64,000 nt of DNA from Somniosus microcephalus (Eukaryota), in contig CM126212.1 of assembly GCA_052327205.1 (NCBI GenBank), positions 187,798,001 to 187,862,000 of the forward strand, read 5' to 3'. The translations under genes were made by a program, and so were the position numbers. How positions within the stretch are numbered: position 1 is the first letter of the stretch; every line of letters begins with the position of its first letter. Shown here one piece after another: positions 1 to 64,000 of this stretch. The notes under the pieces were generated by a model, which was not told where the DNA came from, searched no databases, and worked only from the letters and a program-made list of their open reading frames with translations.

Positions 1-1240
1 TACAGATATAGTGTCAGACTGTTTTTCATCATGAATCCATTTTAATCTGCAATGAAGTATTCTGAATAATTTCATTGCATATATTAACCATCTATGATTT
101 GACAGTCATTTGAGTTGTAAAGATTACAATAATCTTCTGTTTTATTGATGCCATTAACTTGATATAAACAATACATTTTGCATATTAAAATGTAATCTGT
201 ATGCATTTAAAATGATTCCACTCGATATCACTACTTCCTTCCGTTGATTGTATTATCTTTTGCCTTTTTGTCCCTCCTTCACACACGTTAGTCCCCATAA
301 CCGTACTAATAAATTTGATCGGATATATGGAATAGACCAACACAGATGTTGTCAGTGCAGCTCCTCAGTCAATCCACCAGGAGGTGCACTTGAGCAAAAA
401 AGATCGACATTCAGGTATCCCAGCCTAGTCTGGAATTCCTTCATCCCCCCGCCCCCACCCCGGGCTGCTCAATATCAAAGTTATTGATATGTCCATGTCT
501 TGCCAGTTTATTTGGGCACTTTATATATTTCTAAATAATTAATTTTGAAAGTGCAAATAAGAAACAAAAATATGATACCCAATCTACACATTCACCAACA
601 TTGTTTGAAATCTGGTTTCAGTACAGTTTCCCAGGCCTTATTATGGTTCTAATCTTAGTTTTACACCAGCATATCACTTTTAAGTCTGATTCTATTATAA
701 AACAATTGTGATCTCATTTTTGTGATGTACAGCCTGTACTTTTTCAAATAAAATATTCTCGCTTAGCTCCTCAGAATTAAAATTTGATATGAAAACTGGT
801 GTGACTAAAACGGACCAACAATGGAAACAACATCTGTTTTATTAGTTTTTACAGTACCTAGAAGCAAAACAATCCTTAAATAAAATCTGAACTAGAATTG
901 CATTCTGTGGAATGGCAGAATCTATTGTGAAAAATAATCATACAGTAAAAATATGTTAATTAGTTATCAGTACACTTAGTATGGTACTTAGTTGGAAATA
1001 GGGGTATGTGCAGTGTGCATTATATTTTACATTTAGGTTGTACTGGAATTTAATATAATATTCGAGGGATAAAATCTATTGCATGAAAAGTTTTTGGAAA
1101 GCAAAAAATGAATCAAGCCCAGGGTAGTTAGGGGGGTAAATAATCCTAAAAAGCTTGCTTGCTCAGTTTATCTGCTCAATTGACAGCTTTGAAATCTTTC
1201 TCTAAGTATACTCTTTTCTGTATATGTGCCTGGCAAACAG

Positions 1241-1377
1241 ATGCAGACAGAGCGCAGAAGCATGGGATGGATGAATTTATCTCTGCCAATCCTTGTATGT
1301 TTGATCACGCTACACTCTTTGAAACACTACAAAGGCTGACTCTGGACCACAGACTTAATGATTCCTATTCATGTTTG
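1241..1377 (+). CDS. CADPS: CADPS exon ([46 protein letters not shown])
   Basis: Acceptor aacag at 1236-1240; non-canonical donor TTG|gcaagt; 137 nt, phase 1 to 0. Confidence 0.93.
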
Positions 1378-4300
1378 GCAAGTATATTACTCATTTATAA
1401 AATTATAACGCTTTCGAAAACAATGGGAGAATTATTTGAGCTGACATATTTGTCATTCTATTTTAAATAGACATAAAAGACCAAAAAGTATACACTGAGG
1501 TGGAACAGCTAATATTACATATATTAACATACTGGCAACACAAACATTACTTCGTAAGTCTTAGGAGATTTCAGTTCTGCTTCATGAAACTAATGCCATT
1601 CATTTTTGCTGTAGATTTCTACACTTAAGGCCTGGACTTTCCTTCATTATCCCACCCCAGGTTGGGAGGCATAGTGGTGGAAATAGAGGGGCGAATAGGG
1701 GCACTTACCGCTGCCTCTCCGCCCGGACCTTCATTACACTTCACCACCCCACCGGGACAGCCATTGGCTGCTCTTCCCTGTTTGCTGCATGCAAAAGCCG
1801 TCAGGGAGGCAGGGCCCAGGTTGGCAGTGTATTTACCTCCCATCCGCCACTCGTACCACTGCTTCCCCAGGACCACCAGGTAAAGCCTGGCGGTACTCTC
1901 CAGGCTAGCGGCGGGAAGGCCTGGAGGAATCCTGATAGAGGGAGGTGCCGAGTAATGGCTCCTCTCTCGCTCTGTTTTTCTCTTATTTTCTCACTAGCTG
2001 AAAGCCTGAGTCTTGACCATGAACTTTAGTAGACGATTTTCTGCAGTCTTCTGCCTATTTAAACTGGCCTCTCGCCTCTCAGTTGCTGCAGTGGCAGTCT
2101 GCCATGAATACTTAATGACCCTGACCCAGCAAATTGCGCCTGGGTCTTGGCAGGGCTGGGGCAGTGGGTGGAAGTCCTGGTTGTCCCTGTAGGGGCAGAT
2201 TAAAGAAATTCCAACACAAAATCTTTGCTTACATCATGCTCATATAGTATAACAAAGTAGCAAAATATTTCTTAAAAATATAATTGTGTTTAAAAGTTTA
2301 ATGTGCAAGCTGACATTCTAAATGGTTCTCTCTCCTCAGCCACTGCACCCTCCATTTAAAAAGTGATGTCATCAGCACCTCTTCAAAAGATCCATCCTTG
2401 CACCCTCTGTCCTTGAAAACTATCACCCCATCTTCAACCTCCCTTTCCTCTCTAAAGTCCTTAAACATGTTATTGCTTTCCAGGCCTGTCTCCATCTCTC
2501 CTGTAACTCTTCCACTCCTCCCACGGCACCTAAACGACACCTAATGAACTAAAAAAGCTGTGACTGTGACCGTGAAGTGTTATTCCTCTTTCACCTATCT
2601 GAAGCCTCTGACATGGTCAGCCACGACATCTTCCTCCACTGCCTCCTTTGTTGTCAGCTAAGTGGGACTGCAATTGCTTGGTTCCACTCTTACCTATCCA
2701 ATCATAGCCACAGCATCTCTACCAAAGGCTTCTCTTCCCACCACTGCACTGTAATCTCTGGATTCTCCCTATGATCCATCCTTGACCCCCTTCTCTTCCT
2801 CAAATACATGCTACCCTTTGGTGACATCATCTGTAGATATGGGCCTTGATTTTAACTCCTCACTGACTTATATTAGCTCCCAGTTCCGCAATGTGTCAAA
2901 TTTCAAATTATGTTTCATGATTTGAAATCCTCCGTGACTTCACCTCTCTCTATCTCTGTAACCTTCTCCACCACTACAGTGTCCCGCTGAACTCTCCATT
3001 CCTCTGACACTGGCCTCTTCTGCATCCTCCCTTCCTGTCATCCCATCATTGGCGGATGCGCCTTGAGTCCCCTAGGCCCCATGACCTGAGAACCCCTTCC
3101 TGAACCTCTCTCTCCTCCTTTAGGACCTATCCTTAAAACCTATTTCTTGTTCCAAGCTTTTGGTCATCCCTCCTAATATGTTTTTTCAACTCTCCATCCA
3201 TTTTTTCCTCATGTTTCTGTAAAGAATTTTGGAACGATTTTCTACATTAATGGGCTATATAAAAAGGTGTTAAATAAAAACAGAAAATGCTGGAGAAACT
3301 CAGCAGGTCCGGCACCATCTGTGAAGAGAGAAACAGAGTTAGCGTTTCAGGTCGATGACCTTTCGTCAGAACTGGAAAAAAGCAGGAAATGGAACAGATT
3401 TTTAAGCAAGTGAAGAGGCTGGGAAATGGGGGAGGGGATGAAAGGTGTTAACTTTGGTAGCACTCTTGGTTACGGGTTCAAGAGCCAGTCCCAAGACGTG
3501 TGCACATAATCTAGCCTGATACTTCAGTTTAGTACTAAGGGAGTGCTGGGGTGTTAGAGGTGCCATCCTACAGATGGGATGTTAAACCAAGGCCCTGTCT
3601 ACCCTCTCAGGTGGGCATAAAACATCCCATGACCAGAGCAAGGGTGTTTCCCCAATGTCCTGCCCAACATTTATCCCTCAACCACCACCACCACTAAAAC
3701 AGACTAGTTGGTCATTTATCTCATTGCTGTCTGTGGGAACTAGCTGTGTGCATATTGGTTGCTACTTTTGCGTACAGTATGACAGTATTTCATTGACTAT
3801 GAAGTTGCTTTGGAACGTCCTGAGGACATGAAAGCCACTGTATAATGCAAGTTCTTTCTTAAATGAAAGAAAGAAAGACTTGCATTTATATAGCGCCTTT
3901 CACGACCACCGGACATCTCAAAGTGCTTTACAGCCAATTTACAGCCAAATGCAACTTCTTGTTGTTGTTGCTGTGTGTATTCATTATTTATACTTCTAGT
4001 GTACTGATTTTGTCACTCAGATTACTAAAAGTACTACAGTATAGCCTTTACTTATAGTGAATAAAATCAGTATATTTATCAATTCACTGGACCTGGGTTT
4101 GAGTCGAGCCCAGACTATTGGAATTAAAGAGGGTAACTTTCAATTGCCAGATGCCTGTTTTTCACCTGAAAATCAAGGGGGCACTTTGGCCACCTCATGG
4201 GTGCAAATTTTCAGGGGTCTTGTAGATGGGCGAGCAGCACACCTGTCTGTTTCCAGCGGGATGGTGCTTAAATATGCAAATTGGGACCCTACTTTTAATT

Positions 4301-7300
4301 TCGAGTACAAATGGGCAGAGCATGAACTATGCACATTGTGCCCATTTGTACCAGGCGGTGAGCGGCCTAACCAATGATCCATATAGGGACCACCAGTAGC
4401 CACTCCACAAAAGGCCCAGAGTGGGTGGGATTTTTTGTCGGGCTAGGAAGAGCACTCCCGCTCCTCCTGGCTCCACAAAATTGCCGGCCCATGGGCACCC
4501 TCCTCGGGATCGTCTTTCTCTTCCCTCCCAGGCCCGATCTGCTGGCCTGCTTAGTGTAGGAGCCAGCTGCCTTCCTGCTCTCCCTCAAACGATGAGCTGC
4601 AGCAAAGCACTCGTTTGTTGCCCACATCTCGGCAGATACATTCAAATGAGGCCCAAGCCTGAAAATAGTTTGGGTCTCCTGACGCTGAATACAGGCTGTA
4701 CCTACCTGATGCCCACTTCAGGCAGAAGTCGAAAATCCCCCCCACCCACCATACACAAAAGCTCCAATTTTAACTCCAGGCGGATTCCCCTCTCAGGCCC
4801 AAGTTAAAATTACAGTTGGGTCTCAATGATGTCATCGGGCCGCAACATGCATCTGTAAAGAAGGACCCTGTTGGCTCCGGGCGCGTGTCCTTGCTGCCCG
4901 CTCAGGAGAGTGGGTTAAAATTGCAGATGTTGCGATCATGGCGGCTTTTGGACAAGTAAGAGCTGGGGCGATTTTAACTACCCACCCGCCAGGTTTCTGC
5001 TGAGTGAGTAGGGTTAAAATCGCCCCCTCTTCTCTGCCAGCTGTAATCTCCTGGAATTTGGGCAGTCTCAATCCAGTGGGTACAGGTCCACAGAACAAAA
5101 CTGCTCATAATTTGTTACAAGTTTGCACCTATTTGTCATCTCAAAGTAGAAGAGTAAAAGGAGCTTCATTTTACAAATGGCTTTGCCATAACAGAGCTTA
5201 CAATGCTTGATACTCAAAATGAGAAATTGTTCCATTCCGAGCAGCAAATCCCTCACGTTGATGAACACAAAATTCCCCCCCAAAAGGTGTTGCATTTTAC
5301 TTGCAGCACACTATTCCAGATGCTGAGATTTAATTTTACTATAAGCTTTCATAAAAGCTTCTGTTCAATAAATGTTTCTGTTTTCTAATGTAGGTTTCTG
5401 AATGATATTTTAAATGGTATATTAATTATCATTACAACTATTTATTGATTCACATGTCTACTGTAATATAAATAGTGTTCCAGAGAGTCATTTAATAACA
5501 TCAAATCTGTTTACAAAACCTTTTCTGAAAGATTTTGATTTTCTATTCCACAGGGCTGGTTTAGCCCTGGCCAGGTGTTCGTGCTGGATGAATACTGTGC
5601 ACGTTATGGAACCAGAGGCTGTCACAGACATCTCTGCTACCTCAATGATTTGCTTGAAAGGGCAGAAAATGGAGCAATGATTGACCCAACCCTGCTTCAC
5701 TACAGCTTTGCCTTCTGCGCTTCACATGTTCATGGCAACAGGTAGAGTTCAGTAACAATGTAACGTAAGAGACCATAGTCATTCTGATGAACAAAACAGC
5801 GGGCTTTGTATTAGCCTTATGCCAGAGAGATAAACATTTACATTCCAATATTTGTCAGCGTTAGACAAGAAGAAAATTAATTCCTGAGAACACAAGAGGC
5901 TCTTTTCCATTCAGTGGTTGTACTCATGTTTTGCATTCCCCACTGACACATAACATGGTACAAGTACAGAAATACCCTTCTCATTGTCTTTGTTTTATTT
6001 CCAAACAATATGTTTCTCAGACATGCGACCTGTATGTATTATCCATGTTGTTTAAAGTATTACATGGAGGTGACACTACCCAAATCAAACAGTAGAAGAT
6101 TCACTTAAAGTATGGAATGTTCATATGGTGGGAACAAATCCCATAAATAGAGCACATTATAGGCAAGTATGCAGACATCTCTGATGCTGTGTTGAAGTGT
6201 ACAAGCATATGTTCATAGTGTAGGCTGCACAGTACAATAGAAAATGTTCTTTTTATAGAAAGATTGTTATAAGAATTTGAAGTTGGTGATCTCTCACATG
6301 CTGCAATTTAGAAGAATCAGCACACACTCCCAACATGATAGATAAACGATGTTTCAGTGGCATATTCTAAAATACTCTCTGTATGGAGCCATGTCACTTT
6401 TTATTTAAGCATAATTAAGTTCCATTTGGAGTTACTGAACACTTCATGTAAACTAATGCTTCGGGATATGCCGGCTGATTCTGCAGAAGATATATATTTC
6501 ATTTCGGTTGGATTTTTTTTACAGGTGTAACTCTGGTATTAGAAGTGCTTTTGGTGGCTTCTGGTTTCCACTCATTTATTCATTATTCCTTTCTCATGTT
6601 TTCTTTAGTTTGTTGTACTTTGATTTTTCTTTATTTCTTTCATGCTTCCTTGGTTCTGTTTCTGGCTCTCTACAAACCAACCATCTTTTTAAAGTGTGAA
6701 AGTGCCAGAATTACTTGTGTCACAGCCAAGTGTAGATGGTGAGGGGGACAAATCACTCAATCCCTCAGCAAATGAGCCAGAGAGTGACCCAAAAAAGGAC
6801 AGAAAGGACTCTAGAAAAGGTTCTAAAAAGGAATCCAAGTTGCAACCAAAACCGGAGCCAAAAAGGTAAGTGCCCTTTTGTGCACAGTTAAAGGTGGTGT
6901 TAAGTGAATAGGAAAAGCTGCACTAGTTTACATAGTAACGATGGTAGCAAATATGAGCAGAAGACGTGGCAGCAGGTACCTCTATATGCGTATGTTTTCT
7001 TTCCTGTCCGTATTGATTTTTTTCTTTATTTCCATTCTTTAATTTCCTCCTCCCCTTGCACTACACTATATATCAAGACGATGACCAAGAGATCTTTTCC
7101 AAGACCTCTGCTATTCTTGCTCTGTAGCTGGCCTTAAGGAGGTGTGTGATTAGTCCCTAATTCACTTGACCTCCAATTCTTTGATTCTCCTTGTGGGTAG
7201 ATGCCTCATTTTTGTGCTGTGCTTAGCTCTGACAGTTGACATCTCAGAGTTGCTATGTAAAGAATTACAAAGGCAAAGCATATCCCAACATAGCAAATTG

Positions 7301-10300
7301 GTACACCAATTCCCTAAGTCTCTAAACCACCCAAGCAGTTATGTTGACGCATTCCTTATTCACTTTTACATATGTCTAACATCACTTAGTGTTTGATATG
7401 TTGTGTTATATAAAAAGTGCTCTTGAAGGATACCTACATAGGATAAAGAAAACCTCTTGTAACTGAAGTCTGTACTGTTGAAGTAACACATCCAAAGCTA
7501 GCTAGAAAGGTCAACAAGCCAGCTTCACGTGTCACTGTTTTACAAGTGATCCTTTGCATAAATGCATCATAAAAAGTTAGAACAATTATGAGATGCCATG
7601 TTCGCAAAAACATGGACTTAAAACAGAAACACTGATGTTAATGTGGAAGAAAAATGTGTAGGTACTAGAAATGGAGCAAAGTCATATCTGAATATTAGCC
7701 TTTAACCAGTAACCTATGTCTTATTTAATCATCGTGCTGGTATCCATGGTCATGAGTACCTGTGCATATAGAGATTCACAGAAGTAAATGACAGGTAACA
7801 TTTGGTAGTCAAACTTAAAACTTAAAATCATAAGAAATAGTAATTTTAAAATTGAGATCATTAGAATACATCTAAGAAAGCAAAAAGTTGTTATTCAAGC
7901 ATCTGATGGCTTCAGTTGAAATAGAAATGTAGCCATTTATATTAAAATAAACAGGGTCAAATGTAGGTCTAACTGCATGTAGATTTTAATATGTGCTAGG
8001 GATAAACATTATCTTTTCATGTGGTGGAGTTGCAGTAAGTTGTCTGTTTGTATTGTGTTATTATTGGGTCAGACAGTGAGACAACAGTAGCTTGCAGTCA
8101 GTCAGAGAGTAGAGAGCGAATGTGATTCAGATGTTACAGGACAGCCTGAAGGTCAAGACTGACAGAATGACAAGCTGTCACCAAGAAGAGACTAACTAGC
8201 TGGTGTCCTAGGTTCCAGTACACTGAAATGGTCTTGCTATCTGATCAATGTCAATGTAGAAAGTAACAAAGGTTTCTGTACAAAAAATGTATTATTATTT
8301 ACAAACCTTATATGACATATTAAAATTATTTGACCTATGCGATGCAAAGGGTTTACATGCATACTTTTTTGGGGGAGAGCGTTTAGAAAATTGAAAAGAA
8401 ATGGGTACATTTAAAATTAGGAAACACAGTAACTATTATGAATGGAGCAGACAAACAATGAAATTAATATTGTTTTAAAAAGTAATATTTCATAACTTCA
8501 TTTAAATCACCTATACAGAAACATTTTTGTAGCATATTCCAATGTAAGACAGTTGCAAATCTGTGTAAAAAGTATTTCCCCATTCCTTTTATATGAATAA
8601 TAAATATTGACAGTAGCTCGAATGATGTATAGTATTTTGTTTTACTATTGCACTACTTTAGTTTTTAAAATTCAGATTTAATTCTTATCATTAAACCAGA
8701 TTTTTATATAATCAAACCAACTCTGCACCCTCAAACACATTAAATTTCTCTTTCTAATTTGCCAATCATTTTGTAAGAAAGATCCACTAAGCCACGAAAG
8801 ATATAAAAAGTAACGTAGCAGGGGCTTGGTTATTTGTAAATTTTGATAAAAAACATTGGAAATTTTATTATTTGTGACATGGCCCAAGATAGGAGACTGT
8901 GAGGAGAGTGAAGCTGACAGAACTGGTGCTAACCACTGTGATAAAGACTTGAAAAGCAACCAACATGACATGTTTCCTATCACGCTGCCGAAAATGTCAT
9001 CTTTGTGAACGACAGTGAGAAAATGGTTTGCCGAAGTTTTGAAAGGTAGAGTCGAAAGATGCTCATCATGTCAGATGTAATATAGTGCGCAGCTGTTTGA
9101 GAAAGGAAATCCTAGTGGCCATGACGGGTTTCAGTTGGCAGGCCCTCCGAGACATTGAAACCACTCCAAAAGTGGCTACAATTGACCTGTGGATTGTACT
9201 ACTCTTGTAGTCAAATACTCGGCTCCCATCACTAGTTCTGCCACATAATAGCTGGCTGTTCACATCTGCTTTGGGGAAAAAAGCTTGGATTTCTACAATT
9301 ATTATAAACAATTAGAATTTAAAAAAGGAATCTAGTTTAAGATTTTGATGCATTTATGTTTTACTTTCCTTTATTAACACACAGAGTCCCTTTTAAATGT
9401 ACTGTGGAGATAGTAGCTTGACTGTTTTAAGAAAGAAAATCCAGTCTAGTCTTTCCATTTTCTGAACAATACCATAAATGTCATTTTGTGTTAAATGTTC
9501 ATCACAGCTTTGATCTCAGGTACCCAAATGTTCTGTAACTGAATGTGCTGGGAGGGATTTCCATTGCACTGTAAGATTAAAGCAAATGTACACTAGGTAC
9601 AGTTAATATTTCCAGTGTGCAAATATTGATTCTTTTTTGTAGGTGATAGTCCATTTTCATTAATATCTTAGTACTGTAACGCTTTAATAATTAGCACTTT
9701 ATTAGCAGATGAGAATTCCAAATCTCAAACCAAAGGTTTCGTTTAATGATTTAAAGATCTCATCTTTTTCTATTTGAATAAAAAAGAAATGCATCACATG
9801 GCACTTTTAACAGTAGAAGGGATGCGTATTCAGAGTTGTAAAGCCTTTATTCCAACATGTATATTTTTTGGTTTGTTTCGACAAACATCATTGAAAGGTC
9901 TTGAAAGCATAAGGCATATTTATAATGTTATATTCACACTGAGATTTATTTTTACTGTATTTTAAAAGGGCGTAGCTTCTTACAATAAGCTTCACCAAAA
10001 TAAGTGTAAAAAGAATTTGCTCTCCGAGCTCTAGAATAGGATTTCATGTGGGATGATTTGTCGTATTAACAGCTTTCTATCTTATTGGTCACTGCAGCAC
10101 TGCAGTATAGATTGTAATTTCTGAGCCTAAGGTCACAATTGATGCTTGCAAATAAAGAGAAATAAAGCTGACCAATTAACCCCTGACAGGAGGTTTATTA
10201 GAGGTTCTGTAATCCCTTATCATGCTTTTGTGTTGCCAAACAGGCTGGTGCTGGGGATTTGCACAGCTTAAAGTGTACACTGAAGGAGGCCTATGGAAAA

Positions 10301-13300
10301 GGACTGTTTATTCTATTCACAGTCGACTCACACTACAGAAAGGGAGACTGAGCTAGTGTAGACTGGATAGTAAAATACAAATCCCTCTACTTTGCTTTTG
10401 ACTGAAGAACCTGGTAATGTTGTTTGTCTGGGCTGTTGCTTCCTTTCGTGAAAGGATTAGGTCGGCCTCTTTCCCTCTTATTATGGATTATTGGCTGGTG
10501 TAAATATTCAGGAACTATCCATATTGTTTAGCCTGAAGTTGTGAAATAATAAGGAAATGCTTATTTGTGCAGGACTGAATTTGTTCTCTTTTATAAAACA
10601 CACTTCATCCAAAACTTAAGCCATATGGGAAATAGCCTGGGAAAAGCAACCTTCTCGTAGTTTTAATGATATGTTCCCTGCTTACTAAGTGGAAGAGGTC
10701 AAAAAGTGGCACTGAGTATTTAACGCAAAGATATTTGAATTGTGCAATGAAGATTTTTTTTTAAACCTTCAGTTTGTCATCTTTAAAATCCATGAACAAA
10801 TGTAAGGCAAAAATGCAGATTTTCAGTTTTTACATTTTTTGCTCTTTTTAATTCAATGAAGATGAAATACACCCTTTAGATAGCTTAGATGCAAAATTTT
10901 ATATTCACAGTTTACAGCAGCACAAAGTATGCTTAAAGCACTTCTGTTAGTGCTATCATAATAGTATGACAATGTTCCAGTAGTGTGACTGCAGGTTAGC
11001 CTCTGCAGCAAGGATGATTTCTTACGGTGTAAAACTGGGAAGGAATGGCACCGTCAATAGAAAAGAAAGTTATTTTATGTCAGCATGCTTTTCTCATCAG
11101 AAAATGGGCCAAACTTACAGCCCTGCCACCCAGCGGGCCAGGGCACTAGCGGCCTGAAAGTGGAGCGTAGTAGCTTACCGCCAAGTTGACCATTGCCGTT
11201 TTGCTGGGGTCCTTTGAGTAGGTGGCACAAAGAAAACACAAAGAGCTGATTTAAATATTTAAATCAGGGTCTTATGATGGCAATAGGATTCTGATGCCAG
11301 TTCTGGACTGCACTGGGCACGACGTATCAGCTGGAGGCTGGGCCAACGAGGAGACGAAAGGTAAGTTCGGCTATATCTTTGTGGAGTCAGGAGGAGCAGG
11401 AATGCTCCTCCAGACTTCATAAAACCAGGCTGGGCCGCTGGTGTTCTCCCTTCCCCCCACCCCCTCCTTCCCCAATATCAGGCTAGTATATTACCCCCAT
11501 TCCCATGTGCCCCAACAAAATTAGGGCTCAAGGGATTGGGGGTAATATACTAGCATGGATTGAGGATTGGTTAATGGACAGAAAACAGAGAGTAGGAATA
11601 AGCGGGTCATTTTCGAGTTGGCAGGCTGTAATTAATGGGGTACCGCAAGGATCAGTGCTTGGGCCTCAGCTATTCACAATTTATATCAATGATTTGGATA
11701 AGGGGACCAAATATAATGGGCTTGATTTTAACTCAGCCGTCAGGCGGGCTTTGAGGCATGTGGAGAGTTAAAATCGCAAAACCTGGGGGTCGGGACTGTA
11801 GTGTATGTAACCGTCTACCTTTAAGAGACTATTGTATGTAACCGTTCACCTTTAAGAGAACTATTTTAGGTGTGGCACTACTTGTTTGGCTTCTGTATAC
11901 GGTAATACCGACGGTGACCACACCGGTATATAAGTGCTGTGGCATGATTTATAGGGCAGATTCGCCCTGACCTTCGAATAGTAAAGTCCTGTTTGTTTGT
12001 TACTCCTGAAGTCTGTGTCGTTATTAACTGCACAACCCACAGACTTTACAGTGGCGATGAGTCCGATCGTACCCTGTGGCAAGACTACCAAAGCAACTAA
12101 AGAGCGTCGAAGAGAGGCAACCGCCCTCGTCGTTCTGCTGGGAGAAAACACGAGGCTGCAGCAATAGAAAGGAGGAAGACTTTAGCAACAAAAGCTTCCA
12201 TCAGCAACAGGCACTGACTGTCCCTTCTGCCACGGTGCGGAGTGAGCCGATCAGCAGGAAGCAAGGCGGCCACGGAGACTGTGAGTAAGGGAAAGTGTAA
12301 AGAATATCCGGAGGATAAGGGCTGTGCACTCGACCACGGTCGAGGGGGAAAGGAGCTGGACGGAAAGTCGGGTCCAACGGCGTCGTGAGACAGCCAGACC
12401 GCGATCGGCGGGAAAGCCGGGCAGCGACCGAAGCCACGAAGCGCTGAGATCGGGAGCGTAGGCGCGGGAAGAGAGAAACTCAGCCGCAGCCGGGGAGGGA
12501 AGCACCGGACTGCGAGAGGGCTGGGAGGCGAATGGGAACCGAGCGTGCGGGAGAAACAGAGCCGACCAAGGGAGACTGTGCGAGAGCCAGTCCAGCGGCG
12601 AACTGTTCTCCGCCAACGGGAGTACCCAGCGCTGGTAGAGCCGAGCGGGCGGGAGAGAGAGAGACAGAGCCGAGCAAGGGGAGAGAGACTGCGCGAGAGC
12701 CAGTCCAGCGGCTGAACTGTTCTCCGTCAACGGGGTGTACCCAGAGCTGGTAGAGCCGTGCGAGCGGGAGAGAGAGACAGAGCCGAGTAAGGGGAACTGT
12801 GCGAGAGCCAGCCCAGCGGCTGAACCTGTCCGCTGTGGGGAAAGCGTACCCCTCCCACCAGGGAAGAAACGCGGGAAGCCGCCATTAGGCGGAGAAGACG
12901 ACAGACGCGGGAAACCGCCATTTTCACGGGAAAAGCCGCCATCTTAGAAAAAAAAAGAAATAATAATTTAAAGAAATACTTGTGTTGTTCCCAAAGAGAG
13001 GAAGATGCCTAAGCGTGGTAACATCAACGATTTTAATTCCGAGATAGAAGACTGGGCCACGTACGTGGAACGCATTGAGATCTATTGTGAGGCCAATAAA
13101 ATAGAAGAAGATGACAAAGCTATAACCTTGCTGAACTCGATGGGCGCAAAGACATACGGGCTCTTGAAGCATCTACTAGCACCAGCTAAACCGGCGGATC
13201 AGACTTTCGATGATATTGTGGCTGTCCTGAAGGACCACTTGAACCCTACACCGTTGATGTTGGCTGAACGATTCAAATTCTATGCGAGAACGCAACGGAA

Positions 13301-16300
13301 AGACGAAAGCAACGCAGAATACTTGGTCGAACTGCGTAGACTAGCGAAATACTGCCAGTTTGGAGGGAATCTGACAGAGGCATTGCGAGACAAGTTCGTG
13401 TGCGGGTTGGCAAAGGAAGGAACGCAAAAGCGACTACTCGAAGAGAACGACCTTACACTTGACAGGGCTGTCCTTATTGCAGCATCGCACGAAGCCGCAG
13501 CGAAGGGAACTGCGGAAATGCAGCTAAAGACAGCAGCACTAAGTGTGGATCAAATTACCTCGACAACAACAAAATGCTATCGTTGTGGGAAGACAACACA
13601 CGACCAGAACCAATGCTGGTTTAAGAACCAGGAATGTAGGAAATGTGGCAAACTGGGTCACATAGCTAAGGTATGCCGGTCAGGGAAGAAGACCAACAAC
13701 CAAAGGACCAACAACCAAAGGAAGCCATCACAGGAAAGGTACAACAAGGTACACAAGGTGGCTGAGAAGAGTTCAGACGAACAGAATTCAGACTCAGACC
13801 CAAACGGCCAGGAGCTGGGTAGTCTGAGAATTCACAATGTGAGTAAGGAAGCTGACCTACAAACTATCTGGGTCATGCTGAAAATAGCTGGAATCCAAGT
13901 GAAAATGGAGTTGGACACTGGATCAGCTCTATCAGTCATAAATCGAAGGGATTACCACTGGCTATTCTCACATATACCCTTAAGAGATACCAAGTTCGTA
14001 TTGCAGACATACACGGGGCATAAAGTATACCCCATGGGAAAGATAAGAGTCAAAGTGAGAGATAGGGGTAAAGAACACCCAAGAATGAACTTATACGTAC
14101 TACATGAGGGAGGACCACCACTTCTATGACGGGAGTGGATCAAGAAAATAGACATGGAATGGCACTATCTAAAAGCCACAACGAGTGAGGACTCGGTGCA
14201 GACAAGCAGCTCAGATTCTGAAACGGATGACGATAAGACCAACCCAAATATGAAAGACAAGGCTGAAATGGACTTGCCGACGAAGGTTGGAAAAACGAAG
14301 GCATGCATAAAGGCTTATGCTCCAGAGAAGAACAAAGTTTCAGAACAGAACTCCACCGAACAACGACAACAATTAGAACAATTGAGTTACCGTCTCGTAC
14401 AAGAGATGAAAACAATGAAAAAGTTCTATGACACCGAATGGGAGAATCTGGAAAGACAACAGAAGCAGCTAGCTCAAGCAGAGAGCGACCATAGAGCCAT
14501 CGTGACCAATTACCGATCACATCTCCCTTATGATGTTCAGGAGTTAGAATATTTGCATGATCTAGAGATACAGCATAAAGGCAAACCACGCTACACTGAG
14601 GATTTTGTTCTGCAATTGGAGATGGAGCTAGTGCAGGCAAGGTTAAGAGAAGCTGAATCGCAGTGTGCACTTAAAGAGATGCAGAAAAAAATCTTGGACA
14701 TAGAAAAGAGAAACGCTTCTTTACCTGATGAGAATAATGTGGCCATGTTGCAAGAGGAGCTTATAGGGGCGAAACTGAAAGAAGCTAAGCAAGGGATGTT
14801 GGAACTTGAAACACAGAACCAAATCAGCAGTAACCAGCTATGTCGAGCAGAGAAGGAGTGCAATGGTCTACAGGAGAAGGTGCAATATCTCTCAGCCCAG
14901 AATAAGGGACTACTCACTCAGTTAAATGAAAGTAAAGGGAAAATGGCTGAGATAGACTGCAAGAATAAAGAAGATTTGATGGCAGTGAGACTTCGAGAGG
15001 CAGATAGCATAGCAGCCTTGGCTGAACTCCAACAGAAAATTGCGAAAGAAGCAAATGAAGAGGAATCTTCAGGAAGCCAGGATTTTATTCCAGTTCTTCT
15101 CTATGACTCCTTACAAGCAGAGTGTGAGAAGTTGAAAGAACAGTATGAACAGGCCCAGGCTACAATTCTGGAGGGGGTTAACTCGGCAACCTCCGAAAAG
15201 CTAGTTTCAGTAGAAGCATATGAGCAACTAAAGGTTGAACATGAGCAAGAAGTCCAAAGGCTGCAGGAAATTCTTGATGAGCTCAAGGCCAAGACAGACT
15301 CATCGGTAGAAGTTCCATCCATAGAGGAGAAATTAGAGGTGAAAGACATGGCAGAACATGAAAGGCAAGATGTCCAAGAACTCAGAAAATTATTGAAGGA
15401 AACCCAAGACAAATATGAGGCGGCAATGACCGAGGTTCAACAACTTGAAGAACAGATTCAACTGGGAACCCGTTCAGCGGAAGAAAAGGAAACTGTAAGA
15501 AACACAGAGACTGTAAGACATGAGCTAGAGAGCATCATGGCACAAGAGCTAGATAGCATCATGGCACAACTTCTCCGAGCGCTGAAAGCCAAAGTCCAAG
15601 AGGAAAAGAAGGTAAAAGCATTGGAGGAAAAGGTGGATGAAATGGAGAAGACTCTGATTCACAGTGTTCCCGCGGAAGAGTTAACGGTCAGCCAACTCCT
15701 TCATATGTTGAGGGACAAGACTCTGCAATGGGAACAATCTGAACACGAGCTTCAATCTTCAGAGGGAAGGAGTTCGGAGCTCTCAAAAGTTACGGATATA
15801 GCTGAGGGTGCAACACGGATTTTACTGGGATGCCAAAAGTACGCTGAATCACGTCAATGGGAACAACAGACTGTTGAAACAGATGCTCCAGTAGAAGGAT
15901 TGAATAGCCCGATCAATCAATCTCCGATGGAAGGGGAAGTATTGAAGTCATTAGTGAAGGATTTGCAGGAAACCCAGGAAGAGTGGGATGAATATGAACA
16001 CATAAAGAAGTCTCTTCAGGAAAGATGTCTAGGGAGGGAACAACAGTCGGCTAACGTCCAGTTGGGTAAGGAAGAAGTAGCAGGTCCTCTCGCTAGACTA
16101 GCTCAGGATGACACCGAATATTACCATGACCTGTTGAGTGACACGGAATATTACGAGGACTTGGTCTGCCCAGCTTGTGATGAAAACTCCCAAAGTGCAG
16201 AAATCAGGATGAAGCACTTAAAGTCTAAAGAACATAGGGAGATGGTGGCGCTACAGCTGGCAGCTGATAAGGGAGCCCCGAGAGTCTCCAAGAAGCAAAA

Positions 16301-19300
16301 AAGGAAAAGACGAAGCCGAAGCTGATAACCATCTAAATCATTATTACTTCTAATGGGAAAGTAGGGAAAAATTACGAAGGCAGTCCAGCTGTTTGTAAAA
16401 GTCAGCACTGCTGGTTCAGCAGGACGGAAGTTCATGCTGTTACGTCAAGGGAAAGACTATTGGATGAGTCACGCTAGCAATGTGAACCGGCTACACCACA
16501 GAGATATTGTTCGGACCGAGTCAAGACCAGAGACTGAATCTGTGAACTGTTCCCACAGAGACTGAACCTGTGAACTGTTTTCCGCAGAGACTATATCTGT
16601 AAATTGTTTTACATGAAGTTGAATATATGTTATGTTTAATGGGGAATACGTATGTTGTAAGCTAAAAAGGGAGGATTGTAGTGTATGTAACCGTCTACCT
16701 TTAAGAGACTATTGTATGTAACCGTTCACCTTTAAGAGAACTATTTTAGGTGTGGCACTACTTGTTTGGCTTCTGTATACGGTAATACCGACGGTGACCA
16801 CACCGGTATATAAGTGCTGTGGCATGATTTATAGGGCAGATTCGCCCTGACCTTCGAATAGTAAAGTCCTGTTTGTTTGTTACCCCTGAAGTCTGTGTCG
16901 TTATTAACTGCACAACCCACAGACTTTACAGGGACCCCCCCCCGCCTGGTTCCCAACGCCTAGCCATTTTAACCCAGGTGTATCTGATGGTCCTGAATCA
17001 GTCCCGCCTGTCTTTAGGGCCCTTAAACAGCACTCATTGGCCTTTATAATCCCATTTTAACAGGCCCTTGCCTGTTTAACCCTTTTCCCACGTAAAACAT
17101 GCCTGGTGGGGATCATGCCTGTGAAACCTGGCGTGAACACTATTGGCTTGCTGACTATCAGCTGTAGGTCAACCATTAAAGAGGAGATTTGATCAGTCAT
17201 CATTTGTAGGTGGCAGGACTTGTTGTTTCAGGTCTGGGGCAAATTTACCAGGCTTAACCACACCTGTGGAAGGTTGGAGCCTCACACACTTCTCCAGTGT
17301 GACCTCCTGCGAAACCCCTCTTGCCTGCCTCACTCAGCGCTTCCTCAACTGAGGCATCTACCAGAAGCATGGGAGGCCTTTTTTTCCTTCCCTTCTTGGC
17401 ATTAGAGGACCTCCAGCCCCATTCGCGAAATGACACACGCCACAACTACAGAAGTTGCCATCAGAATTTTTATGCAAAACAAACAACTGATGGCATTTTT
17501 ACAGAATACACAACATTTCACCCAAGTGACTACCCTTGTGACTATTTGTGCTTTATTTTCCTCTTACGCATGCTCCTACGTAGTGGTTCCCCTGTGGCTT
17601 CAGCAGATGTGGAGGCCCCTTGCTCACTTTCCTGCTGCTCCTGTCTCGACACCTTTGGCGGGCGTCCTCTGGGGTGGCGAGGCTGTGAGGGCTCGTCAGC
17701 AGTCTGCTGCTCCTGCGGCTGTGCAGGAGTTGAGACGTCTATCTCAGTTGGGTATGGAGTTCGGCGGGGCTCTGACCGAGGGCTCGGCAGTGGCATGGAA
17801 GTGTGAGCGCTTGGAGAGGAGCCCCCACTTCCTTGAGGGCTGCCACCAACCTCCCTCTCATGGGTCAGGTCCCCCTCAGCACCTGCAAGTGGCTTGAGAG
17901 CACCTTGCTGCACATCAGGGGGGTCATGGGGACCCGTATCGGCAATGGCAGTCCTACTCAGAAGGACTTCCATGAAGGTCTGGTTTCTCTGTTCAATAGA
18001 TGCCCATCGCTCCTCAAGAGATGTCATTCTATTCTGAACACTCACCATGTTTTCCATACCCTGGCGACTAACCTCCTCCATGGCCGTAGCCCTCCTCTCC
18101 TCTACCGTAGCCAGTCTTACCACGGAGGCAGCAATCATTTCCACATAGGTAGCCATCCTTTCCGTGTTGATGTGTTCATGCGCCAATGACTCCACAAAGG
18201 CTCTGCTCATGTTTGCTATGGACTCCTCCATTCGCTCCACACTCGCAGCGACCCTAGAGACAAAACCTGCCAGAGACTCCTGCATCTGTGCCTGGACCCA
18301 GAGGCAGAGGGTCGACATGCAGCTGAGCCGAGCTGGCAGAGTCCTGCGCCCTCCGACGAGGACTCTCCACTGCTGTCCCTGTCTCCACAATCTGCTGATG
18401 CTCACTTGTGAGCTGTGATACACCAGATGACAACTCTACTCTATGTCCCGAAGGTCCCACCGAGGTGTGAGTGTCTGCGCTGGTGCTGGGTGCACTTATT
18501 TCTGCTGACGCTGCGCCCTTAGGGGTTGCAGATTCCTCTGAGGAGTCTAGCTGCTCAGGCTCTTCCTCCTGCACACTGGGGACGGGGACTCTCGATGGTC
18601 CTGTGGGGGAGTCAAGGAAAAAGTTAGAGATGTGATGCCAAGGTTACATGCACATTGCATTTTGCAGATGATCATAAGTCCATATGATGTAGCTTCAGAA
18701 TCATTATCAGCGACTCATGCAATGCCAGTGAGAGAGATGGAAAACTATTCTGTCACCAGCTTGTGGGGATGCACCTGTCTCTCCTTCCCCAACTCCCACA
18801 TCTCTGTCAGCCCCGACAATCTCCAGGACGCCTTCCTCCCAGAGGGTGAGCTGGGCTAATGAGGGCGGCCCTCCTCCTGTCCTGGCACGCTCTCTCCTGT
18901 TGTGAGCTCTCTTTTCCTGCAATGAGGGAGACAAGTGGAGGTTGAGTGAGAATGAAGGAGTGCAGAGATTGCATAGCATAGATACTTAGAAGGAGACAAA
19001 GATGGAGTGAGGTTGCAAGACCAAGGGCCCTCCCTGTGTGTTGTCAGTTGTGTTCAAAGCATCAGACTGATAGGGAGTGTGAGGGCTGCATGGTCAAATA
19101 GTTAGGTGAATGTGAGCATAGAGAGAGAGGGAATGGGTAAGGGTGCATGGATGTGAGTGTCAAGTGGGATGTGGAGGAAGAGATTGCTAAAGCTGAGTGC
19201 TGGTGAGGAAACTTCATACAGTACTTACTTTTCCAGTGCGATGAAGGTCATGGAATCTTTTCCTGCACTGCATCCAGGTGCGCCGTGTGAGCCCCAAGGA

Positions 19301-22300
19301 GTTGACTTCCCCAGCCACCTGTAGCCACACAGCCTTGGTCTGACTGGGAGGCCTCTTCCTCCCTGAAGAAGGGAACGGGACCTCCCTGTGGGCCCTAGCA
19401 CCATCCAGCAATGCCTGGAGTGAAGCCTCATCAAATTTTGGGGCAGCCCTTGCCTTCCCTCTGGCCGTTGCTCCTGCAGGCTCCTGTGCCATCTCAATGG
19501 TGAAGTTTGGAAGCCTGCAGAAGAAGCAAGGCTTGCTGTGGGCCCTCAAAGCAGCAGCAATGATGATGTCATATTCTGTGACTTTCTGACTGGAAATACT
19601 CAATTGCCAAGGGTTCCCACACGTTGGAAATCAATTGGCCAATTGAGTTAAAATTGCATCAATCTCACAGACCCATTTAGATTCGTGTGGGAAACACCAA
19701 ATTCGGGGAACCCGACAATTCCCCGCACCTGAGTTAAAATCGAGCCCTATATATCCAATTTTGCTGATGATACAAAGCTGGGTGGGAATGTAAGTTGTGA
19801 GGAGGATGCAAAGAGGCTTCAAGGGAATATCGACAGGCTAAGTGAGGGGGGGAAGAACATGGCAAATGGAATATAATGTGCAGAAATGTGAAGTTATCCA
19901 CTTTGGTAGGAAAAATAGAAAAGTAGAGTATTTTTTAAATGGTGAGAGATTGGGAAATGTTGGTGTTCAGAGGGACCTGGGTGCCCTTGTACACGAATCA
20001 CTGAAAGTTAACATGCAGGTACAGCAAGCAATTAAGAAAGCAAATGGTATGTTGGCCTTTATTACAAGAGGATTTGAGTATAAGAGTAAAGACGTCTTAC
20101 TGCAATTATATAGGGCCCTGGTGAGACCACAGCTGAAGTATTGGGTACAATTTTGATCTCCTTACCTAAGGAAGGATATACTTGCCATAGAAGGAGTGCA
20201 ACGAAGGTTCACCAGACTGATTTCTGGGATGGGAGGATTATCCTATGAGGAGAGATTGAGTAGACTGGGCTTATATTCTCTGGAGTTTAAAAGAATGAGA
20301 GGTGATCTCATTGAAACATACAAAATTCTTACTGGGCTTGACAGGGTAGGTGCAGGGAGGATGTTTCCCCTGGCTGGAGAGTCTAGAACCTGAGGTCACA
20401 GTCTCAGGATAAGGGTTCGGCCATTTAGGACTGAGATGAGGAGACATTTCTTCACTGAGGGTGGTGAACCTTTGGAATTCTCTACCCTAGAGGGCTGTGG
20501 AGGCTCAGTCGTTGAGTATATCCAAGACAGAGATCGATAGAGTTTCCGATATTAAGAGAATCAAGGGATATGGGGATAGTGCAGGAAAGTGGAGATGAGG
20601 TAGAAGATCAGCCACAATCTTATTGAATGGCGGAGCAGGTTTGAGGGGCCGAATGTTCTTTTGTTCCTCCTACTTACCGTCTTGCTGCCAGGAGGCCAGC
20701 TGGGCCAAAGCTGGCAGGCTGCCCCAGGGCGCTCGATTATCTAGCCACCGCCCACCGGCCCAGTGTTAATGAGGCCCGGATCTCAAAAATAAAACTGAGT
20801 ATTATTTAATTATAATTTGCTAATCTGTTGTCAAATAACTCAGTAACTGGTTGAAAGTAAATCCTCCAAATGAAATTCAGCTTTCCTGCATTGCTGGAGA
20901 ACTTCAGTATAAAAGCACAAAAGTATACATAATTTATATCACAGCCCTAAGATGTGGACATATTTTTAAGTACTAAACTGAATGCTGCAAAGGTAGGAGT
21001 GAGTGAATAGAATAATGAAAAAATTGCTGCTAAATGTTATTTTCTTTGTTTCTAGGCCCGATGGAATAGGAACTGTAACAGTGGAAGAAAAAGAACGTTT
21101 CGAGGAGATCAAGGAGAGACTGCGCTTACTACTTGAGAATCAGATTACTCACTTTAGGTGAATACAAGCAGATAGAAATGTGAAGCTAGCTGATACACTT
21201 TCTACTTATTGCAAGTAACAAGGCTGTTTGATTTTAGGGATGAGTACAGAAACAGACAACTTAATATCTCTCAGAACACGCCATTCTGATAAGAATACCA
21301 AAGACTTACAGCAGCAGCTTTACTGGGCAGAGCAGACTGGGATATCTTCCTCCACATTACTTCTTTTGACCATTGGCTTATGCACTACTCTGCTTTCTCC
21401 CCTTAATTGACAGCTATGTGCCTCTGGGTGTCTCCTGTTCTTTCTCCAGCCACCTGACTGCGCAGCCCTTATTGACAACCAGTGATTTATTTTATGTGGA
21501 ATAGCTGACAGATTTTAAGACATAGCGGGCTAGAAATGTATTCATACCGGCCTGCCAGCGCAAGCTGGGCACAAGGATTGATCCTTGTGCCTGAACGGGT
21601 AGGCCCGAGGCGCACCCGATATTGGGCCCCATTTAAATGACACCAGTAAACTGCAGACAACTGCTGGGCATCCCAGGCAGCTCGCTGGCGAAGAGGCTTT
21701 GAATTTCGGGCCGCTGTGTTGCCGATAGCAGCCCTTAGGTCAGTGCTTAAAGGGGAAGGTGATCAGGAGAGGGTGCCAATCGGGAAGGGGAGCGACCAGG
21801 AGAGAAGGATCGATCAGGAGAGGGGTGACCACGAAAGGTAAGGACAATTGGGGTTGGTGGGTGGAGGCGGGGGGGGGGTGTCGAGGCGGAAATTGGAAGT
21901 GAGTCGAGGCATCATCGTGAGTAGGTGAAAGTGGTGGCCAGCAGTGGCCCACAATTTTAATATGGAGTCGGGTGGAGCACTCCTGCCCCTCCCGGCTTCA
22001 CATTCAGGTATGTATTTTTTACAAACTTACCTTTTTGGTGGCTGCCTGTAGCAGTCACTTTAAGGACAACTGGTTAAACCACATGCAGACCTGGCTTTCC
22101 CAAACGCAGCCAGTGCTGTGTTCAGGGCAACTCAATTTTACACTGGGGACCTCAAACAAGCATAAGGCCCCTTATTTGCATATTCAAAGGACCTAACGCT
22201 TGTTTCAAGCGAGGGCCCTGGCCACCTATATTTTTGCCTACAACAATATGGCGCACTTCCAGCTCATAATGAACATGCACTTCCTATCCACCATAATAGA

Positions 22301-25300
22301 GGCTTTTGGGCCTTATTTAGTGCCCAAAAAATAGCGTGCGCCATCGAATTTCTAGGCCAGTGATCATACTTATTATTTTTATACAGCCCAGTGCACCCTG
22401 TATAGCTTAGTAATAAACTTTTCTGAGACATGGTATAGTTACTCCTGTTCCTCAAGAAGAAGTTAAAGTTGTCATTCGAAAATGTCTGGAGAAAGCTGCT
22501 CTAGTGAACTACACGTAACTCTCTGAAAATGCCAAAATCGAAGGTAAGTAGCAGAGAGTTTTCTTATGAATGCAGTTCACTAGATGAAACACATGGAGAC
22601 AGATTATTCAGCTACCTATCTTCTTTAATTCACTTTGTTTACATAAGCACCACATGGATGTGTAAGTATTGGAAGGTATTGAAATGCGTAATAAGTTACC
22701 GTTCTGTTAATCTACAGTAATAAGAAAGCTGAGGTTATCCTGTGAACTGCGCTTTTTGTGGTCAACAAAGTCAACCCAGATACATACTGACCATTTAAAA
22801 AACATTCTGTTGAAGAATAATTAATAAAATCTATCTTGCTGACAGGTACTGCTTTCCTTTTGGACGACCCGAGGGTGCATTAAAGGCTACACTGTCTCTC
22901 CTGGAGAGGGTGAGTAGTTCATATTTCACTGTGTGAAGTTCACATATCAGGAGTAACTTATGGTTAATGTGCCGTGCATGTTTAAAATATTATTATCCAA
23001 TATATCTAAAAATTCCTCCTAAATACCGCAGTTAGAAATTGCCAGGCCCAAATCTTTAGTGGAGACATTAATAGCTGTCCAGTCCAACTTTTTTTCTAGT
23101 GTCAGGAAAAGTCCTACGGGACAAGTCATAAAGAGTGAGGGGTACCATTATTTCCATTTCCCTAACTCAGGACATATATCTAATGCACTGCCATTTCTGT
23201 AATTGCAAAGGTGCTGATGAAGGATATAGTAACTCCTGTTCCTCAAGAAGAAGTTAAAGTTGTCATTCGGAAATGTCTGGAGAAAGCTGCTCTCGTGAAC
23301 TACACACGACTCTCTGAGTACGCCAAAATCGAAGGTAAGTAACAGAGAGTTTACTTAGGAATGCAGTTCACTAGATGAAACACTTGGAGGCAGATTATTA
23401 AGAAAACTCCATATGTAAACGAGCGTTGATTCAGAAATGTTGTATTTTTCAAGAATATATAGTCCTAAAAATAAAATCTGTATATTTTATAAGCAAATTA
23501 AAGACTTCTTAGTGACTTACAGTTACTAAATATTTAGTTGGAATTGTTTGCTTATTTTCAAAACAAGATTCAGGCTATGGTATTTGTACTGTTGGTGAGT
23601 TTAGTTTAGCTGTAAGGAAGTAAATATACATTAGCACTAAAGATTTATGAGCTGTGTATTCCAGATCTGACAGGTGAAGCAATGGACTGTATTGTTAATA
23701 GTGTCAGGTAATCATAGCAACCTAGATCTGAAACAGGTTTTTTTTAGTTGAAATATCTGGGAGCCAATGATAAATTTTAGAGTGCAGTGTTTCAATATAC
23801 ACAAACTCGAACCACAATAGCTCTAGAATTATAAATTACCAGCAGTAATGTGATTTGCCACAATCCAATAGTTTAGATTTGGAAATCTCGAAAGAAAGTG
23901 ACCCTCATTACCAGATACATTATGCAACAAAAACAGAAATCTCGAGAACAGTTTAAACATCATTTTACTATCACCTGCAGTTATGAAAAGAAGGTAAGCT
24001 TTTTCTGTATCATCACTGGAATTTGGGGAAATTTCTGAAGGACTGTAAGTTATATTGTGCTGCAAAGTGAGATAAGACAGAATGGTAACATTGGATCTAC
24101 TGTTACTTATAGCCATGTCCAAGATGGTCAGAAATATGTAAGATCATGTAATGGTGTTGCACTGTATTGGAGCATTAATGCACAGTGCCACAGAATGAAA
24201 GGATACAGCTTTGATTTCCCACACTTGCTCAGTTTCTGATGTCAGCCATGTTGCTGTCAGGTGGCACTAAGAGACAGGCACATCCTCACAAAGGGAGTGA
24301 AAATAGGACAGGGAGGCGTCCACAGGTCACAATCACACACCATGCTAGGAGCCACATCAGGCAACCTGCGACAGGATCACCCAGCCTCTCATCCAGTGTC
24401 GTTTCAGGGCCTGGATAGAGTAAAAGAAATGGAAAGGGAAGAGAAGTAAACACAAAGGGAGTGAATTTCTGTGGGCTCTCCCGCTTGTCCGCCATACTTT
24501 GGTGCAGGAGCTTCAGAAACCCCAGAATAACACCATTTACAGGAAACTTTCGATTTACCGGCACCTAAATAACCGGAAATCTCGGTTAACCGGCAAAATT
24601 CAGGAGTAGGTTCAGGTAACTTTTATTACTTGCCTTCCTCCATCTGTTGCTGTGCAAGGGTGTGGCTGCAGCTGTTGCTAAACTACAGAGACTCTTGCAA
24701 CTTGTGGCCATTGTTCTGAACCCAACAGGGTTTGTTGCTTTATACGGAGCTCTCAGCTCCGTATCTTTTACTATAGCTTTCGGTTATCTGGAATTTTTGA
24801 TGAACCGGCACCACGTCGGTCCCGTCCGTGCCGGATTAAAAAAAAGTTTCCTGTACATCGTTATTCCAGGATTTCTGCAGCTCTTCCACTGGAGCTATGC
24901 CAAACGAGCTGGAAAACTTCATGGAAATTAGCCCCATAACATTTAAAATAGAAAGTCCCCCTCAAAAGACAGATACAGGTAGACTATCCTTTATCCGCAA
25001 ACCTCGGGACCAGCCGAGTTTCGGATAAAGGAGAATTTCGGATTTCGGAAGGTGGGTCGGCGGGGGTCCGCGGGGGGTCGTGCGCACGACTTACGCTGAC
25101 GCTCAGCGTAAGTCAGTCGGGGTCGGCGGGGGTCGGGGTCCGCGGGGGGGTCGGCGGTTGTCGGGGCTGGCGGGGTCGGCGGTTGTCGGGGCCGGCGGAG
25201 TCCGCGGGGGGGTCGGCGGTTGTCGGGGCTGGCGGGGTCGGCGGTTGTCAGGGCCCGCGGGGGGGTCGGCGGTTGTCGGGGCTGGCGGGGTCGGCGGTTG

Positions 25301-28300
25301 TCGGGGTCGGCGGTTGTCGGGGCTGGCGGGGTCGGCAGTTGTCGGGGCCGGCGGGGTCCGCGGGGGGGTCGGCGGTTGTCGGGGCTGGCGGGGTCGGCGG
25401 TTGTCGGGGCCGGCGGGGTCCGCGGGGGGGTCGGCGGGGGGTCGTGCGCACGACTTACCCTTTATCCGAACTTCCGAAACCGGAACCCTCTAAAAACCAA
25501 AGGTTTTTTCGTTCATACGCACGACTTACGCTGAACGAAAAAACCTTCGGTTTTTAGAGGGTTTCGGTTTTCGGAAGTCCGGATAAAGGGTAGTCTACCT
25601 GTACCTAAAAGAGAGGTCTATCATCTAAAAATGGAAGGATTGTTTCCTGCTTTCTAATTCAAATCTGTCTAATAAGGAATATCTGTACGATGATAGGAAT
25701 ATCTGTACGATGATAGGAATATCTGTACGATGATAGTTTAGCAGAGTGTCTGTTGAAGTCAAGTTCATATTTGATTTGTTTATGATTGTTGTATTCACAG
25801 ATTTTTAACCTTCTATTCAACAGGATTTTGTGAATTCTTATACTGTTGATGTGAAGATGGGGAGAGTGCAATTTTTTTTACTTTCAAAGCAAGATATGAA
25901 AGTGGCATTTGATCTTGCTGACTATGGACCTTATATACTGATGTGTTTTCATTTTGGTTGACAAATGTTTTTAATGATTGACACGCATCAAATTGCTTTT
26001 AATGGTCGACCAGACTCTCCTCACCCCCTTGCTTACACCATTACAGGTCTACAGTTTGCACGGGTGAATCACTAGTTTCTTGTGTTTTGATATGAGTAAG
26101 ACATATCTGTTAGTTGAATAAACCTGACACATAGATAAGAATATAAACTATGGCATCTTTTAGTGTTAAGACTTTTAGAATGATTCATCAAATGACAACC
26201 AACCACAATTGTATCTTTATGGAAACTTCTAGTTTTTGAAGAGTAAAAGTGTGTGAACAGTTGCTGAAAGGTGTTAGTCTTGTATGTTTTGTAATGTAAC
26301 AGTATTTTTTATCTGGTCGTTATCACAATGCTAACAGTGTACTAAAGGTACAGGTTTCATTTAGTGAGAATAGTTAGGCAACAAATAGAGAAAATGTTTG
26401 AGTTAAGAATTGCGCACTAAAGGCATTTTGCAGCAACACTTTGAACAATAGGTGGAGAATTTGAAGTTTGTTATTTTGATGAGTTGAGGTTTAAAATTAT
26501 ATTTCTCATAGTTTTGTCAGTAATATAAAGTTGTGGAATGATGTAAATAAACTAACATCTTTTTATTGTTTGAAAATATTAGATTCTTACTTAGCTGGTG
26601 AGCTCTGCAGTTGACTGCAAGTTTAGACAGAGCTGAGTGCATTTCTAGTAAGCTTGAGCACATGATGGGTATGTGTAAGTAAAAATGCATTCAATTCCAG
26701 TGTAGATCCCATAGTGTTTGATTATTTCCCTTTTGTGCCTCAATTCTTTCTGGTTCCGTTAATGTACCCTCTTTTGCACTGTGACTTTTAGGTCTGGGAA
26801 TACTATGAAGCAACCAAATACTTTTTTTCCAGCTCTTTGTTCAGAGAAGTAATTCATTCCGCACTACCTGTTCTTTTCTGCTTCTCTCCTTTCTTGTTTT
26901 ATATTGACTTAGTCACTTTTTTATATTCCTAAAAAAGTGGCTGTAGAAGTGCCTAGTGACCAGCATGCAGGGATTGTGGTCTCAGCAACCCAGCATTCAC
27001 CAACTGCATGTACCAGGCTTCCTTACATGGGCATAGTCCATTCTGTGCATTATTGAAAATAGCTCAAATACACTGACTGAAATTTTAAAATAGACCAGTA
27101 CGTTCCCTTCTCAGTTGTTTCATTATTGATATGCAAGGATTTCATTCAAAGCTGAATTGGCTATAGTTGATATCCTTTTGAAAATATGGTTTACCATGTA
27201 GTCAATCAAAATCAAAAAGTAGTTTAATAGTACAGTGGCAGTGACCTAACTCTGGAAGTTTCAATCGGTTGGGAAAGTGCTTAAGACTGTGCCTATGAAG
27301 AAATACCTGAGAGTGGTGTAGATACTAAAAGCATCTGCATTTAGTATCTTGGAGCCTAAATCAACAAAATTCTGTTTTCCTTTATTCATTATGTTTTATC
27401 ATTAGCAGATTACAAAATCTGAAGAGATTTGTCAGAATCATGGTCACAGCTTCTTTTGTGACTCATGAGCATGCTGAATGGTTAAACCTGAATTATCTAC
27501 AAATTCAAATATCTTTTTCTGCTGTCCTATGAATATCCCAAACAACACCAAAGCTTTTTTTCTTTCTGACCTAATATAATTTTCCTCTGACCTATGATCT
27601 CTTTACTTCTGACCTAAGCTTCTTGCATGCCCAAATCCTCTTTTATAGGGAAAAAGAGAGAAATGTATGACCATCCTGTCTTCTGCTTGGCCTCTCAAGT
27701 GATGGATTTAACCATTCGTGAGTACTTACCACATCCTTTCCACACTGTCTCTCGCTCTTTCTGTTGACATGATTTTAAAGCCAGTCAAAGCCAGCCCCTG
27801 ACCAATCCCACTCTTGCACTTTTCGTCCCTCAGCCCCCTTGTCTGTTGCTTCTGTTTGTGATCACGAATGTTTGAATTCCAGCCAGTTGTTTTTGACCTA
27901 CGCCAGGTTTTTACACATGGCCCATTGTTTGTGATGAACTCAAAATATCTGTAAATTTTTAAGTTACTGTTATTGTCTGTGACTTGAATGCATTTTTACT
28001 TTGCTTCTGTGTATTCCTGAGTTGTAAGCACTTGTCACCGGTACACTATACAAAGCCAGGACTCGCATATGTAGCCAGTGTCACACAGCTGGCCGTGAGA
28101 AATGGGCTGTTTATTCACTGTGGATAAAGGCATTCTGTTAGATATGTGTGGATATTTTAACTTTAGTCTGTCTTGTCTGTGACTAATTAAACAAATGTAA
28201 TCATATACATACATGTTCTTTTTACATATCTTAACCTTTTCTCAATTTCAAGCTGCTGATGGATCATCCGATTTTTTACATTTTAGGATTCAGTGACTCG

Positions 28301-31300
28301 CTTCTATCTTGAGCTCATTGCTTGCCTTCATCTCAGAATGTTAATTGCTGACTGTCCATCTGTGTGGTGCACCACTGTTGCCCTTTGCGTGGAAGGCTTT
28401 TATAGTAACATCCATTCTTGTTGAGGGTAGTTGGAGGCATCGGGCAAACTCTTTGCAAGTCATTGGTGCCACACATCTAGGGTGTAGCTTTTGGTTCACT
28501 TGCTCATTAATCCTGCATATTTGTCTTGTTTTTCTCTCTTTCCCTCCTTGTTGCTCTCTCTTTCATATAGAGAATCAAAAGGATCCAGGTGAACTATTGT
28601 ATTCTACATCTTAATGTAGTAGGACAATATCATTAGATTATTTCTAACATTTGAAAGTAATTTTGAGCAGCCTAGCTCCTTCTGAGGTGCTCTTCAGCAG
28701 GCTCAATTAATATTTAATGAGTCTCTGGGGTAGAAACACTTAAGGAGTTAATTTGTGCTGTCTATAGATAGTATGGACTAGTATTAGCAGACAACTACTT
28801 TATAGCTTTAGAAATAAACATTCAGGAATTTCAATTAGTTTGCAAGTTACATCATCTTCAGGGTTTTCTTATGTAGGGAAAAATTGATGTATGCACATCA
28901 AATTATGTTTCAACAATCAAAACAGCTGTGGCAACTATAGCTATCTTTAATGTAGAATGTGACATTTTTCTAATAGTATTAAACATTCAGTAATTTTTGT
29001 TCCTAAATATTCCAGTCGCCACATGTTAAAACAAGCAATTTTATTACTGAGAGCAGCTCAAATATAAATTGCATACACAATTATATTTAACACATACAAA
29101 TAATAAATATGATATTACTTACAATGAAGAGTACTACGTATTTACTGTTTGCTTGTGAGTCACTTTAACTATCTTTAGTTCCATGATCACTGTGAACTAA
29201 CTATACACTGAAACATAGCTCTGGAGAGAGTGCAACTTGCAGTTTTATTTTTAATTTATTTTTCACCACTTAATGAATTTATGTGCACAAATCACAGCAT
29301 AGTTTTCTGTAAAATGTAATGTCTGACCTGTTCAAAAAGAGCAGTTATAATAAAGTTTTGTTTCAGTTATGTTTTATTTTACTGACATTAGTTTTTAAAG
29401 ATCTTTGCCTCTTCTCTGAATCATGGTAAGGTGTGTATGTATCATCTGAGCCAAGGAAATATTTCTTCCTATTGTGGATATAGTAAATTAAAATGCCAAA
29501 TGTACCTTTTTAAAGCAAAACAATCTGTATAGAGCCTACATCAGTGCATTACAGATTCATAGTAGAACCATGCAGTAATAGTGTACTTAATAGTTAGGCA
29601 AGAAACTTCTGGTAATATTAGATCTCACTTTAGGATAAGAATTAAGAAATTCCTTACATGAGGGCACTCAGTCAAAAGCATTTCAAATGCAATGTAATAT
29701 TAAAGCTACAATGACTAAGTAGTTATAGAGCACCATGCTTGTCGTTTCTTCTGGGGCTAGTACAGTTTCTATCATTTGTGGGCATTAATCAGGCCAATCA
29801 TTACCATGCATACTTGTGGAACTTCAGTTGTAAGTCTCTGATGTTGTTTGACCTACTCTTGAGAGATAAGCCCCAAAACTCCATGTACCCAGTGGCCCAA
29901 TCTCAGCGTAAGCCAGCCGGAAGTGCAGTGGAAGGGGTGGAAAATCAGTCAGGACCCAGATATGCTGATTCCCAGTCCAGGCTACTATTTTTCATTGGGG
30001 CCTGTTTGGTGCAGACCCTCAGATTTGGACTGAGCATATAGGTCAGCTCAGTGGCATAAGTAGGTCTCACCTGGGGATCCAGGCTTGGATCCCAGCAGAA
30101 GTAATCTTCTCAGCCCCCTTCTAAATGGGACCGATTAGGGCAGTCAAATGGCCAGTGACATTGGCAGGCTAAGAGCAGCTGGCCAGTGCCACTTTTCCCA
30201 GCCCCCACCCCCTCATTTTGCAGGTGTCCAAGACATGCCCGTATTAATGCGGGCACAGTGAAGTGACTTTCTCCTGACCCCAGATACTTCAGTGGGGTCA
30301 GGGGCAGAGGTCACCAGCCCCTGCTTTGACACACTTCTGGCGGCAGAGCATTATGTCAGAAACAGCACAAGTATGGCTGAGATCACACAACATAAATACT
30401 GCAAAATGTGAAGTGATAGAGGAAAGGATAGATGAAGATTCCTTTGACTTAAAATTCCTTTAAAATATATTTTTAATATGATATGCTGTCATTGTTAACT
30501 TGGCGTCACTATACCACGGGGATAAACATCTAATTTTGGTTACTGTGGTAAAAGATATAAGTAGAACTCTGTCAGGTCCAAGGAGCAAAAATACCAGCTG
30601 TTGTTATAAGTCCATAAACGTCTCTGTAGAGGTCAGAAATCAAGGAGATATCCTGGAACATTGATACCTGGATACATTAACAGTTCAAATCAACAACAGC
30701 AACAACTTGCATTTATAAGTGCCTTTAACGTAGTAAACTGTCCCAAGGTGCCGCACAGGAGCGTAATTGTAAAACTGTAGACAAAATACTTTTGGGCTAG
30801 TGTCAAAAATCCAGTAACTACCTCCATAACCTGGTTCATTCAATAACTGGGGTCATTCCCATTGTGATGACATTTCATACTATAAATGCCCACGTTATAT
30901 TGCATTGAGAATAGTTAACATACGGGTTTTCAATTAAATCAACTTAGTGACAGTGACTTAAAGTGAGCATGATCTTCTGGTCTGGAATTTCTATAGTGTA
31001 CACATAGACAGTGGTATTTATTTTAGATTTTCAATGTTTTCTAAAATGCCCTTTAATTTATATATCAGAATTTACTCTTGCAATCTCAATGAAGCTATAG
31101 TTAGTCCTTAACTTACCTACTCCAAACTTCGATACAGATCAGTAGAAATAAGATGAATATATAATTTGAGGTTTTGAAAATGCAGTCCCTATTATAAGAA
31201 AGCATTTGTAAACATTATTGGTGTTCTCCTGTTTCCTCAGAGGCTCAGATGTTATGTTACAATGATAGAGAATAAGGCAAGGGGTTTAACCTTGGTCTTA

Positions 31301-34300
31301 TTTCACAGTGCATGTGAACAATTAAATTTATCTCTAAAATATGTTAAATCAGGTATTTTGATGAATACATACTTTAAAACATTGAAGTAGTTGTTGTACA
31401 GGACACTTTATAAGCAGCTTTTATACTGAGATTATTTTACTTCTTGCAGTTACTTAATTGTAAAATTATTCACTCTACGTATATACCTAGAGAAGCAATC
31501 TTGTCTCTTGGAGAAAACTCCTAAAGTTTAGAATCTTAACACTAAAAATAATTTAAAAATACAATGTAATGTAATTTTATGGAGAGTATGTATATATCTT
31601 GGTATCTCAAATACAGTCCCCACTACTTATAACGTTCACACTTTTCACTGACAGCCGCCTTTAGCCATTGGTGCCTTCACTTGTCTCGGCCTTAAGCTCT
31701 GGAATTCCCTTCCTAAACCTTTCTGTTTCCCCACCTCTCTTTCCTTCTTTAAGACACTCCTTAAAACCTACCTCTTTGACCAAGCTTTGCGTCACCTGTC
31801 CCAATATCTCCTTCTTTGGCTCGGTATCAATTTTTGTTATGATACAAGGGAGATGAATCGTCTTCCAATAATCTACTGTTTAAAATAACCAGACAACACT
31901 ACGTTTCGTGTTAAATAAAGTCTGCAGGTCTTGCATCACATATTTAATATGTGGAGGTCCTATGTAATGAAATTAGTAATAACCTTTGTTTTACATCATG
32001 TAACACCGAAAAAATATTCAGATATTGATCATCGATATGGGTCTGACATTCCCCAATTTGTAGAAATGAGACATAAAGCATGTTGTCTGAACCCTTAACG
32101 GATTTACTAATGAAATTGTCAAGGTGTCACATTGCTTACTGGGGAATGTAAGAAATGCAAATTCATAATTGGCAATGAAAAAGCAAAAGCTAAAAATGAC
32201 ATTCGCAGTAAAGATCTTTTCATGCTTTGGAAGCAACTGTTGAGCCACTTGAGCACTAGAAATTTTGAAAAGTCAGAGAATGTGCGTGTGGAATGCAGAA
32301 TAGTGATGGAAAATAGTTCACTGATAGCACAAAGCTAATTTCAGCAAGGAGCTCCGCCACTTACACATAGAAAGAAGACAGAATTTATATGGCACTTTTC
32401 ACAACCTCAGATATTCTATGATTTTCACAATAAGTTAGATTTTTTGAGTGTGCGCCTGTAGCATGGTATCTATTTCATCCACAATCAGCAAGTTTGAAAA
32501 ATCTTGTGCATGTTGCCTGTGATTTTCCAATGACAACAGGTGAGGTGCCTAGACACAGGTGAGGACTAAGAACCTTGCTAATATGTTACATGACTGTGTT
32601 TAGAAACACTGATTGTGTAAAAGCGCATAATAGTGCAAGCAATGCCAATGAAGTACCCAAGTGGGTGTGTACTTATGTATTCATAATGCTCCATCTATTC
32701 CCCACAAATCAGCAGAACCCAGTCAACCACCAGAGGCAGCCATATACACACCTGAACACCAACAATCACCACCTCCATTTGAAGCAGACACCAGCATAGA
32801 TGCACATAGTGTTACAGATGTTGATACAGATGAGAAGGAAGATGAGGTGTTCAGCATTAGTGAGGAAGGAGTAGCAGTGGTAGTGATAGCCTCAACTTTG
32901 GATACAAAGGAAATCGGTGCGCTCCTCACAACTGGCATCAGAAACGATAATAGAGGTAGCTCAGAGGAGACTTTTAGTAGTGGAGAAGAGAGCCTGATAA
33001 ATCCACACTATCTTTGATGATAAAGGGGTGTAATGCATCTTAATTTTCTGGGACAGATTTTGGGGTGAAGTATATTCCTGTTAGGTTTCTGCTCTTGTTT
33101 TCCATCCACTAAAATTTTCAGTCCAGGTGGGGAGCCACTTCTTCCACCCACCCCTTCAGCTGCACACACATACAAATAAGACAGAAATAATGGGATGTTG
33201 TAAGACATCATAATTCCTGTCCGTTCCGCCCCCATTTCAATCGTGTAACTTGAACCAGATAAAAAAAATCTAGGGGTGACTTTCCATGGGAGTTATTCTG
33301 CTTGTTTGCTGTAACTTTGGCATTTACACCATTTTTCCAGGATTTCCAGGCCTTTTCTTCCAAAGAACAATGGATTAGTGGGAGAACCCCTGTACAACTT
33401 CACCCCTATAGTGGCTTGCCTGGTGGAATTGTCCCATTTAAAGCTACCTGCAGCCTGACAACGTTTGCCCACACCTTGGATTTACCTGCATATGTTCGGA
33501 ATTGTTTTGCTTTGGAGAGATAGTTGGATAGACTTGGAACTTACTCTGGTCACCTGCAATATTTTACCCCATGGGCAAGGGATAATATAGAGCAGTATGG
33601 GCTTCCCTATGGGATTTTTCCTGTATGCAATCTTGATCAAAGATGAGGAGAACAGAAGGAGCAAAGCTGAGTGAGGCAGCATCATAGAGGGATGAAGCTA
33701 ACCTGCTATTGTGTCCCACAATAAGTCTATAGGTCTCGGAGATCTAACTAAAGAATGAGTGAGGAGGTTTGCCGTTGCAGACTGAATCATTAAGCCCTGG
33801 ATGACCTGTTCCAGTTTCTGCACACTGACCTGCAGCCCAGATCAGCCACCTGAACAGCATTGTGAGCAGCTGTCAAAGTCAGTACAACTCGTCAACTTTT
33901 ACGCCACTGGCTCCTTCCAAGCTGCAAGCAGAGACCTCAGCACCGTGAGGCCTGCATTCACCAGGACACTGCTACCATATTCTGCACAGCTGAAGAATTC
34001 ATCCATTTTGGGATGACTTCTAGGCAGCAGCATGAGAGGGCCATGTAGTTGTATTATATTACTGGTTTTCGCAATGTTCAGATGGTAATGGAAGCTCCAC
34101 GGGCTTCTACATTGAGTTTTCTGAACAGCAAGGCATCCCAGTCTTTCAATGTTCAAATTATTTCTGACCAGCTGCAAAGAATTCTCCATGTCAATGCAAA
34201 ATTTGCAGGGAATTGCCACAATGCTTTTGTTTTTGCACCTTTGATTCCCTGCCTCTCCCAGGTTTTATGAGACAATTTTTCCTGGAACAAGACTCACAGC

Positions 34301-37300
34301 ATTAAATGATGGTAAGCATCTGAAGTATATCTCGCAGGTGGCAGCAGGTAGCTAGTATAATAGAGAGTAGAAGTGCTGGAAGGAGATGGTCACAAGAGAA
34401 GATGGAACTAATAAGGGGCTGCATGCAAGTATGGCTTGTGAGGGAACTTTAAATACAGGCTGCAGGTGGAAGAGGTAGAAAGCCATTGAAACACAGCATG
34501 CTGTGCATGCTGATTTATCATTCAATTTAAGAAGTGAGGGTGATTGGTTTGGGGGTTCCTTTGGCGGCTAAGAGAAGGAAGCAGTGGCAGTTCTCTTACA
34601 TTAGGTCATTGAACTTCTTTTGGCACAGTGTCGACCCTGTGAAATCCAGCACTTGCCATGAGTGGGTAGAAGTCCCGCCCCTCTGGCACAAACGCAATGT
34701 GGATGGCCCGCAGACTTTTGCAGCCAAGGACTTTTAGCCTTCTGTTGCCCTCCAAGATTATGACTGTAGACAAGGAGACAAAATACATTTTCAGCTAATT
34801 GAGCTATGACCAAACCAGTCATCTGTTATGTTGCTTGAGCTTGTTGGCCCTTGGGTTTGAGGGCATGAAGTGGGTTGTAACGAGGGAGCAATGGGGTGGT
34901 AGCCCAAGAGGAATCTGGTGAAGTCAAGGATGTCAAAAGTAGAAACAAGCAAACTATTGATTAGGCTGCTGGAAGGGTGTGTGCAGAGGAGATGATGGAG
35001 CTCCTTTAGGAAGGAGTCTGAGAGAGGCAGTCAAAGTCGGGGGGCTTGACTGGCCAAAGGAAAGGGCTGTAGTCCACCTGGCAAGATAGAGATTAACAAA
35101 TGTTTTCGATTGAGAGGAGGCTTTGGGGTCAAAATTCCAAAGTGCAGTCATGCCCAGCTTCAAGTAATTTGTAGAGTAGTTACACGCAACCATGGCAGGG
35201 ATTCTGACTCTCTTAAATGCACATTGTTCTATGCTAACACCAATCAGGGGGCATTGTGAGGAGGTACCCTCCACCAGTGGAACCCATAGAGGTGCACAGG
35301 TGCAGCCAGTTGTCATTCATGTCAGCATCGTTCTGTGCCATGACATAATGAAAGGTACTGCCTCATAAAGGACCAGGTCCAGAGTGATTATGGCATCAAA
35401 TAACCCTGAGACTGGTGTGGCCATTAGTTGCAAATGCGGGGGGGGGGGGGGGCGGCGGAGGGGTCTGTTCTATCTCTTGCAACTCTGCAAAAATCCACTA
35501 CCAGTCCTACTCCTTGAACTAGGACAATAATTAATAGTAGATCTATAACTAGCATGAAGAAGTTCACAACATACAAGGAGCAAATGTGGCAGCAAAACAC
35601 ATAAAACCTGTACACCACGAGCACCTCACTACATAATAAAGTTAATTCAAAGCAAATAGCAGATCAGCAATTTTACTAATGTCCAAACGAAAATTCTAAC
35701 GTCCAATTGCAGAGCGCACTGGAAGAAATAGCATTGCCACTCTACCACCTTTTTTCCCTCCTATCTCCCTTGAAAATGTTGTTTAACAGGAATATTAGAT
35801 TCCTAGTTCTCTCCAAACTTAAGTCTCATTATAGCTACCATGTCCTGTTTCTCCATAGTTAGGAATGCATCTAACGCTCTAATATTTTGGAACATTGACC
35901 CTTATTCTTTTACCTGATATTTTAATTTTTTTTTGATATTGTAATGATATCAGCAAATAGTGATGACATTTGTCTGTGTTTGATTACTTATGCCTTACAG
36001 CATATTTGTCTGTGTTTTTGATTACTTGTGCCTGACCAGCAGAGGTCATGTGAGAGACAAGCAGTCCAGAGGAGTTTTACTTTCAGTTTCATTCTAGATG
36101 CATCACAGCATAGTGTGTTCTGTAAAAAGCTGTAGAAAGTCTTGAACAAGACTTTAGATTAAACAACATTCTCTTTCAGAAATGAGTCTTTATTGAACTC
36201 AAAAAGAAAACAAAACAGATATCCCTTGCCCTTTCTACAACTATTTCTCACTAGCTCATAGCTCTTTTTCTTTCCCTTTCTCGATAGTATTTTTCTCCGA
36301 TATTATCTAAACCTTAGGCTTCTACTGCAATAGCTTTGTTAATCCTGCTCTTCCTCTCTATTCTCAATCCTAGACAGGGATGCTGAGAGCATGCATTAGT
36401 TAATTGCTGCTTTCTATCTTTAGTCCACCAATCTACGCATATTTACCTTATCGTAAAACCCCATAAACAGGAATATCAGCTCATTTTCAGCATCACCTGG
36501 GTGATATCCTGGCGGAGTGGATCGCACGACCATTGTAAAACCTGCCCGATTATCATCTCGTTTTTAATAGGATGTATATTGGGTGGGTTCTACAATGAAT
36601 GAGCGAACCATTCTGCCAGATTATTGCCCATGCGGCGAAGTTGAAAACGATTCCCATTGAGCCTAGTTGCACTCATTGAAGAAATGAACCACAAGCACAC
36701 ATCAAAGAAGTAAATGACAAACAAAATACCTGATTTAACAATAGATTTGATGGTTATTTTTTAGGGTAGAATTATTTTTAGAATTTTGATTTCCTGTGCC
36801 ATTTCATTACTAAATTCTGATAGTTTCTGTAAAGAAAACCGTATAGCTGAGTATTTGAGTGAACTGCGCGATTTAACGTAACTGGATTAAAACGATACCA
36901 GCAAAAAGAGAGAATTTGGCAGTTTGTGGCATATCCTCAGACTGTGATATTAAGACAAGTTTCATGTCTTGAGTTGTGCCTAAAATATCTGCTATACGGT
37001 GCATTGTTGAGATCTTTGGAAACATCTAGTTACAACTGTCATTAGCAGTTACAAGGTTACCACTTGAAATGTCATAAATATGTATGTTTCTTTCACTATA
37101 TGAGTTTTTCATCACTTGTACCATTGCTCATTCAGTCACCTGCTTGCTTACTTTTCCTGTCTCTCTCACTCATGCATGACAGCACGACGATCTTGGCCTA
37201 AGCCACCGCCCGCACTTCCACCCATAAAAGTGCCGCAAAACATTCTTAGTCAGAGAATCAGAGGCATGCCTAAACAAATACCAAGTACTGTTACAGCTTT

Positions 37301-40300
37301 TTATTTTAGTTGTTTAATTTTTTTTGTAGTTTGTTGCTTTTAAAACAATCGAGTTTTTTTTTTACTTAACTTGGTTATATTGAGTTTGTTACAGTCTGAT
37401 AGAAACTAATAAAAGAATTTGCTGTTTCATTTTTATGATTGGTTGAATTTCAAGTTAGAACCTAGAAAATAGTACTCTTGCCTTCTTTGTTGAGCATTTG
37501 GTGCACACAACATTCACAAATATAAATGTCAGCACAAACTAACAGTGTTGCTGCATAACATATTGCATGATGAGTTTAAGTGCTTTTAGTAAACAGTGTT
37601 GTACAGTAATATCTTTTTGGCAGTCAACAGTGCTCCAGTTAGATCTTTTCTTTGGTGGTCTATTTCTTTGTTTCAAATGCTGCCTTTTTACCTAAGGTTC
37701 TTTTGAAACAGTTGTGGGATTTTTAATGAAGCTCACCATTCAAATCCTCCTAAAAAATACCAGTAGATCAAAGAGAAAATTTAAGAATTTACAGGAATGT
37801 GAGATCTAACAGAATTTGGATTGCTTCCCGCACATTAATGTCCTACAGTATATTTACAATTCGTAGATTTATGGGATGTTTTAAAATCAGAACTGAGCAT
37901 GGGTTCTAACCTGTGAACTTAATCGGGGTAGAATCCTAGCTGGAGCATTGTACATCTTTGGTAAACTGGAATAAACGATATAGTATATTTTATCTAACTT
38001 TTTGTAAAATGTTTCTGTTAAGTATGTATTAGGTTAAGAACTTAAAGGATAAAAGTAGAAAGATTTAGAAATTGGCTTATTAAATGAGGGGGAGTGTAAC
38101 TTGAGGAAAATGTAGTTTGTATTATGTTACTCATTTTTAATACTATTCACCACAGAAAATGTAGAAAAGTTAATCACTCCCGCCAAAAAACTGGAAGATA
38201 CAATTCGTCTTGCTGAACTGGTTATTGAGGTGCTACAGCAAAACGAAGAGCACCATGCAGAGGTGAGTGTTGCACTTGCTAGATTACAGACTGAATGATA
38301 TGGTATGAAGCCATTTTAAGGATGTTGGCTCCTAATGAGATAAGATCAGTTTAATAATCCCTTGACGTCTCTCACCCTCAATCATTTTATATACCCTTAT
38401 TTACCTGGGGAGTAGATTTCCTCTAGTAGCTATAGTAGCAACATGATAAACATAGCAGGAACACGTCCTCTTGATTGGTATTTCCAGTGAAATCATAAAG
38501 CAGTTATTTTAGAATGCTTTTACAATCTTGCTCAAAATAACAAACATCTTTCTGCTATATTTAAGTCGCTAAAATATAATGACCAGATGAAATCTTACAC
38601 CTGGGAAGTTCTTCAATAATAAGATGATTTATATCAAAGTACCTGGGTCTAAACAAGATATGGGACTAGGTCTGGTCATTGACGGCATAAATTCCATTCC
38701 TTCCAATGGATCTTGTACAATTTGCACATGGATATTACCCAACTTGTTTAATCTCACAAGGGAGGTGAATCACCATGGTACAACTTCTGAGAAGATAAAG
38801 CTCTGTGAAAATCCTCCACGACCCCCTCACCACATGGTCTTATCAGCATGGCTAGCTTTAAAGATTTTAAGTGATGGAATAAGGATACAGAAGCTTCACT
38901 GAAAAGTTCACTATTGAAGTTCTTTAAAAACTGCATAGTTGAGAAGGCTACAACAGATTTAGAGTCAGCTGCTGTATGTCCATCACTAACGGTGCTGGAT
39001 TTAACTATTCTAAGCTGTTTCCAAGCCACAGTCTCCCTAGCCTCTCCCAATATCCCAGTGCTGCTTTAAAATTTCTCATGAACTTTGACATTGACCTGTA
39101 ATATTTTTTTCAAAGTTAAATACTGAAATAATTTCTGGGTAGAAAATAATTGGATCCCAGTCGCCTTGGTAGCCCAACACTGTTGGTATGTAGGGGTGAT
39201 TTCAAGATTCCAACACTTACAGGGATTCCATGTTGAAAAATCAGGGCTACAATGTTGTAGCTCTGTCGCCAGTACACATTCCCTTCAAACTTTTTTCCCC
39301 ATTGGGAGCACGCAATCACTCCTTATATCATTAGATAATCTGCCTGTGAATATAATGAAAGCAATGATATTAAACGCTAAGTACGTCAACAATGGGGTAG
39401 CATTCAAAACTGAAATATGTTGTTTGTTTCAGTAAAATCTCCCTCTTTATCAGACTGGTGTACATGATAATGGAATATGCTGCCTTTTACTCACTCTGTG
39501 TGTGAGTACATGTGTGAATTCATAGCTTCTGTACATATCACTTAAATTGATTTTTAAAGAAGTAAGCAGATTTAATTACATTACATTGAAACTTGTAAAA
39601 GGTATATCTGCCCTCAAGGATTTCTAGTGTGTCTGAAATGTTTCCGTCTGTTAAAGCTTTTATTTCATGTGAAATTAATTTGGGCATATTTTTCAAGGAA
39701 TTACTGAAATAAGTAAATTCCACAAAATGACCTCGTTCCTCATTGTCATAGCATCAAACATTTGTTATGTCATTGTTAAGTGTCTTTTGTTTTTAAATAC
39801 TTCTGAATGTTGCTTAATTTTCCAGTGTCACTGTCTTTGCTGTTTATTTATACATTTCTGTATTAAATTTTAACTTTATATAGAGAGTGTGTTCTTGTTA
39901 ACCTAAAGAAAAGAGTGTGAAACTGGAGTATTGAATCCATAGTGCCTTTATTATATGGTACAAAGATAATGCACCAGTCCCAACTAATGCTTGATTTGCA
40001 TATTCAAATTTCCTCCCTACTGTTCAATCAATGTTGGATTACTACAGGGAAAAGAGGTATGTGACTAATCTGAATGAAATGAGTCACCTCCCCATATGTC
40101 TCGTGCATGTCCTAAAGATATCATCTTTCCTAATGGGATTTTACCTGGGTCGTCCCTGCTCTTACTCTTGTTCCAAGCAGTCTACTACCAACTGCCGACA
40201 CAGTGCTTGTAAAACTGTTATTTGCAATGAGTAACAGAAATGGTTTTCTTGGGCTGGCTAAACAGCCTCTGCATGTACTGTTGGATGCTATATCAAGCAC

Positions 40301-43300
40301 TGGAGTTGCCTCCTACCACCATTCTCCACCCTCTGGAAAGTTCCCTGAGTCTACTATACTTGTCTGCGTAGATTTGTCTTTGAGTTCTAACTGTGTCTTA
40401 TAATGCAGAATGTAGCACCAGTTCATGTGGAACTGATTATGTTAAAATATCAGTTCTCAAATATAGAATCATTATTATGATGTGAGTCAGCACTCAGTTT
40501 AAAACAAAGTTTAAAAAAAATGTTTTTGCTGTTTCTACCAATATGAATATGGATTATGAGTCATGCATTCCACCATATTGTTGCAAGATTGTGTAATTTA
40601 CTAAAAAAGTGATTTGGATAAAGAAATACAATCCATTAGAGTATAATTCATGTAAGAACTCCTGACACAACTGCCTTGAAATTAGGCAGTTTGATTATTA
40701 GCATATGAAAAGGTTAGTGCCTCCATTAAGGTACTGCGCATAGGAACTTTATGCGAATGCATTAAGCTATGATTCCACTCCCATAGCAAAATAGCCCACT
40801 ATCATTTGCTGTATCGGATTACTAATGAAGAATGGCCACTTGGGTGAGGTACTGAAGACCGCCAGCAGATGTAGAACTGTATTTCAGTAAAAGTCAATAC
40901 CATCAGAAGGGGAGAAAAAGATAAGGAAAAACTTACTAAGATTTCTAATAAAAGGGCCATAGTGCTATGGTAATTGTTGCATGAAAACCAAGACAAAATT
41001 AAATAAATATTATGTTAAAAATATGCAATTCGTATAATTAAAATAAGCACTGCACCACATGTGGCATCGATACATCTTGAGGTAAATTTTCTAATATGCA
41101 TTTTGCTGGATGAGGCTCCCCACTAGGAGTATAAGTAGGAACATTACCATAGTGCAGAGTTGCTGTGACATCCCAAGACACCAACTCCGCAGCTGATTTT
41201 TCAGACCAAAGTCTGTCCATGGTTGTTTTAAATCTGAATCTGGCCAAATAAAGAAACGCCTAAACAGAGCATTTTCAGAACCATACAATGGTGGTTCCTG
41301 GACCCACCATAGGGAAGGAGGTGGCAGTAGGTGTGGTCAGTAATGGTAATAGCACTGTGGTGTCTCTCATGTAGAGAGAGAGGACCTGGTAGCAGAATCC
41401 TCGACCTCCATTCCACCATACTGGTTGCAGTTATGGCTGAGGCCCTCAATGGCGCACCTGTACCGATCTTTGGGGCATTTCTGAAGCACTGTCGGGATTG
41501 TTCTCTTTGCGCTGTTGGTGGCGTGTATCCAATGACAAGCTGCTGTGCATCTGCATCTAATGACACCAAACCTAGGGAAATGGGTTGGAGTTGGAGTGGA
41601 ATTGGAGGCGTGGGTGGAAGTCCCGCTCTGCCGGAACTCCATGCCGAAGAGGAGATTGCAGGGCATCATCTTTAGGTACAAATGCACCTCGGGGTTTGTT
41701 CTCACCTGTCACTACCTCATGTTTACGGGGCCTGTGTTTTTACGTCTTTTCTGTACTACCTACTTTCAATTTTCTGGCCTCCATATTTTGGATCACTCTC
41801 ATAGGTGTGTTCCAACTCCCTATGTCTTCAAGATCATCTACACTAGCCTTGATATATAGATAATTTTTTGGCAATGTGCCCCAGGATAATGAAGAGAACA
41901 ATTTTTGTTTAAAGTTGCTGGAATTATCCTACACCTCCATACAGTCTGGGCTGGATTTTGCCAGCCGAGACGAGTTGGGGGTGGGACTGTTGCCTTCCGG
42001 GTTCTAGTCCCGCCCCCAGCGACGTCCGATGCACAGACGCTATTTTCCCTTGGTTGGCCTTGTTAAGCCCGCCCTATGGGCTTGCCAGCCAATTAAGGGA
42101 AAGCTGGTGTCAGATGACGTCAGTTGATGATGCTTCAGTTGCCGGTTTTCTTAAAGGGACATGAAGCATTTATTTTTGACAGATGATTTGACAGTGTTTG
42201 ACAACATTGAGGTGCTGTCAAACACTGACAATCACTGTACAAAGGTGAGCCCTTGCACCCAGACTCTCCAATGACTCTCTTCTTAGGATAAAACAGATGG
42301 AAGCTGCAGGTGAGGGTACAGAAGCGATCTGTCACTTCTCCCAATGAGATGATGCCACATAAACACTTCAAAGCCTGTCACCTACAGAAACATCTAAACA
42401 CATTAAAAATGACTTTCCCAACATTTCCTTACCTCTGATACTCACCAGTGTCCCATTGCATCCTTCACACCACCTCTGCAGCTGTCATCTAAACACAAAC
42501 ATTACAACAGACCCACATCACGCCTCACTTACCCTGGCGGGGTTTCCTGACGTACAGAAGCCCGCGGCAGAAGGCTCAAAAATGGGAAAAAGCCTCTTAA
42601 CTGCCTGTTCACTATCTGTTAACAGGCAGTTAAGTGGCTGTAATCCTCTTCCCACCTCTACAATCAAAATAACTGTATTCCATGTAACTGAACGAATCAT
42701 ACAGTCTGGTTTTCTTTCCGAAATCAGTGTGGCTGCTCCTTTATGTTTTGCAGAAAACTGAACAAAACCTGAAACATCAGTATTCAGTTAAACCTTGATA
42801 CAAGATTCTGCCACATCTGGCTTATGTGGGCTGTGACTAGATTTAAAGGGACAGCTTTCTGTTCAAAATTAGACACCGATTCTACCTGGGAATATCAGAG
42901 GCCACTTGCCGCACAACCCCCCGAGATATCTGCGCTCCTCTACTTCTGGCCTCTTGAGCATCCCCGATTTTAATTGCTCCACCGTTGGTGGCCGCGCCTT
43001 CAGCTGCCATGGCCCTCAGCTCTGGAATTCCCTGCCTAAACCTCTCCACCTCTCTATCTTTCCTTTAAGATGCTCCTTAAAACCTACCTCTTTGACCAAT
43101 CTTTTGGTCATCTGCACTAATATCTCCTTATGTGGCGCGATGTCAAGTTTTGTTTTATAACGCTCCTGTGAAGCACTTTGGGATGTTTTACTATGTTAAA
43201 AGTGCTATATAAATACAGGTTGTTGTTGTCTTTTGCACTTCTGCTTTACAAGTGACCAAGCTATGCCACCTGTTGCAGGCTAATCTACAGACAATGTCAA

Positions 43301-46300
43301 GGAATGGGACAGCTCTTCCTGGGGCTGCCATGGTCAATACAACATTAAGCTTCTATGTCACAGGGTTCTTCCAAAACCCCATAGGGGACATATGCTGGAA
43401 ATGCCAGTACACAGTTGATTCCTCTAGGAAACAAGTGACTGATGCCATGTTTGTTGGGGGAAGCACCTTTTATTAATCTCCCAGTGGGAAGGAGACACCA
43501 ACTGGAAAGGCCTATTGACCACCCGACAAGCTTGCGAAGAGTTTCTGGTGTTTTATTTGTGATGTGAGGTCTGCACATATCAACTCCACTGTATACATTA
43601 ACAGAAAGGTGCTCCACTTTATGAATGTGCAGGCCTTTTCAAACCATAAAAATATCATCCTGCAGGATATTGCCTGTTATATGGAGAGCTACTGTGATGC
43701 TTTTACTCTGGAGCAGGCAACCGTGCCTGCATTATTTGACAGTCTGAGAGAATGAATAGATAGTTCTTAGGAGACTAGGGCTACTTTTTGTAGCCTGGCT
43801 AATAATTCCAACTAGAAATCCTCACACAGCATAAAATCACAGGTACAATAAGGCCCGTGCCACTGCCTAAATTACTGTGGAACACACCATCTTCAAGCAA
43901 TAGTTTCACTGTTTGGACTGTTCAGACAGGGTGCTGTATTAAATCCAGCCAAAGTCACCCAAGATCTGCTTGCGAGCAATCCGCATGGCATCTCTGATGT
44001 AGGTAAAGCCCACCGCCACCAGACTTCTTAAACGCTTCCCCAGACTGTGAAATCCAGCAGTGATAAAGTCCTGTATCTCAGTGTTGTCGGTCAGCGTTCT
44101 GATGAAGGGTCATCGACCTGAATCGTTAACTCTGTTTCTCTGTCCACAGATGCTGCCTGACCTGTTGCCAGTATTTTCTGTTTTGATTTCAGATTTCCAA
44201 CATCCGCAGTATTTTGCTTTTGTTTCTATGGATTAAATGATTTACTTCTCACTTGTGGAAGATTCCCTTGTGTGTTAGGTGTAGTACTAAATAGTATGTT
44301 TACAACCTAGGACACAGGAAATCTTCCCCAATGGTGATTTATTTTCAGTATGACTCACAGCTTAAGTACTTGAAACAGTCACACATCTATAGTAAATTTG
44401 TTCTACCCTTTATTTTTATGTCAGCGTTACTTATAATAAAAAATTATGAAATTGAATTCAACAAATCTGGTAATTTGTGGGCTAGCACCAGAAAATAACC
44501 ACAAAAGCCGCTGTTAAAAACCCAACTGGTTCACTAATGTCCTTCAGGGAAGGTAACCTGCCACTCCTACTGTTCTGGTCTACATGTGAATGCAGTCCAA
44601 CACTAGATGGTTGACTTTAATGCCTTTAGGGCAACTACGGATGTGCAATAAATACTGCTTTGCCTGTGTTGCCCGCATCCCAAGAAAAAATACAAAAAGA
44701 ATTATTATATTTTAAACATCACAGTTTTGGTTTTGAAACTCAGGGCACACATGTTGAAATAACATGAGATCTGACCTTTTCCTTCTCCCAAGGTACCCAT
44801 TATATCAGAGTGTCAGGAACTTCAAGGGCTGTAACTCAAAGATTCTATTGTAGCTTTTTGTATCTTTAGGATTCCTTGGAGCATAAAGCCCTTGTAAATG
44901 ATACACAGAGCTGCTGTTTGGACATACTGTCACAAAGTGGTGGGATGCAGGTTTGTGACTGCGAATGCCCACCTGCTGAGTTTCTGGTATTGGCTGTGCT
45001 GTCAGAGGAAGGCTTGGGTTTTACTAAAACGCTAAATACCAATCTTAGCTAGGTCATTGGCCAACAGCACTGAGCAGAGGTGAGGTATCAAACTGACAGG
45101 ATAGCAAGAGACTTGTTAGAGGTTCTAGTTCAGATTGTGATTTACAACCCCAAGCAGAGTTCCCCCACAGGGAGGGAGAGAAGGAGCTAGGATCGGAGGA
45201 TAAGTCACCAGATATTATACAGAGCTGGCAAAGGGCTGGGAATAGACCACCTGCCCACCCTCATTACATGCACTCTGGGGGGGCTGGACAAAGGAGAGAG
45301 GAGAATATACAAAAGGAAAAATAAATTCATGCTTCTATTCTGTCTGTGCGAACCTGGTTAGCTGTAGCTTTTTCATTTCCAGAAATCATTCGTAGGTCTA
45401 ATTCTATTAATGCTTCAAAAACATTTAACTTTTAAAACTTTGGCTTTTAAAATATCATGAGCATCAGAGTCCATGGAACAAGTATTTTCGATAAGCTAAA
45501 ACTTTCTGTTTTTAAAAAGTGCACTGAAGGATGCATACAGGATACTATAAATTCCCCACTGGAAAGGCGTAAATGGGTTTATTATCTCAACGTAAAGAAA
45601 GCTATTCCAGTGCCTTAATTCATTCCTGTTAGAAGATACCAACATTTTCTGGAGTAAAGTTTTCTCCCCTCATGCCTACTCTGAGCTCGTCTTGTCCAAC
45701 AAAAAGTTGCAGCTAACCAAATTTGAATCTATCAGGACTGGCTCCACCACTACTAACTGTACAAAGAGAAAAACTGGGTTTGCTAACCATTTCTGTCTAT
45801 CAGGTATTGTAAAATAAATTAGCCTACATCAGGATTGATCTATGGATTTGACTACCATTTAGGACGAAATAGAGAGGGATCCAAAATTGGACTTGTGTTT
45901 AAAACAAGATTGAGCAAATTTAAAATGTAAAATGCCCTTTTTAAAATGTCATTACGCTACATAATGGAATATCTTGACAATTGCTGCTATTAAATGTAGG
46001 TGACTGGTTATATTTGGTTATTGCAGTCACAACCAAGACAATTCTATTGGCCCAGAATTTACTGGGAAAATAACAGCGAGTTTAATGCTAATACTAATAA
46101 TATAATAATCGAACCTTTTGTTCCTTCTTTCTATTTTTCTTTCTGTATATAATTTGATTCTTATTCACCCGATTTCCTTCTCCATCACTCTTCTGTTTCT
46201 TTCTCTATCCTTAAATCTCATTGGTTAAGCAGATAGACTGTTGGTCCCATTGTCCCAGATGCCCCGCTGACTGTTAGCAGCTCGTACGTCCAACAGTTTG

Positions 46301-49300
46301 CAGCACAAAACATTCTCGAGCTGAAGGGTGAGGAAAACAATCTAACCAACGGGGCACGCCACGAGATGCCCCGCTCCAGCAAATTCTGGGCCATTTAGTT
46401 TGTTTCAGCTAGCTGGTGGTCCCGTGGTGCTCTTTGTCAGTTTGCCAAGCCACAAATTGGGAGAACAAGGTTTGATTCCCAGCCTTAGCTGCCTTTTCCA
46501 CTTGGGTTTTACGAAAACGCTAATCTACCAATCTTTGCTAGGTCATTGGCCTACAGCACTGAGCAGAGGTGAGGTATCAAAGTGACAGGATAGCAAGAGA
46601 CTTGTTAGAGGTTCTACTTCAGGTTGTGATTTAGAACCCCCTACTCCCTGACCATGGAGCAACATTACCAGAGACCATGGAAATGCGCACAGGCGCACAG
46701 TCACTCACTTGTCATCCCAGCTGGACTCCAGGGTGAGCAATCTCAGAAGACTACAAAAGGAGAGACAATGAGCATAAAATTCATTCCAACAATTATTTTT
46801 TAAACAAACAACCAGAATTTCAAATATATAATTTCATATTTATGATCAGCTATGAAAAATGTTACATTAATTAGTGTAATATCAGACCATAAAAAAAATA
46901 CAAAGCAATCTATGTAAAATGAAACTGGCATTATGTTGCCTCAGCATTATTGTATAAAGTTCCACTGCTGGCGCCACTCATGTTGCATGTTACTAGCCAG
47001 CAACAGATACACGACAGACATGCATGCATTTTAAACACATTCACATCTCAGGAACCCAGGATGTGAATGTAACCCCCAAAAATTCATTGGAAGCCTGCCT
47101 AAAAGGCTGGAAAGCATGCACAAGTCCTAGCTGCATGAATATTTGGAGTGCAAACTAAAAATAGCCAACCTACCTAAAGAAGCATTGTCTTGTAGTAAGC
47201 TGGTAAATGGCATGACTTCAGTGAGTTATTGTTAAGAGAACAACAAAAATTTGGATTATTTTACCTGTATATGTTGCCCAAACTGCAAATGATTATAATG
47301 TCCTATGTTGTACAAAGTTTGGGAAGACAGACTCTACTTCACTTCTCCATCGGAACGAATTGGATTGAGAGAGAGATTTAGAATACTTCTGTTATTGAGG
47401 CCTCATATCAGGATGCTTGTTTCTTTACAATAACTCCTTTGGTTCCATAATATAAACATCTACCCTATAGAGTTAGACCCAATCCAGATTACTACAGAGC
47501 TTTATGAAATGGTTGAGAGATTTTATTTGTATTCATTCTTTTTTTCCTCTGGCTTTGTCCTTCGAAGGCCTTTGCTTGGTGGTCAGATTTGATGGTTGAA
47601 CATGCAGAAACCTTCCTGTCACTGTTTGCGGTAGATATGGACACTGCTCTGGAGACACAGGCCCCGGACACCTGGGACAGCTTCCCATTATTTCAGCTGC
47701 TCAATGATTTCCTGAGGAGTGATTGTATGTATCACTTTTTAATAAAAAGTTTCATATACTGTTTTACCATTATTTTCTTGATTAGCTCTTAACTTTATTA
47801 ATTCAAGCCTCTATTACAATAAATCTTGATCAGTTTTGTTAAGCCCCAGCAGTCCACATGTAATGAGGTTTGAGAATGTAAGAGAGGATTAATAGAGTAC
47901 ACAGTGAAGTAATAGGCCTAGAAATTAGACCTGTACAGGCATAGAACCGGCACAACAAGGGCCAAATTTGAAGACCAACTTCATGCGCCCCTACGATGAC
48001 TGAAAGACGTCCAACCTGATACAGGAAACTTTGTGCTATCCGGCACCAATGGGACCGAGCTGCTGCCGTTCCCTCAAAACTGCCGAACACTCCAGAGTTA
48101 ATATTGAAACATACGGAGATTTTCATCTCCGTATCTGACAACAAACATTGTTGCTTAGCAACAGCTGCAGCTGCAAGCATCTGTAGCTGAAGCTGTTGTT
48201 ATAGCTACAGACCTTGCAGTGCTTGACTGGGGAAAAAAAAAGCAAAGAAAAGAAACGAAAAGAATAAAAAACAGCTCCTGATTTTTGCCAGTGGCTCGAG
48301 CTTGCCAGACGGTTCGCCTCCAGATAACTCAAAGTTTCCTGTATTGGGTGGGGCCATTTTTCAGGCAGCCACCCAAAACAGGGGTTAGGCCCTTTGCATA
48401 AGCTATTGAGGAGTCTAATGTTTTTTTCAAGACCCTTTTGAGAAATTGAGCTACTCTGAGAAAGCAGTCGCTGCATCTGCTCCACTCAGGTTTTCCTGCA
48501 TAGATAAGGCCTAGCAAGTGGCCACCATCAAAATGGTAATCCCCCAAAAATGTACATTTTGCTGTGGAGCCAGGAGGAACAGGAGTGCTCCAGCCAGCTC
48601 CACAGCATCCTGACTACTGTTGGCCGCAATCGTCTCTCCACCCCACCCCCCCCCACTGTCCTCCCACACCGCCCCCCCCCCCCCGCCCCCCTCAGCACTT
48701 ACCTGAGGTTGCTGCCAGAATTCATTCCCACAGAAAGGCAAGCTGCCTGTGGAGGTACAACCGGTGCCACAACTCACCCAGATTATTTAGACAATGCTTG
48801 AGGTCCATTTTCAGGCTGGCCTTGGGCCTCTCAGTTCAGGAGCGTGCTGCAACCGCATTGCCGCCTTCTCACCCAAAACCGGGTGCTGACAAATTTCTGC
48901 TCCATGGTGTTTATAATAAGCAGCTGATAACCCTAAACTGTTTACAAAAATGTCCTGTCTACCATTACCTAATGTTGTTATCAAACTGGCCTTAGAGGGG
49001 ATGCATCACACATTCACCAGATGGGTATAAAAGAAAGAAAGAATTGCATTTATATAGCGCCTTTCACGACCACCGGATGTCTCAAAGCGCTTTACAGCCA
49101 ATGAAGTACTGTCACTGTTGTAATGTGGGAAACGCGGCAGCCAATTTGCGCACAGCAAACTCCCACAAACAGCAATGTGATAATGACCAGATAATCTGTT
49201 TTTGTTATGTTGGTTGAGGGATAAATATTGGCCAGGACGCCGGGGATAACTCCCCTGCTCTTCTTCGAAATAGTGCCATGGGACCTTTTACGTCCACCTG

Positions 49301-58300: not shown

Positions 58301-61173
58301 GCTCAATGTCTCACAGATCATCAAAAGTACCTGCAAAAGCTTTAACATTTTATTGGTTATGCCACAGGCAGAATTCAGTACCCCTAAACCTCAGTGAGTT
58401 AGACGTGTTATCCAGTGGTTTAACTGTACCAATGAATGACTGGCAATAGCACTGCTGTATAATTAGGAACTAAGCAACTAGGTACAAGAACAAAACGTTT
58501 CACTTTCAGTGCCCAAAGATGGTTGATCCCTTGTATTTGTGCATTTTTGTAAATGCCCTAATTTGAATTATTTAAAAGGAAACATTTTAACAAAGTGATG
58601 TGTAAAGTTGTTAACTGTATGCACATTTAACAGTTTAAATGTGTTTAAATTGCTCAAAGCATGGTATACAGCACTGCAAAGTGGAATCATTCCAAAGACA
58701 AGGAAAAACACTTTCATGCCAGGTTGACTATATGGAAGACTAGATTAGGAAACATATGAAAATGGAAAGCGTAAATCCTTTTCCATTTTCCTCTGTTTGC
58801 ATGCTTTGTGATAGTTTGGAAAGATATGGATCAATCATCACAGGAAAGCTAAGTCAACAACCACAATAAAATCTTGTTAGCGTGCACCCCACCCTCAGTA
58901 CAAGGCTCTCGGTTCTAGCACTCTCTCTGCCATTAGGCTACTGAACGTTGACTCACAATATATTTGTGATACATTTTATACTATGAGACATTCAGTATAG
59001 TATGCAACTCATTATAACATGCACAATACTTGGCTTCCAAGGACTGTTATATTGAGGAGTGTACTTTTTATAGTGCTTGAGAGAAATTAGGCTGATGACA
59101 TATACAGCTCATAATTCTTGGCTGTGTGGTTGTGTTCTTGGTTCTCCGGAAGTAATGGCATTAAACTTCAGTATGCTCGCAGAAAGCGCTTTGTTGTGAC
59201 ATGGATATGTTATGTCAAAATTGAGTAGGCTACAAAATGCTTGATTCTATATCTTTCCAATGGAACTGGACTATTTCCAACCCCTTTCATGCAATATTTT
59301 CAATCCCTTTCATGCAATAGTTAAATTACTTTAACTGAGATTTCTGTAGACAACTGATAAGAGTCCCAAAAACAAATGAGCCCTCTTAGGAATATGTTCC
59401 TGTCACCACAGAGTTCCCACAAGGTGAGGGTTACCTTGGCATGCTGGGATATAGTCTCATCCCACGGTAGCTTTCTCCACGCTCTGAAGCATTCATTACT
59501 TCAGTGCAGCTGGCATCCATCACATTGGAAACGCACACTGCCATATGTTGTTTCTGAAGATGATGCCAGCAGTAATGGTAATGCATGGTGTGTACAACAT
59601 CTAAAAAAAAAGTACAGTGTTGGCATTAGTGGTTTGCGAGGATGCATTACATGAGACAAGAAAATATGTTTCAAATCTCACAGTGAAGCCAAGCTGCTAG
59701 AACTCTGAATTACATGGGTACGTTTCATCAAAGGGTATTGGTCATAACTAGCCTACATATTCCTGTGCAGTTCAGAATTTTCTGTGGAGAAGCATATTTG
59801 AATATTTCAAAATTATCTAGTCATAATCCCCCAAAATATGACAGCTATTGGCCGAGTGGCCTGAATTGTTACAGTTCAAGGGAACAGCAAACCCTCGCTC
59901 ACCACTAGTTACCACAAAGCCACCTGATCCCAGCAGTTAGTTCTTGTTTTTGAAAGACATGTTTTGAAGTATGCATGAAATCACAACATAAAATAACCGC
60001 ACATACCCTTGTGGTTATAAACCCAGGTTACTTTTTACCATACACTTTTAATAAACATACTTGTTCTCCAGTAATTTCTAAAACTTTTCCTTTGCAGTCG
60101 GATGAATTGTTAAGTGTTACATAACATGAGACTACAAACCAGATAAGGTGTATGATAAAAAAAAATCCAGAGCTCTGACTATGGAGACCTTATACCCAAC
60201 ATCTTTCCTTTGCTTAAGACTGCTGTGCACCCCAGGCATTGAGCTACAGTCTCCATAATCGGTGACCGTGGCCTAAGACTGACTCTGACGGCTGTTTTCC
60301 CTGTTTTTTCAGCAATGGCTCGGGAACCTCAGAAGATCTCTTCTGGAAACTGGATGCACTGCAGACCTTCATTAGAGATCTGCATTGGCCAGAGGAGGAG
60401 TTTGCAAAACACCTGGAGCAAAGACTAAAGCTCATGTCCAGCGATATGATTGAGTCATGTGTTAAAAGGTTAGGCTTTCTAGAGGGAATGGAAAGCAAAC
60501 CCAACAAGTATTTGTCTGAGCGCATAATCCCTATTTAGTGGATTATCTGTAAGATTTAATTATAGTTAATGATTGCCAATTCAGAAAGAAAGGAACCCTT
60601 GCTGTATTACAGCAGCATGCTTGACATAGCACGTCAATCAATTGCTGTCAACAATTCCATATTATGTTCACTTACAAACGTAATCTGATTTGGATATTAC
60701 ATGGGAATGCTTACTGGTAACATAGTTAGAGAGGTGGTGTGAAATATGATGCTATAATCTCACAAGCTGCCTCTACTAGTTTCATTACATGTAGAAGTAA
60801 AAAGTAATTGGAATATTTTAGACGGTAATGTACAGGAGAATTGGAAGATATGTTTGGAGGCCATTTGACATCTTTTCTATAAAGGTATGATGAATACATA
60901 AAAAAAATTATAAACATTTATGAATAAAAAATACCATTTGCACACTTGTAAGCATGTACCCTGACAGATGGCCCTGACACTATTTTGTGTTTCAGATTTT
61001 AAAACAATCCTTTTTCCTTTGATAGGACTAGGATTGCATTTGAAGCCAAGCTACAGAAGACAAGCAGGTCAACAGATTTCCGTGTCCCGCAGTCAATATG
61101 CACCATGTTTAATGTGATGGTTGATGCCAAGTCACAGTCCACAAAGCTTTGCAGCATGGAGGTGGGCCAGGAA
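1241..61173 (+). CDS. CADPS: CADPS/CAPS1 (calcium-dependent secretion activator 1), internal multi-exon portion; gene extends beyond both window ends
   Basis: 15 exons with consistent splice phases give a continuous peptide matching recalled vertebrate CAPS1 ([15 protein letters not shown]...[15 protein letters not shown]...[23 protein letters not shown]...[14 protein letters not shown]...[21 protein letters not shown]). [27 protein letters not shown] and [13 protein letters not shown] favour CADPS over CADPS2. Confidence 0.95.
2320..3265 (+). mobile_element. Degenerate L2-type LINE fragment (RT region to 3' end)
   Basis: Degraded [16 protein letters not shown] and L2 RT-like text ([12 protein letters not shown]...[12 protein letters not shown]), followed by an L2-type 3' tail; many stops and frameshifts. 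Confidence 0.7.
3275..3380 (+). mobile_element. Penelope-like element terminal fragment; reverse-strand relative at about 44095-44222
   Basis: aaaacagaaaatgctggagaaactcagcaggtcc...gagagaaacagagttagcgtttcaggtcgatgacc. Its reverse complement recurs near 44.1 kb. Family call is from recall. Confidence 0.5.
3445..3860 (+). mobile_element. Old tRNA-derived DeuSINE (SacSINE1-like) copy
   Basis: tRNA-like head (ggtagcactc...gggttcaag), Deu-like core (agaggtgccatcc...ttaaaccaaggccctgtc) and L2-like tail; homologous to the 49029-49486 copy. Confidence 0.65.
3863..3945 (-). mobile_element. 3' fragment of the same SINE family
   Basis: aaagaaagaaagacttgcatttatatagcgcctttcacgaccaccgga is nearly identical to the start of the 49029 copy. 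Confidence 0.7.
5554..5741 (+). CDS. CADPS: CADPS exon ([30 protein letters not shown]...[12 protein letters not shown])
   Basis: ccacag|GGC acceptor; AACAG|gtagag donor; 188 nt, phase 0 to 2. Confidence 0.95.
6695..6865 (+). CDS. CADPS: Putative CADPS cassette exon, Lys/Pro-rich ([58 protein letters not shown])
   Basis: Long pyrimidine tract then tttttaaag| acceptor; AAAAG|gtaagt donor; 171 nt, phase 2 to 2, no stops. Recalled mammalian CAPS1 isoforms have a Lys-rich insert at this position. Confidence 0.75.
11512..11717 (+). mobile_element. CR1 LINE RT fragment, left half of a split copy
   Basis: Encodes [67 protein letters not shown]. Confidence 0.92.
11797..12050 (+). repeat. 5' LTR (254 bp)
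   Basis: tgtagtg...ctttaca; differs from the 3' LTR only at 12004 (t) versus 16884 (c); TATATAA at 11927, AGTAAA at 11980; tandem duplication of a ~35-bp unit near its start. Confidence 0.97.
12052..12061 (+). promoter_or_regulatory. Primer-binding site TGGCGATGAG (tRNA-Ser(GCU)-like, one mismatch to TGGCGACGAG)
   Basis: Starts with TGG one nucleotide after the 5' LTR; tRNA identity is from recall. Confidence 0.7.
12539..12826 (+). repeat. About three imperfect tandem units of 100-115 bp in the LTR element's 5' leader
   Basis: Recurring gcgggagagagagacagagccgag..aagggg..actg.gcgagagccag.ccagcgg at about 12539, 12640 and 12760. Confidence 0.85.
13005..14129 (+). CDS. Ty3/gypsy Gag plus aspartic protease (374 aa)
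   Basis: Gag N-terminus [16 protein letters not shown]; ERFKFY..Q...ES..EY...[11 protein letters not shown]; [10 protein letters not shown]; two CCHC knuckles ([28 protein letters not shown]); protease [12 protein letters not shown]; ends GGPPLL*. Confidence 0.95.
   Translation: MPKRGNINDFNSEIEDWATYVERIEIYCEANKIEEDDKAITLLNSMGAKTYGLLKHLLAPAKPADQTFDDIVAVLKDHLNPTPLMLAERFKFYARTQRKDESNAEYLVELRRLAKYCQFGGNLTEALRDKFVCGLAKEGTQKRLLEENDLTLDRAVLIAASHEAAAKGTAEMQLKTAALSVDQITSTTTKCYRCGKTTHDQNQCWFKNQECRKCGKLGHIAKVCRSGKKTNNQRTNNQRKPSQERYNKVHKVAEKSSDEQNSDSDPNGQELGSLRIHNVSKEADLQTIWVMLKIAGIQVKMELDTGSALSVINRRDYHWLFSHIPLRDTKFVLQTYTGHKVYPMGKIRVKVRDRGKEHPRMNLYVLHEGGPPLL
14154..16325 (+). CDS. 723-aa chimeric coiled-coil protein built from host-like segments (STK10-, ANKRD24-, EVI5-, DNAJC21-like), in frame with gag-PR
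   Basis: Open 2172-nt ORF, E/K/Q/L-rich heptads; 14154-13005 = 1149 = 383 codons, so same frame as gag; C-terminal C2H2 finger and KKQKRKRR. Confidence 0.88.
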   Translation: MEWHYLKATTSEDSVQTSSSDSETDDDKTNPNMKDKAEMDLPTKVGKTKACIKAYAPEKNKVSEQNSTEQRQQLEQLSYRLVQEMKTMKKFYDTEWENLERQQKQLAQAESDHRAIVTNYRSHLPYDVQELEYLHDLEIQHKGKPRYTEDFVLQLEMELVQARLREAESQCALKEMQKKILDIEKRNASLPDENNVAMLQEELIGAKLKEAKQGMLELETQNQISSNQLCRAEKECNGLQEKVQYLSAQNKGLLTQLNESKGKMAEIDCKNKEDLMAVRLREADSIAALAELQQKIAKEANEEESSGSQDFIPVLLYDSLQAECEKLKEQYEQAQATILEGVNSATSEKLVSVEAYEQLKVEHEQEVQRLQEILDELKAKTDSSVEVPSIEEKLEVKDMAEHERQDVQELRKLLKETQDKYEAAMTEVQQLEEQIQLGTRSAEEKETVRNTETVRHELESIMAQELDSIMAQLLRALKAKVQEEKKVKALEEKVDEMEKTLIHSVPAEELTVSQLLHMLRDKTLQWEQSEHELQSSEGRSSELSKVTDIAEGATRILLGCQKYAESRQWEQQTVETDAPVEGLNSPINQSPMEGEVLKSLVKDLQETQEEWDEYEHIKKSLQERCLGREQQSANVQLGKEEVAGPLARLAQDDTEYYHDLLSDTEYYEDLVCPACDENSQSAEIRMKHLKSKEHREMVALQLAADKGAPRVSKKQKRKRRSRS
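16664..16675 (+). promoter_or_regulatory. Polypurine tract
   Basis: aaaaagggagga just upstream of the 3' LTR. Confidence 0.9.
16677..16930 (+). repeat. 3' LTR (254 bp)
   Basis: 253/254 identical to the 5' LTR; followed by TSD gggac. Confidence 0.97.
17542..19492 (-). pseudogene. Harbinger Myb/SANT-like DNA-binding protein gene, three exons (19492-19229, 18916-18757, 18600-17542), probable frameshift near 18300
   Basis: Exon 1 [15 protein letters not shown]...[28 protein letters not shown]; exon 2 [18 protein letters not shown]; GT-AG sites with matching phases (0, then 1). The exon 3 frame stops at 18254 while another frame continues to [14 protein letters not shown]. Confidence 0.82.
19748..20655 (+). 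mobile_element. CR1 LINE, right half of the split copy (RT C-terminus and 3' UTR)
   Basis: Resumes [12 protein letters not shown] directly after the Harbinger TIR; [48 protein letters not shown]; CR1-type 3' end. Confidence 0.93.
21056..21157 (+). CDS. CADPS: CADPS exon ([35 protein letters not shown])
   Basis: ttctag|G acceptor; TTTAG|gtgaat donor; 102 nt. Confidence 0.96.
21527..22358. mobile_element. Harbinger-type MITE
   Basis: Termini gggctagaaat and atttctaggcc; 3-bp flanks agc/agt. Confidence 0.6.
22434..22608 (+). pseudogene. Duplicated partial CADPS exon plus donor and intron (copy of about 23224-23399) with an in-frame stop
   Basis: Near-identical to the real exon from [11 protein letters not shown] to KIE|gtaagt plus about 60 nt of intron; ACG TAA (stop at 22516-22518) replaces ACA CGA; native acceptor absent. 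Confidence 0.9.
22846..22909 (+). CDS. CADPS: CADPS exon ([21 protein letters not shown])
   Basis: gacag|G acceptor; AGG|gtgagt donor; 64 nt. Confidence 0.96.
23211..23334 (+). CDS. CADPS: CADPS exon ([41 protein letters not shown])
   Basis: gcaaag|GTG acceptor; GAAG|gtaagt donor; 124 nt. Confidence 0.96.
24540..24853. mobile_element. Tc1/mariner-pogo (Tigger-like) MITE
   Basis: TA|caggaaacttt...ccggcac and gtgccgg...aaagtttcctg|TA: CAG-starting TIRs with TA duplication. Confidence 0.72.
24976..25601. mobile_element. Young Tigger/pogo-like MITE with an internal GC-rich minisatellite
   Basis: 22-bp TIRs caggtagactaYcctttatccg (one mismatch), TA on both sides, intact CpGs. Confidence 0.85.
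25120..25445 (+). repeat. G-rich minisatellite (ggggtcggcggttgtcggggct/cggc units)
   Basis: Many imperfect copies of gtcggcggttgtcgggg; source of the spurious Gly/Arg-rich ORFs. Confidence 0.9.
25675..25736 (+). repeat. 20-bp tandem repeat, three copies
   Basis: (aggaatatctgtacgatgat)x3. Confidence 0.9.
27649..27717 (+). CDS. CADPS: CADPS cassette exon ([23 protein letters not shown])
   Basis: ttttatag|GG acceptor; ATTC|gtgagt donor; 69 nt, phase 1 to 1; matches a recalled mammalian alternative exon ([22 protein letters not shown]). Confidence 0.9.
28571..28588 (+). CDS. CADPS: CADPS 18-nt microexon (E/Q-NQKDP)
   Basis: Long pyrimidine tract, atatag|AGAATCAAAAGGATCCAG|gtgaac; recalled human ENQKDAE. 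Confidence 0.88.
31660..31835 (+). mobile_element. L2-type 3' fragment
   Basis: aagctctggaattcccttcctaaacct...ccttaaaacctacctctttgaccaagc, shared with 42905-43230. Confidence 0.7.
33860..34250 (+). pseudogene. Degenerate Harbinger (HARBI1-like) DDE transposase relic
   Basis: [15 protein letters not shown] and [39 protein letters not shown] match the Harbinger motifs FYAxGSFQ and NRKGFHSxNVQ...PGSxHDAF. Confidence 0.72.
34600..34745 (-). pseudogene. Degenerate Myb/SANT relic convergent with the transposase relic
   Basis: Reverse strand of gtcattgaacttcttttggcac reads CQKKFND, compare CRKRFHD in the 19.2-kb gene. Confidence 0.45.
36470..36655. mobile_element. Short palindromic MITE (old)
   Basis: Imperfect fold-back arms (ttttcagc...ggcggagtggatcgc versus gcgaaccattctgcc...gttgaaaa). 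Confidence 0.5.
37183..37284 (+). CDS. CADPS: Putative CADPS Pro-rich cassette exon ([34 protein letters not shown])
   Basis: Pyrimidine tract then gacag| acceptor; CCAA|gtactg donor; 102 nt, phase 1 to 1, stop-free; TGCATG immediately upstream. Confidence 0.7.
38156..38262 (+). CDS. CADPS: CADPS exon ([35 protein letters not shown])
   Basis: cacag|AA acceptor; GAG|gtgagt donor; 107 nt. Confidence 0.96.
40048..40056 (+). CDS. CADPS: CADPS 9-nt microexon (GKE)
   Basis: ctacag|GGAAAAGAG|gtatgt, phase 0 to 0, between HHAE and AFAWW; recalled CAPS isoforms read HHAEGKEAFAWW. Confidence 0.78.
42905..43230 (+). mobile_element. L2 LINE 3' end
   Basis: [18 protein letters not shown]...[18 protein letters not shown], then tail gtgctatataaatacaggttgttgttg. 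Confidence 0.8.
43300..43760 (+). pseudogene. Second degenerate Harbinger transposase relic
   Basis: [17 protein letters not shown] and [13 protein letters not shown]...[15 protein letters not shown]. Confidence 0.65.
45013..46640 (+). repeat. About 138-bp direct repeat pair (45013-45150 and 46501-46640)
   Basis: cttgggttttac...gctaggtcattggcc.acagcactgagcagaggtgaggtatcaaa.tgacaggatagcaagagacttgttagaggttcta...aacccc in both copies. Confidence 0.9.
46049..46392. mobile_element. Harbinger-type MITE
   Basis: TIRs ggcccagaatttactgg and ccagcaaattctgggcc; perfect 3-bp TSD ATT. Confidence 0.82.
47568..47724 (+). CDS. CADPS: CADPS exon ([52 protein letters not shown])
   Basis: cgaag|GCC acceptor; GATT|gtatgt donor; 157 nt. 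Confidence 0.96.
47915..48903. mobile_element. Harbinger-type non-autonomous element (old)
   Basis: Termini ggcctagaaatt and aaatttctgctcc; internal gtggagccaggaggaacaggagtgctcc motif has related copies near 4450, 11385 and 21965. Confidence 0.55.
49029..49486 (-). mobile_element. Near full-length tRNA-derived DeuSINE (SacSINE1-like)
   Basis: Minus strand reads gtcagctgtggctcagttggtagcac (A box)...gggttcaagtccc (B box), Deu core agaggtgccgtctttcggatgagac..ttaaaccgaggccccgtc, L2-like tail with (tttc)n. Confidence 0.85.
49520..49900 (+). mobile_element. CR1 3' fragment
   Basis: [28 protein letters not shown] plus 3' UTR gaggggctgaatggcctattcctgttc. Confidence 0.85.
49951..50092 (+). CDS. CADPS: CADPS exon ([48 protein letters not shown])
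   Basis: ttttag|AT acceptor; GTAAA|gtaagg donor; 142 nt. Confidence 0.96.
50554..51309. mobile_element. Harbinger-type MITE
   Basis: Termini ggtccggattttccg and cgcaaattccggccc; CpG-rich ends, AT-rich middle. Confidence 0.65.
51697..51876. mobile_element. About 180-bp palindromic MITE
   Basis: ggggtaattttcactttgg and cccaaagtgaaaattacccc, with inner arms also complementary. Confidence 0.8.
52160..53835 (+). mobile_element. tRNA-derived SINE split by a CR1 insertion (about 52160-52260 and 53660-53835); relative at about 44440-44690
   Basis: tRNA-like head ggcacagtggcttagtgg...gttcaaatc; gaaactgaattcaataaatctg and the distal ttcactaatg..ttcagggaagg part are contiguous in the 44.4-kb copy. 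Confidence 0.6.
52270..53645 (+). mobile_element. 5'-truncated degenerate CR1 LINE
   Basis: [62 protein letters not shown]; 3' end ttctgtgattctatga. Confidence 0.92.
55018..55729. mobile_element. Young CpG-rich Harbinger-type MITE
   Basis: TIRs gggggagaaatttggtgg and ccacccaatttctccccc; high GC with intact CpGs inside an AT-rich intron. Confidence 0.8.
57610..57744 (+). CDS. CADPS: CADPS exon ([45 protein letters not shown])
   Basis: ccacag|G acceptor; GCTGA|gtgtgt donor; 135 nt, phase 2 to 2. Confidence 0.93.
60313..60468 (+). CDS. CADPS: CADPS exon ([52 protein letters not shown])
   Basis: ttttcag|C acceptor; AAAAG|gttagg donor; 156 nt. Confidence 0.96.
61026..61173 (+). CDS. CADPS: CADPS exon ([49 protein letters not shown])
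   Basis: gatag|G acceptor; GAA|gtaagt donor; 148 nt. Confidence 0.96.
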
Positions 61174-61949
61174 GTAAGTTAACACTTTTCCATGAAAATA
61201 CTGGTTCCAGTCAAGAGCTTACAATAGAAATCAGATTCAGTTGCAGCATATTATTACCAAATTATAACTTTTAAAGCAAAATATTTATATAGCATATAAA
61301 GATGACTTGTAATCTGTATAATTCTTTAAACAATGCAGTACCTTCTAATATAGCTACTTTAACCCTTTGAATACTGAATCTGTACTACAGATTTCAAAAA
61401 TAAATATTTAATTATTAAAGAATATCTGCAAAGATTAATCACTCAATTTCATTGTGGAATAGTATAATGTAGAATTAGAGAAACATTCAAAACTATTTTA
61501 TATTTCTGTATTTACAGGATTAACAGAATAACATGTTTTAGATAGCAATCCCAGTTCTGCTCTCCAGCATGGCTCTCCATTGGATGTGTAGGATTGGCCA
61601 TCACCCCTCTAATGATTTTATTCTTTTAGTGTTGAAATCTTATTCAATAACCAAAGTTTAATCTGGTTACCCTGATTAATAATTTTCTGAGTGTTTATTT
61701 CGCTTTCTTTTGTTTGAATAATTCATTCATATAATTTATTTATTGGAAGATTAACCTGTTATCTCACTGTGTTATCCCTGATATACCTGGGGCTCAGTGA
61801 GGATGACACACACTTGAAGCAGAATTCAACAAATACTCAAAGCTGGATTTTTAAATTAAGTGTGCGAGCACTTTGAGGCCCCAAAGGATAAAAAGGGTTT
61901 CCTTGAGCATATGAAATATTTTAATTTTATCAACATTTTTAATCAATAA

Positions 61950-62540
61950 TCATCGAATCATACAGCATAGAATGAGGTAATTCAGTCCATCATACCTGTG
62001 TGACTCTATGAAAGTGCTGTCCAATTTAGTCCCACAACTCATAACCCTGCAAATTAGTCCTCTTCAAGTATATGTCCCTTTAAAAGTTCCTATGGAATCT
62101 GCTTCCACCACCCTTGCAGGTAGAGCATTCCAGCAAACCTGTGTGAAAAAAAAATCTCCTTATTTCCCCTCTAGTTCTTTTGCCAATTATTTTAAATCTG
62201 TGACCTCTGGTTACCAACCCACTTGACAGAGGAAACAGTTTCTTCCTACTTGCTATTTCAAAACCCCTCATAATTTTAAAGACATCTATTAGGTTTCCCC
62301 TTAACTTTCTCTGCTCTAAAGAGTACAATCCCAGCTTCTCCAATCTCTCCAAATAACTAAAGTTGCTCATCCCTGGTATCATCCTGGTAAATGTCCTCTG
62401 TACCTCCTCCAAGGCCTTGACATCCTTCTTAAAAAGTGCCCAGAATTGTACACGATACTCCAGCTGAAGCCTAACCAGAGATTTGTAAATGTTTCGCATG
62501 ACTTCCTTGTTTGTATTCAATGCCCCTATTTACAAAGCCA
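61950..62540 (-). mobile_element. CR1 3' fragment
   Basis: IYKSLVRLQLEYRVQFW...ALEEVQRTFTRMIPGM...[31 protein letters not shown]...TRGHRFKI. Confidence 0.9.
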
Positions 62541-64000
62541 AATTTACAACAATGCAAGTATATGATAAAACTATCAAAGATAAGGTCCTTTAAATTCCAT
62601 GGGGGTTCTTCCAGCCCCCCAGAAATGGCTGTTTACAGCCAGGTACACCATTTCTCTGGCAGATCTGCCAGTCTCCTGCCACATTTACAATGGGTGACTG
62701 AGAGAAGACCATGAAACTTCAGGACCATGATCTTTGTGATGATGATGATTTCCTTGCAGTAAATGATAGCAACCCCTTATTGAAAGATGATCTATAATCA
62801 GATTTGCACATCACTCATTTTACTATTTCAAACTAATTACTGTACAGTTAATTAATAAGGCTAAAAAGTGAGCTGTGCATAAATCAGATGAGAATAAATA
62901 TGACTTTATTCCAAAGTAAAGAAATAATAGTGCCATTGTTCATCTGTTTAATTAACAGATTAGTTACTTAATAGTAAAATATACGTACTGGGGACATTGT
63001 ACTATTGCTGGCTGTATTAGTTGTTTATCAGAAACATGTTATGTCCTGAAGGAAGTAATTCACACATTGAAAGGTCCTTTCTGGAAATTAATAGATAACT
63101 CTGCACATGTAACAAGAATTTTCCACTGTTTTGTCGATTAAAAGTTGATTTGTGAATTATTTAAACATAATGAGGAAATTTAGGTCTGTGCAAGTAGAAT
63201 GCCAAAAAGTCATTCTCAGCTGCAGAAATTGCTATTGAAACTCTGCACTCTTCAGACTTACAAATTCCTCACTTCTGCCTGTCTCAGCTGATCCTGGCAA
63301 CAGCTGCAACTTGTAAATCTCGTTCTAACTTACCCCGAGTGCAGTGCAAGTGTAAAAGCAGAAAACTCAGAGCCACAGTACCACCGTAAATCAGTTCACT
63401 TGGGACTCGGCAGATGGATCACAGGTAGGGCCAAAACATGAGGGAATTCAAGAGGTCGATTATGGGGCAGAAACCCGGTGTAAGCGCATCTGCCTTATTT
63501 TGCTGTTGAAAAAAATGGCTTGCCCTAATCATATGCTGAAATCATGGCGGAAGCAGCTAGGAATTTCTAGGCCAGTATCTTTTAACTCCTTTTCTAGAGA
63601 GGATGAGATTGAGATAAACTTAATTTTCTGTAAAGAAGTGTATATTGTTATTAGTGCTTTGATTAATAAATATACAAACCTTGTTCTGCATGCACATCTC
63701 CTTAAGGGACTGAAATCAGTGAGGAAGGTAATAGGGATGCATTCTATTAAAGAGAAGGTATGAAGGCTGTTCTCATCAACAATATAATTGCAAATTATTT
63801 TTAAACTGTATTGTAAAAATAATTCCCAAAAAACTATATTAGAATACTGAATAGACGTTTAGCTAAATACTGTAGATGATTAAATGTTTTTGGACAGAAC
63901 TAATTAGCACAGATACTTTTACATTAATTTAATTACAATACCTCCAAACATTCCCCGAACCTCAGCTAAGTAAAGGAGAAAAGTGTGTATATTTTATTAG

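What the first reader, a model, noticed from the sequence alone, without database searches (positions are those of the whole stretch)
11797..16930. Young gypsy LTR element whose pol is replaced by an open, in-frame mosaic of several host mRNAs
Seen: complete cis architecture (near-identical LTRs, 5-bp TSD, PBS, PPT), Gag with two CCHC knuckles, a DTG protease, and no RT, RNase H or integrase core. A 723-codon stop-free coiled-coil ORF occupies the pol position in the gag frame. From recall, its segments resemble at least four unrelated vertebrate genes (STK10, ANKRD24, EVI5, DNAJC21), joined in frame without introns. Established: LTR elements capture co-packaged mRNA by RT template switching, as in oncogene-transducing retroviruses. 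Inference: serial capture of mostly coiled-coil segments, with the frame kept through every junction and through divergence from the donors, suggests selection for a Gag-PR-cargo protein in a helper-dependent family. I know of no description of this family but cannot exclude one.
Basis: partly seen in the sequence, partly recalled or inferred. Interest (0 to 1): 0.92.

Follow-up and report, generated by a model that had tools for sequence, protein, structure and literature searches.

The report
Shark retrotransposon that collects circular RNAs
A jumping gene in a shark genome lost its copying enzyme and, step by step, filled the gap with in-frame pieces of host genes, three of them joined back-to-front exactly as in circular RNAs, which points to how circular RNAs get copied into genomes.

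Summary
The element is real: a young, non-autonomous gypsy element (254-bp LTRs, one mismatch; 5-bp TSD) whose RT-RNaseH-integrase is replaced by spliced host pieces. New here: three donors are in permuted exon order, joined exactly donor-site to upstream acceptor-site (6 of 6 ends on host GT/AG boundaries). These are back-splice junctions, so the captured RNAs were most likely circles. EVI5 and STK10 were each taken as exactly one turn. The genome holds the autonomous parent, the earlier stages and thousands of copies (1,235 carry the EVI5 junction). Gag-protease is under purifying selection. This copy has a private stop before the cargo. Best reading: RT jumps onto co-packaged circRNAs, filtered by a need for an open frame. 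Precedents exist for each ingredient (circRNA pseudogenes, LTR chimeric retrocopies, IAP 1-delta-1); I found no description of serial in-frame circRNA capture by an amplifying family.

The parts
11792..11796 (+). 5-bp target-site duplication, left copy
11797..12050 (+). 5' LTR, 254 bp, TG...CA
   Evidence: 83% identical to the LTR of autonomous copy L068
12052..12062 (+). primer-binding-site-like motif; tRNA not identified
12063..13004 (+). 5' leader with about 110-nt imperfect repeats
   Evidence: families D2, D4, D10
13005..14182 (+). gag (two CCHC knuckles) plus aspartic protease, broken in this copy by a private stop at 14127-14129
   Evidence: dN/dS 0.15-0.40 between subfamilies
14183..14470 (+). 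STK10 pieces, remnant of a one-turn STK10 circle after internal deletions
   Evidence: whole circle in L047 and L049
14466..14540 (+). ANKRD24-like: last 9 nt of one exon spliced to a late 66-nt exon
14540..14541 (+). ANKRD24 back-splice junction (late exon end joined to the start of an exon 11.5 kb upstream in the host)
14541..14557 (+). first 17 nt of the ANKRD24-like large exon
14558..15043 (+). EVI5: one turn of a 678-nt five-exon circle, opened inside its last exon, less a 192-nt in-frame deletion
14573..14574 (+). EVI5 back-splice junction (exon end joined to an exon start 45 kb upstream in the host)
   Evidence: 1,235 copies
15044..15680 (+). ANKRD24-like large exon, resuming at the very next host base
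   Evidence: empty site in DNA contigs
15681..16075 (+). OPTN, four exons in normal order, with a short compensated frameshift
16076..16325 (+). C2H2 (jaz-type) zinc finger and basic tail, ending at the stop; donor DNAJC21-like by recall only
16326..16663 (+). 3' untranslated region: decayed STK10 circle end (16396-16468) and integrase C-terminal tail remnants (16491-16581)
16664..16675 (+). polypurine tract
16677..16930 (+). 3' LTR
16931..16935 (+). target-site duplication, right copy

Best explanation
A non-autonomous gypsy lineage that replaced RT-RNaseH-integrase with host RNA by repeated RT template switches, three times onto back-spliced circular RNAs. It is kept because its own Gag-protease is useful and its reading frame must stay open to near the 3' end. 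Shown: (1) the autonomous parent and the breakpoint; (2) first cargo = one turn of an STK10 circle; (3) OPTN, a zinc-finger piece, an ANKRD24 back-splice piece and finally one turn of an EVI5 circle were added later; (4) purifying selection on gag-protease, near-neutral drift of the coiled-coil cargo, frame kept. Inferred: the circles were co-packaged in the particle. RT entered a circle, ran once round, met its own starting point and left by a short shared word, which explains the exact single turn. Circles of internal phase-0 exons are favoured because they bring no stop codon, UTR or poly(A) signal. The open frame serves the RNA, through decay avoidance or translation-coupled packaging in cis, rather than a cargo function. 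RT and integrase come in trans from the parent family.
For: Back-splice geometry: 6 of 6 permuted ends lie on host GT or AG boundaries, while none of the 7 switch or deletion joints whose two donors I could align has a splice site at both sides. Shark isoforms mark both EVI5 boundaries independently. One turn: EVI5 is opened and ANKRD24 is split with no base lost or repeated; STK10 spans 1,245 nt between two copies of the 11-nt word it shares with pol. Parent: 4 of 4 loci run on from that word into RT; L068 has a 1,334-codon frame with RT, RNase H, integrase and 99% identical LTRs. Stages: L047/L049, L057/L058/L060, L066/L067 and a pre-EVI5 contig; identity to host rises in the order of capture (STK10 81-90%, OPTN 74-91%, ANKRD24 93-94%, EVI5 86-100%). 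Selection. Sense-strand RNA across the element in run X15.
Against: The host circles were not seen as RNA: reads cannot be told from element transcripts. OPTN is colinear, so not every donor shows a back-splice junction. The reason for the open frame is inferred, not tested. The EVI5 joints lie one base off the 4-nt shared word, which a plain in-register switch does not predict. The zinc-finger tail looks constrained (17 to 23, p 4e-4; 13 to 13, p 0.04 without CpG sites), so frame-only selection may not cover the whole cargo. The zinc finger's 3' joint is out of frame with STK10 in the window lineage and in L066. Cargo dN/dS intervals exclude 1 at kappa 1 in 3 of 3 pairs. 3 of 5 diverged copies aligned carry a frameshift.
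Confidence: 0.72

Rival explanations
1. The cargo is selected as a protein: a Gag-fused or protease-released coiled-coil scaffold that helps particle assembly, trafficking or escape from host control.
For: Frame open across subfamilies; cargo dN/dS below 1 at kappa 1 (0.51-0.65); zinc finger constrained; sense RNA abundant; all donors give coiled coils.
Against: Coiled-coil part 157:60, no lower than private mutations at 100:56; dN/dS 0.69-0.88 at kappa 3 while empirical kappa is about 4.8; off-frame OPTN stretch; cargo swapped wholesale between stages; kinase, TBC and ankyrin domains never captured in the copies seen.
Confidence: 0.2
2. The permuted order comes from linear RNAs with repeated exons (trans-splicing) or from a tandem duplication in the host gene, not from circles.
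For: Such RNAs would carry the same junction and one period would look like one turn; sequence alone cannot separate them. PMC4897178 warns that non-colinear junctions can arise otherwise.
Against: It would be needed three times in three genes. Boundary patterns gave one host hit each for four of five boundaries searched; one search gave two further hits on other contigs, not examined.
Confidence: 0.08
3. No selection on the frame: shared words between coding sequences tend to be in frame, and the family is too young to have decayed.
For: Most switch words are in frame; the closest copies are about 99% alike; PMC5131818 explains in-frame young retrocopies by youth.
Against: Subfamilies differ by 125-186 cargo substitutions with open frames, where 10 of 166 private cargo mutations are stops. 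Coding indels are net multiples of three in 4 of 4 and 6 of 6 places, against 1 of 5 and 0 of 3 in the 3' UTR. The in-register EVI5 joint would meet a stop within three codons, and the amplified form is the off-register one. The two compared copies were picked as open, which weakens the count.
Confidence: 0.1
4. Circles were first copied to DNA (a LINE-made circRNA pseudogene or a circular cDNA) and entered the element by DNA recombination.
For: The loss-free EVI5 insertion looks like a reciprocal crossover with a circle.
Against: No free-standing copy of these junctions was seen: the 38 of 38 loci tested carry all four joints together. Short-word joints are the LTR RT signature described in PMC5131818. 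I did not search for solo pseudogenes genome-wide.
Confidence: 0.08

Closest known systems
circRNA-derived pseudogenes, e.g. mouse circRFWD2 (PMC4897178)
   Same: Non-colinear exon junction in the genome, no poly(A), many copies (33 with the junction), LTR sequence nearby.
   Different: There one circle per locus, no coding role reported and the mechanism called mysterious. Here three circles in series, in frame with gag-protease, with breakpoints, parent, intermediates and over a thousand copies.
LTR-mediated chimeric retrocopies in animals and maize Bs1 (PMC5131818)
   Same: Host RNA between the two halves of an LTR element, short shared words at the joints, several parental genes, sense co-transcription.
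   Different: Linear mRNA pieces (the word 'circular' does not occur in that paper); Bs1 has 1-5 copies. Here permuted donors, a retained gag-protease under selection and thousands of copies.
Mouse IAP 1-delta-1 (as described in PMC7411935)
   Same: Non-autonomous, makes an in-frame Gag fusion said to aid retrotransposition in cis, needs a helper.
   Different: The fusion partner is its own pol remnant, not host RNA; it is an ERV, not a gypsy element.
Oncogene-transducing retroviruses (recalled)
   Same: Gag-host fusion replacing pol, helper dependence, capture by RT switching.
   Different: No env seen; germ-line amplification; cargo lacks the donors' catalytic domains and drifts near neutrally.

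Membership tests
Ty3/gypsy LTR retrotransposon, non-autonomous | Two LTRs (TG...CA), TSD, PBS, PPT | tested here: met
Ty3/gypsy LTR retrotransposon, non-autonomous | Parent with domain order protease, RT, RNase H, integrase | tested here: met
   L068: RT 499-639, RNase H 702-833, integrase 943-1103; gag and LTR homologous to the window
Ty3/gypsy LTR retrotransposon, non-autonomous | Own RT and integrase absent | tested here: met
Mag lineage of gypsy | RT phylogeny within Mag | not tested
Mag lineage of gypsy | PBS for tRNA-Ser or tRNA-Leu (PMC3286476) | tested here: inconclusive
   tRNA-like 3' ends match, but ARAGORN found no gene at the one locus fetched
circRNA-derived retrocopy | Exon-exon junction in reversed order at true splice sites | tested here: met
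   three genes, 6 of 6 ends
circRNA-derived retrocopy | No poly(A) tail on the captured piece | tested here: met
circRNA-derived retrocopy | Parent circle detected as RNase R-resistant RNA | not testable with these tools
   cannot separate host circles from element transcripts
LTR-mediated chimeric retrocopy | Host RNA between discontinuous halves of an LTR element | tested here: met
LTR-mediated chimeric retrocopy | Short shared words at fusion points | tested here: met
   11, 7, 7, 7 and 4 nt; two joints undetermined
LTR-mediated chimeric retrocopy | Sense co-transcription with the element | tested here: met
   run X15; X16 is not clearly stranded
Transducing retrovirus | Retroviral lineage with env or env-bearing helper | tested here: not met
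   parent L068 is one gag-pol frame ending near the 3' LTR
IAP 1-delta-1-like cis-acting fusion | Translation of the fusion needed in cis for mobility | not testable with these tools
   only indirect:

The most novel reading that the evidence does not exclude
Gypsy particles in this shark preferentially package and copy host circRNAs, so the lineage is a running exon-shuffling machine fed by circles. It has built abundantly transcribed Gag-fusion proteins from five host genes, and its captured zinc finger has become a selected accessory module of the element.
Probability: 0.3. Interest if true: 0.95.

Novelty: new variant of a known kind. Interest (0 to 1): 0.86.

Why it matters
PMC4897178 left the mechanism of circRNA retrotransposition open. 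Here the parent element, the breakpoints, the intermediates and an exact one-turn signature sit in one genome and point to LTR reverse transcriptase jumping onto circles. The elements are also a fossil record of germ-line circRNAs in a shark. They separate selection for an open frame from selection on protein sequence in a non-autonomous element. They have spread host coding exons to thousands of loci, which will disturb gene annotation and circRNA calling in these genomes.

Tried and rejected
One colinear donor: rejected, four genes on four contigs. Low-complexity noise: rejected by exon-level DNA identity. Known retroelement ORF: no Pfam or PDB hit for the cargo. Assembly artefact: rejected; 38 of 38 loci carry all four joints and contigs of two other organism labels cover the element. 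DNAJC21 host gene: the Pfam ZHD hit read as DNAJC2-like by my recall, a motif search found nothing, ESM Atlas gave only hits under 0.9, PDB only E 0.1; left open. The 1.84-billion library gave gag-protease relatives at mostly 31-58% identity; of the 8 of 150 hits I read, none was a Gag-cargo fusion. One search (first EVI5 boundary pattern) found nothing; the shorter pattern did. One search was too loose to isolate the parent. The 'P(0 stops)' line is not valid, because that tally holds 5 stop-type variants, from two broken copies or single-base scoring. Human circEVI5 (PMC8342614) is 339 nt from three exons, not the same circle, so it is no direct support. Earlier findings of the scan: none. 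Whether the OPTN piece starts near an exon start was left unchecked.
Full report
1. Observation. The element spans 11797-16930, with 254-bp LTRs one mismatch apart, a 5-bp TSD, a PBS-like motif and a PPT. Gag with two knuckles and an aspartic protease start at 13005; Pfam scores are below cut-off and no RT, RNase H or integrase is hit. A stop at 14127-14129 separates them from the 731-codon frame 14130-16325. The stop is private: it is in 1 of the 30 closest copies, and 13 of those 30 are open from 13005 to 16325 (these 30 are the best of 40 scored among 4,613 candidates). The genome is 6.4 Gb and the best protein hits are from sharks.

2. Donors. Protein searches gave ANKRD24-like and EVI5, OPTN and STK10. 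I located the four host genes in G000 and mapped the cargo to their exons. Introns are absent and ordinary splice joints are exact. The last 250 nt encode a jaz-type C2H2 finger (E 0.043 in the window, 7e-9 in L067). It resembles DNAJC21 by my recall only; no host gene was found.

3. Permuted order. ANKRD24: a late exon ending at a GT donor is joined at 14540/14541 to the first base of an exon 11.5 kb upstream, after its AG acceptor. EVI5: the end of the fifth captured exon is joined at 14573/14574 to the start of the first, 45 kb upstream; shark isoforms mark both boundaries. STK10, in sister copies L047 and L049: residues 373-739 are followed by 286-388, again exon end to upstream exon start. 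That is 6 of 6 ends on splice sites. By my rough estimate (1 in 50 per end, not a tool result) chance is near 1e-10. None of the 7 switch or deletion joints with both donors aligned has splice sites on both sides. Four of five boundary patterns gave one host hit each; one search gave two extra hits, not examined.

4. Exactly one turn. The EVI5 circle is 678 nt, five phase-0 exons. The insert starts at the base after the one on which it ends, and ANKRD24 resumes at the next host base. The empty site exists: a 234-nt contig of run X9 joins 14557 to 15044 and includes STK10 sequence. Both EVI5 joints lie one base off a shared 4-nt word; the in-register product would meet a stop within three codons (read). 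The STK10 circle is 1,245 nt between two copies of an 11-nt word that pol and STK10 share.

5. Parent and history. Four loci keep the pol continuation at that word, and 4 of 4 run into RT. L068 is a full element with a 1,334-codon frame and 99% identical LTRs, 83% like the window's. Stages found: STK10 only, in frame into the integrase tail (L047, L049); STK10 plus colinear OPTN (L057, L058, L060); plus the zinc finger (L066, L067); plus ANKRD24 (contig); plus EVI5 (window). The order of the zinc-finger and ANKRD24 steps is inferred. Whole-genome pattern counts: 3,166 with the pol-side joint word, 509 with the less-changed finger motif, 7,712 with the window's finger motif at up to 2 mismatches against 3 control hits, 1,235 with the EVI5 junction at up to 1 mismatch against 0.

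6. Selection. Among the window, L035 and L037, gag-protease dN/dS is 0.15-0.31 (kappa 1) or 0.19-0.40 (kappa 3); the whole cargo is 0.51-0.65 or 0.69-0.88; kappa from private mutations is about 4.8. Across five lineages, non-synonymous to synonymous variants are 43:58 in gag-protease, 157:60 in the coiled-coil cargo (p 5e-7) and 17:23 in the finger (p 4e-4; 13:13, p 0.04 without CpG sites). Private mutations give 100:56 in the cargo. Against the host the window cargo gives 0.46 or 0.65, which includes selection on the host branch. Coding indels are net multiples of three in 4 of 4 and 6 of 6 places for L037 and L035, against 1 of 5 and 0 of 3 in the 3' UTR; the other 3 of 5 copies aligned each have a frameshift. 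25 of 57 copies listed have open frames over 1,100 codons, in several recurring lengths. A 20-nt and a 1-nt deletion put 12 OPTN codons off-frame in both the window and L037. The finger's 3' joint is off-frame with STK10 in the window lineage and L066, in frame in L067. So the frame is kept, the coiled-coil sequence mostly is not, and the finger may be.

7. Expression. In run X15, 29,134 of 16,654,260 records lay on the element, strongly from one strand as expected for sense RNA, across gag and cargo alike; X16 is not clearly stranded. Only 2,734 of these are 99% alike or more, so most come from other subfamilies or a related species. Translation is not shown.

8. Mechanism. Shown: parent, breakpoints, back-splice geometry, single turns, stages, selection pattern. 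Inferred from established LTR replication: co-packaging, RT switches at short words, exit after one turn, and help in trans. Inferred with less support: the open frame protects the RNA or couples translation to packaging, as reported second-hand for IAP 1-delta-1. Rivals are a functional cargo protein (0.2), no selection (0.1), linear exon repeats (0.08) and a DNA route (0.08); they concern different steps and are not exclusive.

9. Literature. PMC4897178: main text read to the acknowledgments; circRNA pseudogenes, LTR-enriched flanks, mechanism open. PMC5131818: abstract and six passages. PMC7411935: three passages; the primary IAP paper was not held. PMC3286476 and PMC8342614: passages. PMC5538554: no hits for my terms. 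PMC13414913: listing only. Nine searches listed no paper on this family or on serial circRNA capture by an LTR element, judged from titles and abstract starts. Subscription journals, Repbase, Dfam and all supplements were not seen; the family may be named there, and the supplements of PMC4897178 and PMC5131818 may hold closer cases.

10. Verdict. Real, and richer than reported. It works like an LTR-mediated chimeric retrocopy crossed with a circRNA-derived pseudogene and meets the testable features of both. New variant of a known kind; interest 0.86.

Noticed in passing
window 11487-11771: Fragment that looks like a CR1-type LINE reverse transcriptase (recalled); the LTR element sits in a short GC-rich repeat just after it.
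   Followed up: no
window 14541-14573: EVI5 went in 17 nt after the ANKRD24 back-splice junction and was opened 16 nt before its own. The near symmetry is unexplained.
   Followed up: partly
L058:3728-3741, L061:6320-6334: The OPTN piece of the earlier stage ends 4 nt short of an exon end; its start was not checked, so a fourth circle is not excluded.
   Followed up: partly
L057, L058, L060, L067 (OPTN part): These stages keep a motif that I recall as the OPTN LC3-interacting region; the window lineage and L066 have lost it.
   Followed up: no
window 16290-16325; ends of the L057 and L058 frames: Several stages end in a basic tail made from different sequences.
   Followed up: no
L067:4320-4500: The zinc-finger piece has GC3 0.62, higher than the other cargo segments of the window (0.43-0.50); its host gene was not found.
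   Followed up: partly
L031/L032 and L010/L028: Two pairs of copies lie about 5 kb apart in the same orientation, probably tandem insertions.
   Followed up: no
L034, L036: Copies with the 3' cargo deleted (L034) or interrupted by an inverted relative (L036).
   Followed up: no
G000:C12:46253634 and C37:33095570: Two further exact matches to the STK10 acceptor pattern away from the host gene.
   Followed up: no
G000: 1,030 tRNA-like 3' ends complementary to the PBS, of two kinds; the one locus fetched is not an ARAGORN tRNA and may be a SINE.
   Followed up: partly
P0262: A 212-aa EVI5-like database protein that starts at the same acceptor exon as the captured circle and leaves after the same donor exon.
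   Followed up: no
window 16528-16608: Three tandem 28-29-nt copies of the end of the integrase tail in the 3' UTR.
   Followed up: partly

Follow-up and report, generated by a model that had tools for sequence, protein, structure and literature searches.

A circularly permuted EVI5 exon block nested in a high-copy non-autonomous Gypsy retrotransposon of a shark

The element and its captured gene pieces

The window, that is, the whole stretch of 64,000 nucleotides that was analysed (G000:C11:187,798,001-187,862,000, in a genome of 6.45 Gb), houses a piece of EVI5 inside a young non-autonomous Gypsy LTR retrotransposon at 11797-16930, all features of which are on the forward strand. The Ty3/Gypsy features present are two 254-bp LTRs with TG...CA ends (5′ LTR, 11797-12050; 3′ LTR, 16677-16930), which form a direct repeat with 1 mismatch, a 5-bp target site duplication (11792-11796 and 16931-16935), a primer binding site (PBS; 12052-12061, presumably tRNA-Ser-like) whose motif is identical after the LTR in other copies, and a polypurine tract (PPT; 16664-16675). 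Gag, with two CCHC knuckles, and an aspartic protease were assigned to 13005-14182 on Pfam matches (zf-CCHC, Retrotrans_gag and Asp_protease_2) that are weak and under the curated cut-offs, and no reverse transcriptase (RT), RNase H or integrase was found among the Pfam matches of the element. A single frame runs from 13005 through gag and protease to a stop at 16323-16325; it is interrupted in the window copy by an in-frame stop at 14127-14129, and in many other copies it forms one open frame of ~1,100 aa. The frame closes with a basic C-terminal tail (16257-16325, stop included).

Several further features were observed in and around the element. Its 5′ UTR harbours a 113-bp tandem repeat in 2.5 copies (12551-12825), and its tails are always K/R-rich yet differ among sublineages (window 16257-16322; loci L093, L154, L157 and L158). 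The left flank (11600-11720) resembles a LINE RT fragment, which we take to be CR1-type. The interval 25062-25595 holds a GC-rich 25-bp tandem array and, after it, an inverted repeat of 64 nt whose loop measures 16 nt. No tRNA was found in the 64-kb window.

EVI5-derived DNA occupies 14558-15043. A preliminary description of the window had placed an intronless EVI5 segment at 14541-15044; EVI5 does lie there, but 14541-14557 are the start of an ankycorbin exon. The EVI5-like peptides that it quoted are in frame at the place given, and its choice of donor was borne out, as protein matches and the DNA match to the host gene (G000:C3:347.968-348.014 Mb; 200 kb of the locus read) agree: the best matches of residues 150-310 of protein P0002 are to cartilaginous-fish EVI5 (E 7.8e-71; 2,917 proteins at E ≤ 0.001). 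Cartilaginous fish likewise provide the best protein matches of the ankycorbin, optineurin and STK10 pieces. When compared with host exons A to E (135, 141, 159, 147 and 96 nt; 678 nt in sum, spanning 45 kb in the host), the piece shows 9 mismatches across six exon pieces from the five exons and no intron; it crosses four forward exon junctions, so it does not lie within one genomic exon.

The exon order is circularly permuted, a property that the preliminary description overlooked. The initial 16 nt of the piece (14558-14573) are the 3′ end of exon E, identical to the host exon end at 16 of 16 positions and unlike the natural upstream exon. At 14573/14574 this donor end abuts base 1 of exon A, which lies upstream in the host gene, forming a back-splice junction; in exon A, a difference between host and element falls within 12 nt of it. 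Next, at 14574-14774, come exon A in full (135 nt) and 66 nt from the start of exon B (5 and 0 mismatches, respectively), and then the end of exon C, exon D (147 nt) and the first 80 nt of exon E at 14775-15043 (1, 3 and 0 mismatches). The piece stops at base 80 of exon E (15043), one base short of its own start point. Judged from the sequence, it amounts to a full turn, circularly permuted, of exons A to E taken as a circle of 678 nt, with 192 nt missing (678 − 192 = 486 nt, or 162 codons). Exons A and E are each single in the 200 kb of host locus, and no exon outside the A-E block was found in the EVI5 copies compared. The E-to-A junction was present in 63 of 63 examined loci containing exon A, among which 20 had been chosen by the junction (some of the loci being duplicates), while the first 30 loci had been chosen by sequence outside it. 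A 32-mer across the junction had 1,426 genome matches at ≤2 mismatches (control, 0), which is a lower bound.

The missing 192 nt were removed in frame at a joint at 14773/14774, from the middle of exon B to the middle of exon C. A loss of about 60 residues near 14787 with the frame kept had been proposed; the frame and the approximate size hold (64 codons, seen as a 64-residue gap in the protein alignment), but the position is that of the joint given here. Microhomology, raised in the same description, is present, with a 2-nt exact overlap inside an imperfect repeat (14 of 18 nt, counted by eye). Neither end is a splice site and no GT/AG is found, and therefore the native splice isoform that had been offered as an alternative is ruled out. 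The 64 codons are absent from all copies seen: a genome search with a pattern from within the 192 nt matched the host exon only, with no match in any examined element locus. A second in-frame EVI5 deletion, of 150 nt (50 codons; 14763-14914), was observed in 3 of 20 sampled copies. In agreement with the earlier reading, no TBC domain (PF00566) was found among the Pfam matches of the element, and the piece does not qualify as a functional Rab-GAP.

EVI5 is flanked by other donors. Decayed STK10 remnants (14183-14470; 77-90% identical at the DNA level to three exons of host STK10) are followed by an ankycorbin/ANKRD24-like second-last exon up to its splice donor (14475-14540) and by 17 nt from the start of the big exon of ankycorbin (14541-14557), joined back-to-front: at 14540/14541 the donor of the second-last exon meets the acceptor of the big upstream exon. 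The big exon continues past EVI5 at 15044-15681 (92.8% DNA identity to the host exon at G000:C13:62.862 Mb; protein P0124, E 8.7e-76). It is followed by decayed, intronless optineurin exons (15675-16079) and a captured C2H2 zinc finger (16164-16256; zf-C2H2_jaz, E 0.043, and E 1.8e-8 in a less decayed copy). Eight EVI5-less loci join 14560 directly to 15046, which indicates that EVI5 was inserted into an earlier ankycorbin piece, 17 nt past the ankycorbin back-splice junction; the insertion point shows a 4-nt match, offset by one base. The EVI5 piece is thus one layer in the nested mosaic of a high-copy retrotransposon and not a one-off capture.

Among the matches listed, an STK10-only subfamily carries STK10 residues 375-709 and then 290-392. 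In the three copies read, five exons are 97.6-99.4% identical to the host and the last donor is joined exactly to the first acceptor, with no exon from outside the block in the copies compared. The 11-nt entry site recurs 1,245 nt later in all three, and 1,245 is the sum of the five exons. STK10 accordingly reads as a full 1,245-nt turn and as the apparent founding capture of the mosaic lineage; at its entry point, pol-bearing relatives share 12 nt with STK10. The six optineurin exons are trimmed at both borders, the first lacking its initial 8 nt and the last its final 4 nt, and the borders match STK10 over 9 and 7 nt. They lack a back-splice junction, and this may be because the ends are in different phases, so that a whole turn would shift the frame. 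The ankycorbin capture is not a full turn. Across the donors, non-collinear junctions of a donor to an upstream acceptor were found for EVI5, STK10 and ankycorbin, and intron loss across exon junctions for EVI5 (four forward junctions), STK10 and optineurin.

For the zinc finger, no donor was found: a PF21884 locus on contig C17, presumably DNAJC2, was rejected after no convincing match was found over ~56 kb. PDB returned 0 matches, and Atlas gave generic C2H2 clusters only, with recognition below threshold. We take DNAJC21 to be a candidate donor. A different insert follows the protease at loci L155 and L148 (G000:C1:14.81 Mb), where a C2HC-like finger (ZNF512_C2HC, E 0.02), possibly a sixth donor, precedes STK10 pieces. 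In the host, one optineurin exon (L085:4346-4539; G000:C17:85.885 Mb) is in two reading frames and one base short relative to element copies and shark orthologues, as an assembly error or an allele, and one STK10 intron (L076; G000:C8:167.19 Mb) starts with GC instead of GT. Family members also lie in or adjoin donor genes (L053, L055 and L080, at ankycorbin and STK10 loci), a placement that density alone predicts at so high a copy number.

Family size, transcription and selection

A motif at the protease end had 46,586 genome matches at ≤3 mismatches (control, 0). Among the first 30 exact-match loci on contig C1, 13 continue into pol and 17 bear host mosaics, 4 of the latter with EVI5. The pol-bearing relatives have the order protease-RT-RNaseH-integrase, LTRs ~83% like those of the window over most of their length, and the same PBS and PPT motifs. 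In a sample of 20 EVI5 copies (every fifth of 100 matches listed), both LTRs were present in 16 and were 97.6-100% identical, with an exact 5-bp duplication in 14 of these 16; an open frame of at least 1,062 aa was found in 8 of the 20.

In two RNA runs carrying the species label of the best DNA match, every one of the 30 bins between 12900 and 16931 was covered. In the run that appears stranded, depth over EVI5 was ~200 on the sense side versus ~20 on the other. These reads pool many element copies with host mRNA, and host circles are not separable in them from element transcripts; the element-only joint of the 150-nt deletion was spanned by 56 and 52 reads, respectively. Runs X5 and X11, under two other organism labels, yielded contigs with intronless EVI5 pieces and with both EVI5-plus and EVI5-less joints, and the capture is therefore common to related species. 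Element-encoded mosaics were not evident in proteins of other species (10 matches from 1.84 billion representatives), nor among the protein matches of EVI5, ankycorbin/optineurin and STK10, a length-limited comparison that does not imply absence.

Selection was assessed on 65 loci against one real copy, with variants in three or more loci counted as shared; the counts are not corrected for the relatedness of the copies or for recombination between them, which makes the p-values rough. Shared-variant w was 0.10 for gag and 0.24 for protease. The captured pieces of STK10, EVI5, ankycorbin and optineurin gave 0.45-0.75, similar to singletons, whose values in the main regions were 0.48-0.69 (p 0.5). 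Weak purifying selection on the captured parts, as a raw w of ~0.5 might suggest, was rejected, since singletons show the same value. Stops in the captured part were found among 0 of 214 shared changes but 15 of 414 singleton changes (p 0.004). Clustered gaps between sublineages sum to multiples of three, whereas 11 of 15 singleton gaps do not, with some gaps split by the alignment. Finger and tail together had 19 synonymous and 10 non-synonymous shared changes (p 0.015 versus singletons). For the tail with its stop, shared variants were 10 synonymous to 4 non-synonymous.

Thus gag and protease, which can be read as working in cis, are under purifying selection, while the captured coiled coils drift. 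As the coiled coils drift yet hold no shared stop, it is the reading frame that is kept and not EVI5 function. The coiled coils probably serve as a drifting spacer that must stay readable, perhaps so that translation reaches the basic tail, for which a nuclear or nucleic-acid-binding role is possible, or so that the stop is held near the 3′ LTR and RNA decay is avoided. The EVI5 coiled coil could instead have been kept for use in the fusion protein, either in oligomerisation or as a decoy for host EVI5 partners, given that the frame is preserved in all lineages seen, that sense transcripts cover the EVI5 piece and that all named donor pieces are rich in coiled-coil or linker. We regard such a use as unlikely: shared EVI5 variants are 4 synonymous to 12 non-synonymous (w 0.75 versus 0.49 for singletons), the 64 deleted codons are gone from all copies seen with 50 more gone in 3 of 20, and EVI5 is absent from 26 of 30 family loci.

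Origin of the permuted captures

The captures probably arose, at a rough probability of 0.8, by RT template switching onto co-packaged host circular RNAs. Back-spliced circles are the usual source of junctions between an exon end and an upstream exon, and three back-splice junctions and two full turns are present in this lineage. RNA-mediated capture had been put forward in the preliminary description, and the introns lost at four junctions support it; what changes is the template: for EVI5 it was most probably a circle rather than a fragment of mRNA, because the piece holds a back-splice junction and copies one whole turn.

In such a process, a Ty3/Gypsy lineage would have lost pol and would be copied in trans by pol-bearing relatives, with host circular RNAs co-packaged in the particles. 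The RT would leave the element RNA at a short sequence match, move onto a host circle, run around it through the back-splice junction and then return to the element RNA. As the entry site recurs on the circle, one short match could serve both entry and exit and would give exactly one permuted turn. Insertions of one exact turn with zero loss or with a duplicated site point the same way, because only a circle (or an RNA with tandem exons) offers the same match twice. The series would have run from STK10, replacing RT-RNaseH-integrase, through optineurin, the zinc finger and ankycorbin to EVI5 inside ankycorbin, with the 192-nt EVI5 deletion being a putative slip between two internal repeats of coiled-coil code. 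Survivors would be those products in which the gag-protease frame is not closed early; a circle with a length of 3n nt (678 or 1,245), copied once all the way round, would preserve that frame without further change.

The matches at the switch points are of 12 nt (STK10), 9 and 7 nt (optineurin) and 4 nt, offset by one (EVI5), the last being weaker than the 6-nt median in the accessible text of Tan et al. (PMC5131818). At the ankycorbin junction, the exon end and the intron end share 5 nt, and taken alone it could be a switch on pre-mRNA.

A linear RNA with repeated exons, generated by trans-splicing and captured by the same template switching, holds the same junction and would yield the same product as a circle, including the same single turn where one match is shared by entry and exit. 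It would, however, have to be invoked for three genes, while circles are the ordinary origin of such junctions. A human EVI5 circle of 339 nt has in addition been reported, in the accessible part of the source, equal to exons D, E and F here (147 + 96 + 96) in a match by length only. Linear templates of this kind are quite improbable. Any reverse transcriptase might also have turned circular RNAs into DNA circles, which would afterwards have entered element DNA by recombination at a short match; a single crossover would likewise leave one permuted turn flanked on either side by the match, and the STK10 site is duplicated. Yet all captures examined are in one element family and in sense orientation, and optineurin and ankycorbin replace element sequence between two different matches, as described for LTR template switching in the accessible text of PMC5131818, so that we hold DNA circles to be very improbable.

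The element does undergo internal deletions and tandem duplications. The permutation could in principle be imitated if a captured linear mRNA had later been duplicated and partly deleted within the element, or if the exon block had been tandemly duplicated in the host genome. For this the breaks must have hit splice sites to the base in three genes (to 16 of 16 nt at EVI5), in the face of single host exons A and E and of EVI5 and STK10 captures without any exon from outside the block, and it is scarcely credible. Switching onto circular RNAs is therefore the reading retained here. We also lean towards a wider version of it, in which circular RNAs rather than mRNAs are the preferred cargo of the family: with a single match for entry and exit, and with phase-matched circles that keep the frame, a 1,100-aa chimeric polyprotein would have been built serially and come to occupy some percent of a vertebrate genome; the family would thereby hold a fossil record of germline circRNAs and supply the missing mechanism of circRNA retrotransposition.

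Relation to known systems

Acutely transforming retroviruses are defective, carry gag-onc fusions with host exons in place of pol and need a helper. The shark element resembles them in being defective, in having host exons fused to gag that replace pol and, probably, in needing a helper, but it is without env, is not infectious as far as seen, and its captured part drifts and is not selected cargo. With the Mag lineage of Ty3/Gypsy, as described in the accessible text of PMC3286476, it shares a size of ~5 kb, short LTRs, 5-bp duplications, a Ser or Leu primer and, in some members, 5′ UTR tandem repeats; placement in that clade is a matter of resemblance (5-bp duplication and PBS) and not of RT phylogeny. 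Maize Bs1 is likewise non-autonomous, an LTR element whose hybrid ORF is made up of pieces from three host genes, but the accessible text of the review (PMC13317346) mentions no back-splicing for Bs1 and has 0 matches for circRNA terms.

LTR-mediated retroposition (Tan et al. 2016, PMC5131818) is closer. As far as its accessible text goes, host exons there also replace internal ORFs between LTRs and form multi-gene chimeras that are often in frame and undergo further non-autonomous rounds; short matches mark its switch points, as they do those of STK10 and optineurin and, more weakly, that of EVI5. The study takes its templates to be mRNA (its main text has 0 instances of 'circular') and describes few-copy cases, whereas the shark captures are back-spliced, comprise whole turns and are nested five deep, and their family has been amplified to thousands of copies with gag and protease still selected. 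For circRNA-derived pseudogenes such as that of mouse circRFWD2 (Dong et al. 2016, PMC4897178), the accessible text gives 33 high-confidence copies, with LTRs enriched in the flanks and a mechanism called mysterious. The shark captures bear the same diagnostic non-collinear exon junction, no poly(A) and LTR sequence alongside, and by their junctions they fit circRNA-derived retrocopies. They differ in lying inside complete elements with target duplications and in the survival of the parent and of intermediates; the points of entry and exit can moreover be seen, and a single lineage shows such junctions for three genes.

In the literature searched, which lay outside subscription journals and Repbase, no description was found of this shark family or of any LTR family that captures circRNAs serially. 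The route from circular RNA back to DNA had been left open when circRNA-derived pseudogenes were described (accessible text of PMC4897178). In the shark genome the parent still exists alongside intermediates and products, and the sites of entry and exit can be read to the base, which makes the mechanism testable computationally on tens of thousands of copies. Capture of circRNA would add a route of exon shuffling, and the captures may date circRNAs in a lineage with little RNA data. Caution is also called for, as junction reads from such elements will be miscalled as circRNAs, and their frames as paralogues of EVI5, STK10 or ankycorbin. Relative to the known systems, what is new is the combination of LTR-mediated retroposition with circRNA-derived retrocopies, for three genes in one lineage and with parent and intermediates present.
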